A stretch of 64,000 nucleotides of DNA, taken from the NCBI RefSeq assembly GCF_036507355.1, contig NZ_AP027877.1; one strand, 5' to 3'. The notes beneath the pieces are model-generated. The model saw only the letters and a program-made list of their open reading frames with translations, made no database searches and was not told the origin of the DNA. Of the stretch, positions 1-64,000 are shown piece after piece. The stretch comes from Escherichia coli. GTDB lineage: Bacteria; Pseudomonadota; Gammaproteobacteria; Enterobacterales; Enterobacteriaceae. The position numbers were made by a program, and so were the translations under genes. Numbering within the stretch: the stretch's first letter is position 1; every line of letters starts with the position of its first letter.

Positions 1-75
1 GATACTCGCCGTGCGGTGATTGAACGTAGTATCGCGCAGGCGATGCAACATTTGTCGCCGCAGGAGAGTAAATAA
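1..75 (+). CDS. ccmH: Cytochrome c maturation protein CcmH, 3-prime end (partial)
   Basis: Frame 1 reads DTRRAVIERSIAQAMQHLSPQESK then TAA. I recognise this as the CcmH C-terminus. The convergent narP neighbour matches K-12. Confidence 0.8.
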   Translation, partial: DTRRAVIERSIAQAMQHLSPQESK

Positions 76-134
76 AAAGTGGCCCGATGGTGATTCCATC
101 AGGCCAGACTGATGACAAAGTGCGCTTAGTTTAT

Positions 135-232
135 GCCGGATGCGGCGTGAACGCCTTATCCGGCCTACACAATCGTGTGAATTCAATAAATTGATCGATC
201 CGCGTAGGCCTGATAAGCGTAGCGCATCAGGC
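135..232. repeat. REP pair (BIME-like) between ccmH and narP
   Basis: GCCGGATGCGGCGTGAACGCCTTATCCGGCCTAC (135-168) and the inverted GTAGGCCTGATAAGCGTAGCGCATCAGGC (204-232) both match the REP consensus family. Confidence 0.85.
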
Positions 233-256
233 AGTTTTGCGTTTGTCATAAATCTC

Positions 257-290
257 AGCCCGATGATAAATCCATCGGGCTATTTTTATT
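257..290. terminator. Hairpin plus T-run between convergent ccmH and narP
   Basis: 9-bp stem AGCCCGATG/CATCGGGCT with a 7-nt loop, followed by ATTTTTATT, which overlaps the narP stop codon. Confidence 0.55.
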
Positions 291-933
291 GTGCCCCGCG
301 TTGTTGCAGGAACAGAATGGTGGCTGCCACGCGTGAGCGGACATTGAGTTTGCGCAGCAGATTGCGAATATGTACTTTTACTGTCTGCTCGGAAATATTC
401 AACACCGAGGCAATCTGTTTATTTGACAGCCCCTGTGCCAGCTCGTGCAGAACATCCAGCTCGCGCTCCGTCAGCACGCTGAAGGGATCTTCTTCCGCGC
501 CAAACATTTCACGTTCATGTAAGTACTGATTGACGCGTTCGCTAAAGACTTTGCTGCCTTTCGCTCCGGCACGAATCGCTTCCAGCAACACTTCCGGGTC
601 GCTGTCTTTCAACAGATAACCGTCTGCGCCTGCGTCTATCAGCGCAAAGACATCGCTGGAGGCATCTGATACGGTCAGGATAATAATTTGCGCGGTAACG
701 CCATCCCTGCGCAAGGCATTGAGGGTATCCAGGCCACTCATACCTTTCATATTGAGATCCAGCAAGATCACGTCGATATCCAGTCTATTCGCCAGATCGA
801 TAGCACTCGCGCCGTCGCCCGCTTCGGCGACCACTTCAAAGCCAGGATCAAGCTCCAGTAACTGACGAACACCGCGTCGCATAAGTGGATGATCATCCAC
901 AATCATCACCTGAAAAGGCGTTGCTTCAGGCAT
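286..933 (-). CDS. narP: Nitrate/nitrite response regulator NarP
   Basis: The 225-aa ORF is trimmed to MPEATPFQVMIVDDHPLMRRG (215 aa, as in K-12). Receiver domain plus LuxR-type HTH (LSNKQIASVLNISEQTVKVHIRNLLRKL). Confidence 0.95.
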   Translation of the reverse strand: MPEATPFQVMIVDDHPLMRRGVRQLLELDPGFEVVAEAGDGASAIDLANRLDIDVILLDLNMKGMSGLDTLNALRRDGVTAQIIILTVSDASSDVFALIDAGADGYLLKDSDPEVLLEAIRAGAKGSKVFSERVNQYLHEREMFGAEEDPFSVLTERELDVLHELAQGLSNKQIASVLNISEQTVKVHIRNLLRKLNVRSRVAATILFLQQRGAQ

Positions 934-1503
934 AGTAGTCTCCTGAGGTTTTATTAGAATCATTATGTTTGAGCGTAGCGTTGGTAACGCTACCAGGCGC
1001 GTGAATGTTACCCCATTTTATGTATGGACATGTAGCGAAAACTACAACCTTGTCGTTCGCTTTGGCATCATTTTCATTATAAAGACGGAATTTTGCATCA
1101 GCTTCTCATCAAGAAAAACAACTAAAAAATCAATCACAATACTTGTGCATTTCTTTAAACAGTTTTTAAAAACTGACTCCGGGTATGGAGCTATGGGTAT
1201 TTTCTGTACCCAATGCTTTTAACTGCAATTAATTTCATAGGATGAAAGCTCAATGCATCAATCTGGTTCTGTTTCTCTTTGTCGTTCCGCAATATCTGTT
1301 CTGGTAGCTACAGCGTTATATTCACCCATAGCATTGGCATCAACAGTTGAGTATGGTGAGACAGTTGATGGTGTTGTCCTGGAAAAAGATATCCAGCTGG
1401 TTTATGGGACCGCCAATAATACGAAAATCAATCCTGGCGGAGAACAGCATATTAAAGAATTTGGTATAAGTAGTAATACTGAAATTAAGGTAATGACTCC
1501 AAC

Positions 1504-2007
1504 TTATTGATAGTGTTTTATGTTCAGATAATGCCCGATGACTTTGTCATGCAGCTCCACCGATTTTGAGAACGACAGCGACTTCCGTCCCAGCCGTGCC
1601 AGGTGCTGCCTCAGATTCAGGTTATGCCGCTCAATTCGCTGCGTATATCGCTTGCTGATTACGTGCAGCTTTCCCTTCAGGCGGGATTCATACAGCGGCC
1701 AGCCATCCGTCATCCATATCACCACGTCAAAGGGTGACAGCAGGCTCATAAGACGCCCCAGCGTCGCCATCGTGCGTTCACCGAATACGTGCGCAACAAC
1801 CGTCTTCCGGAGCCTGTCATACGCGTAAAACAGCCAGCGCTGGCGCGATTTAGCCCCGACATAGCCCCACTGTTCGTCCATTTCCGCGCAGACGATGACG
1901 TCACTGCCCGGCTGTATGCGCGAGGTTACCGACTGCGGCCTGAGTTTTTTAAGTGACGTAAAATCGTGTTGAGGCCAACGCCCATAATGCGGGCTGTTGC
2001 CCGGCAT
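1504..2007 (-). CDS. insB: IS1 InsB (transposase C-terminal part, expressed as the InsAB' frameshift fusion)
   Basis: 167-aa ORF, recognised as IS1 InsB. The A6C slippery site appears as GTTTTTT at 1944-1950 on the + strand. Confidence 0.95.
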
Positions 2008-2201
2008 CCAACGCCATTCATGGCCATATCAATGATTTTCTGGTGCGTACCGGGTTGAGAAGCGGTGTAAGTGAACTGCAGTTGCCATGTTTTACGGCAG
2101 TGAGAGCAGAGATAGCGCTGATGTCCGGCGGTGCTTTTGCCGTTACGCACCACCCCGTCAGTAGCTGAACAGGAGGGACAGCTGATAGAAACAGAAGCCA
2201 C
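1926..2201 (-). CDS. insA: IS1 InsA
   Basis: 91-aa [42 protein letters not shown]..., the zinc-finger/HTH InsA of IS1. Confidence 0.95.
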
Positions 2202-2478
2202 TGGAGCACCTCAAAAACACCATCATACACTAAATCAGTAAGTTGGCAGCATCACCGAAATTAACGGCGGGTATCAGTACATTGAAATGAATGGCACCGC
2301 AGAATACTCCGTATTAAATGATGGTTATCAAATTGTTCAAATGGGTGGCGCGGCAAACCAGACTACCCTCAATAATGGTGTGCTACAGGTTTATGGCGCA
2401 GCGAATGATCCCACGATTAAAGGCGGGCGCTTAATCGTTGAAAAAGATGGGATTACCGTCCTTGCCGCTATCGAAAAG

Positions 2479-2892
2479 GGAGGATTACTGGAGGTTAAAG
2501 AGGGGGGATTAGCGATTGCGGTAGATCAGAAAGCAGGCGGTGCTATTAAAGCAAGCACGCGGGTCATGGAGGTATTCGGAACAAACCGTCTCGGTCAGTT
2601 CGAAATCAAGAATGGTATTGCTAACAATATGCTGTTGGAAAACGGCGGAAGTTTGCGAGTTGAAGAAAATGACTTCGCTTATAATACTACTGTAGATAGT
2701 GGCGGCTTACTGGAGGTTATGGATGGCGGGACTGCAACTGGCGTTGATAAAAAAGCAGGCGGAAAATTAATTGTCTCAACGAATGCGCTGGAAGTGAGTG
2801 GTACAAACAGTAAAGGCCAATTTAGTATAAAAGATGGTGTGTCAAAAAATTATGAACTGGATGATGGTTCCGGGCTTATTGTTATGGAGGAC
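2479..2892 (+). repeat. Tandem ~74-codon passenger-domain repeat inside yejO
   Basis: GGLLEVKEGGLAIAVDQKAGGAIKAS...GTNRLGQFEIKNG recurs 74 residues later as GGLLEVMDGGTATGVDKKAGGKLIVS...GTNSKGQFSIKDG. Confidence 0.7.
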
Positions 2893-4681
2893 ACGCAGGT
2901 CATTGACACTATCCTCGATGAGCATGCCACTATGCAATCGCTGGGAAAGGATACTGGTACGAGAGTGCAGGCAAATGCGGTATATGATCTCGGTCGATCA
3001 GATCAGAATGGAAGTATAACGTATTCCTCTAAAGCCATCTCTGAAAATATGGTTATCAACAATGGCCGCGCTAATGTCTGGGCTGGCACAATGGTTAACG
3101 TTTCAGTCAGAGGGAATGATGGCATTCTTGAGGTCATGAAGCCGCAAATAAATTATGCACCCGCTATGTTGGTGGGTAAGGTCGTGGTTTCTGAGGGCGC
3201 TTCTTTAAGAACGCATGGTGTCGTGGATACCAGCAAAGCGGATGTTTCGCTCGAAAATAGCGCATGGACCATCATTGCCGATATCACTACGACGAACCAA
3301 AACACCCTCCTCAACTTAGCCAACCTTGCGATGTCTGACGCAAATGTGATTATGATGGATGAGCCAGTGACTCGTTCATCAGTGACGGCAAGTGCGGAAA
3401 ATTTCATTACGTTGACCACCAATACCCTGTCGGGAAACGGCAATTTTTATATGCGTGCCGATATGGCTAATCATCAGAGCGATCAGCTCAACGTCACCGG
3501 TCAGGCAACAGGTGATTTCAAAATATTCGTGACGGACACCGGTGCCAGCCCGGCAGCAGGAGATAGCCTTACACTGGTAACAACGGGCGGCAGTGATGCT
3601 GCATTTACGTTGGGCAATGCCGGAGGCGTTGTTGATATCGGTACGTATGAATATACCTTGCTGGATAATGGCAACCATAGCTGGAGTCTGGCAGAGAATC
3701 GCGCGCAAATTACCCCTTCAACCACTGATGTGCTGAATATGGCGGCCGCACAACCGCTGGTATTTGATGCAGAACTGGACACCGTGCGTGAGCGTCTTGG
3801 TAGCGTAAAAGGCGTTAGTTACGATACGGCGATGTGGAGTTCGGCAATTAACACCCGCAACAACGTGACCACTGATGCGGGAGCTGGTTTTGAGCAAACA
3901 TTGACGGGCCTGACGCTCGGTATCGATAGCCGTTTCTCCCGTGAAGAAAGCAGTACAATTCGCGGCTTGTTCTTTGGTTACTCTCATTCTGATATTGGTT
4001 TTGATCGCGGCGGAAAAGGTAATATCGATAGCTATACCCTGGGGGCTTATGCCGGTTGGGAGCATCAGAACGGTGCCTATGTTGATGGGGTGGTGAAAGT
4101 TGACCGTTTTGCCAACACCATCCATGGCAAGATGAGTAATGGGGCAACAGCGTTTGGCGATTACAATAGTAACGGCGCGGGTGCTCATGTTGAGAGCGGG
4201 TTCCGTTGGGTTGACGGATTGTGGAGTGTTAGACCCTATCTGGCCTTTACCGGCTTTACCACAGATGGTCAGGACTACACGTTATCAAACGGCATGCGCG
4301 CGGACGTGGGAAATACCCGGATATTACGCGCTGAAGCGGGAACGGCGGTAAGCTATCACATGGACCTGCAAAACGGTACGGCGCTGGAACCCTGGCTGAA
4401 AGCCGCCGTGCGTCAGGAATACGCCGATTCTAACCAGGTGAAAGTTAATGACGATGGCAAATTTAATAATGATGTGGCTGGAACCAGTGGCGTTTATCAG
4501 GCTGGGATAAGGTCATCGTTTACCCCGACGTTAAGCGGTCATTTGTCAGTCAGCTATGGCAATGGCGCAGGGGTAGAATCGCCGTGGAATACCCAGGCGG
4601 GTGTGGTCTGGACGTTCTGATAACAGACAATAAACAGGCCGTGATGTGTCGCGGTCTGTTTATCGAATTAAATGCAGATAT

Positions 4682-4712
4682 AAAAAAACCAACCTTTACG
4701 GTTGGTTTTTTT
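4682..4712. terminator. Bidirectional intrinsic terminator between yejO and proL
   Basis: 8-bp stem AACCAACC/GGTTGGTT with a 5-nt loop, flanked by an A-run (4682-4688) and a T-run (4706-4712). Confidence 0.85.
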
Positions 4713-4720
4713 GGGATTTT

Positions 4721-4797
4721 TGGTCGGCACGAGAGGATTTGAACCTCCGACCCCCGACACCCCATGACGGTGCGCTACCAGGCTGCGCTACGTGCCG
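4721..4797 (-). tRNA. proL: tRNA-Pro (GGG anticodon)
   Basis: The reverse complement reads CGGCACGTAGCGCAGCCTGGTAGCGCACCGTCATGGGGTGTCGGGGGTCGGAGGTTCAAATCCTCTCGTGCCGACCA. It has a cloverleaf, a GGG anticodon and an encoded CCA end. Confidence 0.95.
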
Positions 4798-4871
4798 ACT
4801 CGTGGCTGTTAATACTACCGTTTTCCACACCGATTGCAAGTAAGATATTTCGCTAACTGATTTATAATTAA

Positions 4872-6632
4872 TCAGTTAGCGATAAAACGCTTCTCGTCTG
4901 TCAGTACTTGCAATAACAAACTTAACTGTGGTTTTTCATCTTTCACTCTTTCACCACGTAAGTTGTAAGTGCGGTATTTACCGTTATTGTTCAGCACCAG
5001 CGTCTTTTTCGGGGTGGTAATTGCCAGCGTATCGTTATCCGCTGCGGTAACCCAGTAATGACGGCGTTGAGCGTTGAACAAATCCTGACCTTGCGAATAT
5101 TCGCTGGCAGGTGTGCTGACATGTAGCAGGCGTTGCATCAGCGTCGTCATCAGATCGGTATGATCAGTCAGAGCATTAATACGCTGCGCCGGCGTGCCTG
5201 GCCAGTGAATCACTAATGGCACCTGCAGATGACCGTGGGACCAGTCAAAGGTTTCTTCCTCTTCGCTCAGTGGAATACCCCGACCGGCAGTGATAATCAC
5301 TACCGTATTGTCCAGTTTGCCAGAATCACGCAGTGCATTGAGCACGCGGTTGATCTGGTCATCGACATTGCCTGCCGCCCGGCTATATTTCCGTGCAAAT
5401 GCCTGCTGATTGCTGTCGTCAATGTTAGTACCATTGAAAGAAACCCACGAGAACCAGCGGTTATCTTCTTGTGCGTAGCGTCCCAGCCAGTTGATCCACT
5501 GCGTGGCGGTCTGCTCGTCGGATTGGGTGCGTACGCTCGGCATCGAGAAATCTGACAACAATGCCTGGCGATACAGCGGGCTGGTAAAGCCATCTGATGA
5601 GAATAACCCCAGCTGATAGCCTTGCTGATTAAGCGCAGTAATTAATGCCGCAGGCGTACGGGTCGACAGAATGCCGTCCATATAGCTCGGCGAGATGCCA
5701 TAGAACAGGCCAAAGATGCCGTTGTCTGTAGTGTTGCCGGAGCTCATATGGCGCGTGAACGAAATATTTTGCTCAGCAAAACCTGCCAGCGCAGGCATCT
5801 GCTTCTCGAAGCGTGAGTAGTTCAGGCCATCGACAGTAATCAACAAGACATTCTGCCCGGTGCCCATATCGCGATAGCGCAGTTCGCTTAACGGATACTG
5901 AACGGAAACGGCGTCTGGATTACCTTGCTCAATAAGACGGCGTTGATACTCCTGCGCATCAAGCAGGCCATGCTTCTCAAGAAAACGTCGCGCCGTCATC
6001 GGGTACGAAAGCGGCAGGTTAGCGCGCTGCATGGTGATCGGGCGATAGAAGTTGGCATCGGCCCAGATATACACCACATGCGAGGCGATAAAGGCGATAA
6101 ATAAGAATGCGGCAAGCGGGCGCGCGAAGCGCCGACGACGCGTCAGGCTGCGCAGCTTTTGCCAGCTCCACGTCGCAAACACCAGTTCAAGCAATAAAAT
6201 AACCGGCACGCTGATGAACATCAGCTGCCAGTCGCGCGCCATCTCATTTTCGTCTGGGTTGATAACCAGTTGCCAGACGATGGGATTAAGATGGAGATGG
6301 AAACGAGTAAAGACTTCGCTATCGATCAGTAATAGCGTCATTCCCGCCGTTGCCAGAATGACGGACAAAAACCTCATCAGCCTCTGGGAGCCGACGATAA
6401 AGGTCAGCGGGAAGAGGATCAGCAAGTAGGTGGCGAACACCAGGAAGCTGAAATGGCCGATAATGCTTACGTAGGAATAAATGCGACCAGCAAGCGTGGT
6501 CGGCCAGTCGGCGATAAACAGGTAACGGCTGCCAATGACGAGCGAAAGCAGAATATTGAACAGTGCAAACCAGTGCCCCCAACTGACCATCTGGGAGACT
6601 TTTTCACGGTAGCGCTGACGATGAGTTACCAT
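4872..6632 (-). CDS. yejM: Essential inner-membrane LPS-homeostasis protein YejM (PbgA/LapC)
   Basis: 586 aa, the same length as K-12 YejM. N-terminal TM helices plus a sulfatase-like periplasmic domain. Confidence 0.95.
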   Translation of the reverse strand: MVTHRQRYREKVSQMVSWGHWFALFNILLSLVIGSRYLFIADWPTTLAGRIYSYVSIIGHFSFLVFATYLLILFPLTFIVGSQRLMRFLSVILATAGMTLLLIDSEVFTRFHLHLNPIVWQLVINPDENEMARDWQLMFISVPVILLLELVFATWSWQKLRSLTRRRRFARPLAAFLFIAFIASHVVYIWADANFYRPITMQRANLPLSYPMTARRFLEKHGLLDAQEYQRRLIEQGNPDAVSVQYPLSELRYRDMGTGQNVLLITVDGLNYSRFEKQMPALAGFAEQNISFTRHMSSGNTTDNGIFGLFYGISPSYMDGILSTRTPAALITALNQQGYQLGLFSSDGFTSPLYRQALLSDFSMPSVRTQSDEQTATQWINWLGRYAQEDNRWFSWVSFNGTNIDDSNQQAFARKYSRAAGNVDDQINRVLNALRDSGKLDNTVVIITAGRGIPLSEEEETFDWSHGHLQVPLVIHWPGTPAQRINALTDHTDLMTTLMQRLLHVSTPASEYSQGQDLFNAQRRHYWVTAADNDTLAITTPKKTLVLNNNGKYRTYNLRGERVKDEKPQLSLLLQVLTDEKRFIAN

Positions 6633-6651
6633 AACCTGTTATCTGTTTCCC

Positions 6652-6879
6652 TTAGTGCGCTTTGTCTTCGTTGATAGAGGACTGTAAGGCGCGGGCAAAA
6701 GAGTTGGCAATTGCCTGGCGTTGGGCCGGGGCAATGCTGGTGTTGATAAGGTTAGTGACCATGTTGCCTAACACCATCAGGGAAAGGTCGGTCGGAGCCT
6801 TATGTTTTTCCAGTACGTTGAGCAACTCTGCGAGCAATTGTTCAACCTGTTCATCACTGTAGCGGGAAATTTGTGGCAT
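6652..6879 (-). CDS. yejL: UPF0352 protein YejL
   Basis: 75-aa [30 protein letters not shown]..., sited 19 nt upstream of yejM as in K-12. Confidence 0.9.
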
Positions 6880-7060
6880 AAATCGAAATCAGTTAGTTGA
6901 TGAAAGGGCAACATATTACCGTAGCAACGGTTTTTTTTCTGCTTTTTTATGCGTTAAATCATTCTCGTTACGCCGCCTTCTGTAAAATGACCGCCATCTT
7001 TTATTGCGTCGCTTAACCGGCGGTGGTTGAATACCGCCCGGTCTTAAAGGAGAGTTTATC

Positions 7061-8068
7061 ATGAGTCTGGATATCAACCAGATTGCTCTGCACCAGCTTA
7101 TCAAGCGTGATGAGCAGAACCTTGAGCTGGTGTTGCGCGATTCATTGCTGGAACCGACAGAAACCGTCGTTGAGATGGTAGCAGAACTGCATCGGGTCTA
7201 TAGCGCCAAAAATAAAGCTTACGGCTTGTTTAGCGAAGAGAGTGAACTGGCGCAGACGCTGCGCTTACAGCGTCAGGGTGAAGAGGACTTTCTGGCATTT
7301 AGCCGCGCGGCAACCGGTCGCCTGCGTGACGAATTAGCGAAATATCCTTTTGCTGACGGTGGATTCGTGCTGTTTTGCCACTATCGCTATCTGGCGGTGG
7401 AGTATTTGCTGGTGGCAGTTCTGAGCAACCTGAGCAGTATGCGCGTTAACGAAAATCTCGACATCAACCCAACCCATTATCTTGATATCAATCATGCGGA
7501 TATTGTTGCGCGTATCGATTTAACCGAATGGGAAACCAATCCAGAGTCCACCCGCTATCTCACTTTCCTGAAAGGGAGAGTAGGGCGCAAAGTGGCGGAT
7601 TTCTTTATGGATTTCCTCGGGGCCAGCGAAGGGTTAAACGCGAAAGCGCAAAACCGTGGGCTGTTGCAAGCGGTTGATGATTTCACTGCCGAAGCACAAC
7701 TGGATAAAGCAGAGCGACAGAACGTGCGCCAGCAGGTTTATAGCTACTGTAATGAGCAGCTGCAGGCAGGCGAAGAGATCGAACTGGAGTCGCTGTCGAA
7801 AGAGCTGGCAGGCGTCAGCGAAGTGAGCTTCACGGAGTTTGCGGCTGAAAAAGGCTACGAACTGGAAGAGAGCTTCCCGGCAGACCGTAGCACACTGCGT
7901 CAGTTGACGAAGTTTGCCGGTAGCGGCGGTGGCTTGACTATTAACTTTGATGCGATGCTGTTAGGTGAACGCATCTTCTGGGATCCAGCAACCGATACCT
8001 TGACCATTAAAGGCACGCCGCCGAATTTGCGCGACCAATTGCAGCGCCGGACGTCTGGCGGCAATTAA
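7061..8068 (+). CDS. yejK: Nucleoid-associated protein YejK (NdpA)
   Basis: 335 aa, with the RBS AAAGGAGAG upstream. Recognised as the K-12 sequence. Confidence 0.95.
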
Positions 8069-8087
8069 TCGGCTTTGTGTTCTGAAT

Positions 8088-8121
8088 GCCAGATGCGGCG
8101 TGAACGCCTTATCTGGCCTGC
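8088..8121. repeat. REP element
   Basis: GCCAGATGCGGCGTGAACGCCTTATCTGGCCTGC matches the REP consensus. Confidence 0.8.
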
Positions 8122-8162
8122 AAAAAATAGCAATACCGTAATCAGGCATAATCTGCAGATAC

Positions 8163-8190
8163 AAAAAACCCCGCCGGAGCGGGGTTTTTT
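8163..8190. terminator. Bidirectional intrinsic terminator between yejK and rplY
   Basis: AAAAAA-CCCCGC-CGGA-GCGGGG-TTTTTT: a GC stem flanked by A and T runs. Confidence 0.9.
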
Positions 8191-8206
8191 ACAACTTATT
8201 CAGCAA

Positions 8207-8599
<393 letters not shown>

Positions 8600-8615
8600 T
8601 CAATCAAAACTACCA

Positions 8616-10376
8616 TTAACCGCGTAATTCGTGCGCCCGACGAAAACGACCTTCGTAATCGAACACTTTTTCACGCACTTGCCAGTACTGACCTTTCATG
8701 CGGGCAACGACAAAATCCGGGTGTCGCAATAAGGCTTGCTGGGCGAGGATATCGGCGGCGGTGATCCAGCGCAGAGGGATGCCCGGTGTGCGCGTATGCG
8801 GGCGGATAAAAAGCTGCTCGAAGGCAGTTCGCTGGGCGGGCGTTTGCAGACGGAAACGCTCACTCACATCCGCGCCGTCTTCATCGTAATAGGTGATTTT
8901 CAACCATTCGCCTTTCTCGTCGTGCCCATGCTGCAAAGACATGCCGCTACAGCGTAATACCAGCGCGTCTTTCAGTCGTAGCGCCGCTTTTAACATATCG
9001 TCAGGATCAACCAGTACCGTGTCACATTCGCGGCAGCGGCGAGCGGCAATATCATTTTCTGCGTTACATTGCGGGCAATTTTTAAAACGGAAACGGAAGT
9101 CACACTGTTCGCGATGACCGTCGTCATCTTCAAACCATCCCTGACAGCGGCGACCAAAGTGTTCAATCAATGTCCCGTCGGCGGTCGTTTTCCCCCAAAA
9201 GGTGTTGGCAAAACCGCAGGCAGGGCAGAAAACCTGTACCGGAACGTTGTCACTTTTGCCTTTCGGTGTACCAACTTCCGGCGCGTAGAGATCGTGAGGA
9301 TTACCCGCATAATCAAGAATTAAGCAATCAGTCTTGCCAGGAGCGAGACGCAGACCGCGCCCGACAATTTGTTGGTAAAGACTCACTGATTCGGTAGGGC
9401 GCAGAATGGCGATAAGATCGACGTGCGGGGCGTCAAATCCGGTGGTCAGTACCGCGACGTTGACCAGATAGCGAAAACGCTGGGCTTTAAAATCTTCAAT
9501 TAACACATCGCGCTCAGCGCCGGGGGTGTCGCCAGTAATCAGTGCAGCATCTTCGGCGGGTAGTAATCCCACAATCTCTTTTGCGTGTTCAACGGTGGCG
9601 GCGAAAATCATCACCCCTTTGCGCGTTGCAGCAAACTCCATAATCTGGCTGATGATGTGCGGGGTAATACGTTGTTGTTTTTTTAGCTCGCGGTTGAGAT
9701 CGGCTTCGCTGAATAGCCCGTTACTCTGTGCCTGCAAGCGGCTGAAATCGTATTGCACTACTGGCATATCCAGTCGTTCTGGCGGCGTCAGATAGCCGTG
9801 TTTAATCATATAACGCAGCGGCAGTTCATAAATGCAGTCACGGAAAAGGGCTTTCTCATCGCCGCGTACCATGCCGTGATAATGGAACTGGTAGATCCAG
9901 CCTTTGCCCAGTCGAAAAGGCGTGGCAGTCAGCCCCAGCAGGCGTAAGTGGGGATTCACTTTTGTCAGGTGAGTGAGGATTTGCTGATACTGGCTCTCTT
10001 CATCGTCACCAATACGGTGGCATTCATCGACAATCAACAGCGAAAATTCACCCTGAAAGGCATCAAGATTACGGGCGACCGACTGCACGCTGCCAAATAC
10101 CACTTTACCGTGGCTCTCTTTGCGCTTTAGCCCGGCGGCAAAAATATCGGCTTCCAGCCCCAGCGCCTGATACTTTGCATGGTTTTGCGCCACCAGTTCT
10201 TTAACGTGTGCCAGCACCAGCACGCGACCACGAGCCAGCCGCGCAAGTTCCGCTATCACCAGGCTTTTACCTGCACCGGTGGGCAGCACGATAACGGCAG
10301 GGGTTTTATGACGACGAAAATGGTTGAGCGTGGCATCCACGGCTTCTTGCTGATATGGGCGGAGTGTAAAAATCAT
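8616..10376 (-). CDS. radD: Superfamily-2 helicase-like DNA repair ATPase RadD (YejH)
   Basis: 586 aa. Walker A PTGAGKS, a DECH box, and a C-terminal Cys-rich zinc motif (CPACG...CPQC...CRECD). Confidence 0.93.
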
Positions 10377-10524
10377 GGTCTCGCGTAGGTAGATTATTCT
10401 GCTAATAGTATGCCACGGTTCTTTTTCCCTTGAGGGAAGTTATTAGACCGCTATACTGGGCAGACAACAGTTCAGATTTTCGGGTCAATGCCCGACCTCC
10501 GTTTTTACAGGCAAAATCACACAC

Positions 10525-11220
10525 ATGCGACTTGATAAATTTATCGCACAGCAACTCGGCGTTAGCCGTGCTATTGCCGGGCGTGAAATCCGCGGCAATC
10601 GTGTTACCGTCGATGGCGAAATCGTCCGTAATGCAGCGTTCAAACTGCTTCCTGAACATGATGTCGCTTACGATGGCAACCCGCTGGCGCAGCAACACGG
10701 TCCACGTTACTTCATGCTCAATAAGCCTCAGGGCTATGTTTGCTCCACGGACGACCCTGATCACCCAACGGTGCTCTATTTTCTTGATGAACCAGTGGCG
10801 TGGAAACTGCACGCAGCAGGGCGGCTGGATATCGATACCACCGGTCTGGTGCTAATGACTGATGATGGTCAGTGGTCGCACCGCATTACTTCTCCGCGCC
10901 ATCATTGCGAGAAGACCTATCTGGTGACGCTGGAATCACCCGTAGCTGACGATACGGCAGAGCAATTTGCTAAAGGCGTGCAGCTGCATAACGAAAAAGA
11001 TCTCACTAAGCCGGCGGTGCTGGAAGTGATTACCCCAACGCAGGTTCGTCTGACCATCAGCGAAGGGCGTTATCATCAGGTGAAACGCATGTTCGCCGCT
11101 GTGGGTAACCATGTGGTTGAGCTGCATCGTGAACGTATTGGCGGCATTACGCTGGATGCTGATTTAGCCCCCGGTGAATATCGTCCGTTAACTGAAGAAG
11201 AAATTGCCAGCGTCGTCTAA
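10525..11220 (+). CDS. rsuA: 16S rRNA pseudouridine-516 synthase RsuA
   Basis: 231 aa. S4-like N-terminus and the catalytic GRLDIDTTG motif. Confidence 0.95.
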
Positions 11221-11247
11221 CTTTTCAATGACTTTCAGGAGCCCGTT

Positions 11248-12438
11248 GTGACCACCCGACAGCATTCATCGTTTGCTATTGTTTTTATCCTTGGCCTGCT
11301 GGCCATGTTGATGCCGCTGTCGATTGATATGTATCTGCCCGCGCTACCGGTAATTTCAGCGCAGTTTGGCGTACCGGCGGGCAGTACGCAGATGACCCTC
11401 AGTACTTATATTCTGGGCTTTGCGTTGGGGCAGTTAATCTACGGGCCGATGGCAGACAGCTTCGGGCGTAAGCCGGTGGTTCTTGGCGGTACGCTGGTGT
11501 TTGCCGCCGCCGCGGTGGCGTGTGCGTTGGCACAAACCATCGATCAGCTGATTGTGATGCGTTTCTTCCACGGGCTGGCGGCGGCTGCGGCCAGCGTGGT
11601 TATCAACGCTTTGATGCGTGATATCTACCCGAAAGAAGAGTTCTCGCGGATGATGTCGTTTGTCATGCTGGTGACAACCATTGCACCGCTGATGGCACCG
11701 ATAGTTGGCGGCTGGGTGCTGGTGTGGCTGAGCTGGCATTACATCTTCTGGATCCTCGCCGTGGCGGCGATTCTGGCTTCGGCAATGATCTTCTTTCTGA
11801 TCAAAGAAACCTTACCACCGGAGCGTCGCCAGCCTTTTCACATTCGTACCACTATTGGTAACTTTGCGGCGCTGTTCCGTCATAAGCGTGTCCTGAGTTA
11901 TATGCTGGCCAGTGGTTTCAGCTTTGCCGGGATGTTCTCGTTCTTAAGCGCCGGACCGTTTGTCTACATTGAAATTAACCACGTCGCGCCGGAAAACTTT
12001 GGTTATTACTTTGCACTAAACATTGTTTTCCTGTTCGTGATGACCATCTTTAATAGCCGCTTCGTCCGCCGTATTGGCGCGTTAAATATGTTCCGCTCGG
12101 GGTTGTGGATACAATTTATTATGGCAGCGTGGATGGTCATCAGTGCGCTGCTGGGGCTGGGATTTTGGTCGCTGGTGGTTGGCGTTGCGGCGTTTGTGGG
12201 CTGCGTGTCGATGGTGTCATCCAATGCGATGGCGGTCATTCTTGATGAGTTTCCCCATATGGCGGGAACGGCATCTTCGCTGGCAGGAACCTTCCGTTTT
12301 GGCATAGGGGCAATTGTTGGCGCATTGCTTTCTCTTGCGACCTTTAACTCTGCATGGCCGATGATTTGGTCAATTGCATTCTGCGCAACCAGCTCCATTC
12401 TCTTCTGTCTGTACGCCAGTCGGCCGAAAAAACGGTGA
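11248..12438 (+). CDS. bcr: MFS bicyclomycin/multidrug efflux protein Bcr
   Basis: 396 aa with a GTG start, 12-TM MFS. Length and sequence as in K-12. Confidence 0.93.
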
Positions 12439-12452
12439 TCTATTGCACAACG

Positions 12453-12478
12453 AGGAAGCTAAAAGGCTTCCTTTGTTG
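12453..12478 (+). terminator. bcr intrinsic terminator
   Basis: Stem AGGAAGC/GCTTCCT with a 6-nt loop, followed by TTGTTG. Confidence 0.65.
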
Positions 12479-12772
12479 ATGCATGTCAACCACAAATCTA
12501 TCATTCCCCCCCGATATATGTTTATTTTATGTAAAATCAATTTATGTAAAAAGTCACATCATTGTAGTTAAAAAGGTTGAGTTAGATCGCAGAAACGGGT
12601 ACATATAGCCCCGCAAACGTGACCACGCCCGCAGATATTACTTAAATCAGAGCCATAGAGGCCACGCAGGCGAGGCATCAATCTTTACGATCTGTATAAA
12701 GACGGATTGTTGATGATGTGTTAAAATTGATGTAAATAAATTGTGAAGTAAATGTGCTTCCGGGGAAAATAA

Positions 12773-13117
12773 GTGACTTCATTACAACTCTCAATCGTCC
12801 ATCGACTGCCGCAGAACTATCGCTGGTCTGCTGGTTTCGCAGGTTCGAAGGTTGAACCGATTCCGCAAAATGGACCGTGCGGTGACAACAGCCTGGTGGC
12901 GCTTAAATTGCTTAGCCCGGATGGTGATAATGCATGGTCGGTGATGTATAAACTAAGCCAGGCGTTAAGCGACATCGAAGTTCCATGTTCGGTGCTGGAG
13001 TGTGAAGGTGAGCCGTGCCTGTTTGTAAATCGCCAGGACGAGTTTGCTGCAACATGCCGATTGAAAAATTTTGGTGTGGCAATTGCCGAACCCTTTTCAA
13101 ACTACAATCCTTTTTAA
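12773..13117 (+). CDS. yejG: Uncharacterised protein YejG
   Basis: 114 aa with a GTG start. Sequence recognised as K-12 YejG. Confidence 0.85.
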
Positions 13118-13120
13118 GCG

Positions 13121-14710
13121 TCAGCTCAACGCCAGTAGCTGACGCGTATACTCCTGCTGCGGTGTGGCAAACACGCGCGCGCACGGTCCTTGTTCCACTA
13201 CTTCCCCTTGTCGCAGTACGATAACCTGATGACATAACGCGCGGACAACGTGCAAATCGTGGCTGATAAACAAATAGGCCAGTTGATGCTTTTGTTGCAA
13301 TGATTTCAATAGCGTCAATATTTGCGCCTGTACCGTTTTGTCGAGTGATGATGTCGGTTCATCAAGTATGATCAGCGAGGGCTTAAGAATTAATGCCCTG
13401 GCAATCGCAATACGTTGTCGCTGACCACCAGAGAACTCCGCCGGATAACGCTGGCGTGTTTCAGGATCTAATCCCACTTCATGCATCACGGCTATCACTT
13501 GTTGTTCGCGTTGTGCGGCAGAAAGCGTCGGCTGGTGAACCCGTAAGCCTTCCTCAATAATCTGCAAAACGTTGAGTCGTGGGTTGAGCGAGGAGTTTGG
13601 ATCCTGAAATACCACCTGAATGCGATGACGAATAGGTAACAGCTGGCGGCGATTTAAATTTTGCAGTGGCTGACCGTCAAAGACGATGCTGCCCTGAGAG
13701 TTAATCAGTCGCAGCAGCGCCAGTCCCGTCGTGCTTTTCCCGGAACCAGACTCGCCCACTAAACCCAGTGTTTCACCCGCTCGTAGCGTAAAACTGATGT
13801 TTTTCACCACCACATTATGATCCACAATGCGCTTCAAAATCCCTTTGCGAATGGGGAAGGCAACCTGAAGCTGTTCAACATCCAGCAACGTTGAGGCAGG
13901 TTCTGGCAACGGCACTGGATCGCCTGACGGTTCACTGTTGAGTAGCTTTTGTGTGTAAGGATGAGTGGGTGAGGCAAATAGCGTAGCGGCGTTATTTTGC
14001 TCGACACAGCGACCGTTTTGCATTACCGCCACGCGGTGGGCCAGTTTTCTGACAATGCTGAGGTTATGAGTAATAAACAGCATGCCCATATTCAGCTCGC
14101 CTTGCAGTTCGCGCAACAGCTGTAAAATCTGCGCCTGGACAGAGACGTCCAGTGCGGTGGTCGGTTCATCGGCAATTAATAATTCCGGTCGCGTTAACAG
14201 CGCCATCGCAATCATCACCCGCTGGCGTTCGCCGCCGGAGAGCTGATGCGGATAATCTGTCAGCCGTTTTGCCGCCTGGCGGATACCAACGCGATCAAGG
14301 CAGTTAAGAATTTCGCCACGAGCCGCTTCCCGACGCATCCCGCGGTGGAGTGAAAGCACTTCATAAAGCTGTTTTTCCAGGGTATGCAATGGATTTAACG
14401 ACACCATCGGCTCCTGAAAAATCATGGCGATCTTATTACCGCGTACACCGCGCAACGTTTGATCGCTGGCATGAAGCAGCGATTCGCCATGAAAACGAAT
14501 ATCGCCGGAGAGATATTCAACCGGCGGGGAAGGGAGCAGGCGTAAAATTGACAGCGCGGTAACGCTTTTGCCTGAACCTGACTCACCCACCAGCGCCAGC
14601 GTTTCGCCAGCCTCAATCTGTAGTGAAACATCATTGACTACTGTACGTACGGTTTGCTGATGGCGAAAACCCACCGATAAATCTTCAATCGCTAACAGAG
14701 TTTGCGTCAT
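13121..14710 (-). CDS. yejF: Peptide/microcin C ABC transporter ATPase (fused double ATPase) YejF
   Basis: ORF trimmed to [15 protein letters not shown] (529 aa). Two Walker A motifs (GESGSGKS twice) and two signature motifs ([16 protein letters not shown]). Confidence 0.93.
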
Positions 14711-14711
14711 G

Positions 14712-15737
14712 CTACACCGCCTTATTAGGATCAAATGCGTCGCGGACGGCTTCACCAATAAAGATCAGCAAAGACAATAATATCGCCACCGACAAGAAGG
14801 CGGTGATCCCAAGCCACGGAGCCTGAAGGTTATTTTTCCCTTGTAACAGCAGTTCACCGAGTGACGGTGAACCGAGCGGCAGACCGAAGCCGAGGAAATC
14901 GAGTGAGGTCAGGGTGGTAATCGAACTACATAAAATAAACGGTAAAAAGGTGAGGGTCGCGACCATGGCATTTGGCAACATATGACGCAGGATGATACTG
15001 CGATCGCTGACGCCAAGCGCCTGCGCCGCACGAATGTAGTCGAAATTACGGGTACGTAAAAACTCCGCCCGCACCACGCCGACCAGGCTCATCCAGCCAA
15101 ACAAGACAGTAATTGCCAGCAGCCACCAGAAGTTAGGCTGTACGACGCTGGAAAGTAAAATAATCAAAAACAGCGTCGGCATCCCCGACCATACTTCAAT
15201 AAAGCGTTGCCCCCAGAGATCGACTTTACCGCCGTAATAGCCTTGTAGCGCCCCCGCCAGCACGCCCATCACGCTGGAACAGAGAGTCAGCATCAGGCCA
15301 AACAGAACCGAGATCCGCGTGCCATAGAGAATACGTGCCAGCACATCGCCGCCGTTGGCATCCGTTCCCAGCCAGTTTTGCCGGGAAGGTGGGGAAGGGA
15401 AGGGCTTATCGGTAGCAAAGTTGATACTGGTAGCACCAAAGCGAATCGGTGCCCACAGTACCCAGCCGTTATTTTCCAGCCGCTCTTTCAGCCACGGGTC
15501 CTGATAATCAGCCTTACTTGCCAACGGGCCGCCAAAATCGCTTTCGCTGTAGTTTTTCAACAACGGGAAATACCAACTGCCGTCATAACGCACCAGCAAC
15601 GGTTTATCGTTGGCGATAAGTTCAGAACATAAACTCAAACCAAACAAGACGAGGAAAATCCATAACGACCAGTAGCCGCGACGGTTATGACGAAAACGCG
15701 CCCAACGGGCCTGGTTGACGGGGCTGAGTCGCGACAT
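14712..15737 (-). CDS. yejE: ABC transporter permease YejE
   Basis: 341 aa, Opp/Dpp-type permease. Its stop lies 1 nt from the yejF start. Confidence 0.93.
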   Translation of the reverse strand: MSRLSPVNQARWARFRHNRRGYWSLWIFLVLFGLSLCSELIANDKPLLVRYDGSWYFPLLKNYSESDFGGPLASKADYQDPWLKERLENNGWVLWAPIRFGATSINFATDKPFPSPPSRQNWLGTDANGGDVLARILYGTRISVLFGLMLTLCSSVMGVLAGALQGYYGGKVDLWGQRFIEVWSGMPTLFLIILLSSVVQPNFWWLLAITVLFGWMSLVGVVRAEFLRTRNFDYIRAAQALGVSDRSIILRHMLPNAMVATLTFLPFILCSSITTLTSLDFLGFGLPLGSPSLGELLLQGKNNLQAPWLGITAFLSVAILLSLLIFIGEAVRDAFDPNKAV

Positions 15738-16831
15738 TAACGTCCCTCAAAATCTATACGCGGATCGACCAGCGTATAGCTGATATCACTGACAATATTC
15801 AGCAGCAGGCCAATCAGGGTGAAAATATACAAGGTACCAAACATTACAGGATAATCGCGCGAGACGGTCGCTTCGTAGCCCAGTAAGCCAAGACCATTGA
15901 GTGAAAACATCACCTCAATCAGCAGCGAGCCGGTAAAAAACATGCTGATAAACGTCGCCGGAAAACCGGCAATCACCAGCAGCATGGCGTTGCGGAACAC
16001 ATGTTTCCAGAGAATATTTTTTTCACTTACCCCTTTCGCACGCGCAGTCACCACGTATTGCTTGCGCACTTCATCAAGGAATGAGTTTTTGGTCAGCATG
16101 GTCAGCGCCGCAAAGCCACCAATCACTGTCGCCAGCACCGGCAGCGTGATATGACACAGATAATCGGTGATTTTCTGATACCACGGCAGCGAATCAAAGT
16201 TAGCGGAAACCAGGCCGCGTAGAGGGAACAGGTCGAAATAGCTGCCGCCTGCGAAGAAGACAATCAGCAGGATGGCAAACAAAAAGGCCGGAATAGCGTA
16301 GCCGATGATGATAAATGCGCTACTCCAGACGTCAAAGCGGCTCCCATTATAAACAGCTTTGCGAATGCCTAACGGAATCGACACCAGATAGATAATCAGC
16401 GTGCTCCACAATCCGAGGATGATGGAAACCGGCAGACTGTCTTTAATCAGCGTCAGCACCGAGGCGCTGCGAAACAGGCTATCGCCAAAATCAAAGCGGA
16501 TATAGTCCCAGAGCATTTTGAAGTAACGTTCGTGGATCGGCTTATCGAAACCGTAGCGATGAGTGATCTCGGCGATCACTTCTGGATCTAATCCGCGTCC
16601 GCCACGGTAATTACTGTCGCTGATATTACCGACGCCCGTTTGCGCATGGCTGGCGCGAACGCCTTCACCGCCTGCGCCGGGTAATACTCCGGCATTACCA
16701 AACTCAATGGCGGCGATGGCCTGGTCGACCGGACCGCCAGGCGCAATTTGCACGATGAAAAAGTTGATAGTGATAATCGCCCATAACGTTGGGATCACCA
16801 GCAACAGACGGCGAATCAGATAAGCGCCCAT
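15737..16831 (-). CDS. yejB: ABC transporter permease YejB
   Basis: 364 aa. Overlaps yejE by 1 nt. Confidence 0.93.
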
Positions 16832-18646
16832 CTACTCTCCCTGTTGTCTGGCTGACGGCAGTTTGGCCGCTTTATTAACATCATACCACCAGGTATCGAT
16901 ACCCAGACTGTAAACAGGGCGCACAGCGGGTTGGGAGAATTTATCCCACCAGGCGAGACGGTCTTCCGCCATGTACCACATTGGCAGCATGTAATAATTC
17001 CACGTTAATACGCGATCCAGTGCTCGCCCTAACGGTAGTAATTTTTCTTTATTTCCCTGCGCGGCAATAATTTGGTTGATCAGCGAGTCGATAACCGGGC
17101 TTTGCACGCCGGGGGCATTATAAGTGGAATTGATATATTCCGATGACCAGGAAATCTGTAAATCGGAACTGGGCCACGGCATCGCCCGCCATAGGCGCGG
17201 CATCATGTCATAGTCGCGACTGCGCATGCGGTTGGTGATTTGCGAGTTATCCACCTTGTGAATGTCCATGTTGATACCCAGCCGTTGCAGGCTGTGCTGG
17301 AACGGCAATACCCACTGACTATTGCTGCTTGCGGGAAGCAATAATTCAAAGCTGAGCGGCTGACCCGTTGTGGCATTAACGCGTTGCTGACCCTTCAGCA
17401 CCCAGCCCGCTTCGTTGAGAAGTTTGTCGGCTTTTAACAGGTTGTCACGATCGTAGCCATCGCCTTTGGATACCGGCGGCTGGTAGATTTGTGTGAAGAC
17501 TTCTGGCGGTAGATCTTTTTTCATTGGTGCCAGAAGCACCAGCTCCGCGGCGTCGGGGTAATTTCTGGCCGCGTATTCGGTATTCTGAAAATAACTGTTC
17601 GTGCGACTCCAGGCATTGTAAAACAACGCCTTGTTCATCCATTCAAAGTCAAAGGCGAGAGTGATTGCTTCCCGCACCCGGCGATCGCTGAATACTGGAC
17701 GTTGGATATTAAACGCCAGCCAGCGCGTATCCTGGGCTGATTCGTTCTTTTGCTCATCTTTGATGATGTATTTTTTATCGAAATTTTTACCGGTATAACG
17801 CGTGGCCCAGTTTTTAGCGTCGTTTTCCATACGCAAATCAAAAGCACCTGCTTTAAACGCTTCAAAGGCGACATTATCATCGAGGTAATAATCGTAGCGA
17901 ATGGTGTCGAAATTCCAGCGTCCACGGTTTACCGGTAAGTTTGCTGCCCAGTAATCTTTCACGCGGGAATAGACAATATTTTGCCCCATTTTCCAGGACG
18001 TAATTCGGTACGGACCACTGGCAAGCGGAGGCGTGGCGAGTGGATCGCTAAGTTTGTGATCCTTCCAGTACTTTTCTGGAAATACCGGCAGCGAAAACAG
18101 ACTTAACATATCTTCTTTGCCGGGTTTAGCTAACTCAATGCGCACGGTTAACGGCGCAATGGCTTTGACGGTGGTGCCTTTGTAGACCAGACGAAATTGC
18201 GGCACGCCTTCGGTCATAAATTTTTGAAAAGTAAACTCTACATCGCGGGCAGTAATGGGCGAACCATCATGAAAACGGGCGCGCGGATTAATAGCGACCT
18301 CCACCCAGGAATAATCGTCAGCATAGCGTGCACTTTCAGCAATCAGCGGGTAATAACTGCCTGGTTCGTCATCGGAAGTCGTAAATAGCGTGTCGTACAG
18401 CTGCTCGGTGCGTGCGCCCGGGTTGCCGCGCAGTGCATAGCGGTTGAAATTATCGAAGGTGCCGAGGGCTGACAACGTTATCTGCCCACCTTTTGGCGCG
18501 GCGGGGTTCACATAATCAAAATGGTTGAAATTAAACGCGTACCGGGGTTCGCCCAGCACGGCAAAGGCATAGCTTTCCTTGATAGCCTGCGCCTGCGCAT
18601 CAAAGGTGAACAGAGCGATAAACAGCAGCAGTATGCGCACAATCAT
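16832..18646 (-). CDS. yejA: Periplasmic peptide-binding protein YejA (SBP family 5)
   Basis: 606-aa ORF. I chose the MIVRILLLFIALF start (604 aa, the K-12 length). The alternative start 2 codons upstream at 18652 cannot be excluded. Confidence 0.88.
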   Translation of the reverse strand: MIVRILLLFIALFTFDAQAQAIKESYAFAVLGEPRYAFNFNHFDYVNPAAPKGGQITLSALGTFDNFNRYALRGNPGARTEQLYDTLFTTSDDEPGSYYPLIAESARYADDYSWVEVAINPRARFHDGSPITARDVEFTFQKFMTEGVPQFRLVYKGTTVKAIAPLTVRIELAKPGKEDMLSLFSLPVFPEKYWKDHKLSDPLATPPLASGPYRITSWKMGQNIVYSRVKDYWAANLPVNRGRWNFDTIRYDYYLDDNVAFEAFKAGAFDLRMENDAKNWATRYTGKNFDKKYIIKDEQKNESAQDTRWLAFNIQRPVFSDRRVREAITLAFDFEWMNKALFYNAWSRTNSYFQNTEYAARNYPDAAELVLLAPMKKDLPPEVFTQIYQPPVSKGDGYDRDNLLKADKLLNEAGWVLKGQQRVNATTGQPLSFELLLPASSNSQWVLPFQHSLQRLGINMDIHKVDNSQITNRMRSRDYDMMPRLWRAMPWPSSDLQISWSSEYINSTYNAPGVQSPVIDSLINQIIAAQGNKEKLLPLGRALDRVLTWNYYMLPMWYMAEDRLAWWDKFSQPAVRPVYSLGIDTWWYDVNKAAKLPSARQQGE

Positions 18647-18727
18647 CTGCAACGGATTTCCTTTTACTCATCATTAGCCGCAATCCGGCATGCTTTCACT
18701 ATGAATAATAAGGGACGTAAGCACACC

Positions 18728-20284
18728 TTACCACTGCGGCGTATACGGTTTCTTCAGCCAGCGGACAAAATCGTCCAGCGGTAACGGGCGACTAATCCAG
18801 TAGCCTTGCATGAAATTAACGCCGCGTTCGCTTAGCCATCGCGCCTGTTCCGGCGTTTCGACCCCTTCAGCAACCGTCAGCATATTGAGGCGTTTCGCCA
18901 GCGTCAGCACCGCGTCAAGTACGGGTGAAGTGATCGTTTCCGTACCGATGGCGTTGATAAATCCACGGTCAATTTTCAGATAATCGAGCGTAAAACGCTC
19001 AAGATAGATAAGCGCGCTGTGCCCGGTGCCGAAGTCATCAATAGCAATTTCTATGCCGACCGAGTGCAGCCAGGCGAAGAGTTGTGTGGCTTCTTGCTCT
19101 TTCAGCATATCGCGCTCGGTAATTTCCAGCACAATCTGGAAATGGTGTGCGGGCAGGGAAGTGAGCAGTTTCTGGATATCTGCTTTAAAGCTTTCGCTGT
19201 GCAGATGGTCCGGCGCAATGTTAATACCAAATTTGACGCCTACCGGCAGCACTTTTTCTAATTCTGCGGCATCGCGGGCAATTAACTCAAACAGGTGCTG
19301 AGTCAGCGGCACAATCATCTTTTGCGATTCGGCAAAGTTAATGAAGGCATCCGGGGGAATTTCTCCCGCGACAGGATGCCGCCAGCGTAGCAGTACTTCC
19401 AGGCCCGTTACTCGCAAAGCTTGTGTATCCACCACCGGTTGATACGCCACGTAAAATTGTTCGCGCTTGATGGCGGTCATGATTTCTCTGCCGGGGCGCA
19501 TACGTACGCTCATCAGGTAATAGCAGAGCAGGCCAACGACAGTTCCACTCATGCCGCCCAGTAAAAATGCGTACCACACATCGTTCCATGTCCAGTCATC
19601 TGCATAAAGCCGAACGGTCAGAGGAATGCCCGCAATTTTAGTTTCACGGACTGGCATGTCGGTTAATTCGTTAACGTTCATCAAACGTGAAGAAAAGGTA
19701 GATAGAGCAGTATTGCCAATAATGAGGGCGACGCCATCGTAATCTTCCTGCCGTGAACTATAAAAGAGTGAGGGCGTCAGGTTGAGATTCAGAGCGGCAA
19801 AGACGCCGCTGTTTTTCAGCAAAGGGTTGCGATACCAGATGACGATTGCGGGTTTGTTCGGCACCATCGGCGTGCCGGGTAAGATCGCCATATCGACATT
19901 TTTATTAATGTCGAGCGCCGGAATCAATTCATTGAGTGGAATGTCCATCTCACCGGTCGCAGATGAACAGAATGTTTTTTTATCTTTCACCAGCACAAAC
20001 GTACGGACATTCATGCTAAACGCCGCTCGGGCGGTCAGTTCGGGGTTAGCCTGCTGGCAGGTATCTAAGGTCAGCGGCTGAAGCCGGTCAGTAGTGGATT
20101 TCAGGTCGGCAAAATAGGTATCGAGATACTTTTGTACGTCGGTAATCAGTGTGTCGTATTTGACTTCGTGCTTATGCCAGGCCACCAAAAACTGAAGGCA
20201 GCTCACCAGTATCGCAATCATCACGCCTGCAACAATGCAGGTAAGCAGGAGCTTACGTCCAGAATTGGGAGCGCGTATGAACAT
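18728..20284 (-). CDS. pdeN: CSS-motif c-di-GMP phosphodiesterase PdeN (Rtn)
   Basis: 518 aa. N-terminal TM/periplasmic sensor domain and a C-terminal EAL domain (EVLLRW, EITE, DDFGTG). Confidence 0.92.
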   Translation of the reverse strand: MFIRAPNSGRKLLLTCIVAGVMIAILVSCLQFLVAWHKHEVKYDTLITDVQKYLDTYFADLKSTTDRLQPLTLDTCQQANPELTARAAFSMNVRTFVLVKDKKTFCSSATGEMDIPLNELIPALDINKNVDMAILPGTPMVPNKPAIVIWYRNPLLKNSGVFAALNLNLTPSLFYSSRQEDYDGVALIIGNTALSTFSSRLMNVNELTDMPVRETKIAGIPLTVRLYADDWTWNDVWYAFLLGGMSGTVVGLLCYYLMSVRMRPGREIMTAIKREQFYVAYQPVVDTQALRVTGLEVLLRWRHPVAGEIPPDAFINFAESQKMIVPLTQHLFELIARDAAELEKVLPVGVKFGINIAPDHLHSESFKADIQKLLTSLPAHHFQIVLEITERDMLKEQEATQLFAWLHSVGIEIAIDDFGTGHSALIYLERFTLDYLKIDRGFINAIGTETITSPVLDAVLTLAKRLNMLTVAEGVETPEQARWLSERGVNFMQGYWISRPLPLDDFVRWLKKPYTPQW

Positions 20285-20391
20285 GATTCCGTTAATTTCC
20301 TGAAATTACGACAACATTTAAAAGATAACAATGACCGGACTATAGCCTGGATCAAGACGCGGAAACATCATTTTCTCTGATGAATGAAAAC

Positions 20392-20419
20392 AAAAAAGCA
20401 CTGCCTAAGCAGTGCTTTT
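20392..20419 (-). terminator. mepS intrinsic terminator
   Basis: Stem AGCACTGC/GCAGTGCT with a 4-nt loop. The A-run on the + strand is a U-run on the - strand, downstream of the mepS stop. Confidence 0.85.
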
Positions 20420-20464
20420 AGTTAACTCGTCAGGATAGCCAAGGGATTGCATCCAAACGGTTTA

Positions 20465-21031
20465 TTAGCTGCGGCTGAGAACCCGGCGTGCTTCGTTGTA
20501 ACGCTTCTTCCAGTACGGTTCATTCATGCTGGAAATAATAACACCACTGCTGGTGGAAGCATGGACAAACTGATTGTTGCCGATATAAATACCGACATGG
20601 CGTCCCGTTGAACCGGCACGGAACAGAACTAAATCACCCGTACGCAAATTACTGCGAGAAACAGATTTACCCATTTCCTGCTGTTCGTAAGTCGAACGCG
20701 GAAGTTCTAAGCCAAATTGCTCACGGAATGTACGCTGTACGAAACCAGAACAATCGATACCTTTTTTAGTGCTGCCGCCCAGACGATAACGTACGCCTTT
20801 CCAGTCAGCATACTGATCCATAATTCGCGATTTTACGTCGACATTACGAACCAGGTTTTCAAATTCATCCTGAGAAGCTTGCAGTGATGATGTTTCACTA
20901 CCCACTGCACGTGTCTCAGGATGCATATTCTTTGCGGTGTTATTTGCACTACATGCAGAAAGCAGAACCGCTACTGCAATCGCGGGAATCCCGCGCAAGA
21001 TATATCTCAAAATCGGTTGAGATTTGACCAT
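20465..21031 (-). CDS. mepS: Murein DD-endopeptidase lipoprotein MepS (Spr), NlpC/P60
   Basis: 188 aa. Lipobox LLSAC and catalytic Cys in GIDCSGF. Confidence 0.95.
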
Positions 21032-21442
21032 GTTGTTTGTTTTCCCTTGAAGTCCTTAACGACAAATATCGTTATAAAAAAATGCCAAGCGACACGAGAC
21101 TAATTACCTGGGCATGTTGAAACAATTCCTTAAGGCCAAATCTGTGGACTAACGCACAAAATTATATGCTGTGAGGATAATCTACCGCCGAGGCAAAACG
21201 AGTTCGAGATTACCCGATTGGTGCGGTCTTGGCGAGCGGTTTTACATGATTTTTTATAAGAAAAAGTGATACAGAAAGTTAATAAGCGGGATTGGTCAAT
21301 TAAAGTACGATTGAGTGAAACGCATGCAATCCATTCATTTACTTAGAGAATGATTTTTGCTTTCGATGGATGAAAGCACGGTGCGCATCATCAGGATTAT
21401 CCTCACTATAAAAATAAACCTGATGATGTTAATTACTGTGAG

Positions 21443-22156
21443 TTATTTGTTTTGGAAATGTTTGTTTTTTCCCGGTAGTGATTTGTCAAAAAAGGTGATT
21501 AATCGATCACTTAATGGCGTCAGCAACACCCAGGGCAAACCGATCAATATCACGGTCATCGAACCGACAATGATGTCAGTAAACCAGTGTGCGCCAATCA
21601 TTACTCTGGGAAACGCAAAAACCACAAAAATAATAAGGGCGATAAGACCTGCAACTTTGCCGAAATAACGCCACATGAATGCCGAAAAAATAAGCAGCAT
21701 CATGCCGTGATCGCCGGGAAAGCTATCTCGTGAGGCATCTTTCGTGGGGACAGAGAGCAGTTCGCTGACGCGGTTAATATCGGTAAAAGTCAATGTTGGG
21801 CTGGCCCGTTTTACAGGAATTAATGCCTGACCCAGCTGGTTTAATACCACTGCAGTTAATAGCATGACCAGACCAATAATCACGATACGTCGTCTGCCTG
21901 GGGCGTTTTCTTTCAGCCAGAAACTCAGCATCAACATTCCCATCGCCAGCAGTGAACAACCGTCGAAAGCGCGATTGTTGGTCAATGCAACCAGCCACAA
22001 AAAGGCCTTACTTTCGACCAGTTTCTGATTAAAGAAATAAAAAATATCCGCATCAATCGGCAACCAGAATCCATGATTAACGGGAATATACCAGGAAAGA
22101 AACAGCGCGAGGCCGACAATATTCAACAACACTATTTGCGGCAAATTTTTAATCAT
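21443..22156 (-). CDS. lpxT: Lipid A 1-diphosphate synthase LpxT (YeiU), PAP2 family
   Basis: ORF trimmed to MIKNLPQIVLLNIVGLALF (237 aa). Confidence 0.9.
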   Translation of the reverse strand: MIKNLPQIVLLNIVGLALFLSWYIPVNHGFWLPIDADIFYFFNQKLVESKAFLWLVALTNNRAFDGCSLLAMGMLMLSFWLKENAPGRRRIVIIGLVMLLTAVVLNQLGQALIPVKRASPTLTFTDINRVSELLSVPTKDASRDSFPGDHGMMLLIFSAFMWRYFGKVAGLIALIIFVVFAFPRVMIGAHWFTDIIVGSMTVILIGLPWVLLTPLSDRLITFFDKSLPGKNKHFQNK

Positions 22157-22194
22157 ATTTTCTCTAATTATCTTACTGAAAAACGCAGGCAACC

Positions 22195-23181
22195 TTACGC
22201 GGTTGTCGCTAAACGAAGCTTCAACAGCGCGCTCTGCAAGGCATTCCAGTCAGCTTCGCTGCTGGAAATCAGCTCAATACGGCTGTCCGGTGGCGCAACG
22301 TTTTGCGTTTCAATGTGCAGGTCATCGCCCTGACGGTTGATTCGCACCAGCCCTTCGGGAATACGCAGCACGCCTTTGACGCGTTCCACCGGTGCAAGTC
22401 GCGCCCATTCCAGAATGCCAATGGTGTCGAATACCGTATCAGCGTCGAATATCCAGCCGCAGGCCTGATATCCTTGCCCGCTGTTCAGACTGCGACGCCA
22501 GCGTTGATGCTCTGGCAGGCTTAACGCTGCTAACCCTTTTTTCACGACATGCTGATGAGAATGCGCGGCGCTGACGGGCAACTCGGCTAAATTGCGACGC
22601 GGCAAATCCAGAAGATGACCGTCAACTTTCCCATGCTCACTGTGAATTAATTGCCGATCGCCACCATTTTGCTGCCACCAGCGCTGTAGCGCTTGCTCGC
22701 TTTCAGGTGTCGCACGGTCGGATTTATTGGCGACAATGATGTCTGCGGCAGCCAGCTGGTCACGGAAGTTTTCATTGCTGGCGCTTTTTTCGTCCAGCAG
22801 CAGGCGTGGATCGAGAATGCACAAGGTGGCGCGCAGATCTATCCACGGTTCATAGACTGGTGCGGTTAACAGATCGAGGATCTGTTTCGGATGGCCCAGC
22901 CCAGTCGGCTCTATCAACAAGCGGTCTGGTTTTCCCTGACGCAGTAAGGTATTCAACCCTACCTGCATGGGTAAACCATTAACGCAGCACATGCAGCCGC
23001 CGGGGATCTCTTTCAGCAGTGCGCCGCTATCGGCGAGCAAAGCACCATCAATTCCGACTTCCCCAAATTCATTAACCAGTACCGCCCATTTTTCGTTGGG
23101 ATCTTTATGGGCTAACAGATGAAGAATCGACGTGGTTTTCCCGCTGCCGAGAAAACCGGTGATGAGGTTGGTCCTGGTCAC
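22195..23181 (-). CDS. yeiR: Zinc-binding G3E/COG0523 GTPase YeiR
   Basis: 328 aa. P-loop GFLGSGKTT and the CxCC metal motif GGCMCCV. Confidence 0.93.
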   Translation of the reverse strand: MTRTNLITGFLGSGKTTSILHLLAHKDPNEKWAVLVNEFGEVGIDGALLADSGALLKEIPGGCMCCVNGLPMQVGLNTLLRQGKPDRLLIEPTGLGHPKQILDLLTAPVYEPWIDLRATLCILDPRLLLDEKSASNENFRDQLAAADIIVANKSDRATPESEQALQRWWQQNGGDRQLIHSEHGKVDGHLLDLPRRNLAELPVSAAHSHQHVVKKGLAALSLPEHQRWRRSLNSGQGYQACGWIFDADTVFDTIGILEWARLAPVERVKGVLRIPEGLVRINRQGDDLHIETQNVAPPDSRIELISSSEADWNALQSALLKLRLATTA

Positions 23182-23298
23182 AACGGCTCCGCAATACTCT
23201 GGTAAGTTAACTGAGCGTTAATCCTGGCTAAAAACGGCAGAAAAGAGAAGGGGAGAGCGGACGAAGGCGAGCTTCATCCGCTTTAACCGCAGAAATCG

Positions 23299-24765
23299 TT
23301 AAATTTTGAGGGTGTTTAATAGCGCCTGATGCGCGCCGAATTGTACGATTTGTTGCCAGGCTTGTTCGATGGCCTGCACAAAATGCGGGTTATCTGGCAG
23401 ATCATCACCGAAAACTTCACGCAGGGAAAGCAGGGCGGTGACGCGTTGTTCACTGCTGCTGCCCGCAACAAGTTCGCGAATTTTATCGCTAAGCGGATCG
23501 CGAACATCAATGGCATTTCCGGCATCATCAACGCCGCTGACGTAACGCATCCAGCCAGCAACGCCTAATGCCAGCAACGACCAGTCCGTTTCACGCCCCA
23601 GATGTATGCGAATACCTGCCAGCATACGTTGCGGTAATTTCTGGCTGCCATCCATCGCGATTTGCCAGGTCTTATGTTTCAGCGACGGATTAGCAAAACG
23701 TGCAATTAACTTATCCGCATATTGTGTTAAATCGACATCTTTAATTTGCAGTGTCGGCGCTTGCTCATCCAGCATTAATGTTCTGGCGGCATGGCGAAAT
23801 GCGCGATCCTGCATGCAATCACTGATGTGGGCGAATCCTGAGAGGTAACCCAGATAAGCGAGAAAAGAGTGGCTGCCATTAAGCATCCGCAGTTTCATCT
23901 CTTCCCATGGCAGGACATCATTCACCATTTGTACACCTGCGACTTCCCAGGCAGGACGCCCAGCGACGAAGTTATCTTCAACCACCCACTGGATAAACGG
24001 TTCGCAGCTAATCGCGCAGGGATCATTTACCCCCAGATGCTGGCTGATTTCTGCCAGTGATTCGTCGGTTGCAGCCGGAACAATGCGGTCGACCATGGTT
24101 CCCGGAAAACTGACGTGTTCTTTTATCCACCCGGCGAGTTCTGGCGAACGTTTTTCTGCCATTCCCAGCACCGCGTTTTTCACCACATGGCCATTGTCGG
24201 GAATATTGTCGCAGGAGAGCACGGTAAACGGTGTAAGGCCGCGCTCACGGCGGCGTTTCAGTGCTTCGACTAGAATACCTGGCGCGGAGTGAGGTTCTTC
24301 AGGGTTTTGTAGATCGTGAATAATCCGCGGATTGCTGGTGTCGAGTGCACCGGTGGCCGGGTCAATACAATAGCCTTTTTCGGTAATCGTCAGGGAAACA
24401 ATTGCCACCTGTGGCTCGCAAAACTTCTCAATAATTGCCGCTAAGGAATCCAGTTTTGCATTCAGGCATTCGTGAACGGCACCGACAATTATCGCCTGAT
24501 TGCCGTCCGCCCCTTTCTCCAGCACGGTGTATAAATGGTTCTGTGCGCGGAGCTGGCTCATCAGTTGATCACCGCTGAACAAGCTGATTTCACAGATCCC
24601 CCAGTCACCGCCCTGGGCATTCAGCACACGATCGGTCAGTAACGCCTGATGTGCGCGGTGAAAGGCTCCAAAGCCAAAATGAACGATACGTGATTGCAAC
24701 TGCTGGCGATCGTAGCGTGGAGCGTGTACATGATGCGGGAGCGTAACGGAGGCGATTGTATTCAT
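23299..24765 (-). CDS. yeiQ: Mannitol-dehydrogenase-family oxidoreductase YeiQ
   Basis: ORF trimmed to MNTIASVTLPHHVH (488 aa). Long-chain mannitol/fructuronate reductase family. Confidence 0.9.
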   Translation of the reverse strand: MNTIASVTLPHHVHAPRYDRQQLQSRIVHFGFGAFHRAHQALLTDRVLNAQGGDWGICEISLFSGDQLMSQLRAQNHLYTVLEKGADGNQAIIVGAVHECLNAKLDSLAAIIEKFCEPQVAIVSLTITEKGYCIDPATGALDTSNPRIIHDLQNPEEPHSAPGILVEALKRRRERGLTPFTVLSCDNIPDNGHVVKNAVLGMAEKRSPELAGWIKEHVSFPGTMVDRIVPAATDESLAEISQHLGVNDPCAISCEPFIQWVVEDNFVAGRPAWEVAGVQMVNDVLPWEEMKLRMLNGSHSFLAYLGYLSGFAHISDCMQDRAFRHAARTLMLDEQAPTLQIKDVDLTQYADKLIARFANPSLKHKTWQIAMDGSQKLPQRMLAGIRIHLGRETDWSLLALGVAGWMRYVSGVDDAGNAIDVRDPLSDKIRELVAGSSSEQRVTALLSLREVFGDDLPDNPHFVQAIEQAWQQIVQFGAHQALLNTLKI

Positions 24766-24941
24766 AGGAGTCACGTCTTAGTAACGATTAATTAACAATG
24801 ACAGTGTAAAGTTATATGACAGCAATTGAAATTGGTCTGGATTGTTAATGCGATGAAGTGTGAGGGCGATCAATCAACGAGTGAAAATTGCGGGCATAAG
24901 GTGTTCAGGAAGCGCAAAATAGAAGATTGGTATAATAAATT

Positions 24942-24970
24942 AAAAAAGGGACAGCCTGAGCTATCCCTTT
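24942..24970 (-). terminator. yeiP intrinsic terminator
   Basis: Imperfect stem GGGACAGC/GCTATCCC with a 4-nt loop. The AAAAAA on the + strand gives a U-run on the - strand. Confidence 0.7.
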
Positions 24971-24987
24971 TCTGCATGCGGCTGAAG

Positions 24988-25560
24988 TTAGTCAGCACGC
25001 CCCATATAACGGCGTTCTTCGATATGGATACGAATTTTTTCGCCCGGGCTTAAGTATTCTGGTACCTGAATCACCAGACCAGTGCTCAATGTCGCCGGTT
25101 TGTTACGGGCGCTGGCAGATGCCCCTTTGATGCCTGGTGCGGTTTCAACGATTTCCAGATCAACGGTCTGCGGCAGCTCAAGCGCCAGCAGTTGACCGTC
25201 CCAGGTCAGCACCTGCATGTCCGGCATGCCGCCTTCTGGCATAAACAGCAACTCTTCTTCAATCTGATCTTTGGTGAAGGTATACGGGGTATAGTCTTCT
25301 TTATCCATAAAGACATATTCGTTACCATCGACATAGGAGAAGTCAACGTAACGGCGGGTCAGCGTCACGGTGTCAACGATATCATCACCTTTGAAACGCT
25401 CTTCTACTTTCAGCCCGGTACGGACATCAGAAAAACGCATTTTGTACAGCGTAGCGGCACCGCGGGCAGTGGGCGACTGAATATCAATGTCCTTAACCAG
25501 CAGCAGTTTGCCGTTGTAATTCAGTACCATACCTTTTTTAATTTCGTTCGCTCTTGGCAT
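24988..25560 (-). CDS. yeiP: Elongation factor P paralogue YeiP (EfpL)
   Basis: The 275-aa ORF is trimmed to [30 protein letters not shown] (190 aa). Three-domain EF-P fold family. Confidence 0.93.
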
Positions 25561-25714
25561 CGAAAAATTCCTGTAGTCGAAAATGTCAAAAATATCGCGA
25601 CAAAGTACTCGCGACGGGCCTTTCGGGCAAGTGGTATTCGCACTTTTGCTGGTGCAAAAAAGGTGGTACTGTGCGCGCTCATCAATCCGGTGGTTAACCT
25701 TAAGAGAACAACGT

Positions 25715-25969
25715 ATGGAATGCCGTCCGGGTTGCGGGGCGTGTTGCACTGCCCCTTCAATTTCCAGCCCTATTCCCGGTATGCCAGATGGCAAGCCCGC
25801 CAATACGCCCTGCATTCAGCTTGATGAACAGCAACGCTGTAAAATTTTCACCTCGCCACTGCGGCCGAAAGTCTGTGCAGGCTTACAAGCCAGCGCTGAA
25901 ATGTGCGGTAACTCGCGTCAGCAGGCAATGACCTGGCTTATCGATCTGGAAATGCTGACCGCGCCTTAA
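25715..25969 (+). CDS. yeiW: UPF0153 Cys-cluster protein YeiW
   Basis: The 128-aa ORF is trimmed to [22 protein letters not shown] (84 aa). CxxCxxCC motif. Confidence 0.85.
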
Positions 25970-27147
25970 ACATCTTTAATCCGCAGTAAGCAAAACAGAG
26001 TGGCGATAATCATCACCATCGCAAACCAGAACACAGCGTGATAATTCCAGATCTCGGCGACGATGCCCGCTACAGATCCTGCGATGATCCAGCCCACGCG
26101 CGACGTGTTGGTATAGAGCGTGGTGGCTGAACCTGCCTGACCGGGCATCAAATCCTGAAAATAGAGCATCCCGATGCCGCCCAGAATGCCAATAAAAATA
26201 GCATTTAGCAGTTGCAAGCCCAACAGAATGGCAGGTGAATGCGCCATCAGCATTCCTGCGTAAAAACAGACGCCACCCACGGCAGCAACGCGCATTAAGA
26301 AACGCTTACCCAGACGTTTGGCAAAATATCCGGCAATCAACATGGTCGGGATTTCCAGCCCGGCGGCGGTCCCCATCATTACGCCTGCCAGTTTCTCGGG
26401 AAGATGCAGTTCGTTGATTATAAATAGCGGCATGTTGATGATGTACAGACTGTTCGAGCCCCACATCAATGTACAAATGACAAACAGCAGCAGCGTATCG
26501 CGACGGTTACGGCGCGGCGCTTCAAGCGTGCCGGTCGCCAGCGGAAGCTCTTTTTGCATCGACGGTAAAAACAGCCACACCATCACGCCGCAAACAATAA
26601 ATGCTACCGCTGCGCTCAGATACATTACCGTAAAGCTGAACCCCATCGCTAAGGCATAAGCCAGCGGTGGGCCAATGACCCATGCCAGTGAAACCTGAGC
26701 GCGTAAAAAAGAGCTGAACATCACCGCCTCACGTCCGGTTTTGTCGGCATGTTCACGGGCAAGGGCAAACATTTGCGGGTTAGCGGTCGAGCCAAAGCTG
26801 CTAAGAAAGACGCCAACGAATAGCAAAACAAAGTAGTTGCGATTCCAGGCAAAAAGGGTGCAGGCCAGCACGCCTAACAGGCAGCAAAAGACAATCAGCG
26901 ATTTGCGATCGCCGCGCTTATCAGAGCGCCCGGCGAGAAACTGACTCACCAGAATCCCAATGACAGCGCTGCCGGTAAAGAAGAATCCCACCATCGCCGG
27001 ACGGGCATGTACTTCATCGGTAAGAAAAATACTGAGTGTCGGGGTTTGCAGAGCGCCCGCAATACCGGTGAGAAAGGCAACGATTAAAAACGCCGTCGAG
27101 GTCAGGTCAAACGATTTCGCGCTGGAGACTGCGGGGGAGTTATGCAT
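25966..27147 (-). CDS. setB: MFS sugar efflux transporter SetB
   Basis: 393 aa, 12-TM MFS. Recognised as the K-12 sequence. Confidence 0.93.
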
Positions 27148-27412
27148 GCTGGTCGATCACTGGAAGAGGAAGACGCGGAGTTTACGCTGCTTGTCAGAAA
27201 ATAAACAGACAGCGAAATCAAAAGCGCCACGAATAATCAAAATGCCATTTCACTGTTGCTGATTGGCTGCTGACGCTGCTGAAATGAAATTGCTGATAAC
27301 GGATTTTCCCATCAGCAATTAGGAAAAATGACAAAAAATTGTGCAGCACATCAAACTTTTGCTCATAACTTTACGGCTTTCCTTGCGTGCTGAAACAGAA
27401 GTATTATGCTTT

Positions 27413-27428
27413 CTTGAAACGTTTCAGC
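27413..27428. promoter_or_regulatory. Cra (FruR) operator, distal
   Basis: CTTGAAACGTTTCAGC contains the palindrome TGAAACGTTTCA, matching the Cra consensus GCTGAAnCGnTTCA. Confidence 0.8.
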
Positions 27429-27479
27429 GCGATCTTGTCTTTAACCCTAAGCCAGGTTGGCGCTTTTTTTCTCATAGAA

Positions 27480-27500
27480 GCTGAATCGTTTCAATTCAGC
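27480..27500. promoter_or_regulatory. Cra (FruR) operator, proximal, in the fruB leader
   Basis: GCTGAATCGTTTCAATTCAGC lies immediately upstream of the fruB RBS AGAGGAG. Confidence 0.8.
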
Positions 27501-27514
27501 AAGAGAGGAGAACT

Positions 27515-28645
27515 ATGTTCCAGTTATCCGTACAGGACATCCATCCGGGCGAAAAGGCCGGAGACAAAGAAGAGGCGATTCGCCAGGTCGCTGCGGCGCT
27601 GGTGCAGGCCGGTAATGTAGCAGAAGGCTACGTCAATGGCATGCTGGCGCGCGAACAGCAAACCTCAACGTTCCTCGGCAATGGTATTGCTATTCCACAC
27701 GGCACTACCGACACCCGCGATCAGGTGCTGAAAACCGGCGTTCAGGTATTTCAGTTCCCGGAAGGCGTCACCTGGGGTGACGGTCAGGTAGCGTACGTAG
27801 CGATCGGTATTGCTGCCAGCTCGGATGAGCATCTGGGCCTGCTACGCCAGCTGACCCACGTACTGAGCGATGATTCCGTTGCTGAACAACTGAAGTCAGC
27901 AACAACAGCAGAAGAACTTCGCGCATTGCTGATGGGCGAAAAGCAGAGTGAGCAGTTGAAGCTCGACAACGAAATGCTGACGCTGGATATCGTCGCCAGC
28001 GATCTGCTGACTCTTCAGGCGCTGAACGCTGCGCGTCTGAAAGAAGCGGGGGCAGTTGACGCCACTTTCGTCACCAAAGCCATCAATGAACAACCGCTGA
28101 ACCTCGGACAGGGCATCTGGCTGAGCGATAGCGCCGAAGGCAATCTGCGTAGCGCGATTGCGGTAAGCCGTGCGGCAAATGCTTTTGATGTGGACGGCGA
28201 AACGGCAGCCATGCTGGTGAGTGTGGCGATGAATGACGATCAGCCCATTGCGGTTCTTAAGCGTCTCGCTGATTTGTTGCTCGACAATAAAGCTGACCGC
28301 TTGCTGAAAGCGGATGCGGCAACGTTGCTGGCGCTGCTGACCAGCGATGATGCGCCGACCGACGACGTGTTAAGCGCGGAGTTTGTGGTGCGCAATGAAC
28401 ACGGCCTGCATGCTCGTCCAGGTACCATGCTGGTCAACACCATTAAACAATTTAACAGTGATATTACCGTGACAAACCTTGATGGCACCGGCAAACCGGC
28501 AAACGGACGTAGTCTGATGAAAGTTGTGGCACTTGGCGTTAAGAAAGGTCATCGCCTACGCTTTACCGCCCAGGGTGCAGATGCTGAACAGGCGCTGAAA
28601 GCAATCGGCGACGCTATCGCTGCTGGTCTTGGGGAGGGCGCATAA
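27515..28645 (+). CDS. fruB: Fructose PTS diphosphoryl transfer protein FruB (EIIA-M-FPr)
   Basis: 376 aa. EIIA(Fru) N-terminus and an HPr-like C-terminus ([10 protein letters not shown]). Confidence 0.95.
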
Positions 28646-29583
28646 TGAGCAGACGTGTTGCTACTATCACCCTTAATCCGGCTTATGACCTTGTTGGTTT
28701 CTGTCCGGAAATTGAACGCGGCGAAGTGAACCTGGTGAAAACCACCGGTCTGCATGCGGCGGGTAAAGGCATCAACGTGGCCAAAGTATTAAAAGACTTG
28801 GGAATTGATGTCACCGTTGGCGGCTTCCTCGGTAAAGACAATCAGGATGGTTTTCAGCAACTGTTCAGCGAGCTGGGCATTGCCAACCGTTTCCAGGTTG
28901 TACAGGGGCGCACCCGAATTAACGTTAAGCTGACGGAAAAAGACGGCGAAGTGACCGACTTCAACTTCTCGGGTTTTGAAGTCACCCCCGCCGACTGGGA
29001 ACGCTTTGTGACTGATTCTCTGAGCTGGCTCGGTCAGTTCGATATGGTCTGTGTCAGCGGAAGCTTACCGTCAGGCGTCAGCCCGGAAGCGTTCACCGAC
29101 TGGATGACTCGCCTGCGTAGTCAGTGTCCTTGCATTATCTTTGATAGTAGCCGTGAAGCGTTAGTAGCAGGTTTGAAAGCGGCACCGTGGCTGGTGAAAC
29201 CTAACCGCCGCGAGCTGGAAATCTGGGCAGGCCGTAAACTGCCTGAAATGAAAGATGTGATTGAAGCTGCGCATGCGCTGCGTGAACAAGGTATTGCGCA
29301 TGTCGTTATTTCACTGGGTGCCGAAGGCGCGCTTTGGGTTAATGCCTCCGGCGAATGGATCGCCAAACCACCGTCAGTCGATGTCGTAAGCACCGTTGGC
29401 GCAGGGGATTCTATGGTTGGTGGCCTGATTTATGGCTTGCTAATGCGTGAATCCAGTGAACACACACTGCGTCTGGCGACTGCTGTTGCAGCCCTGGCGG
29501 TAAGTCAAAGCAATGTGGGTATTACCGATCGTCCGCAGTTGGCCGCAATGATGGCGCGCGTCGACTTACAACCTTTTAACTGA
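28645..29583 (+). CDS. fruK: 1-phosphofructokinase FruK (PfkB family)
   Basis: 312 aa. The TAATG stop/start overlaps fruB. GAGDS motif. Confidence 0.95.
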   Translation: MSRRVATITLNPAYDLVGFCPEIERGEVNLVKTTGLHAAGKGINVAKVLKDLGIDVTVGGFLGKDNQDGFQQLFSELGIANRFQVVQGRTRINVKLTEKDGEVTDFNFSGFEVTPADWERFVTDSLSWLGQFDMVCVSGSLPSGVSPEAFTDWMTRLRSQCPCIIFDSSREALVAGLKAAPWLVKPNRRELEIWAGRKLPEMKDVIEAAHALREQGIAHVVISLGAEGALWVNASGEWIAKPPSVDVVSTVGAGDSMVGGLIYGLLMRESSEHTLRLATAVAALAVSQSNVGITDRPQLAAMMARVDLQPFN

Positions 29584-29599
29584 CAGCAGGAGAGGCATA

Positions 29600-31291
29600 A
29601 TGAAAACGCTGCTGATTATTGACGCTAATCTCGGTCAGGCACGCGCCTATATGGCGAAGACCCTGCTGGGCGCGGCGGCGCGAAAAGCAAAACTGGAAAT
29701 CATCGACAATCCGAACGACGCAGAAATGGCGATTGTTCTCGGTGATTCCATCCCGAATGACAGCGCGCTGAACGGTAAAAATGTCTGGCTGGGCGATATT
29801 TCCCGGGCAGTTGCGCACCCTGAGCTGTTCCTGAGTGAAGCCAAAGGCCATGCGAAACCTTACACTGCGCCGGTCGCTGCGACAGCACCGGTTGCCGCCA
29901 GCGGTCCGAAACGCGTAGTTGCGGTGACTGCTTGCCCGACTGGCGTAGCACACACCTTTATGGCGGCTGAAGCCATTGAAACCGAAGCGAAAAAACGTGG
30001 CTGGTGGGTGAAAGTTGAAACCCGTGGTTCTGTTGGTGCGGGTAATGCAATCACCCCCGAAGAAGTAGCCGCAGCGGATCTGGTGATTGTGGCGGCAGAT
30101 ATCGAAGTGGATCTGGCGAAATTTGCTGGTAAACCGATGTATCGTACCTCTACCGGTCTGGCGCTGAAGAAAACCGCGCAGGAACTGGATAAAGCGGTTG
30201 CTGAAGCAACGCCGTATGAACCGGCGGGCAAAGCTCAAACGGCGACCTCTGAAGGTAAGAAAGAGAGTGCAGGCGCATACCGTCACTTGCTGACGGGCGT
30301 CTCTTACATGCTGCCGATGGTCGTTGCAGGTGGTCTGTGTATCGCGCTTTCTTTTGCTTTTGGTATCGAAGCGTTTAAAGAGCCGGGTACGTTGGCAGCG
30401 GCGCTGATGCAGATTGGTGGTGGTTCAGCCTTTGCGCTGATGGTGCCGGTACTGGCAGGTTACATTGCCTTCTCCATTGCCGATCGTCCGGGTCTCACGC
30501 CGGGTCTGATTGGCGGTATGCTGGCGGTCAGCACCGGTTCTGGCTTCATTGGCGGTATTATTGCGGGCTTCCTGGCTGGTTACATTGCGAAGTTAATCAG
30601 TACGCAACTGAAACTGCCACAGAGTATGGAGGCGCTGAAACCGATCCTGATCATTCCGCTAATTTCCAGTCTGGTGGTCGGTCTGGCGATGATCTACCTG
30701 ATCGGTAAACCGGTTGCTGGCATTCTCGAAGGGTTGACTCACTGGCTGCAGACCATGGGGACTGCGAATGCGGTTCTGCTGGGGGCGATCCTCGGTGGCA
30801 TGATGTGTACTGACATGGGCGGTCCGGTAAATAAAGCAGCGTACGCATTCGGTGTGGGTCTGCTGAGTACTCAAACCTATGGCCCGATGGCGGCGATTAT
30901 GGCGGCAGGTATGGTGCCACCGCTGGCAATGGGTCTGGCAACAATGGTGGCGCGTCGCAAATTCGACAAAGCGCAGCAGGAAGGTGGCAAAGCCGCTCTG
31001 GTTCTTGGTCTGTGCTTTATTTCGGAAGGTGCAATTCCGTTTGCTGCTCGTGATCCGATGCGTGTGCTGCCGTGCTGTATCGTGGGTGGGGCGCTGACTG
31101 GCGCAATCTCAATGGCGATTGGTGCGAAACTGATGGCACCGCACGGTGGTCTGTTTGTTCTGCTGATCCCTGGCGCTATTACGCCGGTACTGGGTTACCT
31201 GGTAGCAATTATTGCCGGTACGCTGGTGGCGGGTTTGGCCTATGCCTTCCTGAAACGTCCGGAAGTGGACGCAGTAGCGAAAGCCGCGTAA
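29600..31291 (+). CDS. fruA: Fructose PTS EIIB'BC component FruA
   Basis: 563 aa. Duplicated IIB domains (TACPTGVAHT) plus the IIC membrane domain. Confidence 0.95.
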   Translation: MKTLLIIDANLGQARAYMAKTLLGAAARKAKLEIIDNPNDAEMAIVLGDSIPNDSALNGKNVWLGDISRAVAHPELFLSEAKGHAKPYTAPVAATAPVAASGPKRVVAVTACPTGVAHTFMAAEAIETEAKKRGWWVKVETRGSVGAGNAITPEEVAAADLVIVAADIEVDLAKFAGKPMYRTSTGLALKKTAQELDKAVAEATPYEPAGKAQTATSEGKKESAGAYRHLLTGVSYMLPMVVAGGLCIALSFAFGIEAFKEPGTLAAALMQIGGGSAFALMVPVLAGYIAFSIADRPGLTPGLIGGMLAVSTGSGFIGGIIAGFLAGYIAKLISTQLKLPQSMEALKPILIIPLISSLVVGLAMIYLIGKPVAGILEGLTHWLQTMGTANAVLLGAILGGMMCTDMGGPVNKAAYAFGVGLLSTQTYGPMAAIMAAGMVPPLAMGLATMVARRKFDKAQQEGGKAALVLGLCFISEGAIPFAARDPMRVLPCCIVGGALTGAISMAIGAKLMAPHGGLFVLLIPGAITPVLGYLVAIIAGTLVAGLAYAFLKRPEVDAVAKAA

Positions 31292-31304
31292 TAAAAGGTG
31301 TGTT

Positions 31305-31329
31305 ACAGGGCAGAATTTTACTGCCCTGT
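31305..31329 (+). other. Stem-loop just after fruA, with no U-tract
   Basis: ACAGGGCAG-AATTTTA-CTGCCCTGT: a 9-bp perfect stem, followed by ATCATTGG. Confidence 0.6.
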
Positions 31330-31446
31330 ATCATTGGATGAGCGCAAAGAGAATGACCGGTTTGTGAATGTAATTTTATGAATTTAAATGGTTTTATCTT
31401 TCAGTAGAAACCTGAAACGTTCATCAAACACTAAGGTTATTTCCTC

Positions 31447-31474
31447 AAGGGCAGATTCTTTTCTGCCCTTTTTT
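31447..31474 (+). terminator. Strong intrinsic terminator 155 nt downstream of the fruA stop
   Basis: AAGGGCAGA-TTCTTT-TCTGCCCTT followed by TTTT. Confidence 0.85.
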
Positions 31475-31612
31475 AGTGTTCATGTTCTGTGCATCCCGTC
31501 ACAAATTCCTCGCTTTTGTAATTCTGGCATTTAATCGCATTTTGTGAGCCTGCTCAAATCTGCCCGCTTTGCCTCTCTGGCGGCAATTTACTTTACGTAA
31601 AACATGCATACT

Positions 31613-31647
31613 ATGAGCACATGTTTAAATATGAACACATGTTTAAA
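31613..31647. repeat. 18-bp-period tandem direct repeat upstream of psuK
   Basis: ATGAGCACATGTTTAAA-T-ATGAACACATGTTTAAA. The two 17-mers differ at 1 position. Confidence 0.8.
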
Positions 31648-31714
31648 CTGTCTTTGCAGTATCTATATTCTTGTGGATTGACAGGGTTGGTAATTTTTTA
31701 CCAGAGGACGTGCT

Positions 31715-32656
31715 ATGCGCGAAAAGGATTATGTCGTAATTATAGGCTCGGCGAATATTGATGTCGCCGGATATTCACATGAATCATTAAATTATGCGGA
31801 TTCAAATCCAGGTAAAATAAAATTTACGCCTGGTGGGGTAGGGCGCAATATTGCACAAAACCTGGCGTTGCTGGGTAATAAAGCCTGGCTACTGAGCGCC
31901 GTAGGCAGTGATTTTTATGGCCAATCGCTGCTAACGCAAACCAATCAATCTGGCGTTTATGTCGATAAATGCCTGATTGTGCCGGGAGAAAATACGTCGA
32001 GCTATTTATCATTACTCGATAATACCGGTGAAATGCTGGTTGCTATAAATGACATGAATATTAGCAACGCTATTACAGCTGAATATCTCGCACAGCACCG
32101 TGAATTTATTCAGAGGGCAAAGGTCATTGTCGCGGACTGTAATATCAGTGAAGAGGCACTGGCATGGATTCTGGATAATGCTGCCAACGTACCCGTATTT
32201 GTCGATCCGGTTTCAGCGTGGAAATGTGTCAAAGTGCGCGACCGTCTAAATCAGATCCACACTCTGAAGCCAAACCGCCTTGAAGCGGAAACACTGAGTG
32301 GGATTGCGCTGTCAGGGCGTGAAGATGTGGCAAAAGTTGCTGCCTGGTTCCATCAACATGGCCTGAACCGACTGGTATTGAGCATGGGCGGCGATGGCGT
32401 TTATTACAGCGATATCAGCGGTGAAAGTGGCTGGTCTGCGCCGATCAAAACCAATGTTATTAATGTTACCGGAGCGGGCGATGCCATGATGGCGGGACTT
32501 GCTTCGTGTTGGGTAGACGGAATGCCGTTTGCCGAATCTGTTCGTTTCGCACAGGGATGTTCGTCAATGGCGCTCTCCTGTGAATACACCAATAACCCCG
32601 ATTTATCGATTGCCAACGTTATATCGTTAGTGGAGAACGCAGAATGTCTGAATTAA
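31715..32656 (+). CDS. psuK: Pseudouridine kinase PsuK (YeiC), PfkB family
   Basis: 313 aa. GGVGRNIA and TGAGDA motifs. Confidence 0.93.
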   Translation: MREKDYVVIIGSANIDVAGYSHESLNYADSNPGKIKFTPGGVGRNIAQNLALLGNKAWLLSAVGSDFYGQSLLTQTNQSGVYVDKCLIVPGENTSSYLSLLDNTGEMLVAINDMNISNAITAEYLAQHREFIQRAKVIVADCNISEEALAWILDNAANVPVFVDPVSAWKCVKVRDRLNQIHTLKPNRLEAETLSGIALSGREDVAKVAAWFHQHGLNRLVLSMGGDGVYYSDISGESGWSAPIKTNVINVTGAGDAMMAGLASCWVDGMPFAESVRFAQGCSSMALSCEYTNNPDLSIANVISLVENAECLN

Positions 32657-33582
32657 AAATTTCCCCTGAATTATTACAAATTTCCCCGGAAGTGCAGGAC
32701 GCTTTAAAAAACAAAAAACCGGTTGTGGCGCTGGAATCGACCATTATTTCTCACGGGATGCCGTTCCCACAAAATGCCCAGACCGCAATTGAAGTTGAAG
32801 AAACTATTCGTAAACAGGGCGCAGTACCTGCCACTATCGCCATTATTGGTGGCGTGATGAAAGTGGGTTTAAGCAAAGATGAAATTGAATTACTGGGTCG
32901 TGAAGGGCATAACGTGACCAAAGTTAGTCGTCGCGATTTACCTTTTGTTGTTGCCGCCGGAAAAAATGGCGCAACCACTGTGGCTTCAACGATGATTATT
33001 GCGGCGCTTGCCGGAATTAAAGTATTTGCCACCGGGGGAATTGGTGGTGTTCATCGCGGGGCGGAACATACCTTCGATATTTCTGCCGATTTGCAAGAAC
33101 TGGCAAATACTAATGTCACCGTTGTTTGTGCCGGGGCGAAATCTATTCTCGATTTAGGATTAACCACTGAGTATTTAGAAACCTTCGGTGTGCCGTTAAT
33201 TGGCTATCAGACTAAAGCGCTGCCTGCGTTTTTCTGCCGCACCAGCCCGTTTGACGTCAGCATTCGTCTCGACAGCGCCAGCGAAATTGCCCGTGCAATG
33301 GCGGTGAAATGGCAAAGCGGGCTGAACGGTGGCCTCGTGGTAGCGAACCCGATCCCGGAACAGTTTGCTATGCCGGAACACACTATCAATGCGGCGATCG
33401 ATCAGGCGGTAGCTGAAGCTGAAGCGCAGGGTGTTATTGGTAAAGAAAGTACGCCATTCCTGCTGGCGCGCGTTGCTGAGCTGACCGGCGGTGACAGCCT
33501 GAAATTCAACATCCAGCTGGTGTTCAACAACGCCATTCTGGCGAGCGAAATTGCCAAAGAATATCAGCGTCTCGCGGGTTAA
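32644..33582 (+). CDS. psuG: Pseudouridine-5'-phosphate glycosidase PsuG (YeiN)
   Basis: 312 aa, IndA-like family. Overlaps psuK by 13 nt. Confidence 0.93.
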   Translation: MSELKISPELLQISPEVQDALKNKKPVVALESTIISHGMPFPQNAQTAIEVEETIRKQGAVPATIAIIGGVMKVGLSKDEIELLGREGHNVTKVSRRDLPFVVAAGKNGATTVASTMIIAALAGIKVFATGGIGGVHRGAEHTFDISADLQELANTNVTVVCAGAKSILDLGLTTEYLETFGVPLIGYQTKALPAFFCRTSPFDVSIRLDSASEIARAMAVKWQSGLNGGLVVANPIPEQFAMPEHTINAAIDQAVAEAEAQGVIGKESTPFLLARVAELTGGDSLKFNIQLVFNNAILASEIAKEYQRLAG

Positions 33583-33675
33583 TTTCTGACGGGCAGAAAG
33601 CCGTCGCCCGTACTGATCATACATACCGAAACCTGGCGCTGACGCCGGGTTTACTGGCATGAAGGGAAAATCATT

Positions 33676-34926
33676 ATGGATATAATGAGAAGTGTTGTGG
33701 GGATGGTGGTGTTACTGGCAATAGCATTTCTGTTGTCGGTAAATAAAAAGAGCATCAGTTTGCGCACGGTTGGAGCCGCACTGCTGCTGCAAATCGCTAT
33801 TGGTGGCATCATGCTCTATTTTCCGCCGGGAAAATGGGCAGTAGAACAGGCGGCATTAGGCGTTCATAAAGTGATGTCTTACAGTGATGCCGGTAGCGCC
33901 TTCATTTTTGGTTCGCTGGTTGGGCCGAAAATGGATGTCCTCTTTGACGGTGCGGGTTTTATCTTCGCCTTTCGCGTACTTCCGGCGATTATCTTCGTCA
34001 CTGCGCTCATTAGTCTGCTGTACTACATTGGCGTGATGGGGCTGCTGATTCGCATCCTTGGCAGCATTTTCCAGAAAGCCCTCAACATCAGCAAAATCGA
34101 ATCTTTTGTCGCAGTCACCACTATTTTCCTCGGGCAAAATGAGATCCCGGCGATCGTTAAACCGTTTATCGATCGCATGAATCGAAACGAGTTGTTTACC
34201 GCAATTTGTAGCGGGATGGCGTCCATTGCTGGTTCGATGATGATTGGTTATGCCGGAATGGGCGTACCAATTGACTACCTGTTAGCGGCATCGCTGATGG
34301 CGATCCCCGGCGGTATTTTGTTTGCACGAATTCTTAGTCCAGCAACCGAGCTTTCGCAGGTCACGTTTGAAAATCTGTCGTTCAGCGAAACGCCGCCAAA
34401 AAGCTTTATCGAAGCAGCGGCGAGCGGTGCGATGACCGGGCTGAAAATCGCCGCCGGTGTGGCGACGGTGGTCATGGCGTTTGTCGCAATTATTGCGCTG
34501 ATTAATGGCATTATTGGCGGAATTGGCGGCTGGTTTGGTTTTGCCAATGCCTCTCTGGAAAGTATTTTTGGCTATGTGCTGGCACCGCTGGCGTGGATCA
34601 TGGGTGTGGACTGGAGTGATGCCAACCTTGCGGGTAGCCTGATTGGGCAGAAACTGGCGATTAACGAATTCGTCGCTTACCTGAGTTTCTCCCCATACCT
34701 GCAAACGGGCGGCACGCTGGAAGTGAAAACCATTGCGATTATCTCCTTTGCGCTTTGTGGTTTTGCTAACTTTGGTTCTATCGGTGTTGTCGTTGGGGCA
34801 TTTTCGGCTATTTCGCCAAAACGTGCTCCGGAAATCGCCCAGCTTGGTTTACGGGCGCTGGCAGCAGCAACGCTTTCCAACCTGATGAGCGCGACCATTG
34901 CCGGGTTCTTTATTGGTTTAGCTTGA
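33676..34926 (+). CDS. psuT: NupC-family nucleoside (pseudouridine) transporter PsuT (YeiM)
   Basis: 416 aa, polytopic. A close paralogue of the nupX product in this window. Confidence 0.92.
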   Translation: MDIMRSVVGMVVLLAIAFLLSVNKKSISLRTVGAALLLQIAIGGIMLYFPPGKWAVEQAALGVHKVMSYSDAGSAFIFGSLVGPKMDVLFDGAGFIFAFRVLPAIIFVTALISLLYYIGVMGLLIRILGSIFQKALNISKIESFVAVTTIFLGQNEIPAIVKPFIDRMNRNELFTAICSGMASIAGSMMIGYAGMGVPIDYLLAASLMAIPGGILFARILSPATELSQVTFENLSFSETPPKSFIEAAASGAMTGLKIAAGVATVVMAFVAIIALINGIIGGIGGWFGFANASLESIFGYVLAPLAWIMGVDWSDANLAGSLIGQKLAINEFVAYLSFSPYLQTGGTLEVKTIAIISFALCGFANFGSIGVVVGAFSAISPKRAPEIAQLGLRALAAATLSNLMSATIAGFFIGLA

Positions 34927-34931
34927 GTTTC

Positions 34932-34973
34932 ATTGCCGGATGTACTCGCTTATTAAGCGTTGCATCCGGCAAT
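34932..34973. repeat. REP-like hairpin between convergent psuT and yeiL
   Basis: ATTGCCGGATG...CATCCGGCAAT inverted repeat. Confidence 0.6.
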
Positions 34974-34993
34974 CGCGCTATTGCAAATAATTT

Positions 34994-35653
34994 TTACTGC
35001 ATCATCCCGGAGAATTTATTCTCCGGGTCCATCTCCAGCGCCAGTCCTGACAACTGCTTTCTGTTTTTAATGAGATATCCTTTCTTGCTTTTAATTAATA
35101 AACCGTCGTGAATGAATTGCGCGAGAACATATAAAAGATGTCGATAAGAAACGCCTAAATACTCTGCCGCTTGCGTATGCTTTTCGTGATAAAGATCACC
35201 TTCTTGTGAGAGTAATATAAATGCTGCCAGGCGATTCACTAACGGAAATGATTGATTCTGAGTTAAAGAAACAATATTACGATAATTTTTATGACTTAAG
35301 GTGACGCAAAGTTTTCGTAAAAATAGGGTGTCGTTTAATAACAGCGGACGGTAATGTTTCATAGGGAGCGCAAGGCACCAACACTCTTCAATCGCCTGTA
35401 CTGCACGTGGTTCATGGTCTTTATCGATTAACTCAATCTCGCCAATAAAACAGGGGGCGGCAAAGAAATCGATCAGCGACACGCAACCATTAGCTAGCGT
35501 GGCGTAAAGCCTGGCGCGGCCTCGCGTCAGGTAAAACAGCCAGGACGGCTGTTGCCCTTCCTGCACAATGTAGTCACGCGCTAAAAAATGAAACAGCCGC
35601 GTATCGGCTGAAACATCCGTTAAAAAGCAATCCTTAAACGCGGATTCACTCAT
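34994..35653 (-). CDS. yeiL: CRP/FNR-family transcription regulator YeiL
   Basis: The 232-aa ORF (GTG start) is trimmed to the ATG start [13 protein letters not shown] (219 aa). cNMP-binding-like domain plus a C-terminal HTH. The longer start at 35692 cannot be excluded. Confidence 0.85.
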
Positions 35654-35821
35654 CAATTGCTGCTTAAGATCATTATTGTGGATTTCTTTCACGATGTTTA
35701 TCCGCTATGAGATTTCTCATATTTAGCATACGTACGCTGTTGTTAAGATTCAATCATCGGCCCGGTCGAATTTTCTTTGCTGTAGAAAAAATAACGCAAC
35801 TGGAAACAGAGGAAATAAACA

Positions 35822-36763
35822 ATGGAAAAGAGAAAAATTATTCTGGATTGTGATCCGGGTCATGATGATGCTATTGCAATGATGATGGCAGCGAAACATC
35901 CGGCAATAGATTTATTAGGCATCACTATTGTAGCGGGTAATCAGACGCTTGATAAAACATTAATTAATGGCCTGAATGTTTGCCAGAAACTGGAGATTAA
36001 TGTTCCGGTTTATGCGGGGATGCCGCAACCCATTATGCGTCAACAAATCGTTGCCGATAATATTCACGGTGAAACCGGACTGGATGGCCCGGTATTCGAG
36101 CCGCTGACCCGCCAGGCAGAAAGTACCCACGCGGTGAAATACATCATTGATACCCTGATGGCAAGCGATGGCGATATCACTCTGGTGCCGGTTGGTCCGT
36201 TGTCAAATATCGCGGTGGCAATGCGTATGCAATCCGCAATCCTGCCCAAAATCCGTGAAATTGTGCTAATGGGCGGCGCTTACGGTACAGGCAACTTCAC
36301 GCCATCTGCCGAGTTCAACATCTTTGCTGACCCGGAAGCCGCACGCGTGGTGTTCACCTCCGGCGTTCCATTAGTGATGATGGGCCTCGATCTTACCAAC
36401 CAGACCGTTTGCACCCCGGACGTAATTGTTCGGATGGAAAGGGCAGGCGGCCCTGCCGGAGAGCTATTCAGCGACATCATGAACTTCACTCTCAAAACGC
36501 AGTTCGAAAACTACGGCCTGGCTGGCGGCCCGGTGCACGACGCCACCTGCATCGGTTATCTGATTAACCCTGATGGCATTAAAACCCAGGAGATGTACGT
36601 CGAAGTGGACGTCAACAGTGGCCCTTGCTATGGGCGTACCGTCTGCGACGAGCTGGGCGTTCTTGGCAAGCCCGCTAATACCAAAGTCGGCATCACTATT
36701 GATACCGACTGGTTCTGGGGCTTAGTCGAAGAGTGCGTGCGCGGCTACATCAAAACCCATTAA
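35822..36763 (+). CDS. rihB: Pyrimidine-specific ribonucleoside hydrolase RihB (YeiK)
   Basis: 313 aa, with the N-terminal DCDPGHDDA nucleoside-hydrolase fingerprint. Confidence 0.95.
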
Positions 36764-36973
36764 GTGTTGATAACAAGCCGGGTCAGTATCGCAAAATGCA
36801 GGCCCGGCTATTTCTGAGGGGCAGAAAGCCGTCGCCCAATATGACATGAAGAGATAATAACTATGGATGTCATGAGAAGTGTTCTGGGAATGGTGGTATT
36901 GCTGACGATTGCGTTTTTGGTGATGCTGCCAACTTACTGATTTAGTGTATGATGGTGTTTTTGAGGTGCTCCA

Positions 36974-37249
36974 GTGGCTTCTGTTTCTATCAGCTGTCCC
37001 TCCTGTTCAGCTACTGACGGGGTGGTGCGTAACGGCAAAAGCACCGCCGGACATCAGCGCTATCTCTGCTCTCACTGCCGTAAAACATGGCAACTGCAGT
37101 TCACTTACACCGCTTCTCAACCCGGTACGCACCAGAAAATCATTGATATGGCCATGAATGGCGTTGGATGCCGGGCAACAGCCCGCATTATGGGCGTTGG
37201 CCTCAACACGATTTTACGTCACTTAAAAAACTCAGGCCGCAGTCGGTAA
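36974..37249 (+). CDS. insA: IS1 InsA
   Basis: 91-aa ORF identical to the InsA of copy A. Confidence 0.95.
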
Positions 37250-37671
37250 CCTCGCGCATACAGCCGGGCAGTGACGTCATCGTCTGCGCGGAAATGGACG
37301 AACAGTGGGGCTATGTCGGGGCTAAATCGCGCCAGCGCTGGCTGTTTTACGCGTATGACAGGCTCCGGAAGACGGTTGTTGCGCACGTATTCGGTGAACG
37401 CACGATGGCGACGCTGGGGCGTCTTATGAGCCTGCTGTCACCCTTTGACGTGGTGATATGGATGACGGATGGCTGGCCGCTGTATGAATCCCGCCTGAAG
37501 GGAAAGCTGCACGTAATCAGCAAGCGATATACGCAGCGAATTGAGCGGCATAACCTGAATCTGAGGCAGCACCTGGCACGGCTGGGACGGAAGTCGCTGT
37601 CGTTCTCAAAATCGGTGGAGCTGCATGACAAAGTCATCGGGCATTATCTGAACATAAAACACTATCAATAA
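37168..37671 (+). CDS. insB: IS1 InsB (expressed as the InsAB' frameshift fusion)
   Basis: 167-aa ORF identical to the InsB of copy A. A6C slippery site at 37225-37231. Confidence 0.95.
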
Positions 37672-38904
37672 GTTGGAGTCATTACCTGCGTTTTTACTGT
37701 CAGTAAACAAGAAGAAGATCAGCCTGCGTACCGTTGGCGCGGCGTTAGTGTTACAGGTTGTGATTGGCGGGATTATGCTTTGGTTACCGCCAGGGCGTTG
37801 GGTCGCTGAAAAAGTCGCTTTTGGCGTGCATAAAGTGATGGCGTACAGCGATGCAGGTAGCGCATTTATCTTCGGTTCGCTGGTCGGGCCGAAAATGGAC
37901 ACGCTGTTTGATGGCGCAGGATTTATCTTTGGTTTCAGGGTGTTACCGGCAATTATCTTCGTCACCGCGCTGGTGAGTATTCTCTATTACATCGGTGTGA
38001 TGGGGATCTTAATTCGCATTCTCGGCGGTATATTCCAGAAAGCATTAAATATCAGCAAGATCGAGTCATTCGTCGCGGTCACTACCATTTTCCTCGGGCA
38101 AAACGAAATTCCGGCGATCGTCAAACCCTTTATCGATCGTCTGAATCGCAATGAATTATTTACAGCGATTTGTAGTGGCATGGCCTCGATTGCTGGTTCG
38201 ACAATGATTGGTTACGCCGCACTGGGCGTGCCTGTGGAATATTTGCTGGCGGCATCGTTAATGGCGATCCCAGGCGGGATCTTGTTTGCCCGCCTGCTAA
38301 GCCCGGCTATGGAATCTTCGCAGGTTTCTTTTAATAACCTCTCTTTCACCGAAACACCGCCAAAAAGCATTATTGAAGCTGCCGCGACAGAGGCAATGAC
38401 CGGGCTGAAAATCGCCGCAGGTGTGGCGACAGTAGTGATGGCATTTGTCGCCATCATTGCGTTAATTAACGGTATTATCGGCGGCGTTGGCGGCTGGTTT
38501 GGTTTTGAACATGCCTCGCTGGAATCCATTTTAGGTTACCTGCTGGCCCCACTGGCGTGGGTGATGGGTGTTGACTGGAGTGATGCGAATCTTGCCGGGA
38601 GTTTGATTGGTCAGAAACTGGCAATAAATGAATTTGTCGCTTATCTCAATTTCTCACCCTATCTGCAAACGGCTGACAAGCTGGATGCTAAAACCGTGGC
38701 GATTATTTCCTTCGCGTTGTGCGGTTTCGCTAACTTTGGTTCTATCGGGGTGGTGGTGGGGGCGTTTTCTGCGGTTGCGCCACACCGTGCGCCGGAAATC
38801 GCCCAACTTGGTTTACGCGCGCTGGCGGCGGCGACACTTTCTAATCTGATGAGTGCCACCATTGCCGGGTTCTTTATTGGTTTAGCGTAGTGTGCGATTT
38901 ATGA

Positions 38905-38938
38905 GCCGGATAATATGCGGTCAAGCGTCGAATCCGGC
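38905..38938. repeat. REP-like hairpin between convergent nupX and yeiI
   Basis: GCCGGAT...ATCCGGC inverted repeat. Its position is analogous to the hairpin after psuT. Confidence 0.5.
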
Positions 38939-38945
38939 AACATTG

Positions 38946-40034
38946 TTACACCATTGGCATTAATGAAAGCGCGTTATCGGCAGACAAGGTAGGGTTATTT
39001 AAGCTGCCGCTGGCGCGTGAAATTGCCGCGCAGGCCATCGCAAAACGGGCGCTGTCACGGAAATTGTTTCCTTCCAGAAAGCTATATACCAGGCCCGCCA
39101 TAAAACCATCGTCAGCACCAAAACTGTCTACTGTCGTATGCGCTGGTGCGGTCAGCAAAAATTGTTCTCCATCCTTTTCGCTGCAATAAACTGACTCATC
39201 GGGCAAATAAACAAACAGTTGCTGAACACCTTGCTGATGCAACGCATTCACTGCAGCATTACGGTCAGCATCGCTGGTGATCGCCTGTCCCCATAAAATT
39301 TCCAGCTCCGGTAAAGTGGGTTTCAGGGTGTGAATATGCGCCAGCCAGTGTTTGATTTTGCCCGCTTTGAATTCTGAAACGGTATCGACAAACACCGGGA
39401 TCTCATCAGCGAGGGTAAAGACCCATTCCAGCGCCTCGGCTGTCAGGTTGCAATCAGCCAGTACCACGCCCGCATGACGAAGTAAATCGCGCGACCCGTT
39501 CAGTAGTTGCGGTGTCAACTGTTCCAGCAGATGGGTATCGTTAATCGCCAGCACGGTTTGATCGTCTCGATTGGCAATTGCCAGATACGTCGATGTGCTT
39601 TGACCATGCAAACGAACGCAGCCGGAGACATTCACGCCGGCACGGCGCGTTTCTTCCAGGAGCATTTCGCCATAAAAGTCATCGCCAATCACTGAAAGCA
39701 AATGGACGTCGCGGCCTAACAGCGCCAGATTGTGGGCGATATTGCGTCCAACGCCGCCTGCCGAGCAATGAATTGTACCGGGATGAGAAGCCGATTGCGG
39801 GTAACGGATATCCGCCATCCCGCGAATATCCATATTGATTGTCCCCACCACTACGCAGTATTCCTGCTCGGTGAGAATGTAACCTTTGCCTTTAATCCGG
39901 CCTTTGCGCATTAAATCCATAATATGCGCCGCAACGCGCGAACGGCTGATTTGCAGCATGTCCGCAATTTCGTTCTGCTGAATCAGCGGGTTACGCCGTA
40001 AAATTGCAAGGATCTCCTTTTCCCGGTTATTCAT
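38946..40034 (-). CDS. yeiI: HTH domain fused to a PfkB-family sugar/nucleoside kinase, YeiI (function unknown)
   Basis: 362 aa. The N-terminal ~55 aa form a winged-HTH-like region (REKEILAILRRNPLIQQNEIADMLQISRSRVAAHI). The rest aligns by eye to PsuK (GGVGRNIAHNLALLG, VLAIND, ADCN, PVFVDTVS, IHTLKP, GADDGFMAG). Confidence 0.9.
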   Translation of the reverse strand: MNNREKEILAILRRNPLIQQNEIADMLQISRSRVAAHIMDLMRKGRIKGKGYILTEQEYCVVVGTINMDIRGMADIRYPQSASHPGTIHCSAGGVGRNIAHNLALLGRDVHLLSVIGDDFYGEMLLEETRRAGVNVSGCVRLHGQSTSTYLAIANRDDQTVLAINDTHLLEQLTPQLLNGSRDLLRHAGVVLADCNLTAEALEWVFTLADEIPVFVDTVSEFKAGKIKHWLAHIHTLKPTLPELEILWGQAITSDADRNAAVNALHQQGVQQLFVYLPDESVYCSEKDGEQFLLTAPAHTTVDSFGADDGFMAGLVYSFLEGNNFRDSARFAMACAAISRASGSLNNPTLSADNALSLMPMV

Positions 40035-40036
40035 CT

Positions 40037-40894
40037 TCAGGCTACCGCTTTTTCAGTTTGTTGCGCTTTCAGCCAGGCGATCTCTTCTGCCCAGATATCC
40101 GGGTTGATGGTTTCGAGGATCAGCGGAATGCCGTCGAAACGGTCGTCCTGCATGATCCAGCGGAACGCATCATGACCGATATTGCCTTCACCGAGGCTAT
40201 GATGGCGGTCAACGCGGCTGCCAAAGGTGCTTTTCGCATCGTTAAGGTGCATCCCGCGCAGATACTTAAAGCCGACAATACGGGCAAAATCAGCGAACGT
40301 TTTCTCGCATTCGGCTGGAGTACGCAAATCATACCCGGCAGCGAAAGCATGGCAGGTATCAATGCAGACGCCGACACGGGATTTATCTTCCACGCCGTCG
40401 ATAATCGCCGCGAGATGTTCGAATTTAAACCCTAAGTTACTGCCCTGACCGGCGGTGTTTTCAATCACCGCGGTCACACCTTGAGTTTTATCCAGCGCAA
40501 TGTTGATGGATTCGGCAATACGCGCAAGGCAATCCTCTTCTGAAATCTGCATCAGATGGCTGCCAGGGTGGAAGTTGAGCAAAGAAAGCCCCAGCTGTTC
40601 GCAACGCTGCATTTCATCTATAAAGGCATCGCGCGATTTTTCCAGAGCTTCAGTGACCGGATGTCCGAGGTTAATCAGATAGCTGTCGTGGGGAAGAATT
40701 TGCGCCGATGTGTAGTGATATTTTTCACAGGCGGCTTTGAATTCATCGATGGTTTGCGTCGTGAGCGGTGCGGCACGCCACTGACGTTGGTTTTTGGTGA
40801 ACAAGGCAAACGCGGTTGCGTCGATTTCGGCGGCGCGAATTGCGGCATTTGCCAGACCGCCAGCAGCACTAACGTGCGCTCCAATGTATTTCAT
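40037..40894 (-). CDS. nfo: Endonuclease IV
   Basis: 285 aa, [21 protein letters not shown]... Recognised as the K-12 sequence. Confidence 0.95.
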
Positions 40895-40967
40895 GCGAGG
40901 ACTCCTGTTAAACCCGCTGGAGGAAAACGGTAATGATAGCGGGTTAACAGGAGCAAGATGTAGTGGT

Positions 40968-42017
40968 TTATGCGATGACGCTTTGAATCACATAGTTAAT
41001 CGCACCACCACCAACAATCAGCCAGGCAAACAGTACCAGTGCCATCAGCAGAGGTTTCGCCCCGGCTTTTTTCAGCGCGCTGACGTGAGTGGTCAGACCC
41101 AGCGCCGCCATCGCCATTGCCAGCAGGAAGGTATCCAGCGTTACCAGCATGTTCACCACGCTCTGCGGTAACAGGTGGAACGAGTTAAAGATGGCAACTA
41201 CGATGAACAAGATGGCAAACCACGGAATAGTGATTTTGCTTTTCTCGCCGCTGTTCGCCCCAGACAGCTGTTTAACACGCGCCGCCAGCAGGATGAGGAA
41301 CGGAGCCAGCATCATCACGCGCAGCATTTTGGAAATAACTGCTGCGTTTTCCGCATCCGGGCTGATGGCATGACCTGCCGCCACCACCTGCGCCACTTCG
41401 TGCACAGTAGAACCAATGTAGATACCGAAAGTTTCCGGACTAAACCATTGAGACATCAGCGGATATATCGCCGGGTAGAGGAAAATCGCGACGGTCCCGA
41501 AGATAACAACGGTTGCAACAGCCACGGTTACTTTACTGGCTTCCGCTTTCACTACCGGCTCAGTCGCCAGTACCGCGGCAGCACCACAAATACTGCTACC
41601 GGCACCGATCAACCAGCTGGTGTGCTTATCCAGACCAAACACTTTCTGCCCCAGGAAGCAAGCCAGCAGGAAGGTACTGGACAGCGTCAGCACGTCAATG
41701 ATGATCCCACTGATACCGACATCGGCAATTTGCGAGAACGTCAGACGGAAGCCATAAAGAATGATACCCAGACGTAATAAATATTGCTTGGCAAACAGCA
41801 CACCACCGTCACAGCTTTTCCAGATGTGCGGATAGATGGTGTTGCCTAAAACCATCCCCAACAAGATTGCGAGGGTGAGGGCACTAAACCCGGCACCCGC
41901 AACCGCGGGAATGGAACCACCCCACAGGGCGACCCCGGTGATAACTGCACTCAGGGCTAACCCCGGAATAAAATGCCACAGTGTACGATGTTGTTTCTGT
42001 AAGGTGATATTCGTCAT
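40968..42017 (-). CDS. yeiH: UPF0324 inner membrane protein YeiH
   Basis: 349 aa, polytopic. Confidence 0.9.
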
Positions 42018-42083
42018 AACCCTCTCCTTTAACCGGGCATAAGGTTACGACTAACTGGTTTAAAAATAAAATTGATTATATAT

Positions 42084-42102
42084 TTATAATTAATCTTTAT
42101 AA
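42084..42102. promoter_or_regulatory. Candidate LysR-type (YeiE) box in the yeiH-yeiE divergent region
   Basis: TTATAA-N7-TTATAA interrupted dyad (TATAA-N7-TTATA), lying between the divergent starts. Confidence 0.35.
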
Positions 42103-42115
42103 GTGGTAAGCGACT

Positions 42116-42997
42116 ATGCACATCACCCTCCGGCAGTTGGAAGTTTTTGCAGAAGTATTGAAAAGTGGATCAACCACCCAGGCGTCGGTGATGCTGGCGT
42201 TGTCGCAATCAGCAGTGAGCGCAGCCTTGACCGACCTGGAAGGGCAACTTGGCGTGCAACTGTTTGATCGCGTGGGGAAAAGACTGGTTGTTAATGAACA
42301 CGGGCGGCTGCTCTATCCGCGTGCGTTGGCATTGCTTGAACAGGCGGTTGAAATCGAACAACTGTTTCGCGAAGACAACGGCGCGATTCGTATCTATGCC
42401 AGTAGTACCATCGGTAACTACATTCTGCCTGCAGTTATCGCCCGTTATCGCCATGATTATCCGCAGTTGCCGATTGAACTTAGCGTTGGGAACAGCCAGG
42501 ACGTGATGCAAGCGGTGCTGGATTTCCGCGTTGATATTGGCTTTATTGAAGGACCGTGCCACAGCACTGAAATCATTTCTGAACCGTGGCTGGAAGACGA
42601 GCTGGTGGTTTTCGCCGCGCCGACTTCGCCGTTGGCCCGTGGTCCGGTCACCTTAGAACAGCTGGCCGCTGCGCCGTGGATCCTGCGTGAACGCGGCTCC
42701 GGCACGCGGGAGATTGTCGATTATCTGTTGCTGTCACATTTACCGAAGTTTGAGATGGCGATGGAATTAGGTAACTCCGAGGCAATCAAACATGCGGTGC
42801 GTCATGGGTTGGGAATTAGTTGCCTGTCGCGACGGGTGATTGAAGACCAATTGCAGGCAGGCACATTAAGTGAAGTTGCGGTCCCTCTGCCGCGCCTGAT
42901 GCGTACGTTGTGGCGTATACATCATCGGCAAAAACACCTTTCCAACGCGCTACGGCGCTTTCTGGACTATTGCGATCCCGCGAATGTACCGTGTTAA
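42116..42997 (+). CDS. yeiE: LysR-family transcription regulator YeiE
   Basis: 293 aa. N-terminal HTH ([36 protein letters not shown]). Confidence 0.93.
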
Positions 42998-43201
42998 GTT
43001 GCTGTACAAGAACATGCTGGTGCTGTGTCGATTTCGTGACGCAGCGCCCTCAGCATGCATTCGCCAGAAAAGAGATTGGCTGCTTTACTTATAATCCCTG
43101 GGCGATCATGAAGGTGTCTTATAACCGTGTATTTCTGCCGGAAGGATTGCCAATCGTCTGCTACAATCGCGCCTCATTTTTTAGATGGATAGCATTTTTG
43201 T

Positions 43202-44671
43202 ATGGTTTCCGAAACTAAAACCACAGAAGCGCCGGGCTTACGCCGTGAATTAAAGGCGCGTCACCTGACGATGATTGCCATTGGCGGTTCCATCGGTACA
43301 GGTCTTTTTGTTGCCTCTGGCGCAACGATTTCTCAGGCAGGTCCGGGCGGGGCATTGCTCTCGTATATGCTGATTGGCCTGATGGTTTACTTCCTGATGA
43401 CCAGTCTCGGTGAACTGGCTGCATATATGCCGGTTTCCGGTTCGTTTGCCACTTACGGTCAGAACTATGTTGAAGAGGGCTTTGGCTTCGCGCTGGGCTG
43501 GAACTACTGGTACAACTGGGCGGTGACTATTGCCGTTGACCTGGTTGCAGCTCAGCTGGTCATGAGCTGGTGGTTCCCGGATACACCGGGCTGGATCTGG
43601 AGTGCGTTGTTCCTCGGCGTTATCTTCCTGCTGAACTACATCTCTGTTCGCGGCTTTGGTGAAGCGGAATACTGGTTCTCACTGATCAAAGTCACGACAG
43701 TTATTGTCTTTATCATCGTTGGCGTGCTGATGATTATCGGTATCTTCAAAGGCGCGCAGCCTGCGGGCTGGAGCAACTGGACAATCGGCGAAGCGCCGTT
43801 TGCTGGTGGTTTTGCGGCGATGATCGGCGTAGCTATGATTGTCGGCTTCTCTTTCCAGGGAACCGAGCTGATCGGTATTGCTGCAGGCGAGTCCGAAGAT
43901 CCGGCGAAAAACATTCCACGCGCGGTACGTCAGGTGTTCTGGCGAATCCTGTTGTTCTATGTGTTCGCGATCCTGATTATCAGCCTGATTATTCCGTACA
44001 CCGATCCGAGCCTGCTGCGTAACGATGTTAAAGACATCAGCGTTAGTCCGTTCACCCTGGTGTTCCAGCACGCGGGTCTGCTCTCTGCGGCGGCGGTGAT
44101 GAACGCAGTTATTCTGACGGCGGTGCTGTCAGCGGGTAACTCCGGTATGTATGCGTCTACTCGTATGCTGTATACCCTGGCGTGTGACGGTAAAGCGCCG
44201 CGCATTTTCGCTAAACTGTCGCGTGGTGGCGTGCCGCGTAATGCGCTGTATGCGACGACGGTGATTGCCGGTCTGTGCTTCCTGACCTCCATGTTTGGCA
44301 ACCAGACGGTATACCTGTGGCTGCTGAACACCTCCGGGATGACCGGTTTTATCGCCTGGCTGGGGATTGCCATTAGCCACTATCGCTTCCGTCGCGGTTA
44401 CGTATTGCAGGGACACGACATTAACGATCTGCCGTACCGTTCAGGTTTCTTCCCACTGGGTCCGATCTTCGCATTCATTCTGTGTCTGATTATCACTTTG
44501 GGCCAGAACTACGAAGCATTCCTGAAAGATACCATTGACTGGGGCGGCGTAGCGGCAACGTATATTGGTATCCCGCTGTTCCTGATTATTTGGTTCGGCT
44601 ACAAGCTGATTAAAGGAACCCACTTCGTACGCTACAGCGAAATGAAGTTCCCGCAGAACGATAAGAAATAA
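43202..44671 (+). CDS. lysP: Lysine-specific permease LysP (APC family)
   Basis: 489 aa, 12 TM. Recognised as the K-12 sequence. Confidence 0.95.
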   Translation: MVSETKTTEAPGLRRELKARHLTMIAIGGSIGTGLFVASGATISQAGPGGALLSYMLIGLMVYFLMTSLGELAAYMPVSGSFATYGQNYVEEGFGFALGWNYWYNWAVTIAVDLVAAQLVMSWWFPDTPGWIWSALFLGVIFLLNYISVRGFGEAEYWFSLIKVTTVIVFIIVGVLMIIGIFKGAQPAGWSNWTIGEAPFAGGFAAMIGVAMIVGFSFQGTELIGIAAGESEDPAKNIPRAVRQVFWRILLFYVFAILIISLIIPYTDPSLLRNDVKDISVSPFTLVFQHAGLLSAAAVMNAVILTAVLSAGNSGMYASTRMLYTLACDGKAPRIFAKLSRGGVPRNALYATTVIAGLCFLTSMFGNQTVYLWLLNTSGMTGFIAWLGIAISHYRFRRGYVLQGHDINDLPYRSGFFPLGPIFAFILCLIITLGQNYEAFLKDTIDWGGVAATYIGIPLFLIIWFGYKLIKGTHFVRYSEMKFPQNDKK

Positions 44672-44689
44672 GTTTCTCCCTTCCTTGCT

Positions 44690-44718
44690 AAGCCCTCTCA
44701 ACCGAGAGGGCTTATTCA
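44690..44718 (+). terminator. lysP terminator hairpin
   Basis: AAGCCCTCTC-AACC-GAGAGGGCTT: a 10-bp stem, followed by ATTCAATT (weak U-tract). Confidence 0.6.
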
Positions 44719-44768
44719 ATTCCATTTCCCTGACAAATCATGTGGATATAAAATTTAACATTTGGATT

Positions 44769-44795
44769 GATAATTGTTATCGTTTGCATTATCGT
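44769..44795. promoter_or_regulatory. Fur box(es) at the cirA promoter
   Basis: GATAATTGTTATCGTTTGCATTATCGT. The first 19-mer matches the Fur consensus GATAATGATAATCATTATC at 13 of 19 positions, and an overlapping second half-site follows. Confidence 0.75.
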
Positions 44796-44962
44796 TACGC
44801 CGCAATCAAAAAAGGCTGACAAATCAGAGGCTGGTCCGGTTTTCTGGGATGATCACCTGCATACAAATAAGTCCACCGCGATGCTGCCGTACGCAAGGGG
44901 ACGTGAAGAAGATGTGAGCGATAACCCATTTTATTTTCGTAGTTACCTCATGGAGATATGGA

Positions 44963-46954
44963 ATGTTTAGGTTGAACCCTTTCGTACGGGTCGGGCTGTG
45001 TTTGTCCGCTATTTCTTGTGCATGGCCTGTGTTAGCGGTCGATGATGATGGCGAAACGATGGTTGTCACTGCATCTTCCGTTGAACAAAACCTTAAAGAT
45101 GCACCCGCCAGTATCAGCGTCATTACCCAGGAAGACCTGCAGCGAAAACCGGTACAGAATCTGAAGGATGTCCTCAAAGAAGTGCCTGGCGTACAACTGA
45201 CGAACGAAGGGGATAACCGTAAGGGCGTTAGTATTCGTGGTCTTGACAGCAGCTACACCCTGATTCTCGTCGACGGTAAACGCGTTAACTCCCGCAATGC
45301 CGTCTTCCGCCACAATGATTTCGATCTGAACTGGATCCCGGTCGATTCCATCGAACGTATTGAAGTGGTCCGTGGCCCGATGTCGTCGCTGTACGGTTCC
45401 GATGCGCTCGGCGGTGTAGTGAATATCATCACCAAAAAAATCGGTCAGAAATGGTCGGGTACCGTTACCGTCGATACCACCATTCAGGAACATCGCGATC
45501 GCGGTGATACCTATAACGGTCAGTTCTTTACCAGTGGACCATTAATTGATGGTGTGCTGGGAATGAAAGCTTACGGCAGCCTGGCAAAACGTGAAAAGGA
45601 TGACCCGCAAAACTCAACGACCACCGATACCGGAGAAACGCCGCGTATTGAAGGATTCTCCAGCCGCGACGGCAATATCGAATTTGCCTGGACACCGAAT
45701 CAAAATCACGATTTTACTGCCGGATACGGTTTCGACCGTCAGGATCGTGATTCCGACTCGTTGGACAAAAACCGCCTGGAACGCCAGAACTACTCCGTCA
45801 GCCATAATGGGCGTTGGGATTACGGCACCAGCGAACTGAAATACTACGGTGAGAAAGTCGAGAACAAAAACCCTGGCAACAGCAGCCCGATAACTTCCGA
45901 AAGCAATACGGTCGACGGCAAATACACCTTGCCGCTGACGGCGATTAATCAGTTTCTCACGGTTGGCGGTGAATGGCGTCACGACAAACTTAGCGATGCG
46001 GTGAACCTGACCGGGGGAACCAGCTCCAAAACGTCTGCCAGCCAGTACGCGCTGTTTGTGGAAGATGAATGGCGGATCTTCGAGCCGCTGGCGCTGACGA
46101 CCGGCGTACGTATGGACGATCATGAAACCTACGGTGAACACTGGAGTCCGCGTGCCTACCTGGTTTATAACGCCACCGACACCGTAACGGTGAAAGGGGG
46201 CTGGGCGACGGCATTTAAAGCACCTTCTCTGTTGCAACTTAGCCCTGACTGGACGAGCAATTCCTGCCGTGGCGCATGTAAGATTGTGGGTAGCCCGGAT
46301 CTGAAACCAGAAACCAGCGAAAGTTGGGAGCTGGGGCTGTACTACATGGGTGAAGAAGGCTGGCTGGAAGGGGTTGAATCCAGCGTTACCGTTTTCCGTA
46401 ACGATGTGAAAGATCGCATCAGCATCAGCCGTACGTCTGACGTCAATGCTGCACCGGGCTACCAAAACTTTGTCGGTTTTGAGACGGGCGCTAACGGACG
46501 GCGCATACCGGTATTTAGCTACTACAACGTTAACAAAGCTCGTATTCAGGGCGTGGAAACCGAACTGAAAATTCCGTTCAACGATGAATGGAAACTGTCA
46601 CTCAACTACACCTACAACGATGGTCGTGATGTCAGCAACGGCGAAAACAAACCGCTATCCGATCTGCCGTTCCATACCGCTAACGGTACGCTGGACTGGA
46701 AACCGCTGGCGCTGGAAGACTGGTCATTCTATGTTTCTGGTCACTATACCGGGCAGAAACGAGCCGACAGCGCGACGGCTAAAACACCGGGCGGTTATAC
46801 CATCTGGAATACCGGCGCGGCCTGGCAGGTGACTAAAGACGTCAAACTGCGCGCAGGCGTGCTGAACCTTGGCGACAAGGATCTCAGTCGTGACGACTAC
46901 AGCTATAACGAAGACGGACGTCGTTACTTTATGGCAGTGGATTATCGCTTCTGA
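44963..46954 (+). CDS. cirA: TonB-dependent catecholate siderophore / colicin Ia-Ib receptor CirA
   Basis: 663 aa. Signal peptide, TonB box ETMVVTA, and a terminal ...VDYRF. Confidence 0.95.
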
Positions 46955-46963
46955 TGAGAAGAT

Positions 46964-46979
46964 GCCCGGCGAACCGGGC
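46964..46979. terminator. GC hairpin between convergent cirA and yeiG
   Basis: GCCCGG-CGAA-CCGGGC. No clear U-tract on either side. Confidence 0.4.
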
Positions 46980-46985
46980 GGACTT

Positions 46986-47855
<870 letters not shown>

Positions 47856-48079
47856 TCATCATACCGTTTATTCAATGTGCTGTGAGTAACTTTCACTTCC
47901 GTATTTGCATAACGATGTTTTAACATCTGCTGATGAAAGGCAGCGGCAATTACAATAATTATCGCTGTGAATACTGGATTATGTGCGCCGCCTCACGCAC
48001 AATAATCAGGCTGTAAATCAGCTTAATAACTTTGCCCCCACGCAGGGCGGAGGCGTCACACCTGCAGGAGAAATCATAA

Positions 48080-48748
48080 ATGCCATCACTCAGTAAAGAA
48101 GCGGCCCTGGTTCATGAAGCGTTAGTTGCGCGAGGACTGGAAACACCGCTGCGCCCGCCCGTGCATGAAATGGATAACGAAACGCGCAAAAGCCTTATTG
48201 CTGGTCATATGACCGAAATCATGCAGCTGCTGAATCTCGACCTGGCTGATGACAGTTTGATGGAAACGCCGCATCGCATCGCTAAAATGTATGTCGATGA
48301 AATTTTCTCCGGTCTGGATTACGCCAACTTCCCGAAAATCACCCTCATTGAAAACAAAATGAAGGTCGATGAAATGGTCACCGTGCGCGATATCACTCTG
48401 ACCAGTACCTGTGAACACCATTTTGTTACCATCGATGGCAAAGCGACGGTGGCTTATATCCCGAAAGATTCGGTGATCGGTCTGTCAAAAATTAACCGTA
48501 TCGTGCAGTTCTTTGCCCAGCGTCCGCAGGTGCAGGAACGTCTGACGCAGCAAATTCTTATTGCGCTACAAACGCTGCTGGGCACCAATAACGTGGCTGT
48601 CTCGATCGACGCGGTGCATTACTGCGTGAAGGCGCGTGGCATCCGCGATGCAACCAGTGCCACGACAACGACCTCTCTTGGTGGATTGTTCAAATCCAGT
48701 CAGAATACGCGCCACGAGTTTCTGCGCGCTGTGCGTCATCACAACTGA
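48080..48748 (+). CDS. folE: GTP cyclohydrolase I
   Basis: 222 aa, [23 protein letters not shown]... Recognised sequence. Confidence 0.95.
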
Positions 48749-48764
48749 TTAAAAGGCAGGAACC

Positions 48765-49922
48765 ATGGAGCGCAACGTCACGCTCGATTTTGTTCGCGGC
48801 GTCGCCATTCTGGGGATCCTGCTATTAAACATCAGCGCCTTTGGGCTACCAAAGGCGGCTTATCTTAATCCCGCCTGGTACGGCGCTATTACGCCGCAGG
48901 ATGCATGGACCTGGGCATTTCTCGATCTCATCGGCCAGGTGAAATTCCTCACGCTTTTTGCGCTGCTGTTTGGTGCTGGCCTGCAAATGTTGCTGCCCCG
49001 TGGCAGACGCTGGATCCAGTCGCGGTTAACGCTGTTAGTCTTGCTGGGCTTTATTCACGGTTTATTGTTCTGGGACGGCGATATTCTGCTGGCTTACGGG
49101 CTGGTGGGCTTAATCTGCTGGCGGCTGGTGCGCGATGCGCCATCGGTAAAAAGCCTGTTTAATACCGGCGTCATGCTTTATCTGGTGGGGCTTGGCGTTT
49201 TGCTGTTATTGGGGTTGATTTCCGACAGCCAGACCAGCCGCGCCTGGACGCCGGATGCATCGGCTATTTTGTATGAAAAATACTGGAAGCTTCACGGCGG
49301 CGTTGAAGCGATCAGTAATCGTGCCGATGGTGTTGGCAACAGTTTACTGGCACTGGGCGCACAGTATGGCTGGCAACTGGCTGGGATGATGCTCATTGGT
49401 GCCGCATTGATGCGCAGTGGCTGGCTGAAAGGGCAGTTCAGCTTACGTCACTATCGTCGTACTGGTTTTGTGCTGGTGGCGATTGGGGTGATCATTAACC
49501 TTCCTGCCATCGCCCTGCAATGGCGGCTGGACTGGGCATATCGCTGGTGCGCCTTCTTACTTCAGATGCCGCGGGAACTGAGTGCGCCGTTTCAGACGAT
49601 TGGCTATGCGTCGCTGTTTTATGGCTTCTGGCCGCAATTGAGCCGCTTTAAGCTGGTGCTTGCGATCGCCTGCGTCGGACGGATGGCGCTGACCAACTAT
49701 CTATTGCAAACGCTGATTTGTACCACGCTTTTTTACCACCTCGGTTTGTTTATGCATTTTGACCGCCTGGAGCTGCTGGCGTTTGTTATTCCGGTATGGC
49801 TGGCGAATATCCTCTTCTCTGTTATCTGGCTGCGTTACTTCCGCCAGGGGCCGGTGGAATGGCTCTGGCGTCAGTTAACTTTGCGTGCTGCCGGACCGGC
49901 AATATCTAAAACATCAAGATAA
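48765..49922 (+). CDS. yeiB: DUF418-family inner membrane protein YeiB
   Basis: 385 aa, polytopic, 16 nt downstream of folE. Confidence 0.9.
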   Translation: MERNVTLDFVRGVAILGILLLNISAFGLPKAAYLNPAWYGAITPQDAWTWAFLDLIGQVKFLTLFALLFGAGLQMLLPRGRRWIQSRLTLLVLLGFIHGLLFWDGDILLAYGLVGLICWRLVRDAPSVKSLFNTGVMLYLVGLGVLLLLGLISDSQTSRAWTPDASAILYEKYWKLHGGVEAISNRADGVGNSLLALGAQYGWQLAGMMLIGAALMRSGWLKGQFSLRHYRRTGFVLVAIGVIINLPAIALQWRLDWAYRWCAFLLQMPRELSAPFQTIGYASLFYGFWPQLSRFKLVLAIACVGRMALTNYLLQTLICTTLFYHLGLFMHFDRLELLAFVIPVWLANILFSVIWLRYFRQGPVEWLWRQLTLRAAGPAISKTSR

Positions 49923-49953
49923 CGATCTGGATCACATTCGTTAACAAAACGGC

Positions 49954-49987
49954 TGTAACCGTTTCCATTGCTGTGACTCGATTCACG
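49954..49987. promoter_or_regulatory. galS promoter module: GalR/GalS operator plus adjacent CRP site
   Basis: TGTAACCGTTTCCA (49954-49967) resembles the gal operator TGTAAnCGnTTACA. TGTGACTCGATTCACG (49972-49987) is CRP-like (TGTGA-N6-TCACG). Confidence 0.65.
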
Positions 49988-50063
49988 AAGTCCTGTATTC
50001 AGTGCTGACAAAATAGCCGCCAGCAAGCAGTCATTTACTGCAATCTCATAACAGGTAGTGAAT

Positions 50064-51104
50064 ATGATCACCATTCGTGATGTAGCGCGTCAGGCTGGCG
50101 TCTCTGTGGCAACGGTTTCCCGGGTGCTCAATAACAGCACGCTGGTCAGTGCCGATACGCGTGAAGCAGTAATGAAAGCCGTGAGTGAGCTGGATTATCG
50201 GCCAAACGCCAATGCCCAGGCGCTGGCAACTCAGGTTAGCGACACCATTGGCGTGGTGGTGATGGACGTTTCTGATGCGTTTTTCGGCGCGCTGGTAAAA
50301 GCGGTGGATCTGGTCGCTCAGCAGCATCAGAAATACGTGCTAATCGGCAATAGCTATCATGAAGCGGAAAAAGAGCGTCACGCCATTGAGGTGTTAATTC
50401 GCCAGCGTTGTAATGCGTTGATTGTTCACTCAAAAGCATTGAGTGACGATGAACTGGCGCAATTTATGGATAACATTCCCGGTATGGTGTTAATCAACCG
50501 CGTTGTGCCGGGGTACGCCCATCGTTGCGTTTGCCTGGATAATCTCAGCGGTGCCCGAATGGCGACGCGCATGTTGCTGAATAACGGTCATCAACGTATT
50601 GGTTATCTTTCTTCCAGCCACGGCATTGAAGATGACGCCATGCGTAAAGCAGGCTGGATGAGTGCGTTGAAAGAGCAGGATATTATTCCGCCGGAAAGCT
50701 GGATTGGCACTGGTACGCCGGACATGCCGGGCGGTGAGGCGGCGATGGTTGAACTGCTGGGGCGCAATCTACAACTTACCGCTGTATTTGCTTATAACGA
50801 CAATATGGCTGCTGGCGCACTGACAGCATTAAAAGATAATGGCATTGCGATTCCGTTACATCTCTCAATCATCGGTTTCGATGATATTCCCATCGCCCGT
50901 TACACCGACCCGCAATTAACGACCGTGCGTTATCCCATTGCTTCAATGGCGAAATTAGCCACCGAACTGGCCTTGCAGGGGGCAGCAGGCAATATTGATC
51001 CTCGTGCCAGCCACTGTTTTATGCCGACGTTAGTGCGTCGCCATTCTGTCGCAACACGCCAGAATGCGGCGGCGATCACTAACTCAACAAATCAGGCGAT
51101 GTAA
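50064..51104 (+). CDS. galS: Galactose isorepressor GalS (LacI family)
   Basis: ORF trimmed to [23 protein letters not shown] (346 aa). Confidence 0.93.
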
Positions 51105-51132
51105 CCGCTTTCAATCTGTGAGTGATTTCACA
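51100..51132. promoter_or_regulatory. mglBAC promoter module: GalS/GalR operator plus class II CRP site
   Basis: TGTAACCGCTTTCA (51100-51113) overlaps the galS stop. TGTGAGTGATTTCACA (51117-51132) is a consensus CRP site. A TATGAT -10 candidate at 51154-51159 places the CRP centre near -41.5. Confidence 0.75.
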
Positions 51133-51384
51133 GTATCTTAACAATGTGATAGCTATGATTGCACCGTTTTAACGTTGTAACCCGTATGTAACAGTGAATA
51201 ATCACTTTCACCGAGGTAATAGCGTCATAACAACAATTAAAGCCGTTTTCTGGAGCGTTACCGGGCATGGAAGAACGAATTTTTAAAAAGTGAGCTTCGG
51301 CGTTCAGTAACACTTCATTAACTCTACTGCCCCGCCGAGCATTTATCTCAAGCACTACCCTGCATAAGAAAAACCGGAGATACC

Positions 51385-52383
51385 ATGAATAAGAAGGTGT
51401 TAACCCTGTCTGCTGTGATGGCCAGCATGTTATTCGGTGCCGCTGCACACGCTGCTGATACTCGCATTGGTGTAACAATCTATAAGTACGACGATAACTT
51501 TATGTCTGTAGTGCGCAAGGCAATTGAGCAAGATGCGAAAGCCGCGCCAGATGTTCAGCTGCTGATGAATGATTCTCAGAATGACCAGTCCAAGCAGAAC
51601 GATCAGATCGACGTATTGCTGGCGAAAGGGGTGAAGGCACTGGCAATCAACCTGGTTGACCCGGCAGCTGCGGGTACGGTGATTGAGAAAGCGCGTGGGC
51701 AAAACGTGCCAGTGGTTTTCTTCAACAAAGAACCGTCTCGTAAGGCGCTGGATAGCTACGACAAAGCCTACTACGTTGGCACTGACTCCAAAGAGTCCGG
51801 CATTATTCAAGGCGATTTGATTGCTAAACACTGGGCGGCGAATCAGGGTTGGGATCTGAATAAAGACGGTCAGATTCAATTCGTACTGCTGAAAGGTGAA
51901 CCGGGCCATCCGGATGCAGAAGCACGTACCACTTACGTGATTAAAGAGCTGAACGACAAAGGCATTAAAACTGAACAGTTACAGTTAGATACCGCTATGT
52001 GGGATACCGCTCAGGCGAAAGATAAGATGGACGCCTGGCTGTCTGGCCCGAACGCCAACAAAATCGAAGTGGTTATCGCCAACAACGATGCGATGGCAAT
52101 GGGCGCGGTTGAAGCGCTGAAAGCACACAACAAGTCCAGCATTCCGGTGTTTGGCGTCGATGCGCTGCCAGAAGCGCTGGCGCTGGTGAAATCCGGTGCA
52201 CTGGCGGGCACCGTACTGAACGATGCTAACAACCAGGCGAAAGCGACCTTTGATCTGGCGAAAAACCTGGCCGATGGCAAAGGTGCGGCTGATGGCACCA
52301 ACTGGAAAATCGACAACAAAGTGGTCCGCGTACCTTATGTTGGCGTAGATAAAGACAACCTGGCTGAATTCAGCAAGAAATAA
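51385..52383 (+). CDS. mglB: Periplasmic galactose/glucose-binding protein MglB
   Basis: 332 aa. Signal peptide [23 protein letters not shown]. Confidence 0.96.
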
Positions 52384-52391
52384 GACTGATT

Positions 52392-52418
52392 GGGCGCAGT
52401 CTATTACTGCGCCCTTAT
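52392..52418 (+). other. Intercistronic stem-loop between mglB and mglA
   Basis: GGGCGCAGT-CTATT-ACTGCGCCC: a 9-bp perfect stem, followed by TTATTG. It could act as an mRNA-stabilising or attenuating element, favouring mglB expression. Confidence 0.7.
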
Positions 52419-52443
52419 TGTATGGCCAACAAGGTAAAATTAT

Positions 52444-53964
52444 ATGGTCAGCTCAACGACTCCGTCTTCCGGGGAATACTTGTTGGAAATGAGCGGTATC
52501 AACAAGTCTTTTCCTGGTGTTAAGGCACTGGATAACGTTAATTTAAAAGTCCGGTCACATTCTATCCATGCATTAATGGGGGAAAACGGTGCAGGAAAAT
52601 CAACATTATTAAAATGCCTGTTTGGTATTTATCAAAAAGACTCCGGCACCATTTTATTCCAGGGTAAAGAGATCGATTTCCATTCTGCAAAAGAAGCCCT
52701 GGAAAATGGTATTTCGATGGTACACCAGGAGTTAAACCTGGTATTACAACGTTCGGTGATGGATAACATGTGGCTGGGGCGATATCCCACCAAAGGCATG
52801 TTTGTCGATCAGGACAAAATGTACCGCGAAACCAAAGCGATTTTTGATGAACTGGATATTGATATCGATCCGCGTGCGCGCGTCGGCACATTATCTGTTT
52901 CGCAAATGCAGATGATCGAAATCGCCAAAGCGTTTTCCTATAACGCGAAAATTGTGATTATGGATGAACCGACTTCTTCGTTAACCGAAAAAGAGGTCAA
53001 TCATCTGTTCACTATTATTCGTAAATTAAAAGAGCGCGGCTGCGGTATTGTTTATATCTCGCATAAAATGGAAGAAATCTTCCAGTTATGTGATGAAGTT
53101 ACCGTATTGCGCGACGGTCAGTGGATCGCCACCGAACCGCTGGCAGGGCTGACGATGGACAAGATTATCGCCATGATGGTTGGGCGTTCTCTTAACCAGC
53201 GTTTTCCTGACAAAGAAAACAAGCCGGGCGAAGTCATCCTCGAGGTGCGTAACCTGACGTCACTGCGCCAGCCGTCGATTCGCGATGTCTCGTTTGATCT
53301 GCATAAAGGGGAGATCCTCGGTATTGCCGGTCTGGTGGGGGCGAAACGTACCGATATTGTTGAGACGTTATTTGGTATTCGCGAGAAATCGGCTGGCACC
53401 ATTACGTTGCACGGCAAAAAGATCAATAACCATAATGCCAATGAAGCCATAAACCACGGATTTGCACTGGTAACTGAGGAGCGCCGCTCAACGGGAATTT
53501 ATGCCTATCTGGATATTGGTTTTAACTCGTTAATTTCCAATATTCGCAACTACAAAAATAAAGTTGGTTTACTGGATAACTCGCGGATGAAAAGCGATAC
53601 CCAGTGGGTGATTGATTCGATGCGGGTAAAAACACCGGGGCATCGGGCGCAAATTGGTTCGCTCTCAGGTGGTAATCAGCAAAAGGTGATTATTGGGCGC
53701 TGGCTACTAACGCAACCGGAAATATTAATGCTCGATGAACCGACGCGCGGTATTGATGTCGGGGCGAAGTTTGAGATCTATCAGTTAATTGCCGAACTGG
53801 CGAAGAAAGGCAAAGGGATTATTATTATCTCCTCTGAAATGCCTGAGTTGTTAGGGATAACAGACCGTATTCTGGTCATGAGCAATGGTCTCGTTTCCGG
53901 AATTGTCGACACAAAAACAACAACGCAAAACGAAATTCTGCGTCTTGCGTCTTTGCACCTTTAA
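52444..53964 (+). CDS. mglA: Galactose/methyl-galactoside ABC transporter ATPase MglA
   Basis: 506 aa, duplicated ABC domains ([17 protein letters not shown]). Confidence 0.96.
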
Positions 53965-53979
53965 GATTAGGGGCTTCCC

Positions 53980-54990
53980 ATGAGTGCGTTAAATAAGAAA
54001 AGTTTTCTTACTTACCTGAAAGAGGGCGGTATTTACGTCGTTCTTTTAGTTTTGCTGGCGATTATTATTTTCCAGGACCCAACATTTTTAAGTCTGTTGA
54101 ACTTAAGTAATATTCTCACCCAGTCATCGGTGCGTATTATTATCGCGCTCGGCGTGGCAGGGTTAATTGTCACCCAGGGGACCGACCTTTCTGCAGGTCG
54201 CCAGGTGGGGCTGGCGGCAGTAGTAGCGGCGACGTTATTGCAGTCCATGGATAACGCCAACAAAGTGTTCCCGGAAATGGCGACGATGCCGATTGCGCTG
54301 GTTATTCTGATTGTCTGTGCCATTGGTGCGGTGATCGGTTTGATCAACGGTCTGATTATCGCTTATCTCAACGTTACGCCGTTCATTACCACGCTCGGCA
54401 CGATGATCATCGTCTATGGCATCAACTCGCTCTATTACGACTTTGTCGGGGCGTCGCCAATTTCTGGTTTTGACAGTGGCTTCTCTACCTTTGCTCAGGG
54501 CTTTGTCGCGCTGGGGAGTTTCCGTCTCTCTTACATCACCTTCTACGCGTTGATTGCGGTGGCGTTCGTCTGGGTGTTGTGGAACAAAACCCGCTTCGGT
54601 AAGAACATTTTTGCCATTGGCGGTAACCCGGAAGCGGCAAAAGTATCTGGTGTCAACGTCGGCCTGAACCTGCTGATGATCTACGCGTTGTCTGGTGTGT
54701 TCTATGCCTTCGGCGGGATGTTAGAAGCCGGACGTATCGGCTCTGCCACCAACAACCTCGGCTTTATGTATGAACTGGATGCTATCGCGGCGTGCGTGGT
54801 AGGCGGTGTATCGTTCAGCGGCGGTGTGGGGACGGTGATTGGCGTGGTGACCGGGGTAATTATTTTTACCGTCATCAACTATGGCCTGACGTACATCGGC
54901 GTAAACCCATACTGGCAGTACATCATCAAAGGGGCGATTATTATCTTCGCCGTGGCACTGGATTCACTGAAGTACGCGCGTAAGAAGTGA
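53980..54990 (+). CDS. mglC: Galactose/methyl-galactoside ABC transporter permease MglC
   Basis: 336 aa, polytopic. Confidence 0.96.
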   Translation: MSALNKKSFLTYLKEGGIYVVLLVLLAIIIFQDPTFLSLLNLSNILTQSSVRIIIALGVAGLIVTQGTDLSAGRQVGLAAVVAATLLQSMDNANKVFPEMATMPIALVILIVCAIGAVIGLINGLIIAYLNVTPFITTLGTMIIVYGINSLYYDFVGASPISGFDSGFSTFAQGFVALGSFRLSYITFYALIAVAFVWVLWNKTRFGKNIFAIGGNPEAAKVSGVNVGLNLLMIYALSGVFYAFGGMLEAGRIGSATNNLGFMYELDAIAACVVGGVSFSGGVGTVIGVVTGVIIFTVINYGLTYIGVNPYWQYIIKGAIIIFAVALDSLKYARKK

Positions 54991-55039
54991 TATGATTGTG
55001 GTCCGCATTCGGTCATAAACGCACATAACATCATGATCT

Positions 55040-55230
55040 GTGTGGTTTTGTAGGCCGGATAAGGCGTTCACGCCGCATCCGGCGACAGGAGCCAAATGCC
55101 GGATGCAACGCTGGCGCGTTTTATCCGGCCTACAATGAGCTCAACATACTGATTTGTATGGTTTTGTAGGCCGAATAAGGCGTTCAAGCCGCATCCGGCG
55201 ACAGGAACCAAATGCCGGATGCGTCTCTGG
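55040..55230. repeat. BIME cluster (four REP units) between mglC and preA
   Basis: GTAGGCCGGATAAGGCGTTCACGCCGCATCCGGCG, then the inverted TGCCGGATGCAACGCTGGCGCGTTTTATCCGGCCTAC, then GTAGGCCGAATAAGGCGTTCAAGCCGCATCCGGCG, then TGCCGGATGCG. A ~65-bp unit is directly repeated. Confidence 0.9.
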
Positions 55231-55232
55231 TT

Positions 55233-56468
55233 TTACAACGTTACCGGGTGTTCTTTCTCGCCTTTCTTAAACTTCACTTCCCCGAGCTCAATACAACCCA
55301 CCGGGCAGACGTGACCACAAAGCAGGCAACCAACACATTTCTCGGTATTACAATACGGTGTACGGGTTTTCTCGCTCCATTCCATCGCCTGGTGACCGCC
55401 GTCGTAACAGGAAATATAACAGCGTCCACAGCCAACACATTTATCAAGATTGATACGGGGATAGACAATATAACTGCGGTCTAAATCTTCCGCCGGGACA
55501 ATATTGTTATTCGCCAGACCTACCATCTCCTGCAACGAATCAAATCCCTGATCGGCGAGATAATGCGACAACCCGCTCGCCATATCTTCCACTATCCGAT
55601 AGCCGTACTGCATAATGCCGGTGGTGACCTGTAACGTTGCTGCGCCGAGCAATAAAAACTCCGCCGCATCCTCCCAGGTTTCAATGCCGCCGATACCGCT
55701 GATTGGGAAATCGCGCAGTTCTGGATGGGTGCGCATTTGCTGAATGAAGCGCAGGGCGATCGGTTTTACCGCTTTACCGGAATATCCGGAAATACTCGAT
55801 TTTCCGTTAACGATCGGCATACCGATTTTCTGATTAAGATCGATATTGGTGATGGATTTAACGGTGTTAATCGCCGCAATGCCATCTGCGCCGCCGCGCT
55901 TCGCCGCCAGCGCCACTTCGCACATATCACCGATATTCGGCGTCATCTTCGCCAGCATTGGCAGCGTGGAACCCCGTTTCACTGCCCGACAATATTTTTC
56001 TACTAGCTCCGGGCTTTGCCCGACATCGCTACCCATCGCATGAGAAGTCATTTGCGGACAGGAGAAGTTACACTCGATCATATCCGCGCCAGCTTCTTGC
56101 ACCAGGCGCGCCAGCTCCTCCCATTGCTGCTCATTTTCCCCCATGATCGAAGCGATCAATACTTTGTCCGGGTAATCTTCCTTCAGCCGACGCAGGGCGG
56201 CCAGATTCTCTTCCAACGGATGTTCAGCAATCTGCTCCATATTTTTGAAGCCGATAAAACCGGTATCTTCTTTCACCAGATGATCAAAACGCGGCGAGAC
56301 TTCGTTGGCGATAAAAAAGCCGATCGTTTTAAACACCACACCGCCCCAACCTGTGTCGTAGGCTTTGGCACACATCTCATAGCAGTTGCCTACCGGCGAA
56401 GAAGAGAGGCAGAATGGGTTGGGAAACTTCACGCCGCAAAAAGTAATCGAAAGATCTTTCGTTAACAT
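55233..56468 (-). CDS. preA: NAD-dependent dihydropyrimidine dehydrogenase subunit PreA (YeiA)
   Basis: ORF trimmed to [19 protein letters not shown] (411 aa). DHOD-like barrel plus two C-terminal 4Fe-4S motifs ([23 protein letters not shown]). Confidence 0.93.
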
Positions 56469-57700
56469 GAGCAAGCTCCCTCTAAATAGTAATGAATCGC
56501 CTCGGCGGCTTCTTTCCCGGTTTTCACGGCATAGACCACGGTTTTGTCACCCTCAACAATATCGCCAGCAGCAAAGACTTGCGGATCGCGGGTCTGATAA
56601 TTTTGTGTTTTGATGGTGTTACGCTGCGGCTCTAACTCCGCAAAGGCATCCAGTCTGGCATGCTGACCGACGGCGAGAATAATTTTATCTGCCACCATCG
56701 TCAGTTCGCCCGATAACCGTACATGCTTAAACGTGACTTTATTGCCTTCCACGGCTACTGGCGTGAATCCATCGATGATCGAAACGCCCAGCTCCCGGGC
56801 GCTGGCAAACTCTTTTTCGCTTGCCGGAAACTCATCTAACTCTTCACGCGCTACGCAAGTTACCGCCTGACAGCCGAGAACTTTCAGCGTGCTGGCTACG
56901 TCCATCGCGACATCACCGCCGCCGATAATTAATGCGCTTTGTGGAATGCTGATATCGCCTTGCACCTGTCGTGCACGTTGCAGGAAGTCCACGGCAATCT
57001 CAACGTCGCTATGCTCAAACAGCGGTAGCCCGGAACCGCTTGATAACCCCACGGTGACCAGTACCGCGCGGTTTTCCGCTTTCAGTTGCTCCAGGGTTAG
57101 TGTTTTACCGACTTCGTTGTTGCACTTAATGGTCACGCCCATTTTTTCAATACGGGCGATCTCTGCATCCAGTACTGATTGCGGTAACCGGAATTGCGGA
57201 ATGCCGTTACGCAACCAGCCACCGGGTTGTGCTTCTTTCTCATAGATCGTGACGTCATAACCCTGGTTTGTCAGTGTCACACTGGCCTGCAATCCGGCAG
57301 GACCTGCGCCAATAATCGCGACTTTGCCGAGCGTTTTAGTACCGGGCTGATAAATTTCCATCCCGGTTTGTTGTTCAAAATCAGTAACAAAACGCTGTAA
57401 GCGGCCGATATCAATGGGAGCATCAACACCGGCACGGGTACAACCGCTTTGGCATAATTTCTCCGTCGGGCACACTCTGGCACAAACGGCACCGAGGGCA
57501 TTATTTTCGCGAATTGTCTCGGCAGCGCCTTTAAAATTACGAAAGTAGATTGAGCGAATAAATTTCCCCGGATCGGTCTGTGCCGGGCAAGCCTGACTAC
57601 AGGGAGCGTCGTGACATAATAAACAGCGAGAGGCTTCTTTAATCGCCAGTAACGGCGTAAAAGCCGGAGTGAGTTCATCCAGATAATTTTGTTGCGGCAT
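56462..57700 (-). CDS. preT: NAD-dependent dihydropyrimidine dehydrogenase subunit PreT (YeiT)
   Basis: The 430-aa ORF is trimmed to [16 protein letters not shown] (412 aa). Fe-S Cys motif CLLCHDAPC and dinucleotide fold GAGPAG. Overlaps preA by 7 nt. Confidence 0.9.
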
Positions 57701-57742
57701 GTGATCTTCCTTAATGCTATGAGTAATTAAGGCGAACGCTAA

Positions 57743-57869
57743 TATACTCGTCATACTTCAAGTTGCATGTGCTGCGTCTGCGTTCGCTCACCCCAGTCAC
57801 TTACTTATGTAAGCTCCTGGGGACTCACTCACTTGTCGCCTTCCTGCAACTCGAATTATTTAGAGTATA
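57743..57869. repeat. ERIC (IRU) element, full length (~127 bp)
   Basis: TATACTCGTCATACTTCAAGTTGCATGTGCTGCG...GCTCACCCCAGTCACTTACTTATGTAAGCTCCTGGGGA...TGCAACTCGAATTATTTAGAGTATA matches the ERIC consensus, including the central inverted repeat. Confidence 0.92.
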
Positions 57870-57916
57870 AATATTGCGTGCTGATATTAAGGCTATGCGC
57901 GTGGGGAAATTTAAAC

Positions 57917-57932
57917 TGTGAAAGGATTCACA
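57917..57932. promoter_or_regulatory. Consensus CRP-binding site upstream of preT
   Basis: TGTGAAAGGATTCACA has perfect TGTGA-N6-TCACA half-sites. Candidate -10 elements lie on the - strand at 57884-57895. Confidence 0.6.
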
Positions 57933-57935
57933 AAT

Positions 57936-57966
57936 AGCTGCGGTTCAGAATGTTATATCCGCAGCT
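57936..57966 (-). terminator. Hairpin downstream of yeiS
   Basis: AGCTGCGG/CCGCAGCT 8-bp stem with a 15-nt loop. The - strand tail is ATTTGTG. Confidence 0.45.
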
Positions 57967-58017
57967 TATTGAGTGAAGTAATAATTATTCTCAATAATTA
58001 ACAGAAAAGAGAAAATA

Positions 58018-60013
<1,996 letters not shown>

Positions 60014-60072
60014 GGCGTTGCCTCATAATCATGTAATGGGATAACAGTTTACGAACCCGTTATGGCTTTATA

Positions 60073-60140
60073 TGTGATCTGAATCTCATTAATTATGCAA
60101 CGCGTGAAACTTACATCAAAAATGCGCGACGCATCGCAAA
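60073..60140 (-). promoter_or_regulatory. cdd promoter region with CRP-1, CytR-type and CRP-2 sites
   Basis: TGTGATCTGAATCTCA (60073-60088) is a CRP site about 41 nt upstream of a TAAACT -10 on the - strand. The GTTGCA CytR-type motif lies within 60091-60120. A weak second CRP-like site is centred ~52 bp further upstream (60125-60140). This matches the architecture I recall for cddP. Confidence 0.55.
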
Positions 60141-60142
60141 TT

Positions 60143-61269
<1,127 letters not shown>

Positions 61270-61363
61270 TTAATTCGTAAAACGTGCTACCGATCACATT
61301 AAGAATTCTCAGCATAGTTGAATTTTAGGGAGGTAACCTCGGGCGAGCGCCCCGTTCAGCACA

Positions 61364-62272
61364 CTAATTCTGCTGTAAAAAGTGCAGAAACTGACTTAAA
61401 GCATAAGAAGGCGTTTCGTTATTGCGCCAGAACACACCGACGCTACCTTTCTGTTCTATCTTTGGCAGGTTGAGTATCACCAGTTGTCCCTGGCTGGCAT
61501 AACGTTGCGCCAGGCGTAATGACAAAATAGAGATCATATCGCTGCTTTGTAACAGGTTGGTACTGACGTTCATCGACGCCGACTCAATCGTGTTTTCTGG
61601 CAGCATTACGCCGTGGTCTACCAGCGCATTATCAATACTAATGCGAATGGGGGTACCCGTCGGCCAGACGATCCAGCGCCAGTTGGCAAGATCATTCCAG
61701 CTGAGGGTGGCGTATTTCGCCAGTGGGTGCTCAGGGCGGGCGACAAAGCATACTGGCTCGGTGTACAGCACCTGATAATTCAGTGGCAGCTGCAATGCGC
61801 GACCGCCAATTCGCCCAACGACCACATCGACAGAACCTGCCAATAGATCTTGCAGCAATGGGGTCATCACCTTCTCTTCGATATTCAGGTGTAGAGTTGG
61901 CATCTTCGTAAGCAAATGCAAAATCGCCTGGGATACGCAGTCAGTGGCGACGGGAGAACAGCCAATTTTCAGACTGCCGACCAGTCCACCTTGTTTAAAA
62001 CGGGCCAGTTCATGTTGCGATCGCTCCATGTCATTGATTAACCGTTGGGCATGTTGCAATAACAATTTGCCGCCTTCAGTCGGACGTAATCCTTTGCTGT
62101 GCCGCTCAAAAAGTGTGATTCCAATCTCATCTTCGAGTTGTGACAACCATTTCGAAAGCGCAGGTTGGGTGATATTCATCATTCGTGCGACATGGGTTAG
62201 ATTGCCCTGTTCACCCAGCGCCACCAGCATTTCAAGGTGATGTAGTTTTAATTTTTGCGCCCAGTTCGCCAT
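61364..62272 (-). CDS. LysR-family regulator, MhbR-like (3-hydroxybenzoate/gentisate cluster)
   Basis: The 318-aa ORF is trimmed to MANWAQKLKLHHLEMLVALGEQGNLTHVARMMNITQPALSKWL (302 aa), a LysR HTH. It is divergent from an aromatic-acid MFS gene and a gentisate dioxygenase gene. The start choice is tentative. Confidence 0.8.
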   Translation of the reverse strand: MANWAQKLKLHHLEMLVALGEQGNLTHVARMMNITQPALSKWLSQLEDEIGITLFERHSKGLRPTEGGKLLLQHAQRLINDMERSQHELARFKQGGLVGSLKIGCSPVATDCVSQAILHLLTKMPTLHLNIEEKVMTPLLQDLLAGSVDVVVGRIGGRALQLPLNYQVLYTEPVCFVARPEHPLAKYATLSWNDLANWRWIVWPTGTPIRISIDNALVDHGVMLPENTIESASMNVSTNLLQSSDMISILSLRLAQRYASQGQLVILNLPKIEQKGSVGVFWRNNETPSYALSQFLHFLQQN

Positions 62273-62398
62273 TTGCCATAACCTCCAGGTTATCTCTCTG
62301 CCCGAAATGCCATTGTACATCTCATCTCTTTAATCACAATATCGCAACATATACAAAACAAAAGAAACATCTACCTTACCTGCACTGAGGCATTTACT

Positions 62399-63757
62399 AT
62401 GACTCAACGACGTGATTTACAAGCACTTATCGATGCTGCTCCGGTCGGCAAGATGCAGTGGCGCGTTATCATCTGCTGTTTTCTGGTGGTAATGCTCGAT
62501 GGTTTTGACACCGCGGCTATCGGATTTATCGCCCCTGATATTCGCACTCACTGGCAACTCACCGCAGGCGATCTCGCCCCGCTTTTTGGCGCGGGTCTGC
62601 TAGGATTAACCGCAGGCGCACTGCTTTGTGGCCCGTTGTCCGATCGCTTTGGTCGCAAGCGGGTGATTGAGCTGTGCGTCTTTTTGTTTGGCGCGTTAAG
62701 CCTCGCCTCGGCTTTCTCACCGGATCTGCAAACGCTGGTCTTCCTGCGCTTTCTCACCGGCCTGGGTCTGGGCGGCGCGATGCCGAACACCATCACCATG
62801 ACCTCGGAGTATCTGCCTGCCCGCCGCCGCGGCGCGCTGGTGACGCTGATGTTTTGCGGCTTTACGCTGGGTTCGGCGTTTGGCGGGATTGTCAGTGCGC
62901 AGCTGGTGCCGGTGATTGGCTGGCACGGCATTCTGGTGTTGGGGGGCGTGTTACCGCTGATGCTGTTTGTCGCACTGCTGGTAGTTCTGCCGGAATCGCC
63001 ACGCTGGCAGGTGCGCCGCCAGCTACCGCAGGCGGTGATTGCGAAAACCGTCAGCGCCATCACCCGCGAGCGTTATGTCGATACCCACTTTTATCTCATT
63101 GAATCAGCCTCCGTTACAAAAGGCAGCATTCGTCAACTGTTTATGGGACGTCAGTTACCCATCACGTTGATGCTGTGGGTAGTGTTCTTTATGAGCCTGC
63201 TGATTATTTACCTGCTCTCAAGCTGGATGCCGACGCTACTGAACCATCGCGGCATCGACCTGCAACACGCGTCCTGGGTCACCGCCGCGTTCCAGATTGG
63301 TGGTACGTTAGGCGCGCTGGCGCTGGGTGTGCTGATGGATAAGTTCAATCCTTTCCGCGTGCTGGCGCTGAGCTATGCCATAGGCGCTATATGCATCGTG
63401 ATGATTGGCTTAAGCCAGGATGGATTATGGTTGATGGCGCTGGCGATTTTCGGCACTGGCATTGGCATTAGCGGATCGCAGGTGGGGCTGAATGCGCTGA
63501 CCGCAACACTTTATCCAACACAAAGTCGCGCCACGGGCGTGAGCTGGTCAAATGCTATCGGCCGCTGCGGCGCGATTGTTGGTTCGCTGTCTGGCGGCGT
63601 GATGATGGCGATGAATTTCTCTTTCGACACCCTGTTTTTCATTATCGCTGTGCCTGCGGCGATCAGTGCGGTGATGTTAACCCTGCTGATTACCGTGGTT
63701 CGCCAGTCGACCTCTGTCCCTGACTCACTGCCTCGCGCAGGCGTTGTGAACGAATAA
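62399..63757 (+). CDS. MFS aromatic acid:H+ symporter, MhbT-like 3-hydroxybenzoate transporter
   Basis: 452 aa, 12-TM MFS with the [11 protein letters not shown] loop motif. The Klebsiella mhbRTDHIM gene order supports the assignment. Confidence 0.8.
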
Positions 63758-63768
63758 GGAGCATCCCA

Positions 63769-64000
63769 ATGACTGATAACAATCAAAATAGCCGCGAGCA
63801 ATTTTATCAGCATATTTCCGGGCAAAACCTGACCCCGCTGTGGGAGTCACTGCACCATCTGGTGCCGAAAACGCCCAACGCTAACTGTGCGCCAGCGTAC
63901 TGGAATTATCAGGAGATCCGCCCGCTGCTACTGGAGAGCGGCGGCCTGATTGGTGCGAAAGAGGCCGTGCGCCGCGTGCTGGTGCTGGAAAACCCGGCGC
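63769..64000 (+). CDS. Gentisate 1,2-dioxygenase (cupin), 5-prime part, truncated by the window edge
   Basis: ATG at 63769 preceded by the [86 protein letters not shown] resembles gentisate dioxygenase N-termini. Confidence 0.75.

Follow-up and report, generated by a model that had tools for sequence, protein, structure and literature searches.

The window analysed here (a 64,000-nucleotide stretch of Escherichia coli DNA) contains psuK-psuG-psuT, yeiL, rihB, nupX::IS1 and yeiI, in the layout of the E. coli yei region as annotated in K-12; re-reading it gave the same gene content, order and coordinates as the original prediction. The psuK gene (31715-32656, + strand) encodes an HTH-less pseudouridine kinase of 313 aa (NCBIfam NF007355, 716 bits, cut-off 540) that differs from K-12 PsuK at one residue and has an architecture identical to PDB 7vkp. 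It is followed by psuG (32644-33582, + strand; pseudouridine-5'-phosphate glycosidase, 312 aa; Pfam PF04227, E = 7e-132, and K-12 annotation) and psuT (33676-34926, + strand), which encodes a CNT/NupC-family transporter of 416 aa (TIGR00804, 514 bits, cut-off 442) with the Pfam N, Gate and C domains. The product of yeiL (34994-35692, - strand) is a CRP/FNR-family regulator of 232 aa from a GTG start (NF007707, 415 bits, cut-off 180; PF00027 and PF13545) that matches the E. coli YeiL cluster (232 aa) at 99% identity; the K-12 gene model starts 39 nt further in. Divergent from yeiL is rihB (35822-36763, + strand; pyrimidine ribonucleoside hydrolase, 313 aa; NF007417, 722 bits, cut-off 459), and yeiI (38946-40034, - strand) encodes 362 aa with a wHTH (HTH_24, residues 1-48) and a PfkB-like domain (residues 58-348). 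REP-type hairpins lie between the convergent genes psuT and yeiL (34932-34973; -28.2 kcal/mol, z = -5.65) and nupX and yeiI (38905-38938; -17.1 kcal/mol, z = -2.1), and these folding energies, with the REP stem GCCGGAT...ATCCGGC present in both, bear out the prediction of such hairpins after both transporter genes; the window holds five REP-stem elements, canonical REPs among them, against none expected.

The nupX gene is in two parts: a 5' fragment (36863-36918, + strand) with codons 1 to about 18 ends in the 9-bp sequence TGCGTTTTT (36910-36918), and the 3' part (37687-38890, + strand) opens with its direct repeat (37687-37695). Between them, interrupting nupX after codon 18 or 19, lies an IS1 element (36919-37686, + strand) of exactly 768 bp, with terminal repeats, insA (36974-37249) and insB' (37168-37671); the loss of this transporter to IS1 had been recognised correctly. 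A second IS1 copy at 1489-2256 is 100% identical, and the IS1/nupX junction was found in none of the 5,426 complete E. coli genomes searched. Deletion of IS1 and one copy of the target duplication in silico gives an intact 416-aa ORF whose product differs from K-12 NupX at four residues and aligns with PsuT without gaps (363 of 416 residues identical, 87.3%), as collinear and as similar as originally described; at the DNA level the two genes share 78% identity (52% at third codon positions), with a four-fold-site JC distance of 0.87. In neighbour-joining trees of a few hundred columns, the rihB-adjacent transporter copies, Hafnia's included, all fall within the Enterobacteriaceae PsuT clade, the NupX clade itself having a bootstrap of only 40-55%; the sequences indicate that psuT gave rise to nupX by a younger duplication.

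The kinase domains of PsuK and YeiI are identical at 120 of 307 residues (39%, E = 2e-76) and contain every shared block quoted in the original prediction, and judged by sequence the two are paralogues from an old split; PsuG and RihB show no similarity (E > 5), in keeping with the earlier view of hydrolase and glycosidase as non-homologous proteins. Both the PsuK and the YeiI clade have Affinibrenneria as their basal branch (bootstraps 97 and 99), so the psuK/yeiI split should predate the divergence of Affinibrenneria and Enterobacteriaceae, with the reservation that the long YeiI stem (0.27-0.34) makes its attachment point in the tree uncertain. PsuK is about 40% identical to YeiI versus 60% to its Affinibrenneria orthologue, and PsuT is 87% identical to NupX versus 81% to its Affinibrenneria orthologue. 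Phylogenies, which had been proposed as the test of a shared duplication, thus indicate that the psuK/yeiI split is older than the psuT/nupX split.

Comparison of other loci, fetched with YeiI-like, YeiL or PsuK queries (a biased sampling, by which counter-examples such as yeiI without psuKGT may have been overlooked), revealed which of these genes occur together. Other families provided at least 68 loci (L012-L079; Yersiniaceae, Morganellaceae, Orbaceae, Pasteurellaceae, Chromobacteriaceae, Shewanella, Vibrionaceae, Aeromonas, Ferrimonas and Oscillospiraceae/Clostridia) in which a gene for a wHTH-PfkB fusion lies directly upstream of psuG on the same strand, often with psuT next, the few exceptions being a second Xenorhabdus paralogue and truncated contigs; this suggests that the fusion is the ancestral form of the pseudouridine kinase. 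The HTH of YeiI is 72% identical to that of Serratia HTH-PsuK, and the kinase domain 48%. Where HTH-less psuK accompanies a yeiI, psuKGT and the convergent yeiI form a four-gene cassette, which recurs in four or more unrelated settings (nfo/fruA in Enterobacteriaceae, Affinibrenneria, a Salmonella island with transposases and relBE, and Brenneria), often without rihB-nupX (at least 11 loci: L002-L005, L007, L009, L080, L081, L083, L090 and L091). The group yeiL-rihB-nupX occurs with neither yeiI nor psu genes in Hafnia (L086) and in S. arizonae (L088), where both flanking parts (psuKGT and yeiI) are gone; in a Leclercia MAG it is on the other side of psuKGT. The yeiL-rihB pair is also found in Enterococcus (RihB 76% identical, YeiL about 58%), but with an ABC transporter, which points to acquisition of the pair rather than to an exchange of psuG within a duplicated operon.

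The yeiL/rihB divergent spacer contains an FNR-like palindrome, ATGAG-ATTT-CTCAT (35707-35720), centred at about -42 from a -10-like TAAGAT (35744-35749), which is a candidate YeiL box: the 14-bp core is identical in eight of nine aligned Enterobacterales (the window, L001, L006, L008, L011, L086, L087 and L088), the Leclercia MAG (L010) has GTGAG as its first arm, and the Enterococcus version is GTGAG-AATT-CTCAT. RihB has been characterised as a hydrolase of uridine and cytidine (PMC10526354) and NupX weakly transports both (PMC11241209), so the substrates of this group of genes are at least partly assigned, whereas the original prediction had called them unassigned; that description does hold for YeiI, which K-12 RefSeq labels a 'putative sugar kinase', which is described as of 'function unknown' (PMC9061257), and for which our literature search found no assigned function.

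Upstream of psuK, we favour a promoter at 31587-31614 (+ strand; -35 TTTACT at 31587-31592, 16-bp spacer, -10 TACTAT at 31609-31614), since two blocks, TTTACTTT and the -10-like one, are kept across Enterobacteriaceae and take the form TTTACT...TATAAA in Serratia, Yersinia and Photorhabdus. A consensus scanner listed 31642-31669 instead, just downstream, the favoured hexamers being missing from its list because they score only 8/12. A candidate CRP-like site, TGTGA-N6-TCAAA (31543-31558, + strand), lies further upstream at about -71 from the inferred start, and its TGTGA...TCA block is kept in the Enterobacteriaceae alignment. A putative tandem operator (31615-31644), made of the 12-bp palindromes GAGCACATGTTT (31615-31626) and GAACACATGTTT (31633-31644) spaced 18 bp start to start (consensus AAACA-NN-TGTTT), would overlap core promoter elements under either promoter model. 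The tandem palindromes are kept upstream of psuK in Enterobacteriaceae and of HTH-psuK in many other genera: in 1.6 Mb from 84 loci (the window included), all 35 distinct pairs at a strict threshold are confined to the 260 bp preceding the first psu gene, and at a looser threshold 55 of 77 fall in these zones, which make up 1.3% of the sequence, with a consensus partly derived from the loci scanned. The pair also occurs in genera outside the motif definition (Shewanella, Grimontia, Enterovibrio and Ferrimonas), and the same scans found none at rihB, nupX, yeiL, nfo or yeiI. As controls, Klebsiella and Brenneria, where yeiI is present, carry the pair (scores 19/20 and 17/20), and HTH-less psuKGT without a nearby yeiI (an Aeromonas jandaei island and a Pasteurellaceae MAG) had no pair. 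Even at the loosest threshold, no recognisable pair is present in about 9 of the 84 loci, most of them from Aeromonas; the single 10-mer core is not enriched in the window (34 matches versus 29.6 expected).

The PsuK dimer undergoes a closure that is specific for pseudouridine and depends on Ser30, and Asn143 of PsuK contacts N3 and O4 of the base (PMC9061257). The pseudouridine-contacting residues are all kept in YeiI, with N14, D16, S30, Y97, N112, N143, K170, K185 and D256 conserved (numbering from PMC9061257); the catalytic Asp (D309) and Lys238 are also retained, which makes a residual or altered kinase activity possible. At the motifs of phosphoryl transfer, the Asn of NXXE, which binds Mg, is Thr, Ser or Ala in 15 of 15 YeiI sequences (15 species) and Asn in 37 of 37 others; both Gly of the ATP-phosphate loop LSxGxxG are gone in all 15; and GAGD, an instance of the family motif GXGD, has become GADD or GADE in every one (for NXXE and GXGD, see PMC5931981). 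The altered positions (the NXXE Asn, both loop Gly and the third residue of GXGD) are invariant in the 37 active-type sequences. The PROSITE PfkB signature tolerates Asp at the changed Gly position, perhaps because its seed set included YeiI. Within its clade YeiI has a rate of evolution just above that of PsuK and a tree that follows the species topology, and in the window it has 15 synonymous-type and 5 amino-acid differences from K-12; yeiI is a maintained gene.

The locus is probably best explained as two independent nucleoside cassettes, with YeiI as a pseudouridine-sensing repressor of psuKGT that is possibly a former kinase. Cassette A (pseudouridine catabolism) would consist of psuK-psuG-psuT and the convergent yeiI, and cassette B (uridine/cytidine uptake and hydrolysis) of yeiL and the divergent rihB-nupX. 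Cassette B lies between psuT and yeiI in the E. coli lineage, and in the window it is disabled by the IS1 in nupX. The ancestor would be a wHTH-PfkB fusion pseudouridine kinase, encoded directly upstream of psuG, which probably repressed its own operon via a tandem pair of AAACA-N2-TGTTT palindromes at the promoter. On the branch that gave rise to Enterobacteriaceae and some Pectobacteriaceae, the fusion gene would have duplicated and its functions separated, PsuK losing the HTH and keeping the enzyme role, and YeiI keeping the HTH and all pseudouridine contacts while its phosphoryl-transfer motifs changed. From the gene content, similarities, phylogenetic placement, co-occurrence and operator and motif conservation observed here, we infer DNA binding and repression by YeiI, pseudouridine as its inducer, and loss of kinase activity; its most likely role is thus that of a pseudouridine-sensing psuKGT repressor. 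YeiI dimers on the two palindromes, which abut or overlap the psuK core promoter, would block transcription; pseudouridine binding would close the PfkB dimer via Ser83, a step documented for PsuK and proposed for YeiI by the equivalence of Ser30 and Ser83, and closure would shift the N-terminal HTH domains so that DNA is released. Activation of psuKGT would come from CRP. A later psuT duplicate, nupX, would then have been linked to an acquired yeiL-rihB pair, with YeiL controlling rihB-nupX via its own box.

The original prediction had explained the locus by one ancient tandem duplication of a kinase, glycosidase and transporter module, in which rihB replaced psuG and YeiI works with RihB and NupX on an unnamed nucleoside. 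Its claim of paralogy stands for PsuT/NupX and PsuK/YeiI, both true paralogue pairs, and yeiI does adjoin nupX in the window, but duplication as a block is very improbable. The two pairs differ in relative age; yeiI persists in the at least 11 loci without rihB-nupX, and Hafnia and S. arizonae have rihB-nupX-yeiL but no yeiI; and the Leclercia MAG has cassette B on the opposite side of psuKGT. Such co-occurrence data, which tie yeiI to psuKGT and not to rihB-nupX as the kinase of a second module, already contradict the model. Substitution of a hydrolase for psuG in the copy is likewise at odds with the Enterococcus yeiL-rihB pair and its different transporter, and the supposed second module has a regulator of its own, YeiL, with a conserved box. 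The RihB products (free base and ribose) would be no substrate for a kinase with pseudouridine-kinase base contacts, and the phosphoryl-transfer motifs of YeiI are altered.

YeiI could instead be bifunctional, a psuKGT regulator and still an active second kinase for pseudouridine or an analogue (for example, methylated pseudouridine), which we consider rather unlikely. The catalytic Asp, Lys238, all ribose and base contacts and purifying selection on the protein are compatible with such activity, a Met114-to-Thr change beside the base could alter specificity, and the HTH and operator evidence fits equally; yet four positions invariant in active-type sequences are changed in every YeiI, two of the changes placing acidic residues at the phosphate-binding site, and a canonical PsuK is always encoded alongside, so that a second kinase is not needed. 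The conserved Asn143, which binds N3 and O4 (PMC9061257), argues against N3-methylated ligands. It is quite improbable that some other factor binds the palindromes and that YeiI, as an unrelated regulator or sugar kinase, merely sits beside the operon, as its RefSeq name and the activity of CRP-family and other nucleoside regulators in the region might suggest: the operator co-occurs with the wHTH, fused or separate, in three bacterial classes and is missing from two psuKGT loci without such an HTH; YeiL is missing in most operator-bearing genomes, and no other regulator gene is conserved beside these operons; and YeiI has the pseudouridine-specific Ser/Asn/Lys triad.

The putative repressor gene yeiI is itself preceded directly by nfo (endonuclease IV; 40037-40894, - strand), starting 3 bp past the nfo stop on the same strand. 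This gap is kept at 2-5 bp in L001-L011, and the two genes are probably co-transcribed in Enterobacteriaceae; a gSELEX peak for RNA polymerase has been listed in the interval separating them (PMC3946193).

The window carries the E. coli yei region in the reverse of its K-12 orientation, as seen from ORF listing, family scans and comparison with E. coli genomes. With fruK-fruA upstream, psuK (31715-32656), psuG (32644-33582) and psuT (33676-34926) lie on the forward strand, followed by yeiL (34994-35692, reverse strand), rihB (35822-36763, forward strand), an interrupted nupX (forward strand), and yeiI (38946-40034, reverse strand), with nfo, yeiH and yeiE beyond yeiI. All of these genes except nupX are intact and differ from their K-12 counterparts by 1-5 residues each. 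The loss of nupX to IS1, proposed from the sequence, is borne out: an element of exactly 768 bp (36919-37686, forward strand), with terminal inverted repeats, insA/insB and a 9-bp target duplication (TGCGTTTTT), separates a 5′ stub (36863-36918) from the remainder of the gene (to 38890), and its excision in silico restores a NupX of 416 aa. A search of 5,426 complete E. coli genomes did not find this junction. A second IS1 copy, 100% identical and in the opposite orientation, lies at 1489-2256, giving two copies within 64 kb; this, with the unmatched junction, suggests that the DNA probably comes from an IS1-rich, Shigella-like lineage. Loss of nupX has occurred repeatedly: besides the IS1 insertion in the window, the gene is absent in Escherichia ruysiae (locus L006, 11086-11147) and broken into two ORFs in locus L088 of S. 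enterica subsp. arizonae (3460-4711 and 5750-6000), which also has an insertion of about 120 bp in the yeiL-rihB spacer. Hairpins with GCCGGAT/ATCCGGC-type stems follow both transporter genes, as originally noted; they are extragenic and carry what we take to be the REP stem, of which the window has five copies where 0 would be expected. A different GC-rich hairpin (GCCGGG...CCCGGC) occupies the rihB-nupX spacer (36764-36862) and could be an internal attenuator between the two genes.

The likeness of the paired genes is as strong as it had appeared by eye. PsuT and NupX align without gaps at 87.3% identity, and both belong to the CNT/NupC family (TIGR00804, 514 and 484 bits against a cut-off of 442; three Pfam CNT domains). 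Their genes share 78% of their DNA sequence and 52% of third codon positions, with a four-fold Jukes-Cantor distance of 0.87; this distance, together with a third-position identity of just 36-60% along the whole gene, led us to reject a recent conversion event between the two genes. Five columns (PsuT positions 56, 68, 112, 188, and 195) divide every NupX-type copy from every enterobacterial PsuT. In published work the two transporters cluster together, separate from NupC; NupX takes up uridine and cytidine weakly, with low efficiency, and PsuT gave no uptake of uridine, cytidine or xanthosine (PMC11241209). The kinase domains of PsuK and YeiI align at 39% identity (E = 2e-76), and YeiI has, as described, a PfkB domain with an extra HTH: PF00294 matches residues 58-348 with 230 bits (cut-off 25.8), and PF13412 (HTH_24) matches with E = 1e-10.

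The original prediction explained the side-by-side layout by an ancient tandem duplication of one module, in which the glycosidase was replaced by a non-homologous hydrolase. The two paralogue pairs are real, but they did not arise as one block: PsuG and RihB are unrelated, as the prediction itself had it, yeiL has no counterpart in module 1 (psuK-psuG-psuT), the two pairs differ in age, and the genes of the putative copy are not inherited together. In neighbour-joining trees (distance-based, with bootstrap), YeiI and the HTH-less PsuK each form a monophyletic clade (97-100%), the species topologies of the two clades mirror each other, and both are nested among the HTH-kinase fusions of Enterobacterales, Pasteurellales and Orbales. 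Affinibrenneria is basal in both clades, so the kinase split is older than the divergence of Affinibrenneria (bootstraps 97 and 99). The stem leading to YeiI has about twice the length of the one leading to PsuK. The NupX split falls inside the Enterobacteriaceae PsuT clade with moderate support (63%), and the transporters adjacent to rihB, including that of Hafnia, form one weakly supported clade that branches after Affinibrenneria PsuT. Identities agree: PsuT and NupX (87%) are closer to each other than E. coli PsuT is to Affinibrenneria PsuT (81%), whereas PsuK and YeiI (about 40%) are further apart than the two PsuK orthologues (60%). Since one pair is less and the other more diverged than the Affinibrenneria orthologues, psuT/nupX and psuK/yeiI arose in separate events.

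We examined gene neighborhoods in at least 79 loci, found by a genome scan with an alignment of wHTH-PfkB proteins and annotated by tblastn with the window proteins; the sample is query-driven, and counts hold among the matches listed. The wHTH-PfkB architecture is widespread in protein searches. Among these matches, outside Enterobacteriaceae the HTH-PfkB gene lies immediately 5′ of psuG on the same strand, often with psuT next, in Morganella, Gilliamella, Serratia, Yersinia, Photorhabdus, Xenorhabdus, Pasteurellaceae, Chromobacteriaceae, Shewanella, Vibrionaceae, Aeromonas, Ferrimonas, and Oscillospiraceae/Clostridia, which makes the fusion the usual, and presumably the ancestral, form of the pseudouridine kinase gene. 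Enterobacteriaceae, among the matches listed, always have two genes, an operon psuK without HTH and a yeiI convergent to psuT. The original prediction had placed yeiI with rihB and nupX; the pattern of co-occurrence contradicts this, since yeiI goes with psuKGT. The arrangement nfo-yeiI convergent to psuT-psuG-psuK-fruA, with no yeiL-rihB-nupX, is found in Enterobacter asburiae, three Citrobacter species, Phytobacter ATCC 27989, Leclercia EMC7, Pluralibacter, and Klebsiella; and yeiI and psuKGT stay together in unlike surroundings in Affinibrenneria, Brenneria, and a Salmonella island with transposases and relBE. By contrast, yeiL and rihB-nupX stand alone in Hafnia alvei, and S. enterica subsp. 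arizonae has nfo, the split nupX with rihB, yeiL and fruA, having lost yeiI and psuKGT on either side; in a Leclercia MAG the yeiL-rihB-nupX block sits between psuK and fruA. In total, at least 11 loci have yeiI without rihB-nupX, and at least two have rihB-nupX without yeiI. The position of yeiI beside rihB-nupX thus tempts one to a shared function, wrongly.

Several of these loci have further features. The Salmonella island (locus L081, 14826-17577) places its mobile yeiI-psuTGK next to a pyrimidine-nucleoside phosphorylase-type gene and a gene of the IF-2B family, which includes ribose-1,5-bisphosphate and MTR-1-P isomerases; it may be an extended nucleoside-catabolism island. Three Xenorhabdus loci (L031, L033, and L035) encode a second HTH-PfkB paralogue of 355 aa, away from psuG and with no recognisable tandem operator. 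One contig labelled Pseudomonas lundensis (L017) is probably mislabelled or contaminated, since kinase and transporter trees alike place its psu locus as sister to Serratia quinivorans. In all Enterobacteriaceae loci (L001-L011; 40034-40037 in the window) only 2-5 bp separate the nfo stop from the yeiI start on the same strand, which makes co-transcription of yeiI with nfo probable. A gSELEX peak of RNA polymerase is also listed between the two genes.

We mapped the ligand contacts reported for PsuK (PMC9061257) on an alignment of 52 sequences, comprising YeiI from 15 species and 37 PsuK or HTH-PsuK proteins (PsuK numbering is used unless stated). The nucleoside-binding side of YeiI is preserved: the ribose contacts Asn14 and Asp16 and the base contacts Ser30, Tyr97, Asn112, Asn143, and Lys170 are conserved in both groups. 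The pseudouridine kinase triad Ser30, Asn143, and Lys170 (Ser83, Asn196, and Lys223 in YeiI) is invariant in 52 of 52 sequences, and the GG motif (GGxGxN) reads AGGVGRN in all 15 YeiI. Of the catalytic residues, Lys185 and Asp256 are conserved in both groups, except that the Asp is Glu in Affinibrenneria YeiI. Several motifs have changed in YeiI. The Asn of NXXE, a Mg/phosphate-binding motif (PMC5931981), is T, S or A in 15/15 YeiI (TLPE in the window) and N in 37/37 others; the ATP-phosphate loop LSxGxxG has lost both glycines in 15/15 (VYLPDES in the window) and is canonical in nearly all others; and the family motif GXGD (PMC5931981), kept as GxGD in 37/37 others, has become GADD or GADE in 15/15 (GADD in the window), with its third-position Gly replaced by Asp and the catalytic Asp (Glu in Affinibrenneria) retained. 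YeiI is nevertheless under purifying selection. As judged from sequence, this pattern fits a ligand-binding domain freed from catalysis, without proving inactivity. In profile searches, YeiI reaches 254 bits against the pseudouridine kinase equivalog NF007355, below its cut-off of 540, and 812 bits (cut-off 561) against NF007416, named only “sugar kinase”; the K-12 RefSeq name is “putative sugar kinase.” YeiI has been described as a protein without reported activity and of unknown function (PMC9061257), and our literature searches retrieved nothing relevant on YeiI function, “PsuR,” pseudouridine regulons or PfkB-type transcription factors.

The HTH of YeiI points to the psuK promoter. It is 72% identical to that of Serratia HTH-PsuK, compared with 48% for the kinase domain, and tandem palindromes co-occur with this HTH. 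We aligned the psuK upstream regions of 15 taxa, which contain, in order, a CRP-like site, a conserved TTTACT(TT), a −10-like block and two tandem palindromes; in the window the latter are GAGCACATGTTT at 31615-31626 and GAACACATGTTT at 31633-44. The same AAACA-NN-TGTTT pair, at 18-19 bp spacing, lies 30-75 bp 5′ of HTH-psuK outside Enterobacteriaceae (Serratia, Yersinia, Photorhabdus, Gilliamella, Pasteurellaceae, and Chromobacteriaceae). A scan of 1.64 Mb at a strict threshold (both sites scoring 8/10 or more, with a sum of 17 or more) found 35 distinct pairs, all 35 upstream of the first psu gene, and at a looser threshold (each at least 7/10, sum at least 16) 55 of 77, although psu upstream windows make up 1.3% of the scanned sequence; the consensus was partly learned from loci that were later scanned, but the operator also appeared in genera outside the motif definition (Shewanella, Grimontia, Enterovibrio, and Ferrimonas). 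No pair was found in the 1.64 Mb near rihB, nupX, yeiL, nfo or yeiI, nor, at the strict threshold, upstream of yeiI in the three loci where it has an intergenic region of its own (L080, L081, and L091). Two HTH-less psuKGT loci with no neighboring yeiI (an Aeromonas jandaei island and a Pasteurellaceae MAG) lack the pair, while the Klebsiella and Brenneria controls, in which yeiI is present, have it. The operator core (AACANNTGTT, at most one mismatch) matches 34 times in the window against 29.6 expected, which is not significant; only the tandem pair and its position are informative. A consensus scanner missed the conserved TTTACT/TACTAT (8/12) and instead gave TTTAAA-16-TATATT at 31642-31669, a pair that other genera do not conserve; we take TTTACT/TACTAT as the working model of the psuK promoter, and the predicted operator overlaps core elements in either model. 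In three loci (L015, L017, and L018; about 9968-10000) the 372-aa Yersinia and Serratia protein models (P0065 and P0073) begin with “MFKNKQVS...”; their extension is a translation of operator DNA (ATGTTTAAAAACAAACAAGTGTCC), and the downstream ATG is probably the real start.

We tentatively propose, as a possibility short of probable, that YeiI is a catalytically silent PfkB “pseudokinase” that serves as pseudouridine receptor and repressor of psuKGT (“PsuR”), derived from a split wHTH-PsuK, with the Ser30-dependent closure as its switch. In fusion-type operons the fusion is the only regulator available, and in E. coli YeiI is the only protein with that HTH. The mechanism that we infer, in every step from repression, closure, DNA release and CRP activation to the ancestral role and the split, would run as follows. 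YeiI dimers would sit on both palindromes, abutting the −10 and covering the start site (with the alternative promoter at 31642-31669, the sites would overlap its −35), and so repress psuKGT. Pseudouridine causes a Ser30-dependent quaternary closure of PsuK (PMC9061257); a similar closure would shift the N-terminal HTH domains of YeiI and release the DNA, and CRP at about −71 would activate psuKGT. The ancestral fusion would have combined repression at the operator with phosphorylation of its own inducer, a “trigger enzyme” (extant from Shewanella to Clostridia) that duplication would have turned into one protein acting solely as enzyme and another acting solely as sensor, PsuK shedding the HTH and YeiI losing all or part of its catalysis.

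YeiI can be compared with several known systems. It shares the PfkB fold family with E. coli PsuK/YeiC (EcPUKI; PDB 7vkp, 7vtd, and others; 39% identity to the PsuK chain over 305 residues, E = 2e-66), as well as the ribose and base contacts, the hallmark Ser30, Asn143, and Lys170, and a common tree clade; it differs in its N-terminal winged helix, its altered NXXE, ATP-loop and GXGD motifs, and a gene that lies outside the operon, convergent to psuT. It has the two-domain architecture of the wHTH-PfkB fusions (HTH 65-72% identical in Proteobacteria), which likewise accompany an operon with tandem AAACA-N2-TGTTT at its promoter; unlike YeiI, the fusions retain canonical NXXE, GxxG, and GAGD and have no separate PsuK beside them. 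Presumably the fusions combine true kinase activity with regulation, and the analysis suggests that this widespread group is one of bifunctional enzyme-regulators; we found no experimental characterisation of the fusions upstream of psuG in the literature. Enzyme-derived one-component regulators include the ROK-family repressors Mlc/NagC (sugar-kinase fold), BirA, NadR, and PutA, in which an enzyme fold with a DNA-binding domain is the ligand sensor for the pathway’s own genes. The role proposed for YeiI is alike, but its fold is PfkB/ribokinase rather than ROK/ASKHA or the others. The plant FLN1 and FLN2, which are tied to the plastid transcription machinery, are eukaryotic, of unrelated origin, and have no DNA-binding domain or known nucleoside ligand. 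As PfkB-family members with undetectable kinase activity (PMC5405513), they are a precedent for PfkB pseudoenzymes. No bacterial transcription factor built on PfkB and characterised as such turned up in our literature search, and a PDB sequence search found no solved HTH-PfkB, its matches being PsuK and other kinases only.

If the proposal is true, no PfkB-fold transcription factor would have been characterised in bacteria before YeiI, and the pair would offer a clean natural example of subfunctionalisation in which one copy lost a domain and the motifs of the other decayed. The original observation holds, its block-duplication reading is only partly right, and YeiI, which is among the E. coli K-12 proteins still without an assignment, gains a specific and testable one, with a 30-bp DNA target and a defined ligand. 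The analysis would also name the regulator and the promoter logic of pseudouridine catabolism. The pseudouridine pathway has been engineered to make pseudouridine for mRNA therapeutics (PMC12500856; PMC10552469), and deletion or tuning of yeiI could matter for such production strains.

Module 2, read here as yeiL with the divergent rihB-nupX, appears to have its own control. Its substrate had been called unassigned, and this remains so for YeiI; RihB, by comparison, is a known uridine/cytidine hydrolase (PMC10526354), and NupX has its reported uridine and cytidine uptake (PMC11241209). YeiL belongs to the CRP/FNR family (PF00027; PF13545; NF007707 with 415 bits, cut-off 180), and the divergent yeiL/rihB spacer contains an FNR-type 5-4-5 palindrome, ATGAG-ATTT-CTCAT (35707-35720), whose 14-bp core is identical in eight of nine aligned Enterobacterales sequences; the exception, the Leclercia MAG, has a single changed base (first arm GTGAG), and Enterococcus has GTGAG-AATT-CTCAT. 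This is a probable YeiL box of a rihB promoter, its center lying at about −42 relative to a −10-like TAAGAT, a position consistent with YeiL (an activator in the K-12 annotation) driving rihB-nupX. With YeiL as its own regulator, module 2 does not need YeiI. In Enterococcus malodoratus (locus L085, 3924-6672), yeiL is likewise divergent from a RihB-like hydrolase, and beside the pair are a 288-aa PfkB kinase gene and then a Bmp/ABC nucleoside transporter. Identities this high between phyla (57-59% for YeiL, 76% for the hydrolase) suggest horizontal exchange of yeiL-rihB, perhaps recent.

Follow-up and report, generated by a model that had tools for sequence, protein, structure and literature searches.

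YeiI of Escherichia coli as a candidate pseudouridine-responsive regulator of the psuK-psuG-psuT operon

We analyzed yeiI and its surroundings in a 64-kb window, meaning the whole stretch of E. coli DNA examined here. On balance we favor the reading that YeiI is a one-component transcription factor of psuK-psuG-psuT, descended from a self-regulating pseudouridine kinase fused to a helix-turn-helix (HTH) domain; this reading is drawn from sequence comparison. An earlier note on this DNA had offered a ligand-sensing one-component regulator or a moonlighting enzyme, and the first idea fits best. The nfo-yeiI junction, the winged HTH, and the PfkB fold of YeiI were annotated before, and the comparative genomics is the new part. 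Our literature search found no work on what YeiI does or on any HTH-PsuK regulon, and no regulator of the pseudouridine catabolic operon was described in the literature searched. The "LTTR YeiI" of a paper on LeuO is almost certainly a slip for YeiE. The coordinates of all features are summarized in Table 1.

Table 1 Features of the yeiI and psuK regions in the 64-kb window.
Feature	Position	Strand	Basis or remark
psuK promoter, TTTACT (-35), 16 nt, TACTAT (-10), inferred	31587..31614	+	Kept in every YeiI-carrying genus
Predicted operator 1, ATGAGCACATGTTTAA, at psuK promoter	31613..31628	+	PWM 13.2 bits, second-best in 64 kb
Predicted operator 2, ATGAACACATGTTTAA, at psuK promoter	31631..31646	+	PWM 14.8 bits, best in 64 kb
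psuK	31715-32656	+	ORF, annotation; predicted regulated operon 31715..34926
psuG	32644-33582	+	ORF, annotation; predicted regulated operon
psuT	33676-34926	+	ORF, annotation; predicted regulated operon
yeiI coding sequence	38946..40034	-	362 aa, ATG 40032-40034
PfkB (ribokinase-like) domain, residues 58-348	38991..39863	-	Closest to pseudouridine kinase
PfkB signature-2 region, DSFGADDGFMAGL, residues 303-315	39090..39128	-	GAGD to GADD, Asp309 kept
Degenerate ATP-phosphate loop, VYLPDESV for LS(M/L)GxxG(V/I)	39189..39212	-	Glycines lost
Degenerate NxxE motif, T240-L-P-E243	39306..39317	-	Ortholog comparison
Winged HTH domain, residues 1-55	39870..40034	-	Pfam HTH_24 and AF2 model
Putative recognition helix, residues 31-43	39906-39944	-	AF2 model
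nfo stop/yeiI start junction, TGA-AG-ATG	40032..40039	-	Sequence, 2-nt gap
nfo (endonuclease IV) ORF	40037..40894	-	285 aa, TGA stop 40037-40039, upstream of yeiI

Domain architecture and kinase motifs of YeiI

yeiI, which is b2160 in E. coli K-12, is annotated as "sugar kinase" in E. coli genomes, and its product matched the NCBIfam equivalog NF007416 at 812 bits. The proposal that YeiI is an HTH-PfkB fusion with a winged HTH in its first 55 or so residues was borne out by domain profiles and by the AF2 model. Pfam HTH_24, a winged HTH family of Lrp/AsnC-MarR-like type, matched residues 1-48 (E 1.2e-10, 41.2 bits, gathering score 21.9), and the model (pLDDT 87.8) consists of the winged HTH, a linker, and a PUKI-like fold, with N-terminal helices at residues 3-14, 20-27, and 31-43 followed by a hairpin. 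When the HTH was searched alone against PDB sequences, the matches were weak (E 0.04 or worse). For sequence-specific DNA binding by YeiI, comparative genomics points to a candidate operator, described below. The PfkB domain was matched by Pfam PF00294 (E 4e-68, 230 bits, cut-off 25.8). The PDB matches found by sequence and by Foldseek covered the kinase domain only and included no HTH-PfkB fusion structure.

The closest known structures are those of E. coli PsuK (YeiC, EcPUKI; PDB 7vkp, 7vtd, and 7vva), which is encoded in the same gene cluster as YeiI. YeiI matched the sequences of 7vkp/7vva at E 2e-66, and its model, with a PfkB-type alpha/beta core and a protruding beta-sheet lid corresponding to the beta-clasp lid of PsuK, aligned by Foldseek with a TM-score of 0.94 to 7vtd and 0.87 to E. 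coli ribokinase 1rka. The two proteins are 37.7% identical over the trimmed kinase-domain alignment. PsuK lacks the HTH, and YeiI differs from it in having TxxE for NxxE, no GxxG loop, and GADD for GAGD. Eight of the nine pseudouridine contacts of EcPUKI are kept: N14, D16, S30, and Y97 correspond to N67, D69, S83, and Y150 of YeiI, and N112, N143, K170, and D256 (the catalytic Asp) to N165, N196, K223, and D309. The Ser that reads N1 of pseudouridine (S30 = S83) is among them, and the sole changed contact is M114, which is T167 in YeiI. Thus, the "unknown substrate" of the earlier note can be narrowed, with pseudouridine kinase as the nearest relative. On the PsuK equivalog NF007355, YeiI scored 254 bits, below the cut-off of 540.

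The earlier note also described a complete PfkB domain that retains its signature. The fold stands, the signature is kept only in a loose sense, and the catalytic unit is not intact. The segment DSFGADDGFMAGL presumably conforms to the loose PROSITE PfkB signature-2 pattern, and Asp309 is kept, so residual or altered kinase activity of YeiI is possible. The GxGD motif, in which the two glycines bind donor phosphates and the Asp is catalytic, reads G306-A-D308-D309, and every orthologue has Asp where the second Gly would stand. The Asn of NxxE, a motif for Mg/phosphate binding, is present in 66/66 fusions outside Enterobacteriaceae and is T or A in YeiI orthologues and S in Affinibrenneria. The glycine-rich [ST]xGxxG loop is gone, with YLPDESV at the place of LS(M/L)GxxG. 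These three motifs, NxxE, GxxG, and GAGD, have described roles (PMC5931981); they are changed throughout the YeiI orthologues and unchanged in all 66 fusions elsewhere, and their combined net charge is -5.6 in YeiI versus -2.0 in other fusions. Since the phosphate-donor site is acidic and its glycines are lost, the YeiI domain is probably a sensor and not an efficient kinase.

These motifs also bear on the alternative that YeiI is an active bifunctional trigger enzyme. Such a protein would combine repression of transcription with phosphorylation of pseudouridine or a near analogue, a dual role that is also probable for the HTH-PsuK fusions of other bacteria. The retention of Asp309, the GG motif, the Glu of NxxE, and the nucleoside contacts agrees with such an enzyme, as does the signature pattern, and some active members of the PfkB family carry a substituted NxxE Asn (PMC5931981). 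We consider it unlikely, however, because the three phosphate/Mg motifs are jointly altered and acidic in every orthologue, a dedicated PsuK is already present in the genome, and the equivalog score is far from the PsuK cut-off. In addition, a psuK mutant cannot use pseudouridine despite carrying yeiI (PMC12506659), indicating that YeiI is no stand-in kinase. From the motifs, the equivalog score, and the psuK-mutant literature, YeiI as a second pseudouridine kinase was rejected, and machine-learning annotations that name it so are corrected here.

Predicted operators at the psuK promoter

We compared YeiI with HTH-PfkB fusions at 66 loci outside Enterobacteriaceae, from Morganella, Serratia, Yersinia, Pasteurellaceae, Shewanella, Vibrio, Aeromonas, Chromobacterium, and Firmicutes. 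In 56 of them the fusion gene lies directly upstream of psuG. Ahead of such fusion-psuG loci, near the ATG, stand two tandem palindromic sites, AAACAnnTGTTT, at a distance of 18-19 bp. Among 53 dereplicated upstream regions, 13 contain AAACA-N2-TGTTT, versus at most 2 in shuffles. The fused kinases (Yersinia, Serratia, Morganella, Pasteurellaceae, Shewanella, Vibrio, Aeromonas, and Oscillospiraceae) are annotated as "pseudouridine kinase" or "PfkB family carbohydrate kinase". They share with YeiI the two-domain layout of about 360 aa and operators of the same tandem palindromic type, and their identity to YeiI is 60.5% in the HTH and 42.3% in the kinase part, with 20 invariant HTH positions common to both clades. 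Unlike YeiI, they have intact canonical catalytic motifs, are encoded within the psuKG operon, and appear to be autoregulated. YeiI comes from a separate gene with no operators ahead and has degenerate phosphate motifs.

In Enterobacteriaceae, PsuK is without an HTH and the site pair is still found at the psuK promoter (31613-31646 in the window). The only neighbor in the locus that still bears the HTH is YeiI, and psuT-psuG-psuK lies beside every YeiI-type gene seen. A position weight matrix (PWM) trained solely on HTH-psuK promoter sites of other taxa was run over the 64-kb window. Its two top sites are both at the psuK promoter, 18 bp apart, and form the sole tandem pair of at least 8 bits in the window; none of 300 simulated windows contained a tandem pair of at least 10 bits. 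Further matches in the coding sequences of yeiI (39211) and yeiH (41260) were taken as chance, the former being found again only in the two Escherichia loci. A match of 12.3 bits was also present upstream of fruB (27351).

The layout of the inferred psuK promoter equals that of HTH-psuK promoters. Its -35 and -10 hexamers agree with the consensus at 8 of 12 positions, under the threshold of the promoter scan. The scan itself favors the pair TTTAAA-16-TATATT at 31642-31669, immediately past operator 2. Of the 14 other clade-A loci that were aligned, 13 conserve the operator pair, TTTACT, and TAnnAT ahead of an HTH-less psuK; they include loci of Escherichia, Citrobacter, Enterobacter, Kluyvera, Yokenella, Phytobacter, Leclercia, and Brenneria sp. 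The exception is Entomohabitans, in which the alignment failed and the PWM site scores 15.9 bits. For Salmonella and Affinibrenneria too, the PWM places the best site of the locus ahead of psuK. The psuK-upstream score does not reach 11 bits for Enterobacter, one Leclercia, and Brenneria sp., and the sites are still visible in the alignment.

No site of at least 8 bits was found by the PWM upstream of yeiL, rihB, nupX, psuT, nfo, or yeiH in the window. The promoters of yeiL, rihB, nupX, and nfo, which had been put forward as YeiI targets, thus offer no candidate site. The lack of operator-like sites upstream of rihB, nupX, and yeiL also weighs against YeiI being a kinase for another molecule, such as a modified pyrimidine nucleoside linked to NupX uptake and RihB, with the HTH controlling those genes or itself. 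That reading draws on the adjoining of yeiI and nupX-rihB-yeiL in E. coli and Shigella, and on a base pocket altered by M114 to T and, in some orthologues, by SNPG to SHPG. However, rihB-nupX-yeiL occurs in only some YeiI genomes, the stretch from yeiI to psuT being without it in most loci of Citrobacter, Enterobacter, Kluyvera, Salmonella, and Affinibrenneria, and the Ser for pseudouridine N1 is kept. We therefore regard this other-substrate kinase as improbable.

The palindrome is short and AT-rich and its operator role is a prediction, which leaves room for binding of the psuK operators by another regulator, with the YeiI HTH having a different target or none. We consider this very improbable. 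The motif was learned from promoters at which the fused HTH is the only consistently linked regulator, and YeiL is absent from many genomes that carry the operators. The half-site also differs between Firmicutes and Gammaproteobacteria along with the recognition helix, a covariation that is confounded by phylogeny.

The nfo-yeiI junction

The upstream ORF encodes endonuclease IV, as its product scored 556 bits on NCBIfam NF002199 (deoxyribonuclease IV) and also matched Pfam AP_endonuc_2. The minus strand across the junction reads GTA GCC TGA AG ATG AAT AAC, so the statement that yeiI starts 2 nt past the nfo stop is true. The ATG of yeiI is backed by M-x-x-R-E-(K/Q)-x-I-L, which is conserved in 81/81 homologues examined. 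The nfo stop lies 0-2 nt ahead of the yeiI ATG in 12 of 13 nfo-linked genomes, the window itself not being counted. A 2-nt gap alone is ordinary in operons, and it is the conservation of the junction across nfo-linked genomes that takes it beyond chance.

The Shine-Dalgarno pairing of yeiI (-3.2 kcal/mol) is the weakest of the local genes (the others range from -5.3 to -8.7), and in E. coli and Shigella the Shine-Dalgarno sequence of yeiI is almost absent. No terminator was found between nfo and yeiI. A consensus scan inside nfo gave 3 promoter sites versus 3.8 expected by chance, none of them convincing. In vitro genomic SELEX (PMC3946193) listed a site for RNA polymerase in the nfo-yeiI interval, and an internal yeiI promoter is possible accordingly. 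The cotranscription and translational coupling proposed for the pair are plausible, given a gap too small to hold a promoter or terminator, a conserved junction, and the weak yeiI Shine-Dalgarno sequence. By stop/start spacing and the weak downstream Shine-Dalgarno sequence, nfo and yeiI may plausibly be regarded as translationally coupled operon genes.

A shared role of the two genes is another matter. nfo is a member of the SoxRS regulon, and this membership and the tight junction would suit a common function in DNA repair or oxidative stress. Such a link was rejected as scarcely credible, since nfo linkage is limited to part of Enterobacteriaceae, nfo does not adjoin yeiI in Salmonella, Affinibrenneria, or Brenneria sp. 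(where psuT-psuG-psuK is still beside yeiI) or the fusion gene at any of the 66 outside loci, and the surroundings of nfo and yeiH contain no operator.

Proposed mechanism and related regulators

In the favored reading, YeiI as a transcription factor of psuK-psuG-psuT would dimerize through the beta-clasp lid, as E. coli pseudouridine kinase does, and place its two winged HTHs on the tandem operators GAACAyrTGTTy, 18 bp apart. In position, these predicted operators overlap the -10 element and the start region of the inferred psuK promoter, and their occupation would lead to repression. Pseudouridine entering the retained nucleoside pocket may then close the dimer and release the DNA; pseudouridine-induced quaternary closure is documented for the kinase (PMC9061257). 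In E. coli and Shigella, yeiI would probably be expressed at low output through nfo read-through and re-initiation at its ATG, the nfo link being an expression arrangement with no shared function.

For the origin of this arrangement, we tentatively propose that a self-regulating HTH-pseudouridine kinase was the common ancestor: it was duplicated, the copies divided its two functions between them, and YeiI was left as a pseudokinase transcription factor; we hold this at somewhat short of even confidence. PsuK would have kept catalysis and dropped the HTH. YeiI, in turn, would have retained the HTH together with the pseudouridine pocket, and its phosphate-donor site would have decayed. The neighbor-joining tree fits both a duplication within Enterobacteriaceae and an older paralogue. 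After such a split, YeiI would be a pseudouridine sensor turning on psuKGT in urine and gut, settings in which selection acts on the operon. PsuG is among the five most upregulated proteins of UPEC in urine (PMC9149909), indicating that the psu operon is inducible.

The psu promoter is a recurrent adaptation target in the mouse gut. The recurrent psu-related change in mouse-gut evolution experiments is one SNP, which maps to 31589 and turns the psuK -35 hexamer into TTGACT. In the parts of the text and supplementary files of these experiments that were available, no yeiI loss-of-function allele was seen, and other repressors (frlR, srlR, and dgoR) were repeatedly mutated. As far as these parts go, this is a poor fit to a simple repressor.

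YeiI joins a DNA-binding domain to an effector domain that resembles an enzyme of the pathway it would regulate, as is characteristic of enzyme-derived regulators, and the tandem palindromes at psuK computationally supply the conserved operator expected in a promoter of the pathway. In the enzyme-repressors BirA and NadR, a DNA-binding domain is joined to an enzyme of the regulated pathway and the substrate or product is the effector; they have other folds and both are catalytically active. The archaeal riboflavin kinase/regulator RbkR (PMC5397151) resembles YeiI in its N-terminal winged HTH and small-molecule kinase; it controls pathway genes of its own molecule and was found by comparative genomics. 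It differs in its unrelated CTP-dependent riboflavin kinase fold, its archaeal origin, and its retained and demonstrated enzyme activity. The ROK repressors Mlc and NagC, as well as NrtR (PMC2330246), reuse an enzyme-like module as effector sensor together with an HTH, and the catalytic motifs of these sugar-kinase-like and Nudix-like modules are reduced or lost. Unlike in YeiI, neither fold is PfkB, ROK being an actin-like ATPase and NrtR Nudix-like.

The hypothesis that emerges from these comparisons is that YeiI binds 31613-31646 and responds to pseudouridine. If true, YeiI would be a new enzyme-derived regulator and the first characterized PfkB-based transcription factor, and it would provide a clean case of an enzyme-repressor whose two roles ended up in separate proteins, one purely an enzyme and the other purely a sensor.

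Domains and altered phosphate motifs of YeiI

The N-terminal helix-turn-helix (HTH) and PfkB domains ascribed to YeiI in the earlier note were borne out by Pfam, which scored HTH_24 above its gathering threshold on residues 1-48 (E 1.2e-10) and placed PfkB at residues 58-348 (E 4e-68). The AlphaFold model (pLDDT 87.8) likewise comprises three helices and a hairpin, a low-confidence linker (53-56) and a PfkB fold. What that note observed on YeiI and nfo is already in databases, and NCBIfam holds a YeiI equivalog model. YeiI figures in a list of hypothetical K-12 transcription factors (PMC6055005) and has been described elsewhere as a pseudouridine kinase relative yet to be characterised (PMC9061257). 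A LeuO paper mentions 'two LTTRs (YdcI and YeiI)' (PMC6698644); since YeiI is not a LysR-type protein, the neighbouring yeiE was probably meant.

The closest solved protein was the E. coli pseudouridine kinase PsuK (EcPUKI), with a sequence match of E 2e-66 over YeiI residues 55-359 and a fold match of TM 0.94. YeiI is by descent a PfkB-family protein, with pseudouridine kinase as its closest relative. EcPUKI contacts pseudouridine through N14, D16, S30, Y97, N112, M114, N143, K170 and the catalytic D256, and S30 comes from the neighbouring subunit and reads pseudouridine N1 (PMC9061257). The YeiI equivalents are, in the same order, N67, D69, S83, Y150, N165, T167, N196, K223 and D309, M114 to T167 being the sole changed contact.

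The phosphate motifs of YeiI were altered: NxxE reads T240-L-P-E, the glycine-rich loop LS(M/L)GxxG reads YLPDES, and GAGD reads GADD. These three changes were fixed in the window and in 15/15 other YeiI-type loci and were found in 0/66 related fusions; in a separate alignment, the Affinibrenneria orthologue had SxxE and GADE. The combined net charge of the three motifs was -5.6 in YeiI proteins versus -2.0 in other fusions. In the PfkB family, both GxGD glycines bind donor phosphates, the Asp is catalytic, and NxxE is for magnesium binding (PMC5931981). The claim of a complete kinase domain retaining its signature thus held for the fold and a loose pattern match, but failed for the catalytic machinery because NxxE, the glycine loop and GAGD are altered. 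YeiI also fell below the PsuK equivalog threshold and failed two of three phosphate motifs. The catalytic Asp309 is kept, so that YeiI may retain some residual kinase activity.

Gene neighbourhood of yeiI and its relatives

A protein search found 774 YeiI relatives, and the HTH_24 and PfkB architecture was common to nearly all full-length members. We compared 80 genomic loci, naming the neighbouring genes from BLAST matches to proteins encoded in the window, and the loci split into two groups. Group B comprised 66 loci of HTH-PsuK fusions (Morganella, Gilliamella, Serratia, Yersinia, Photorhabdus, Xenorhabdus, Pasteurellaceae, Chromobacterium, Aquitalea, Shewanella, Vibrio, Aeromonas, Oscillospiraceae and others). 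psuG lay immediately downstream of the fusion, frequently overlapping it, in 56 of these 66 loci. Every canonical motif was intact, and these fusions are predicted to be pseudouridine kinases with an HTH. Group A, YeiI proper, was found in Escherichia, Citrobacter, Enterobacter, Kluyvera, Leclercia, Yokenella, Phytobacter, Entomohabitans and a Brenneria sp. Its genomes additionally carry a psuK-psuG-psuT operon whose psuK is without HTH, and yeiI adjoins this operon, convergent with psuT. In E. coli and a few other group A members, rihB, nupX and yeiL are inserted between yeiI and psuT; this block is present in some genera only.

In Salmonella and Affinibrenneria salicis, yeiI adjoins psuT-psuG-psuK without nfo. 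In a Salmonella enterica locus (L084, 7056-12315), the yeiI-psuT-psuG-psuK module is part of an island that also has relB/parE toxin-antitoxin and transposase genes, and it may be mobile as a block of four genes. The module follows an unrelated gene cluster in Affinibrenneria salicis, and a formate-dehydrogenase-like ORF lies 160 nt upstream of yeiI in the Brenneria sp. Since yeiI stands beside psu without nfo in these three, its constant partner is the psu operon, not nfo.

In a neighbour-joining tree of the kinase domains, HTH-less PsuK was nested in the enterobacterial and pasteurellacean HTH-PsuK group (78% bootstrap), and the YeiI clade (100%), on a long branch, was sister to the HTH-PsuK/PsuK group (79%). 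Four Xenorhabdus loci (L037, L038, L040, L042; match ~10001-11068) carry a second HTH-PfkB paralogue of 355 aa with canonical catalytic motifs, no psuG alongside and no recognisable operator. Its Tyr97-equivalent region reads SICN for STYL, and it may be a fusion of different nucleoside specificity.

The 2-nt spacing between the nfo stop and the yeiI start was confirmed by the ORF ends and by the junction, which reads ...GCC TGA AG ATG AAT... on the minus strand. The yeiH-nfo-yeiI region was found in 5421 of 5426 complete E. coli genomes (best identity 99.5%). The nfo stop lay 0-2 nt ahead of the yeiI ATG in 12 of 13 nfo-linked genomes, the window not counted; the exception was Entomohabitans (gap ~77 nt). 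Shine-Dalgarno pairing of yeiI in E. coli and Shigella was -3.2 kcal/mol versus -5.3 to -8.7 for neighbouring genes, and neither a terminator nor an above-chance promoter was detected in the 3' part of nfo. These three features make co-transcription, with termination and re-initiation at the junction, likely. A genomic SELEX list places an RNA polymerase site between nfo and yeiI (PMC3946193). We read the junction as a means of low-level regulator production and not as a functional partnership.

The stops of yeiI and nupX converge across a 55-nt gap, in which an inverted repeat (GCCGGAT...ATCCGGC, loop ~20 nt, no T-run) is not a canonical intrinsic terminator. nupX is disrupted in this strain by an IS1 that lies ~56 nt into the gene and has duplicated 9 bp of target, whereas yeiI, nfo and psuKGT are intact. 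The window holds several IS1 ends, one at 2234. With the best E. coli identity at only 99.5%, these ends suggest that the strain is a Shigella or belongs to an IS-rich E. coli lineage. psuT and nupX are close paralogues, and the transporters at the nupX position in other genera (loci L002, L011, L014, L015) match PsuT at ~90%.

Positions of genes and predicted elements in the window
Feature	Position	Strand	Remarks
Matrix match upstream of fruBKA	27351-27366		12.3 bits, single
Putative psuK promoter	31587-31614	+	TTTACT-16-TACTAT; supported by SNP position
Predicted operator 1	31613-31628	+	13.2 bits, one of two best matches in 64 kb
Predicted operator 2	31631-31646	+	14.8 bits, one of two best matches in 64 kb
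psuT	33676-34926	+	
IS1	36919-37686		
nupX	37673-38890		
yeiI/nupX gap	38891-38945		
yeiI	38946-40034	-	ORF, 362 aa; ATG start at 40032-40034
nfo	40037-40894	-	ORF, 285 aa; TGA stop at 40037-40039

Predicted operators and promoter upstream of psuK

AAACA-N2-TGTTT occurred exactly in 13 of 53 dereplicated group B upstream regions and CAAAC-N4-GTTTG in 11 of 53; shuffled controls gave at most 2. The site was almost always doubled at a spacing of 18-19 bp, and the two copies lay after a TTTACT/TATAAA-type promoter and ahead of the start codon. Firmicutes differ both in the half-site, AAGCA, and in the recognition helix. We trained a 16-nt matrix on group B sites only and scanned the window with it. 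The two predicted operators are spaced 18 bp from each other, occupy the stretch 69-102 nt ahead of the psuK ATG, and are the sole pair of at least 8 bits at 17-20 bp spacing. A pair of at least 10 bits arose in 0 of 300 first-order Markov simulations. The single match upstream of fruBKA (TCAAACTTTTGCTCAT) has no partner site and is probably chance or another regulator's site.

The operator pair and the TTTACT and TAnnAT hexamers were kept upstream of psuK, between divergent flanks, in 13 of 14 other group A loci aligned; the fourteenth, Entomohabitans, did not align there, and with the matrix a site of 15.9 bits was still found ahead of its psuK. The top-scoring site was likewise upstream of psuK in the Salmonella and Affinibrenneria loci, and scores were weak in Enterobacter, one Leclercia and the Brenneria sp. 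PsuK of group A genomes has no DNA-binding domain, and the matching HTH is carried by YeiI only. YeiI shares 60.5% identity with group B in the HTH versus 42.3% in the kinase part, and 20 HTH positions are invariant across both groups.

A SNP between psuK and fruA, 2257444 A>C, is reported as a recurrent adaptation of E. coli to colonisation of the mouse gut (PMC7518454, PMC9509342). That position follows an earlier K-12 MG1655 numbering; with an offset of 1978, set via three srlR mutations in the same tables, it maps to 31589, 126 nt ahead of the psuK start codon, and turns TTTACT into TTGACT. This supports TTTACT-16-TACTAT as the working promoter. A consensus scan omitted this element (8/12 match) and gave TTTAAA-16-TATATT at 31642-31669, and the promoter assignment is therefore putative. 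Operator 1 would overlap the -10/start region, with operator 2 just downstream, a repressor-like geometry. In uropathogenic E. coli in urine, which contains pseudouridine, PsuG was within the top five upregulated proteins (PMC9149909).

A proposed role for YeiI in psuKGT regulation

We propose that YeiI dimerises via its beta-clasp lid, like EcPUKI, and that two dimers filling the tandem operators would repress psuKGT. Pseudouridine would enter the conserved pocket, where Ser83 of the partner subunit would read N1. Binding would cause a large quaternary closure as in EcPUKI, where an inter-subunit distance is shortened from 66 to 51 Å (PMC9061257), and the HTH domains would shift and let go of the DNA. 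The donor site is acidic and poor in glycine, which suggests that it no longer handles ATP efficiently; the kinase-like domain would in that case serve as a sensor.

Linking YeiI to the psu operon appears to be new, as do the predicted operator and the way in which the motifs have decayed, and our literature search found no paper naming a regulator of this operon. In working principle, YeiI would resemble enzyme-derived one-component regulators such as BirA and NadR. RbkR, a winged HTH joined to riboflavin kinase (PMC5397151), has the same principle, and ROK repressors and NrtR (PMC2330246) share a decayed catalytic site with YeiI.

In the available portions of the mouse-gut studies (PMC7518454, PMC9509342), the repressors frlR, srlR and dgoR repeatedly lost function, the promoter SNP was the only change in the psu system, and neither main text nor supplementary files gave a yeiI allele. 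This is awkward for a simple repressor, and leaves room for YeiI being an activator or having a dual role, or for its loss being costly. Some E. coli lineages, one named from E. coli O33, encode truncated or extended yeiI products (P0026, 289 aa, 236 member sequences; P0055; P0001, 489 aa). These may be natural yeiI pseudogenes and, if so, could be used as natural knock-outs.
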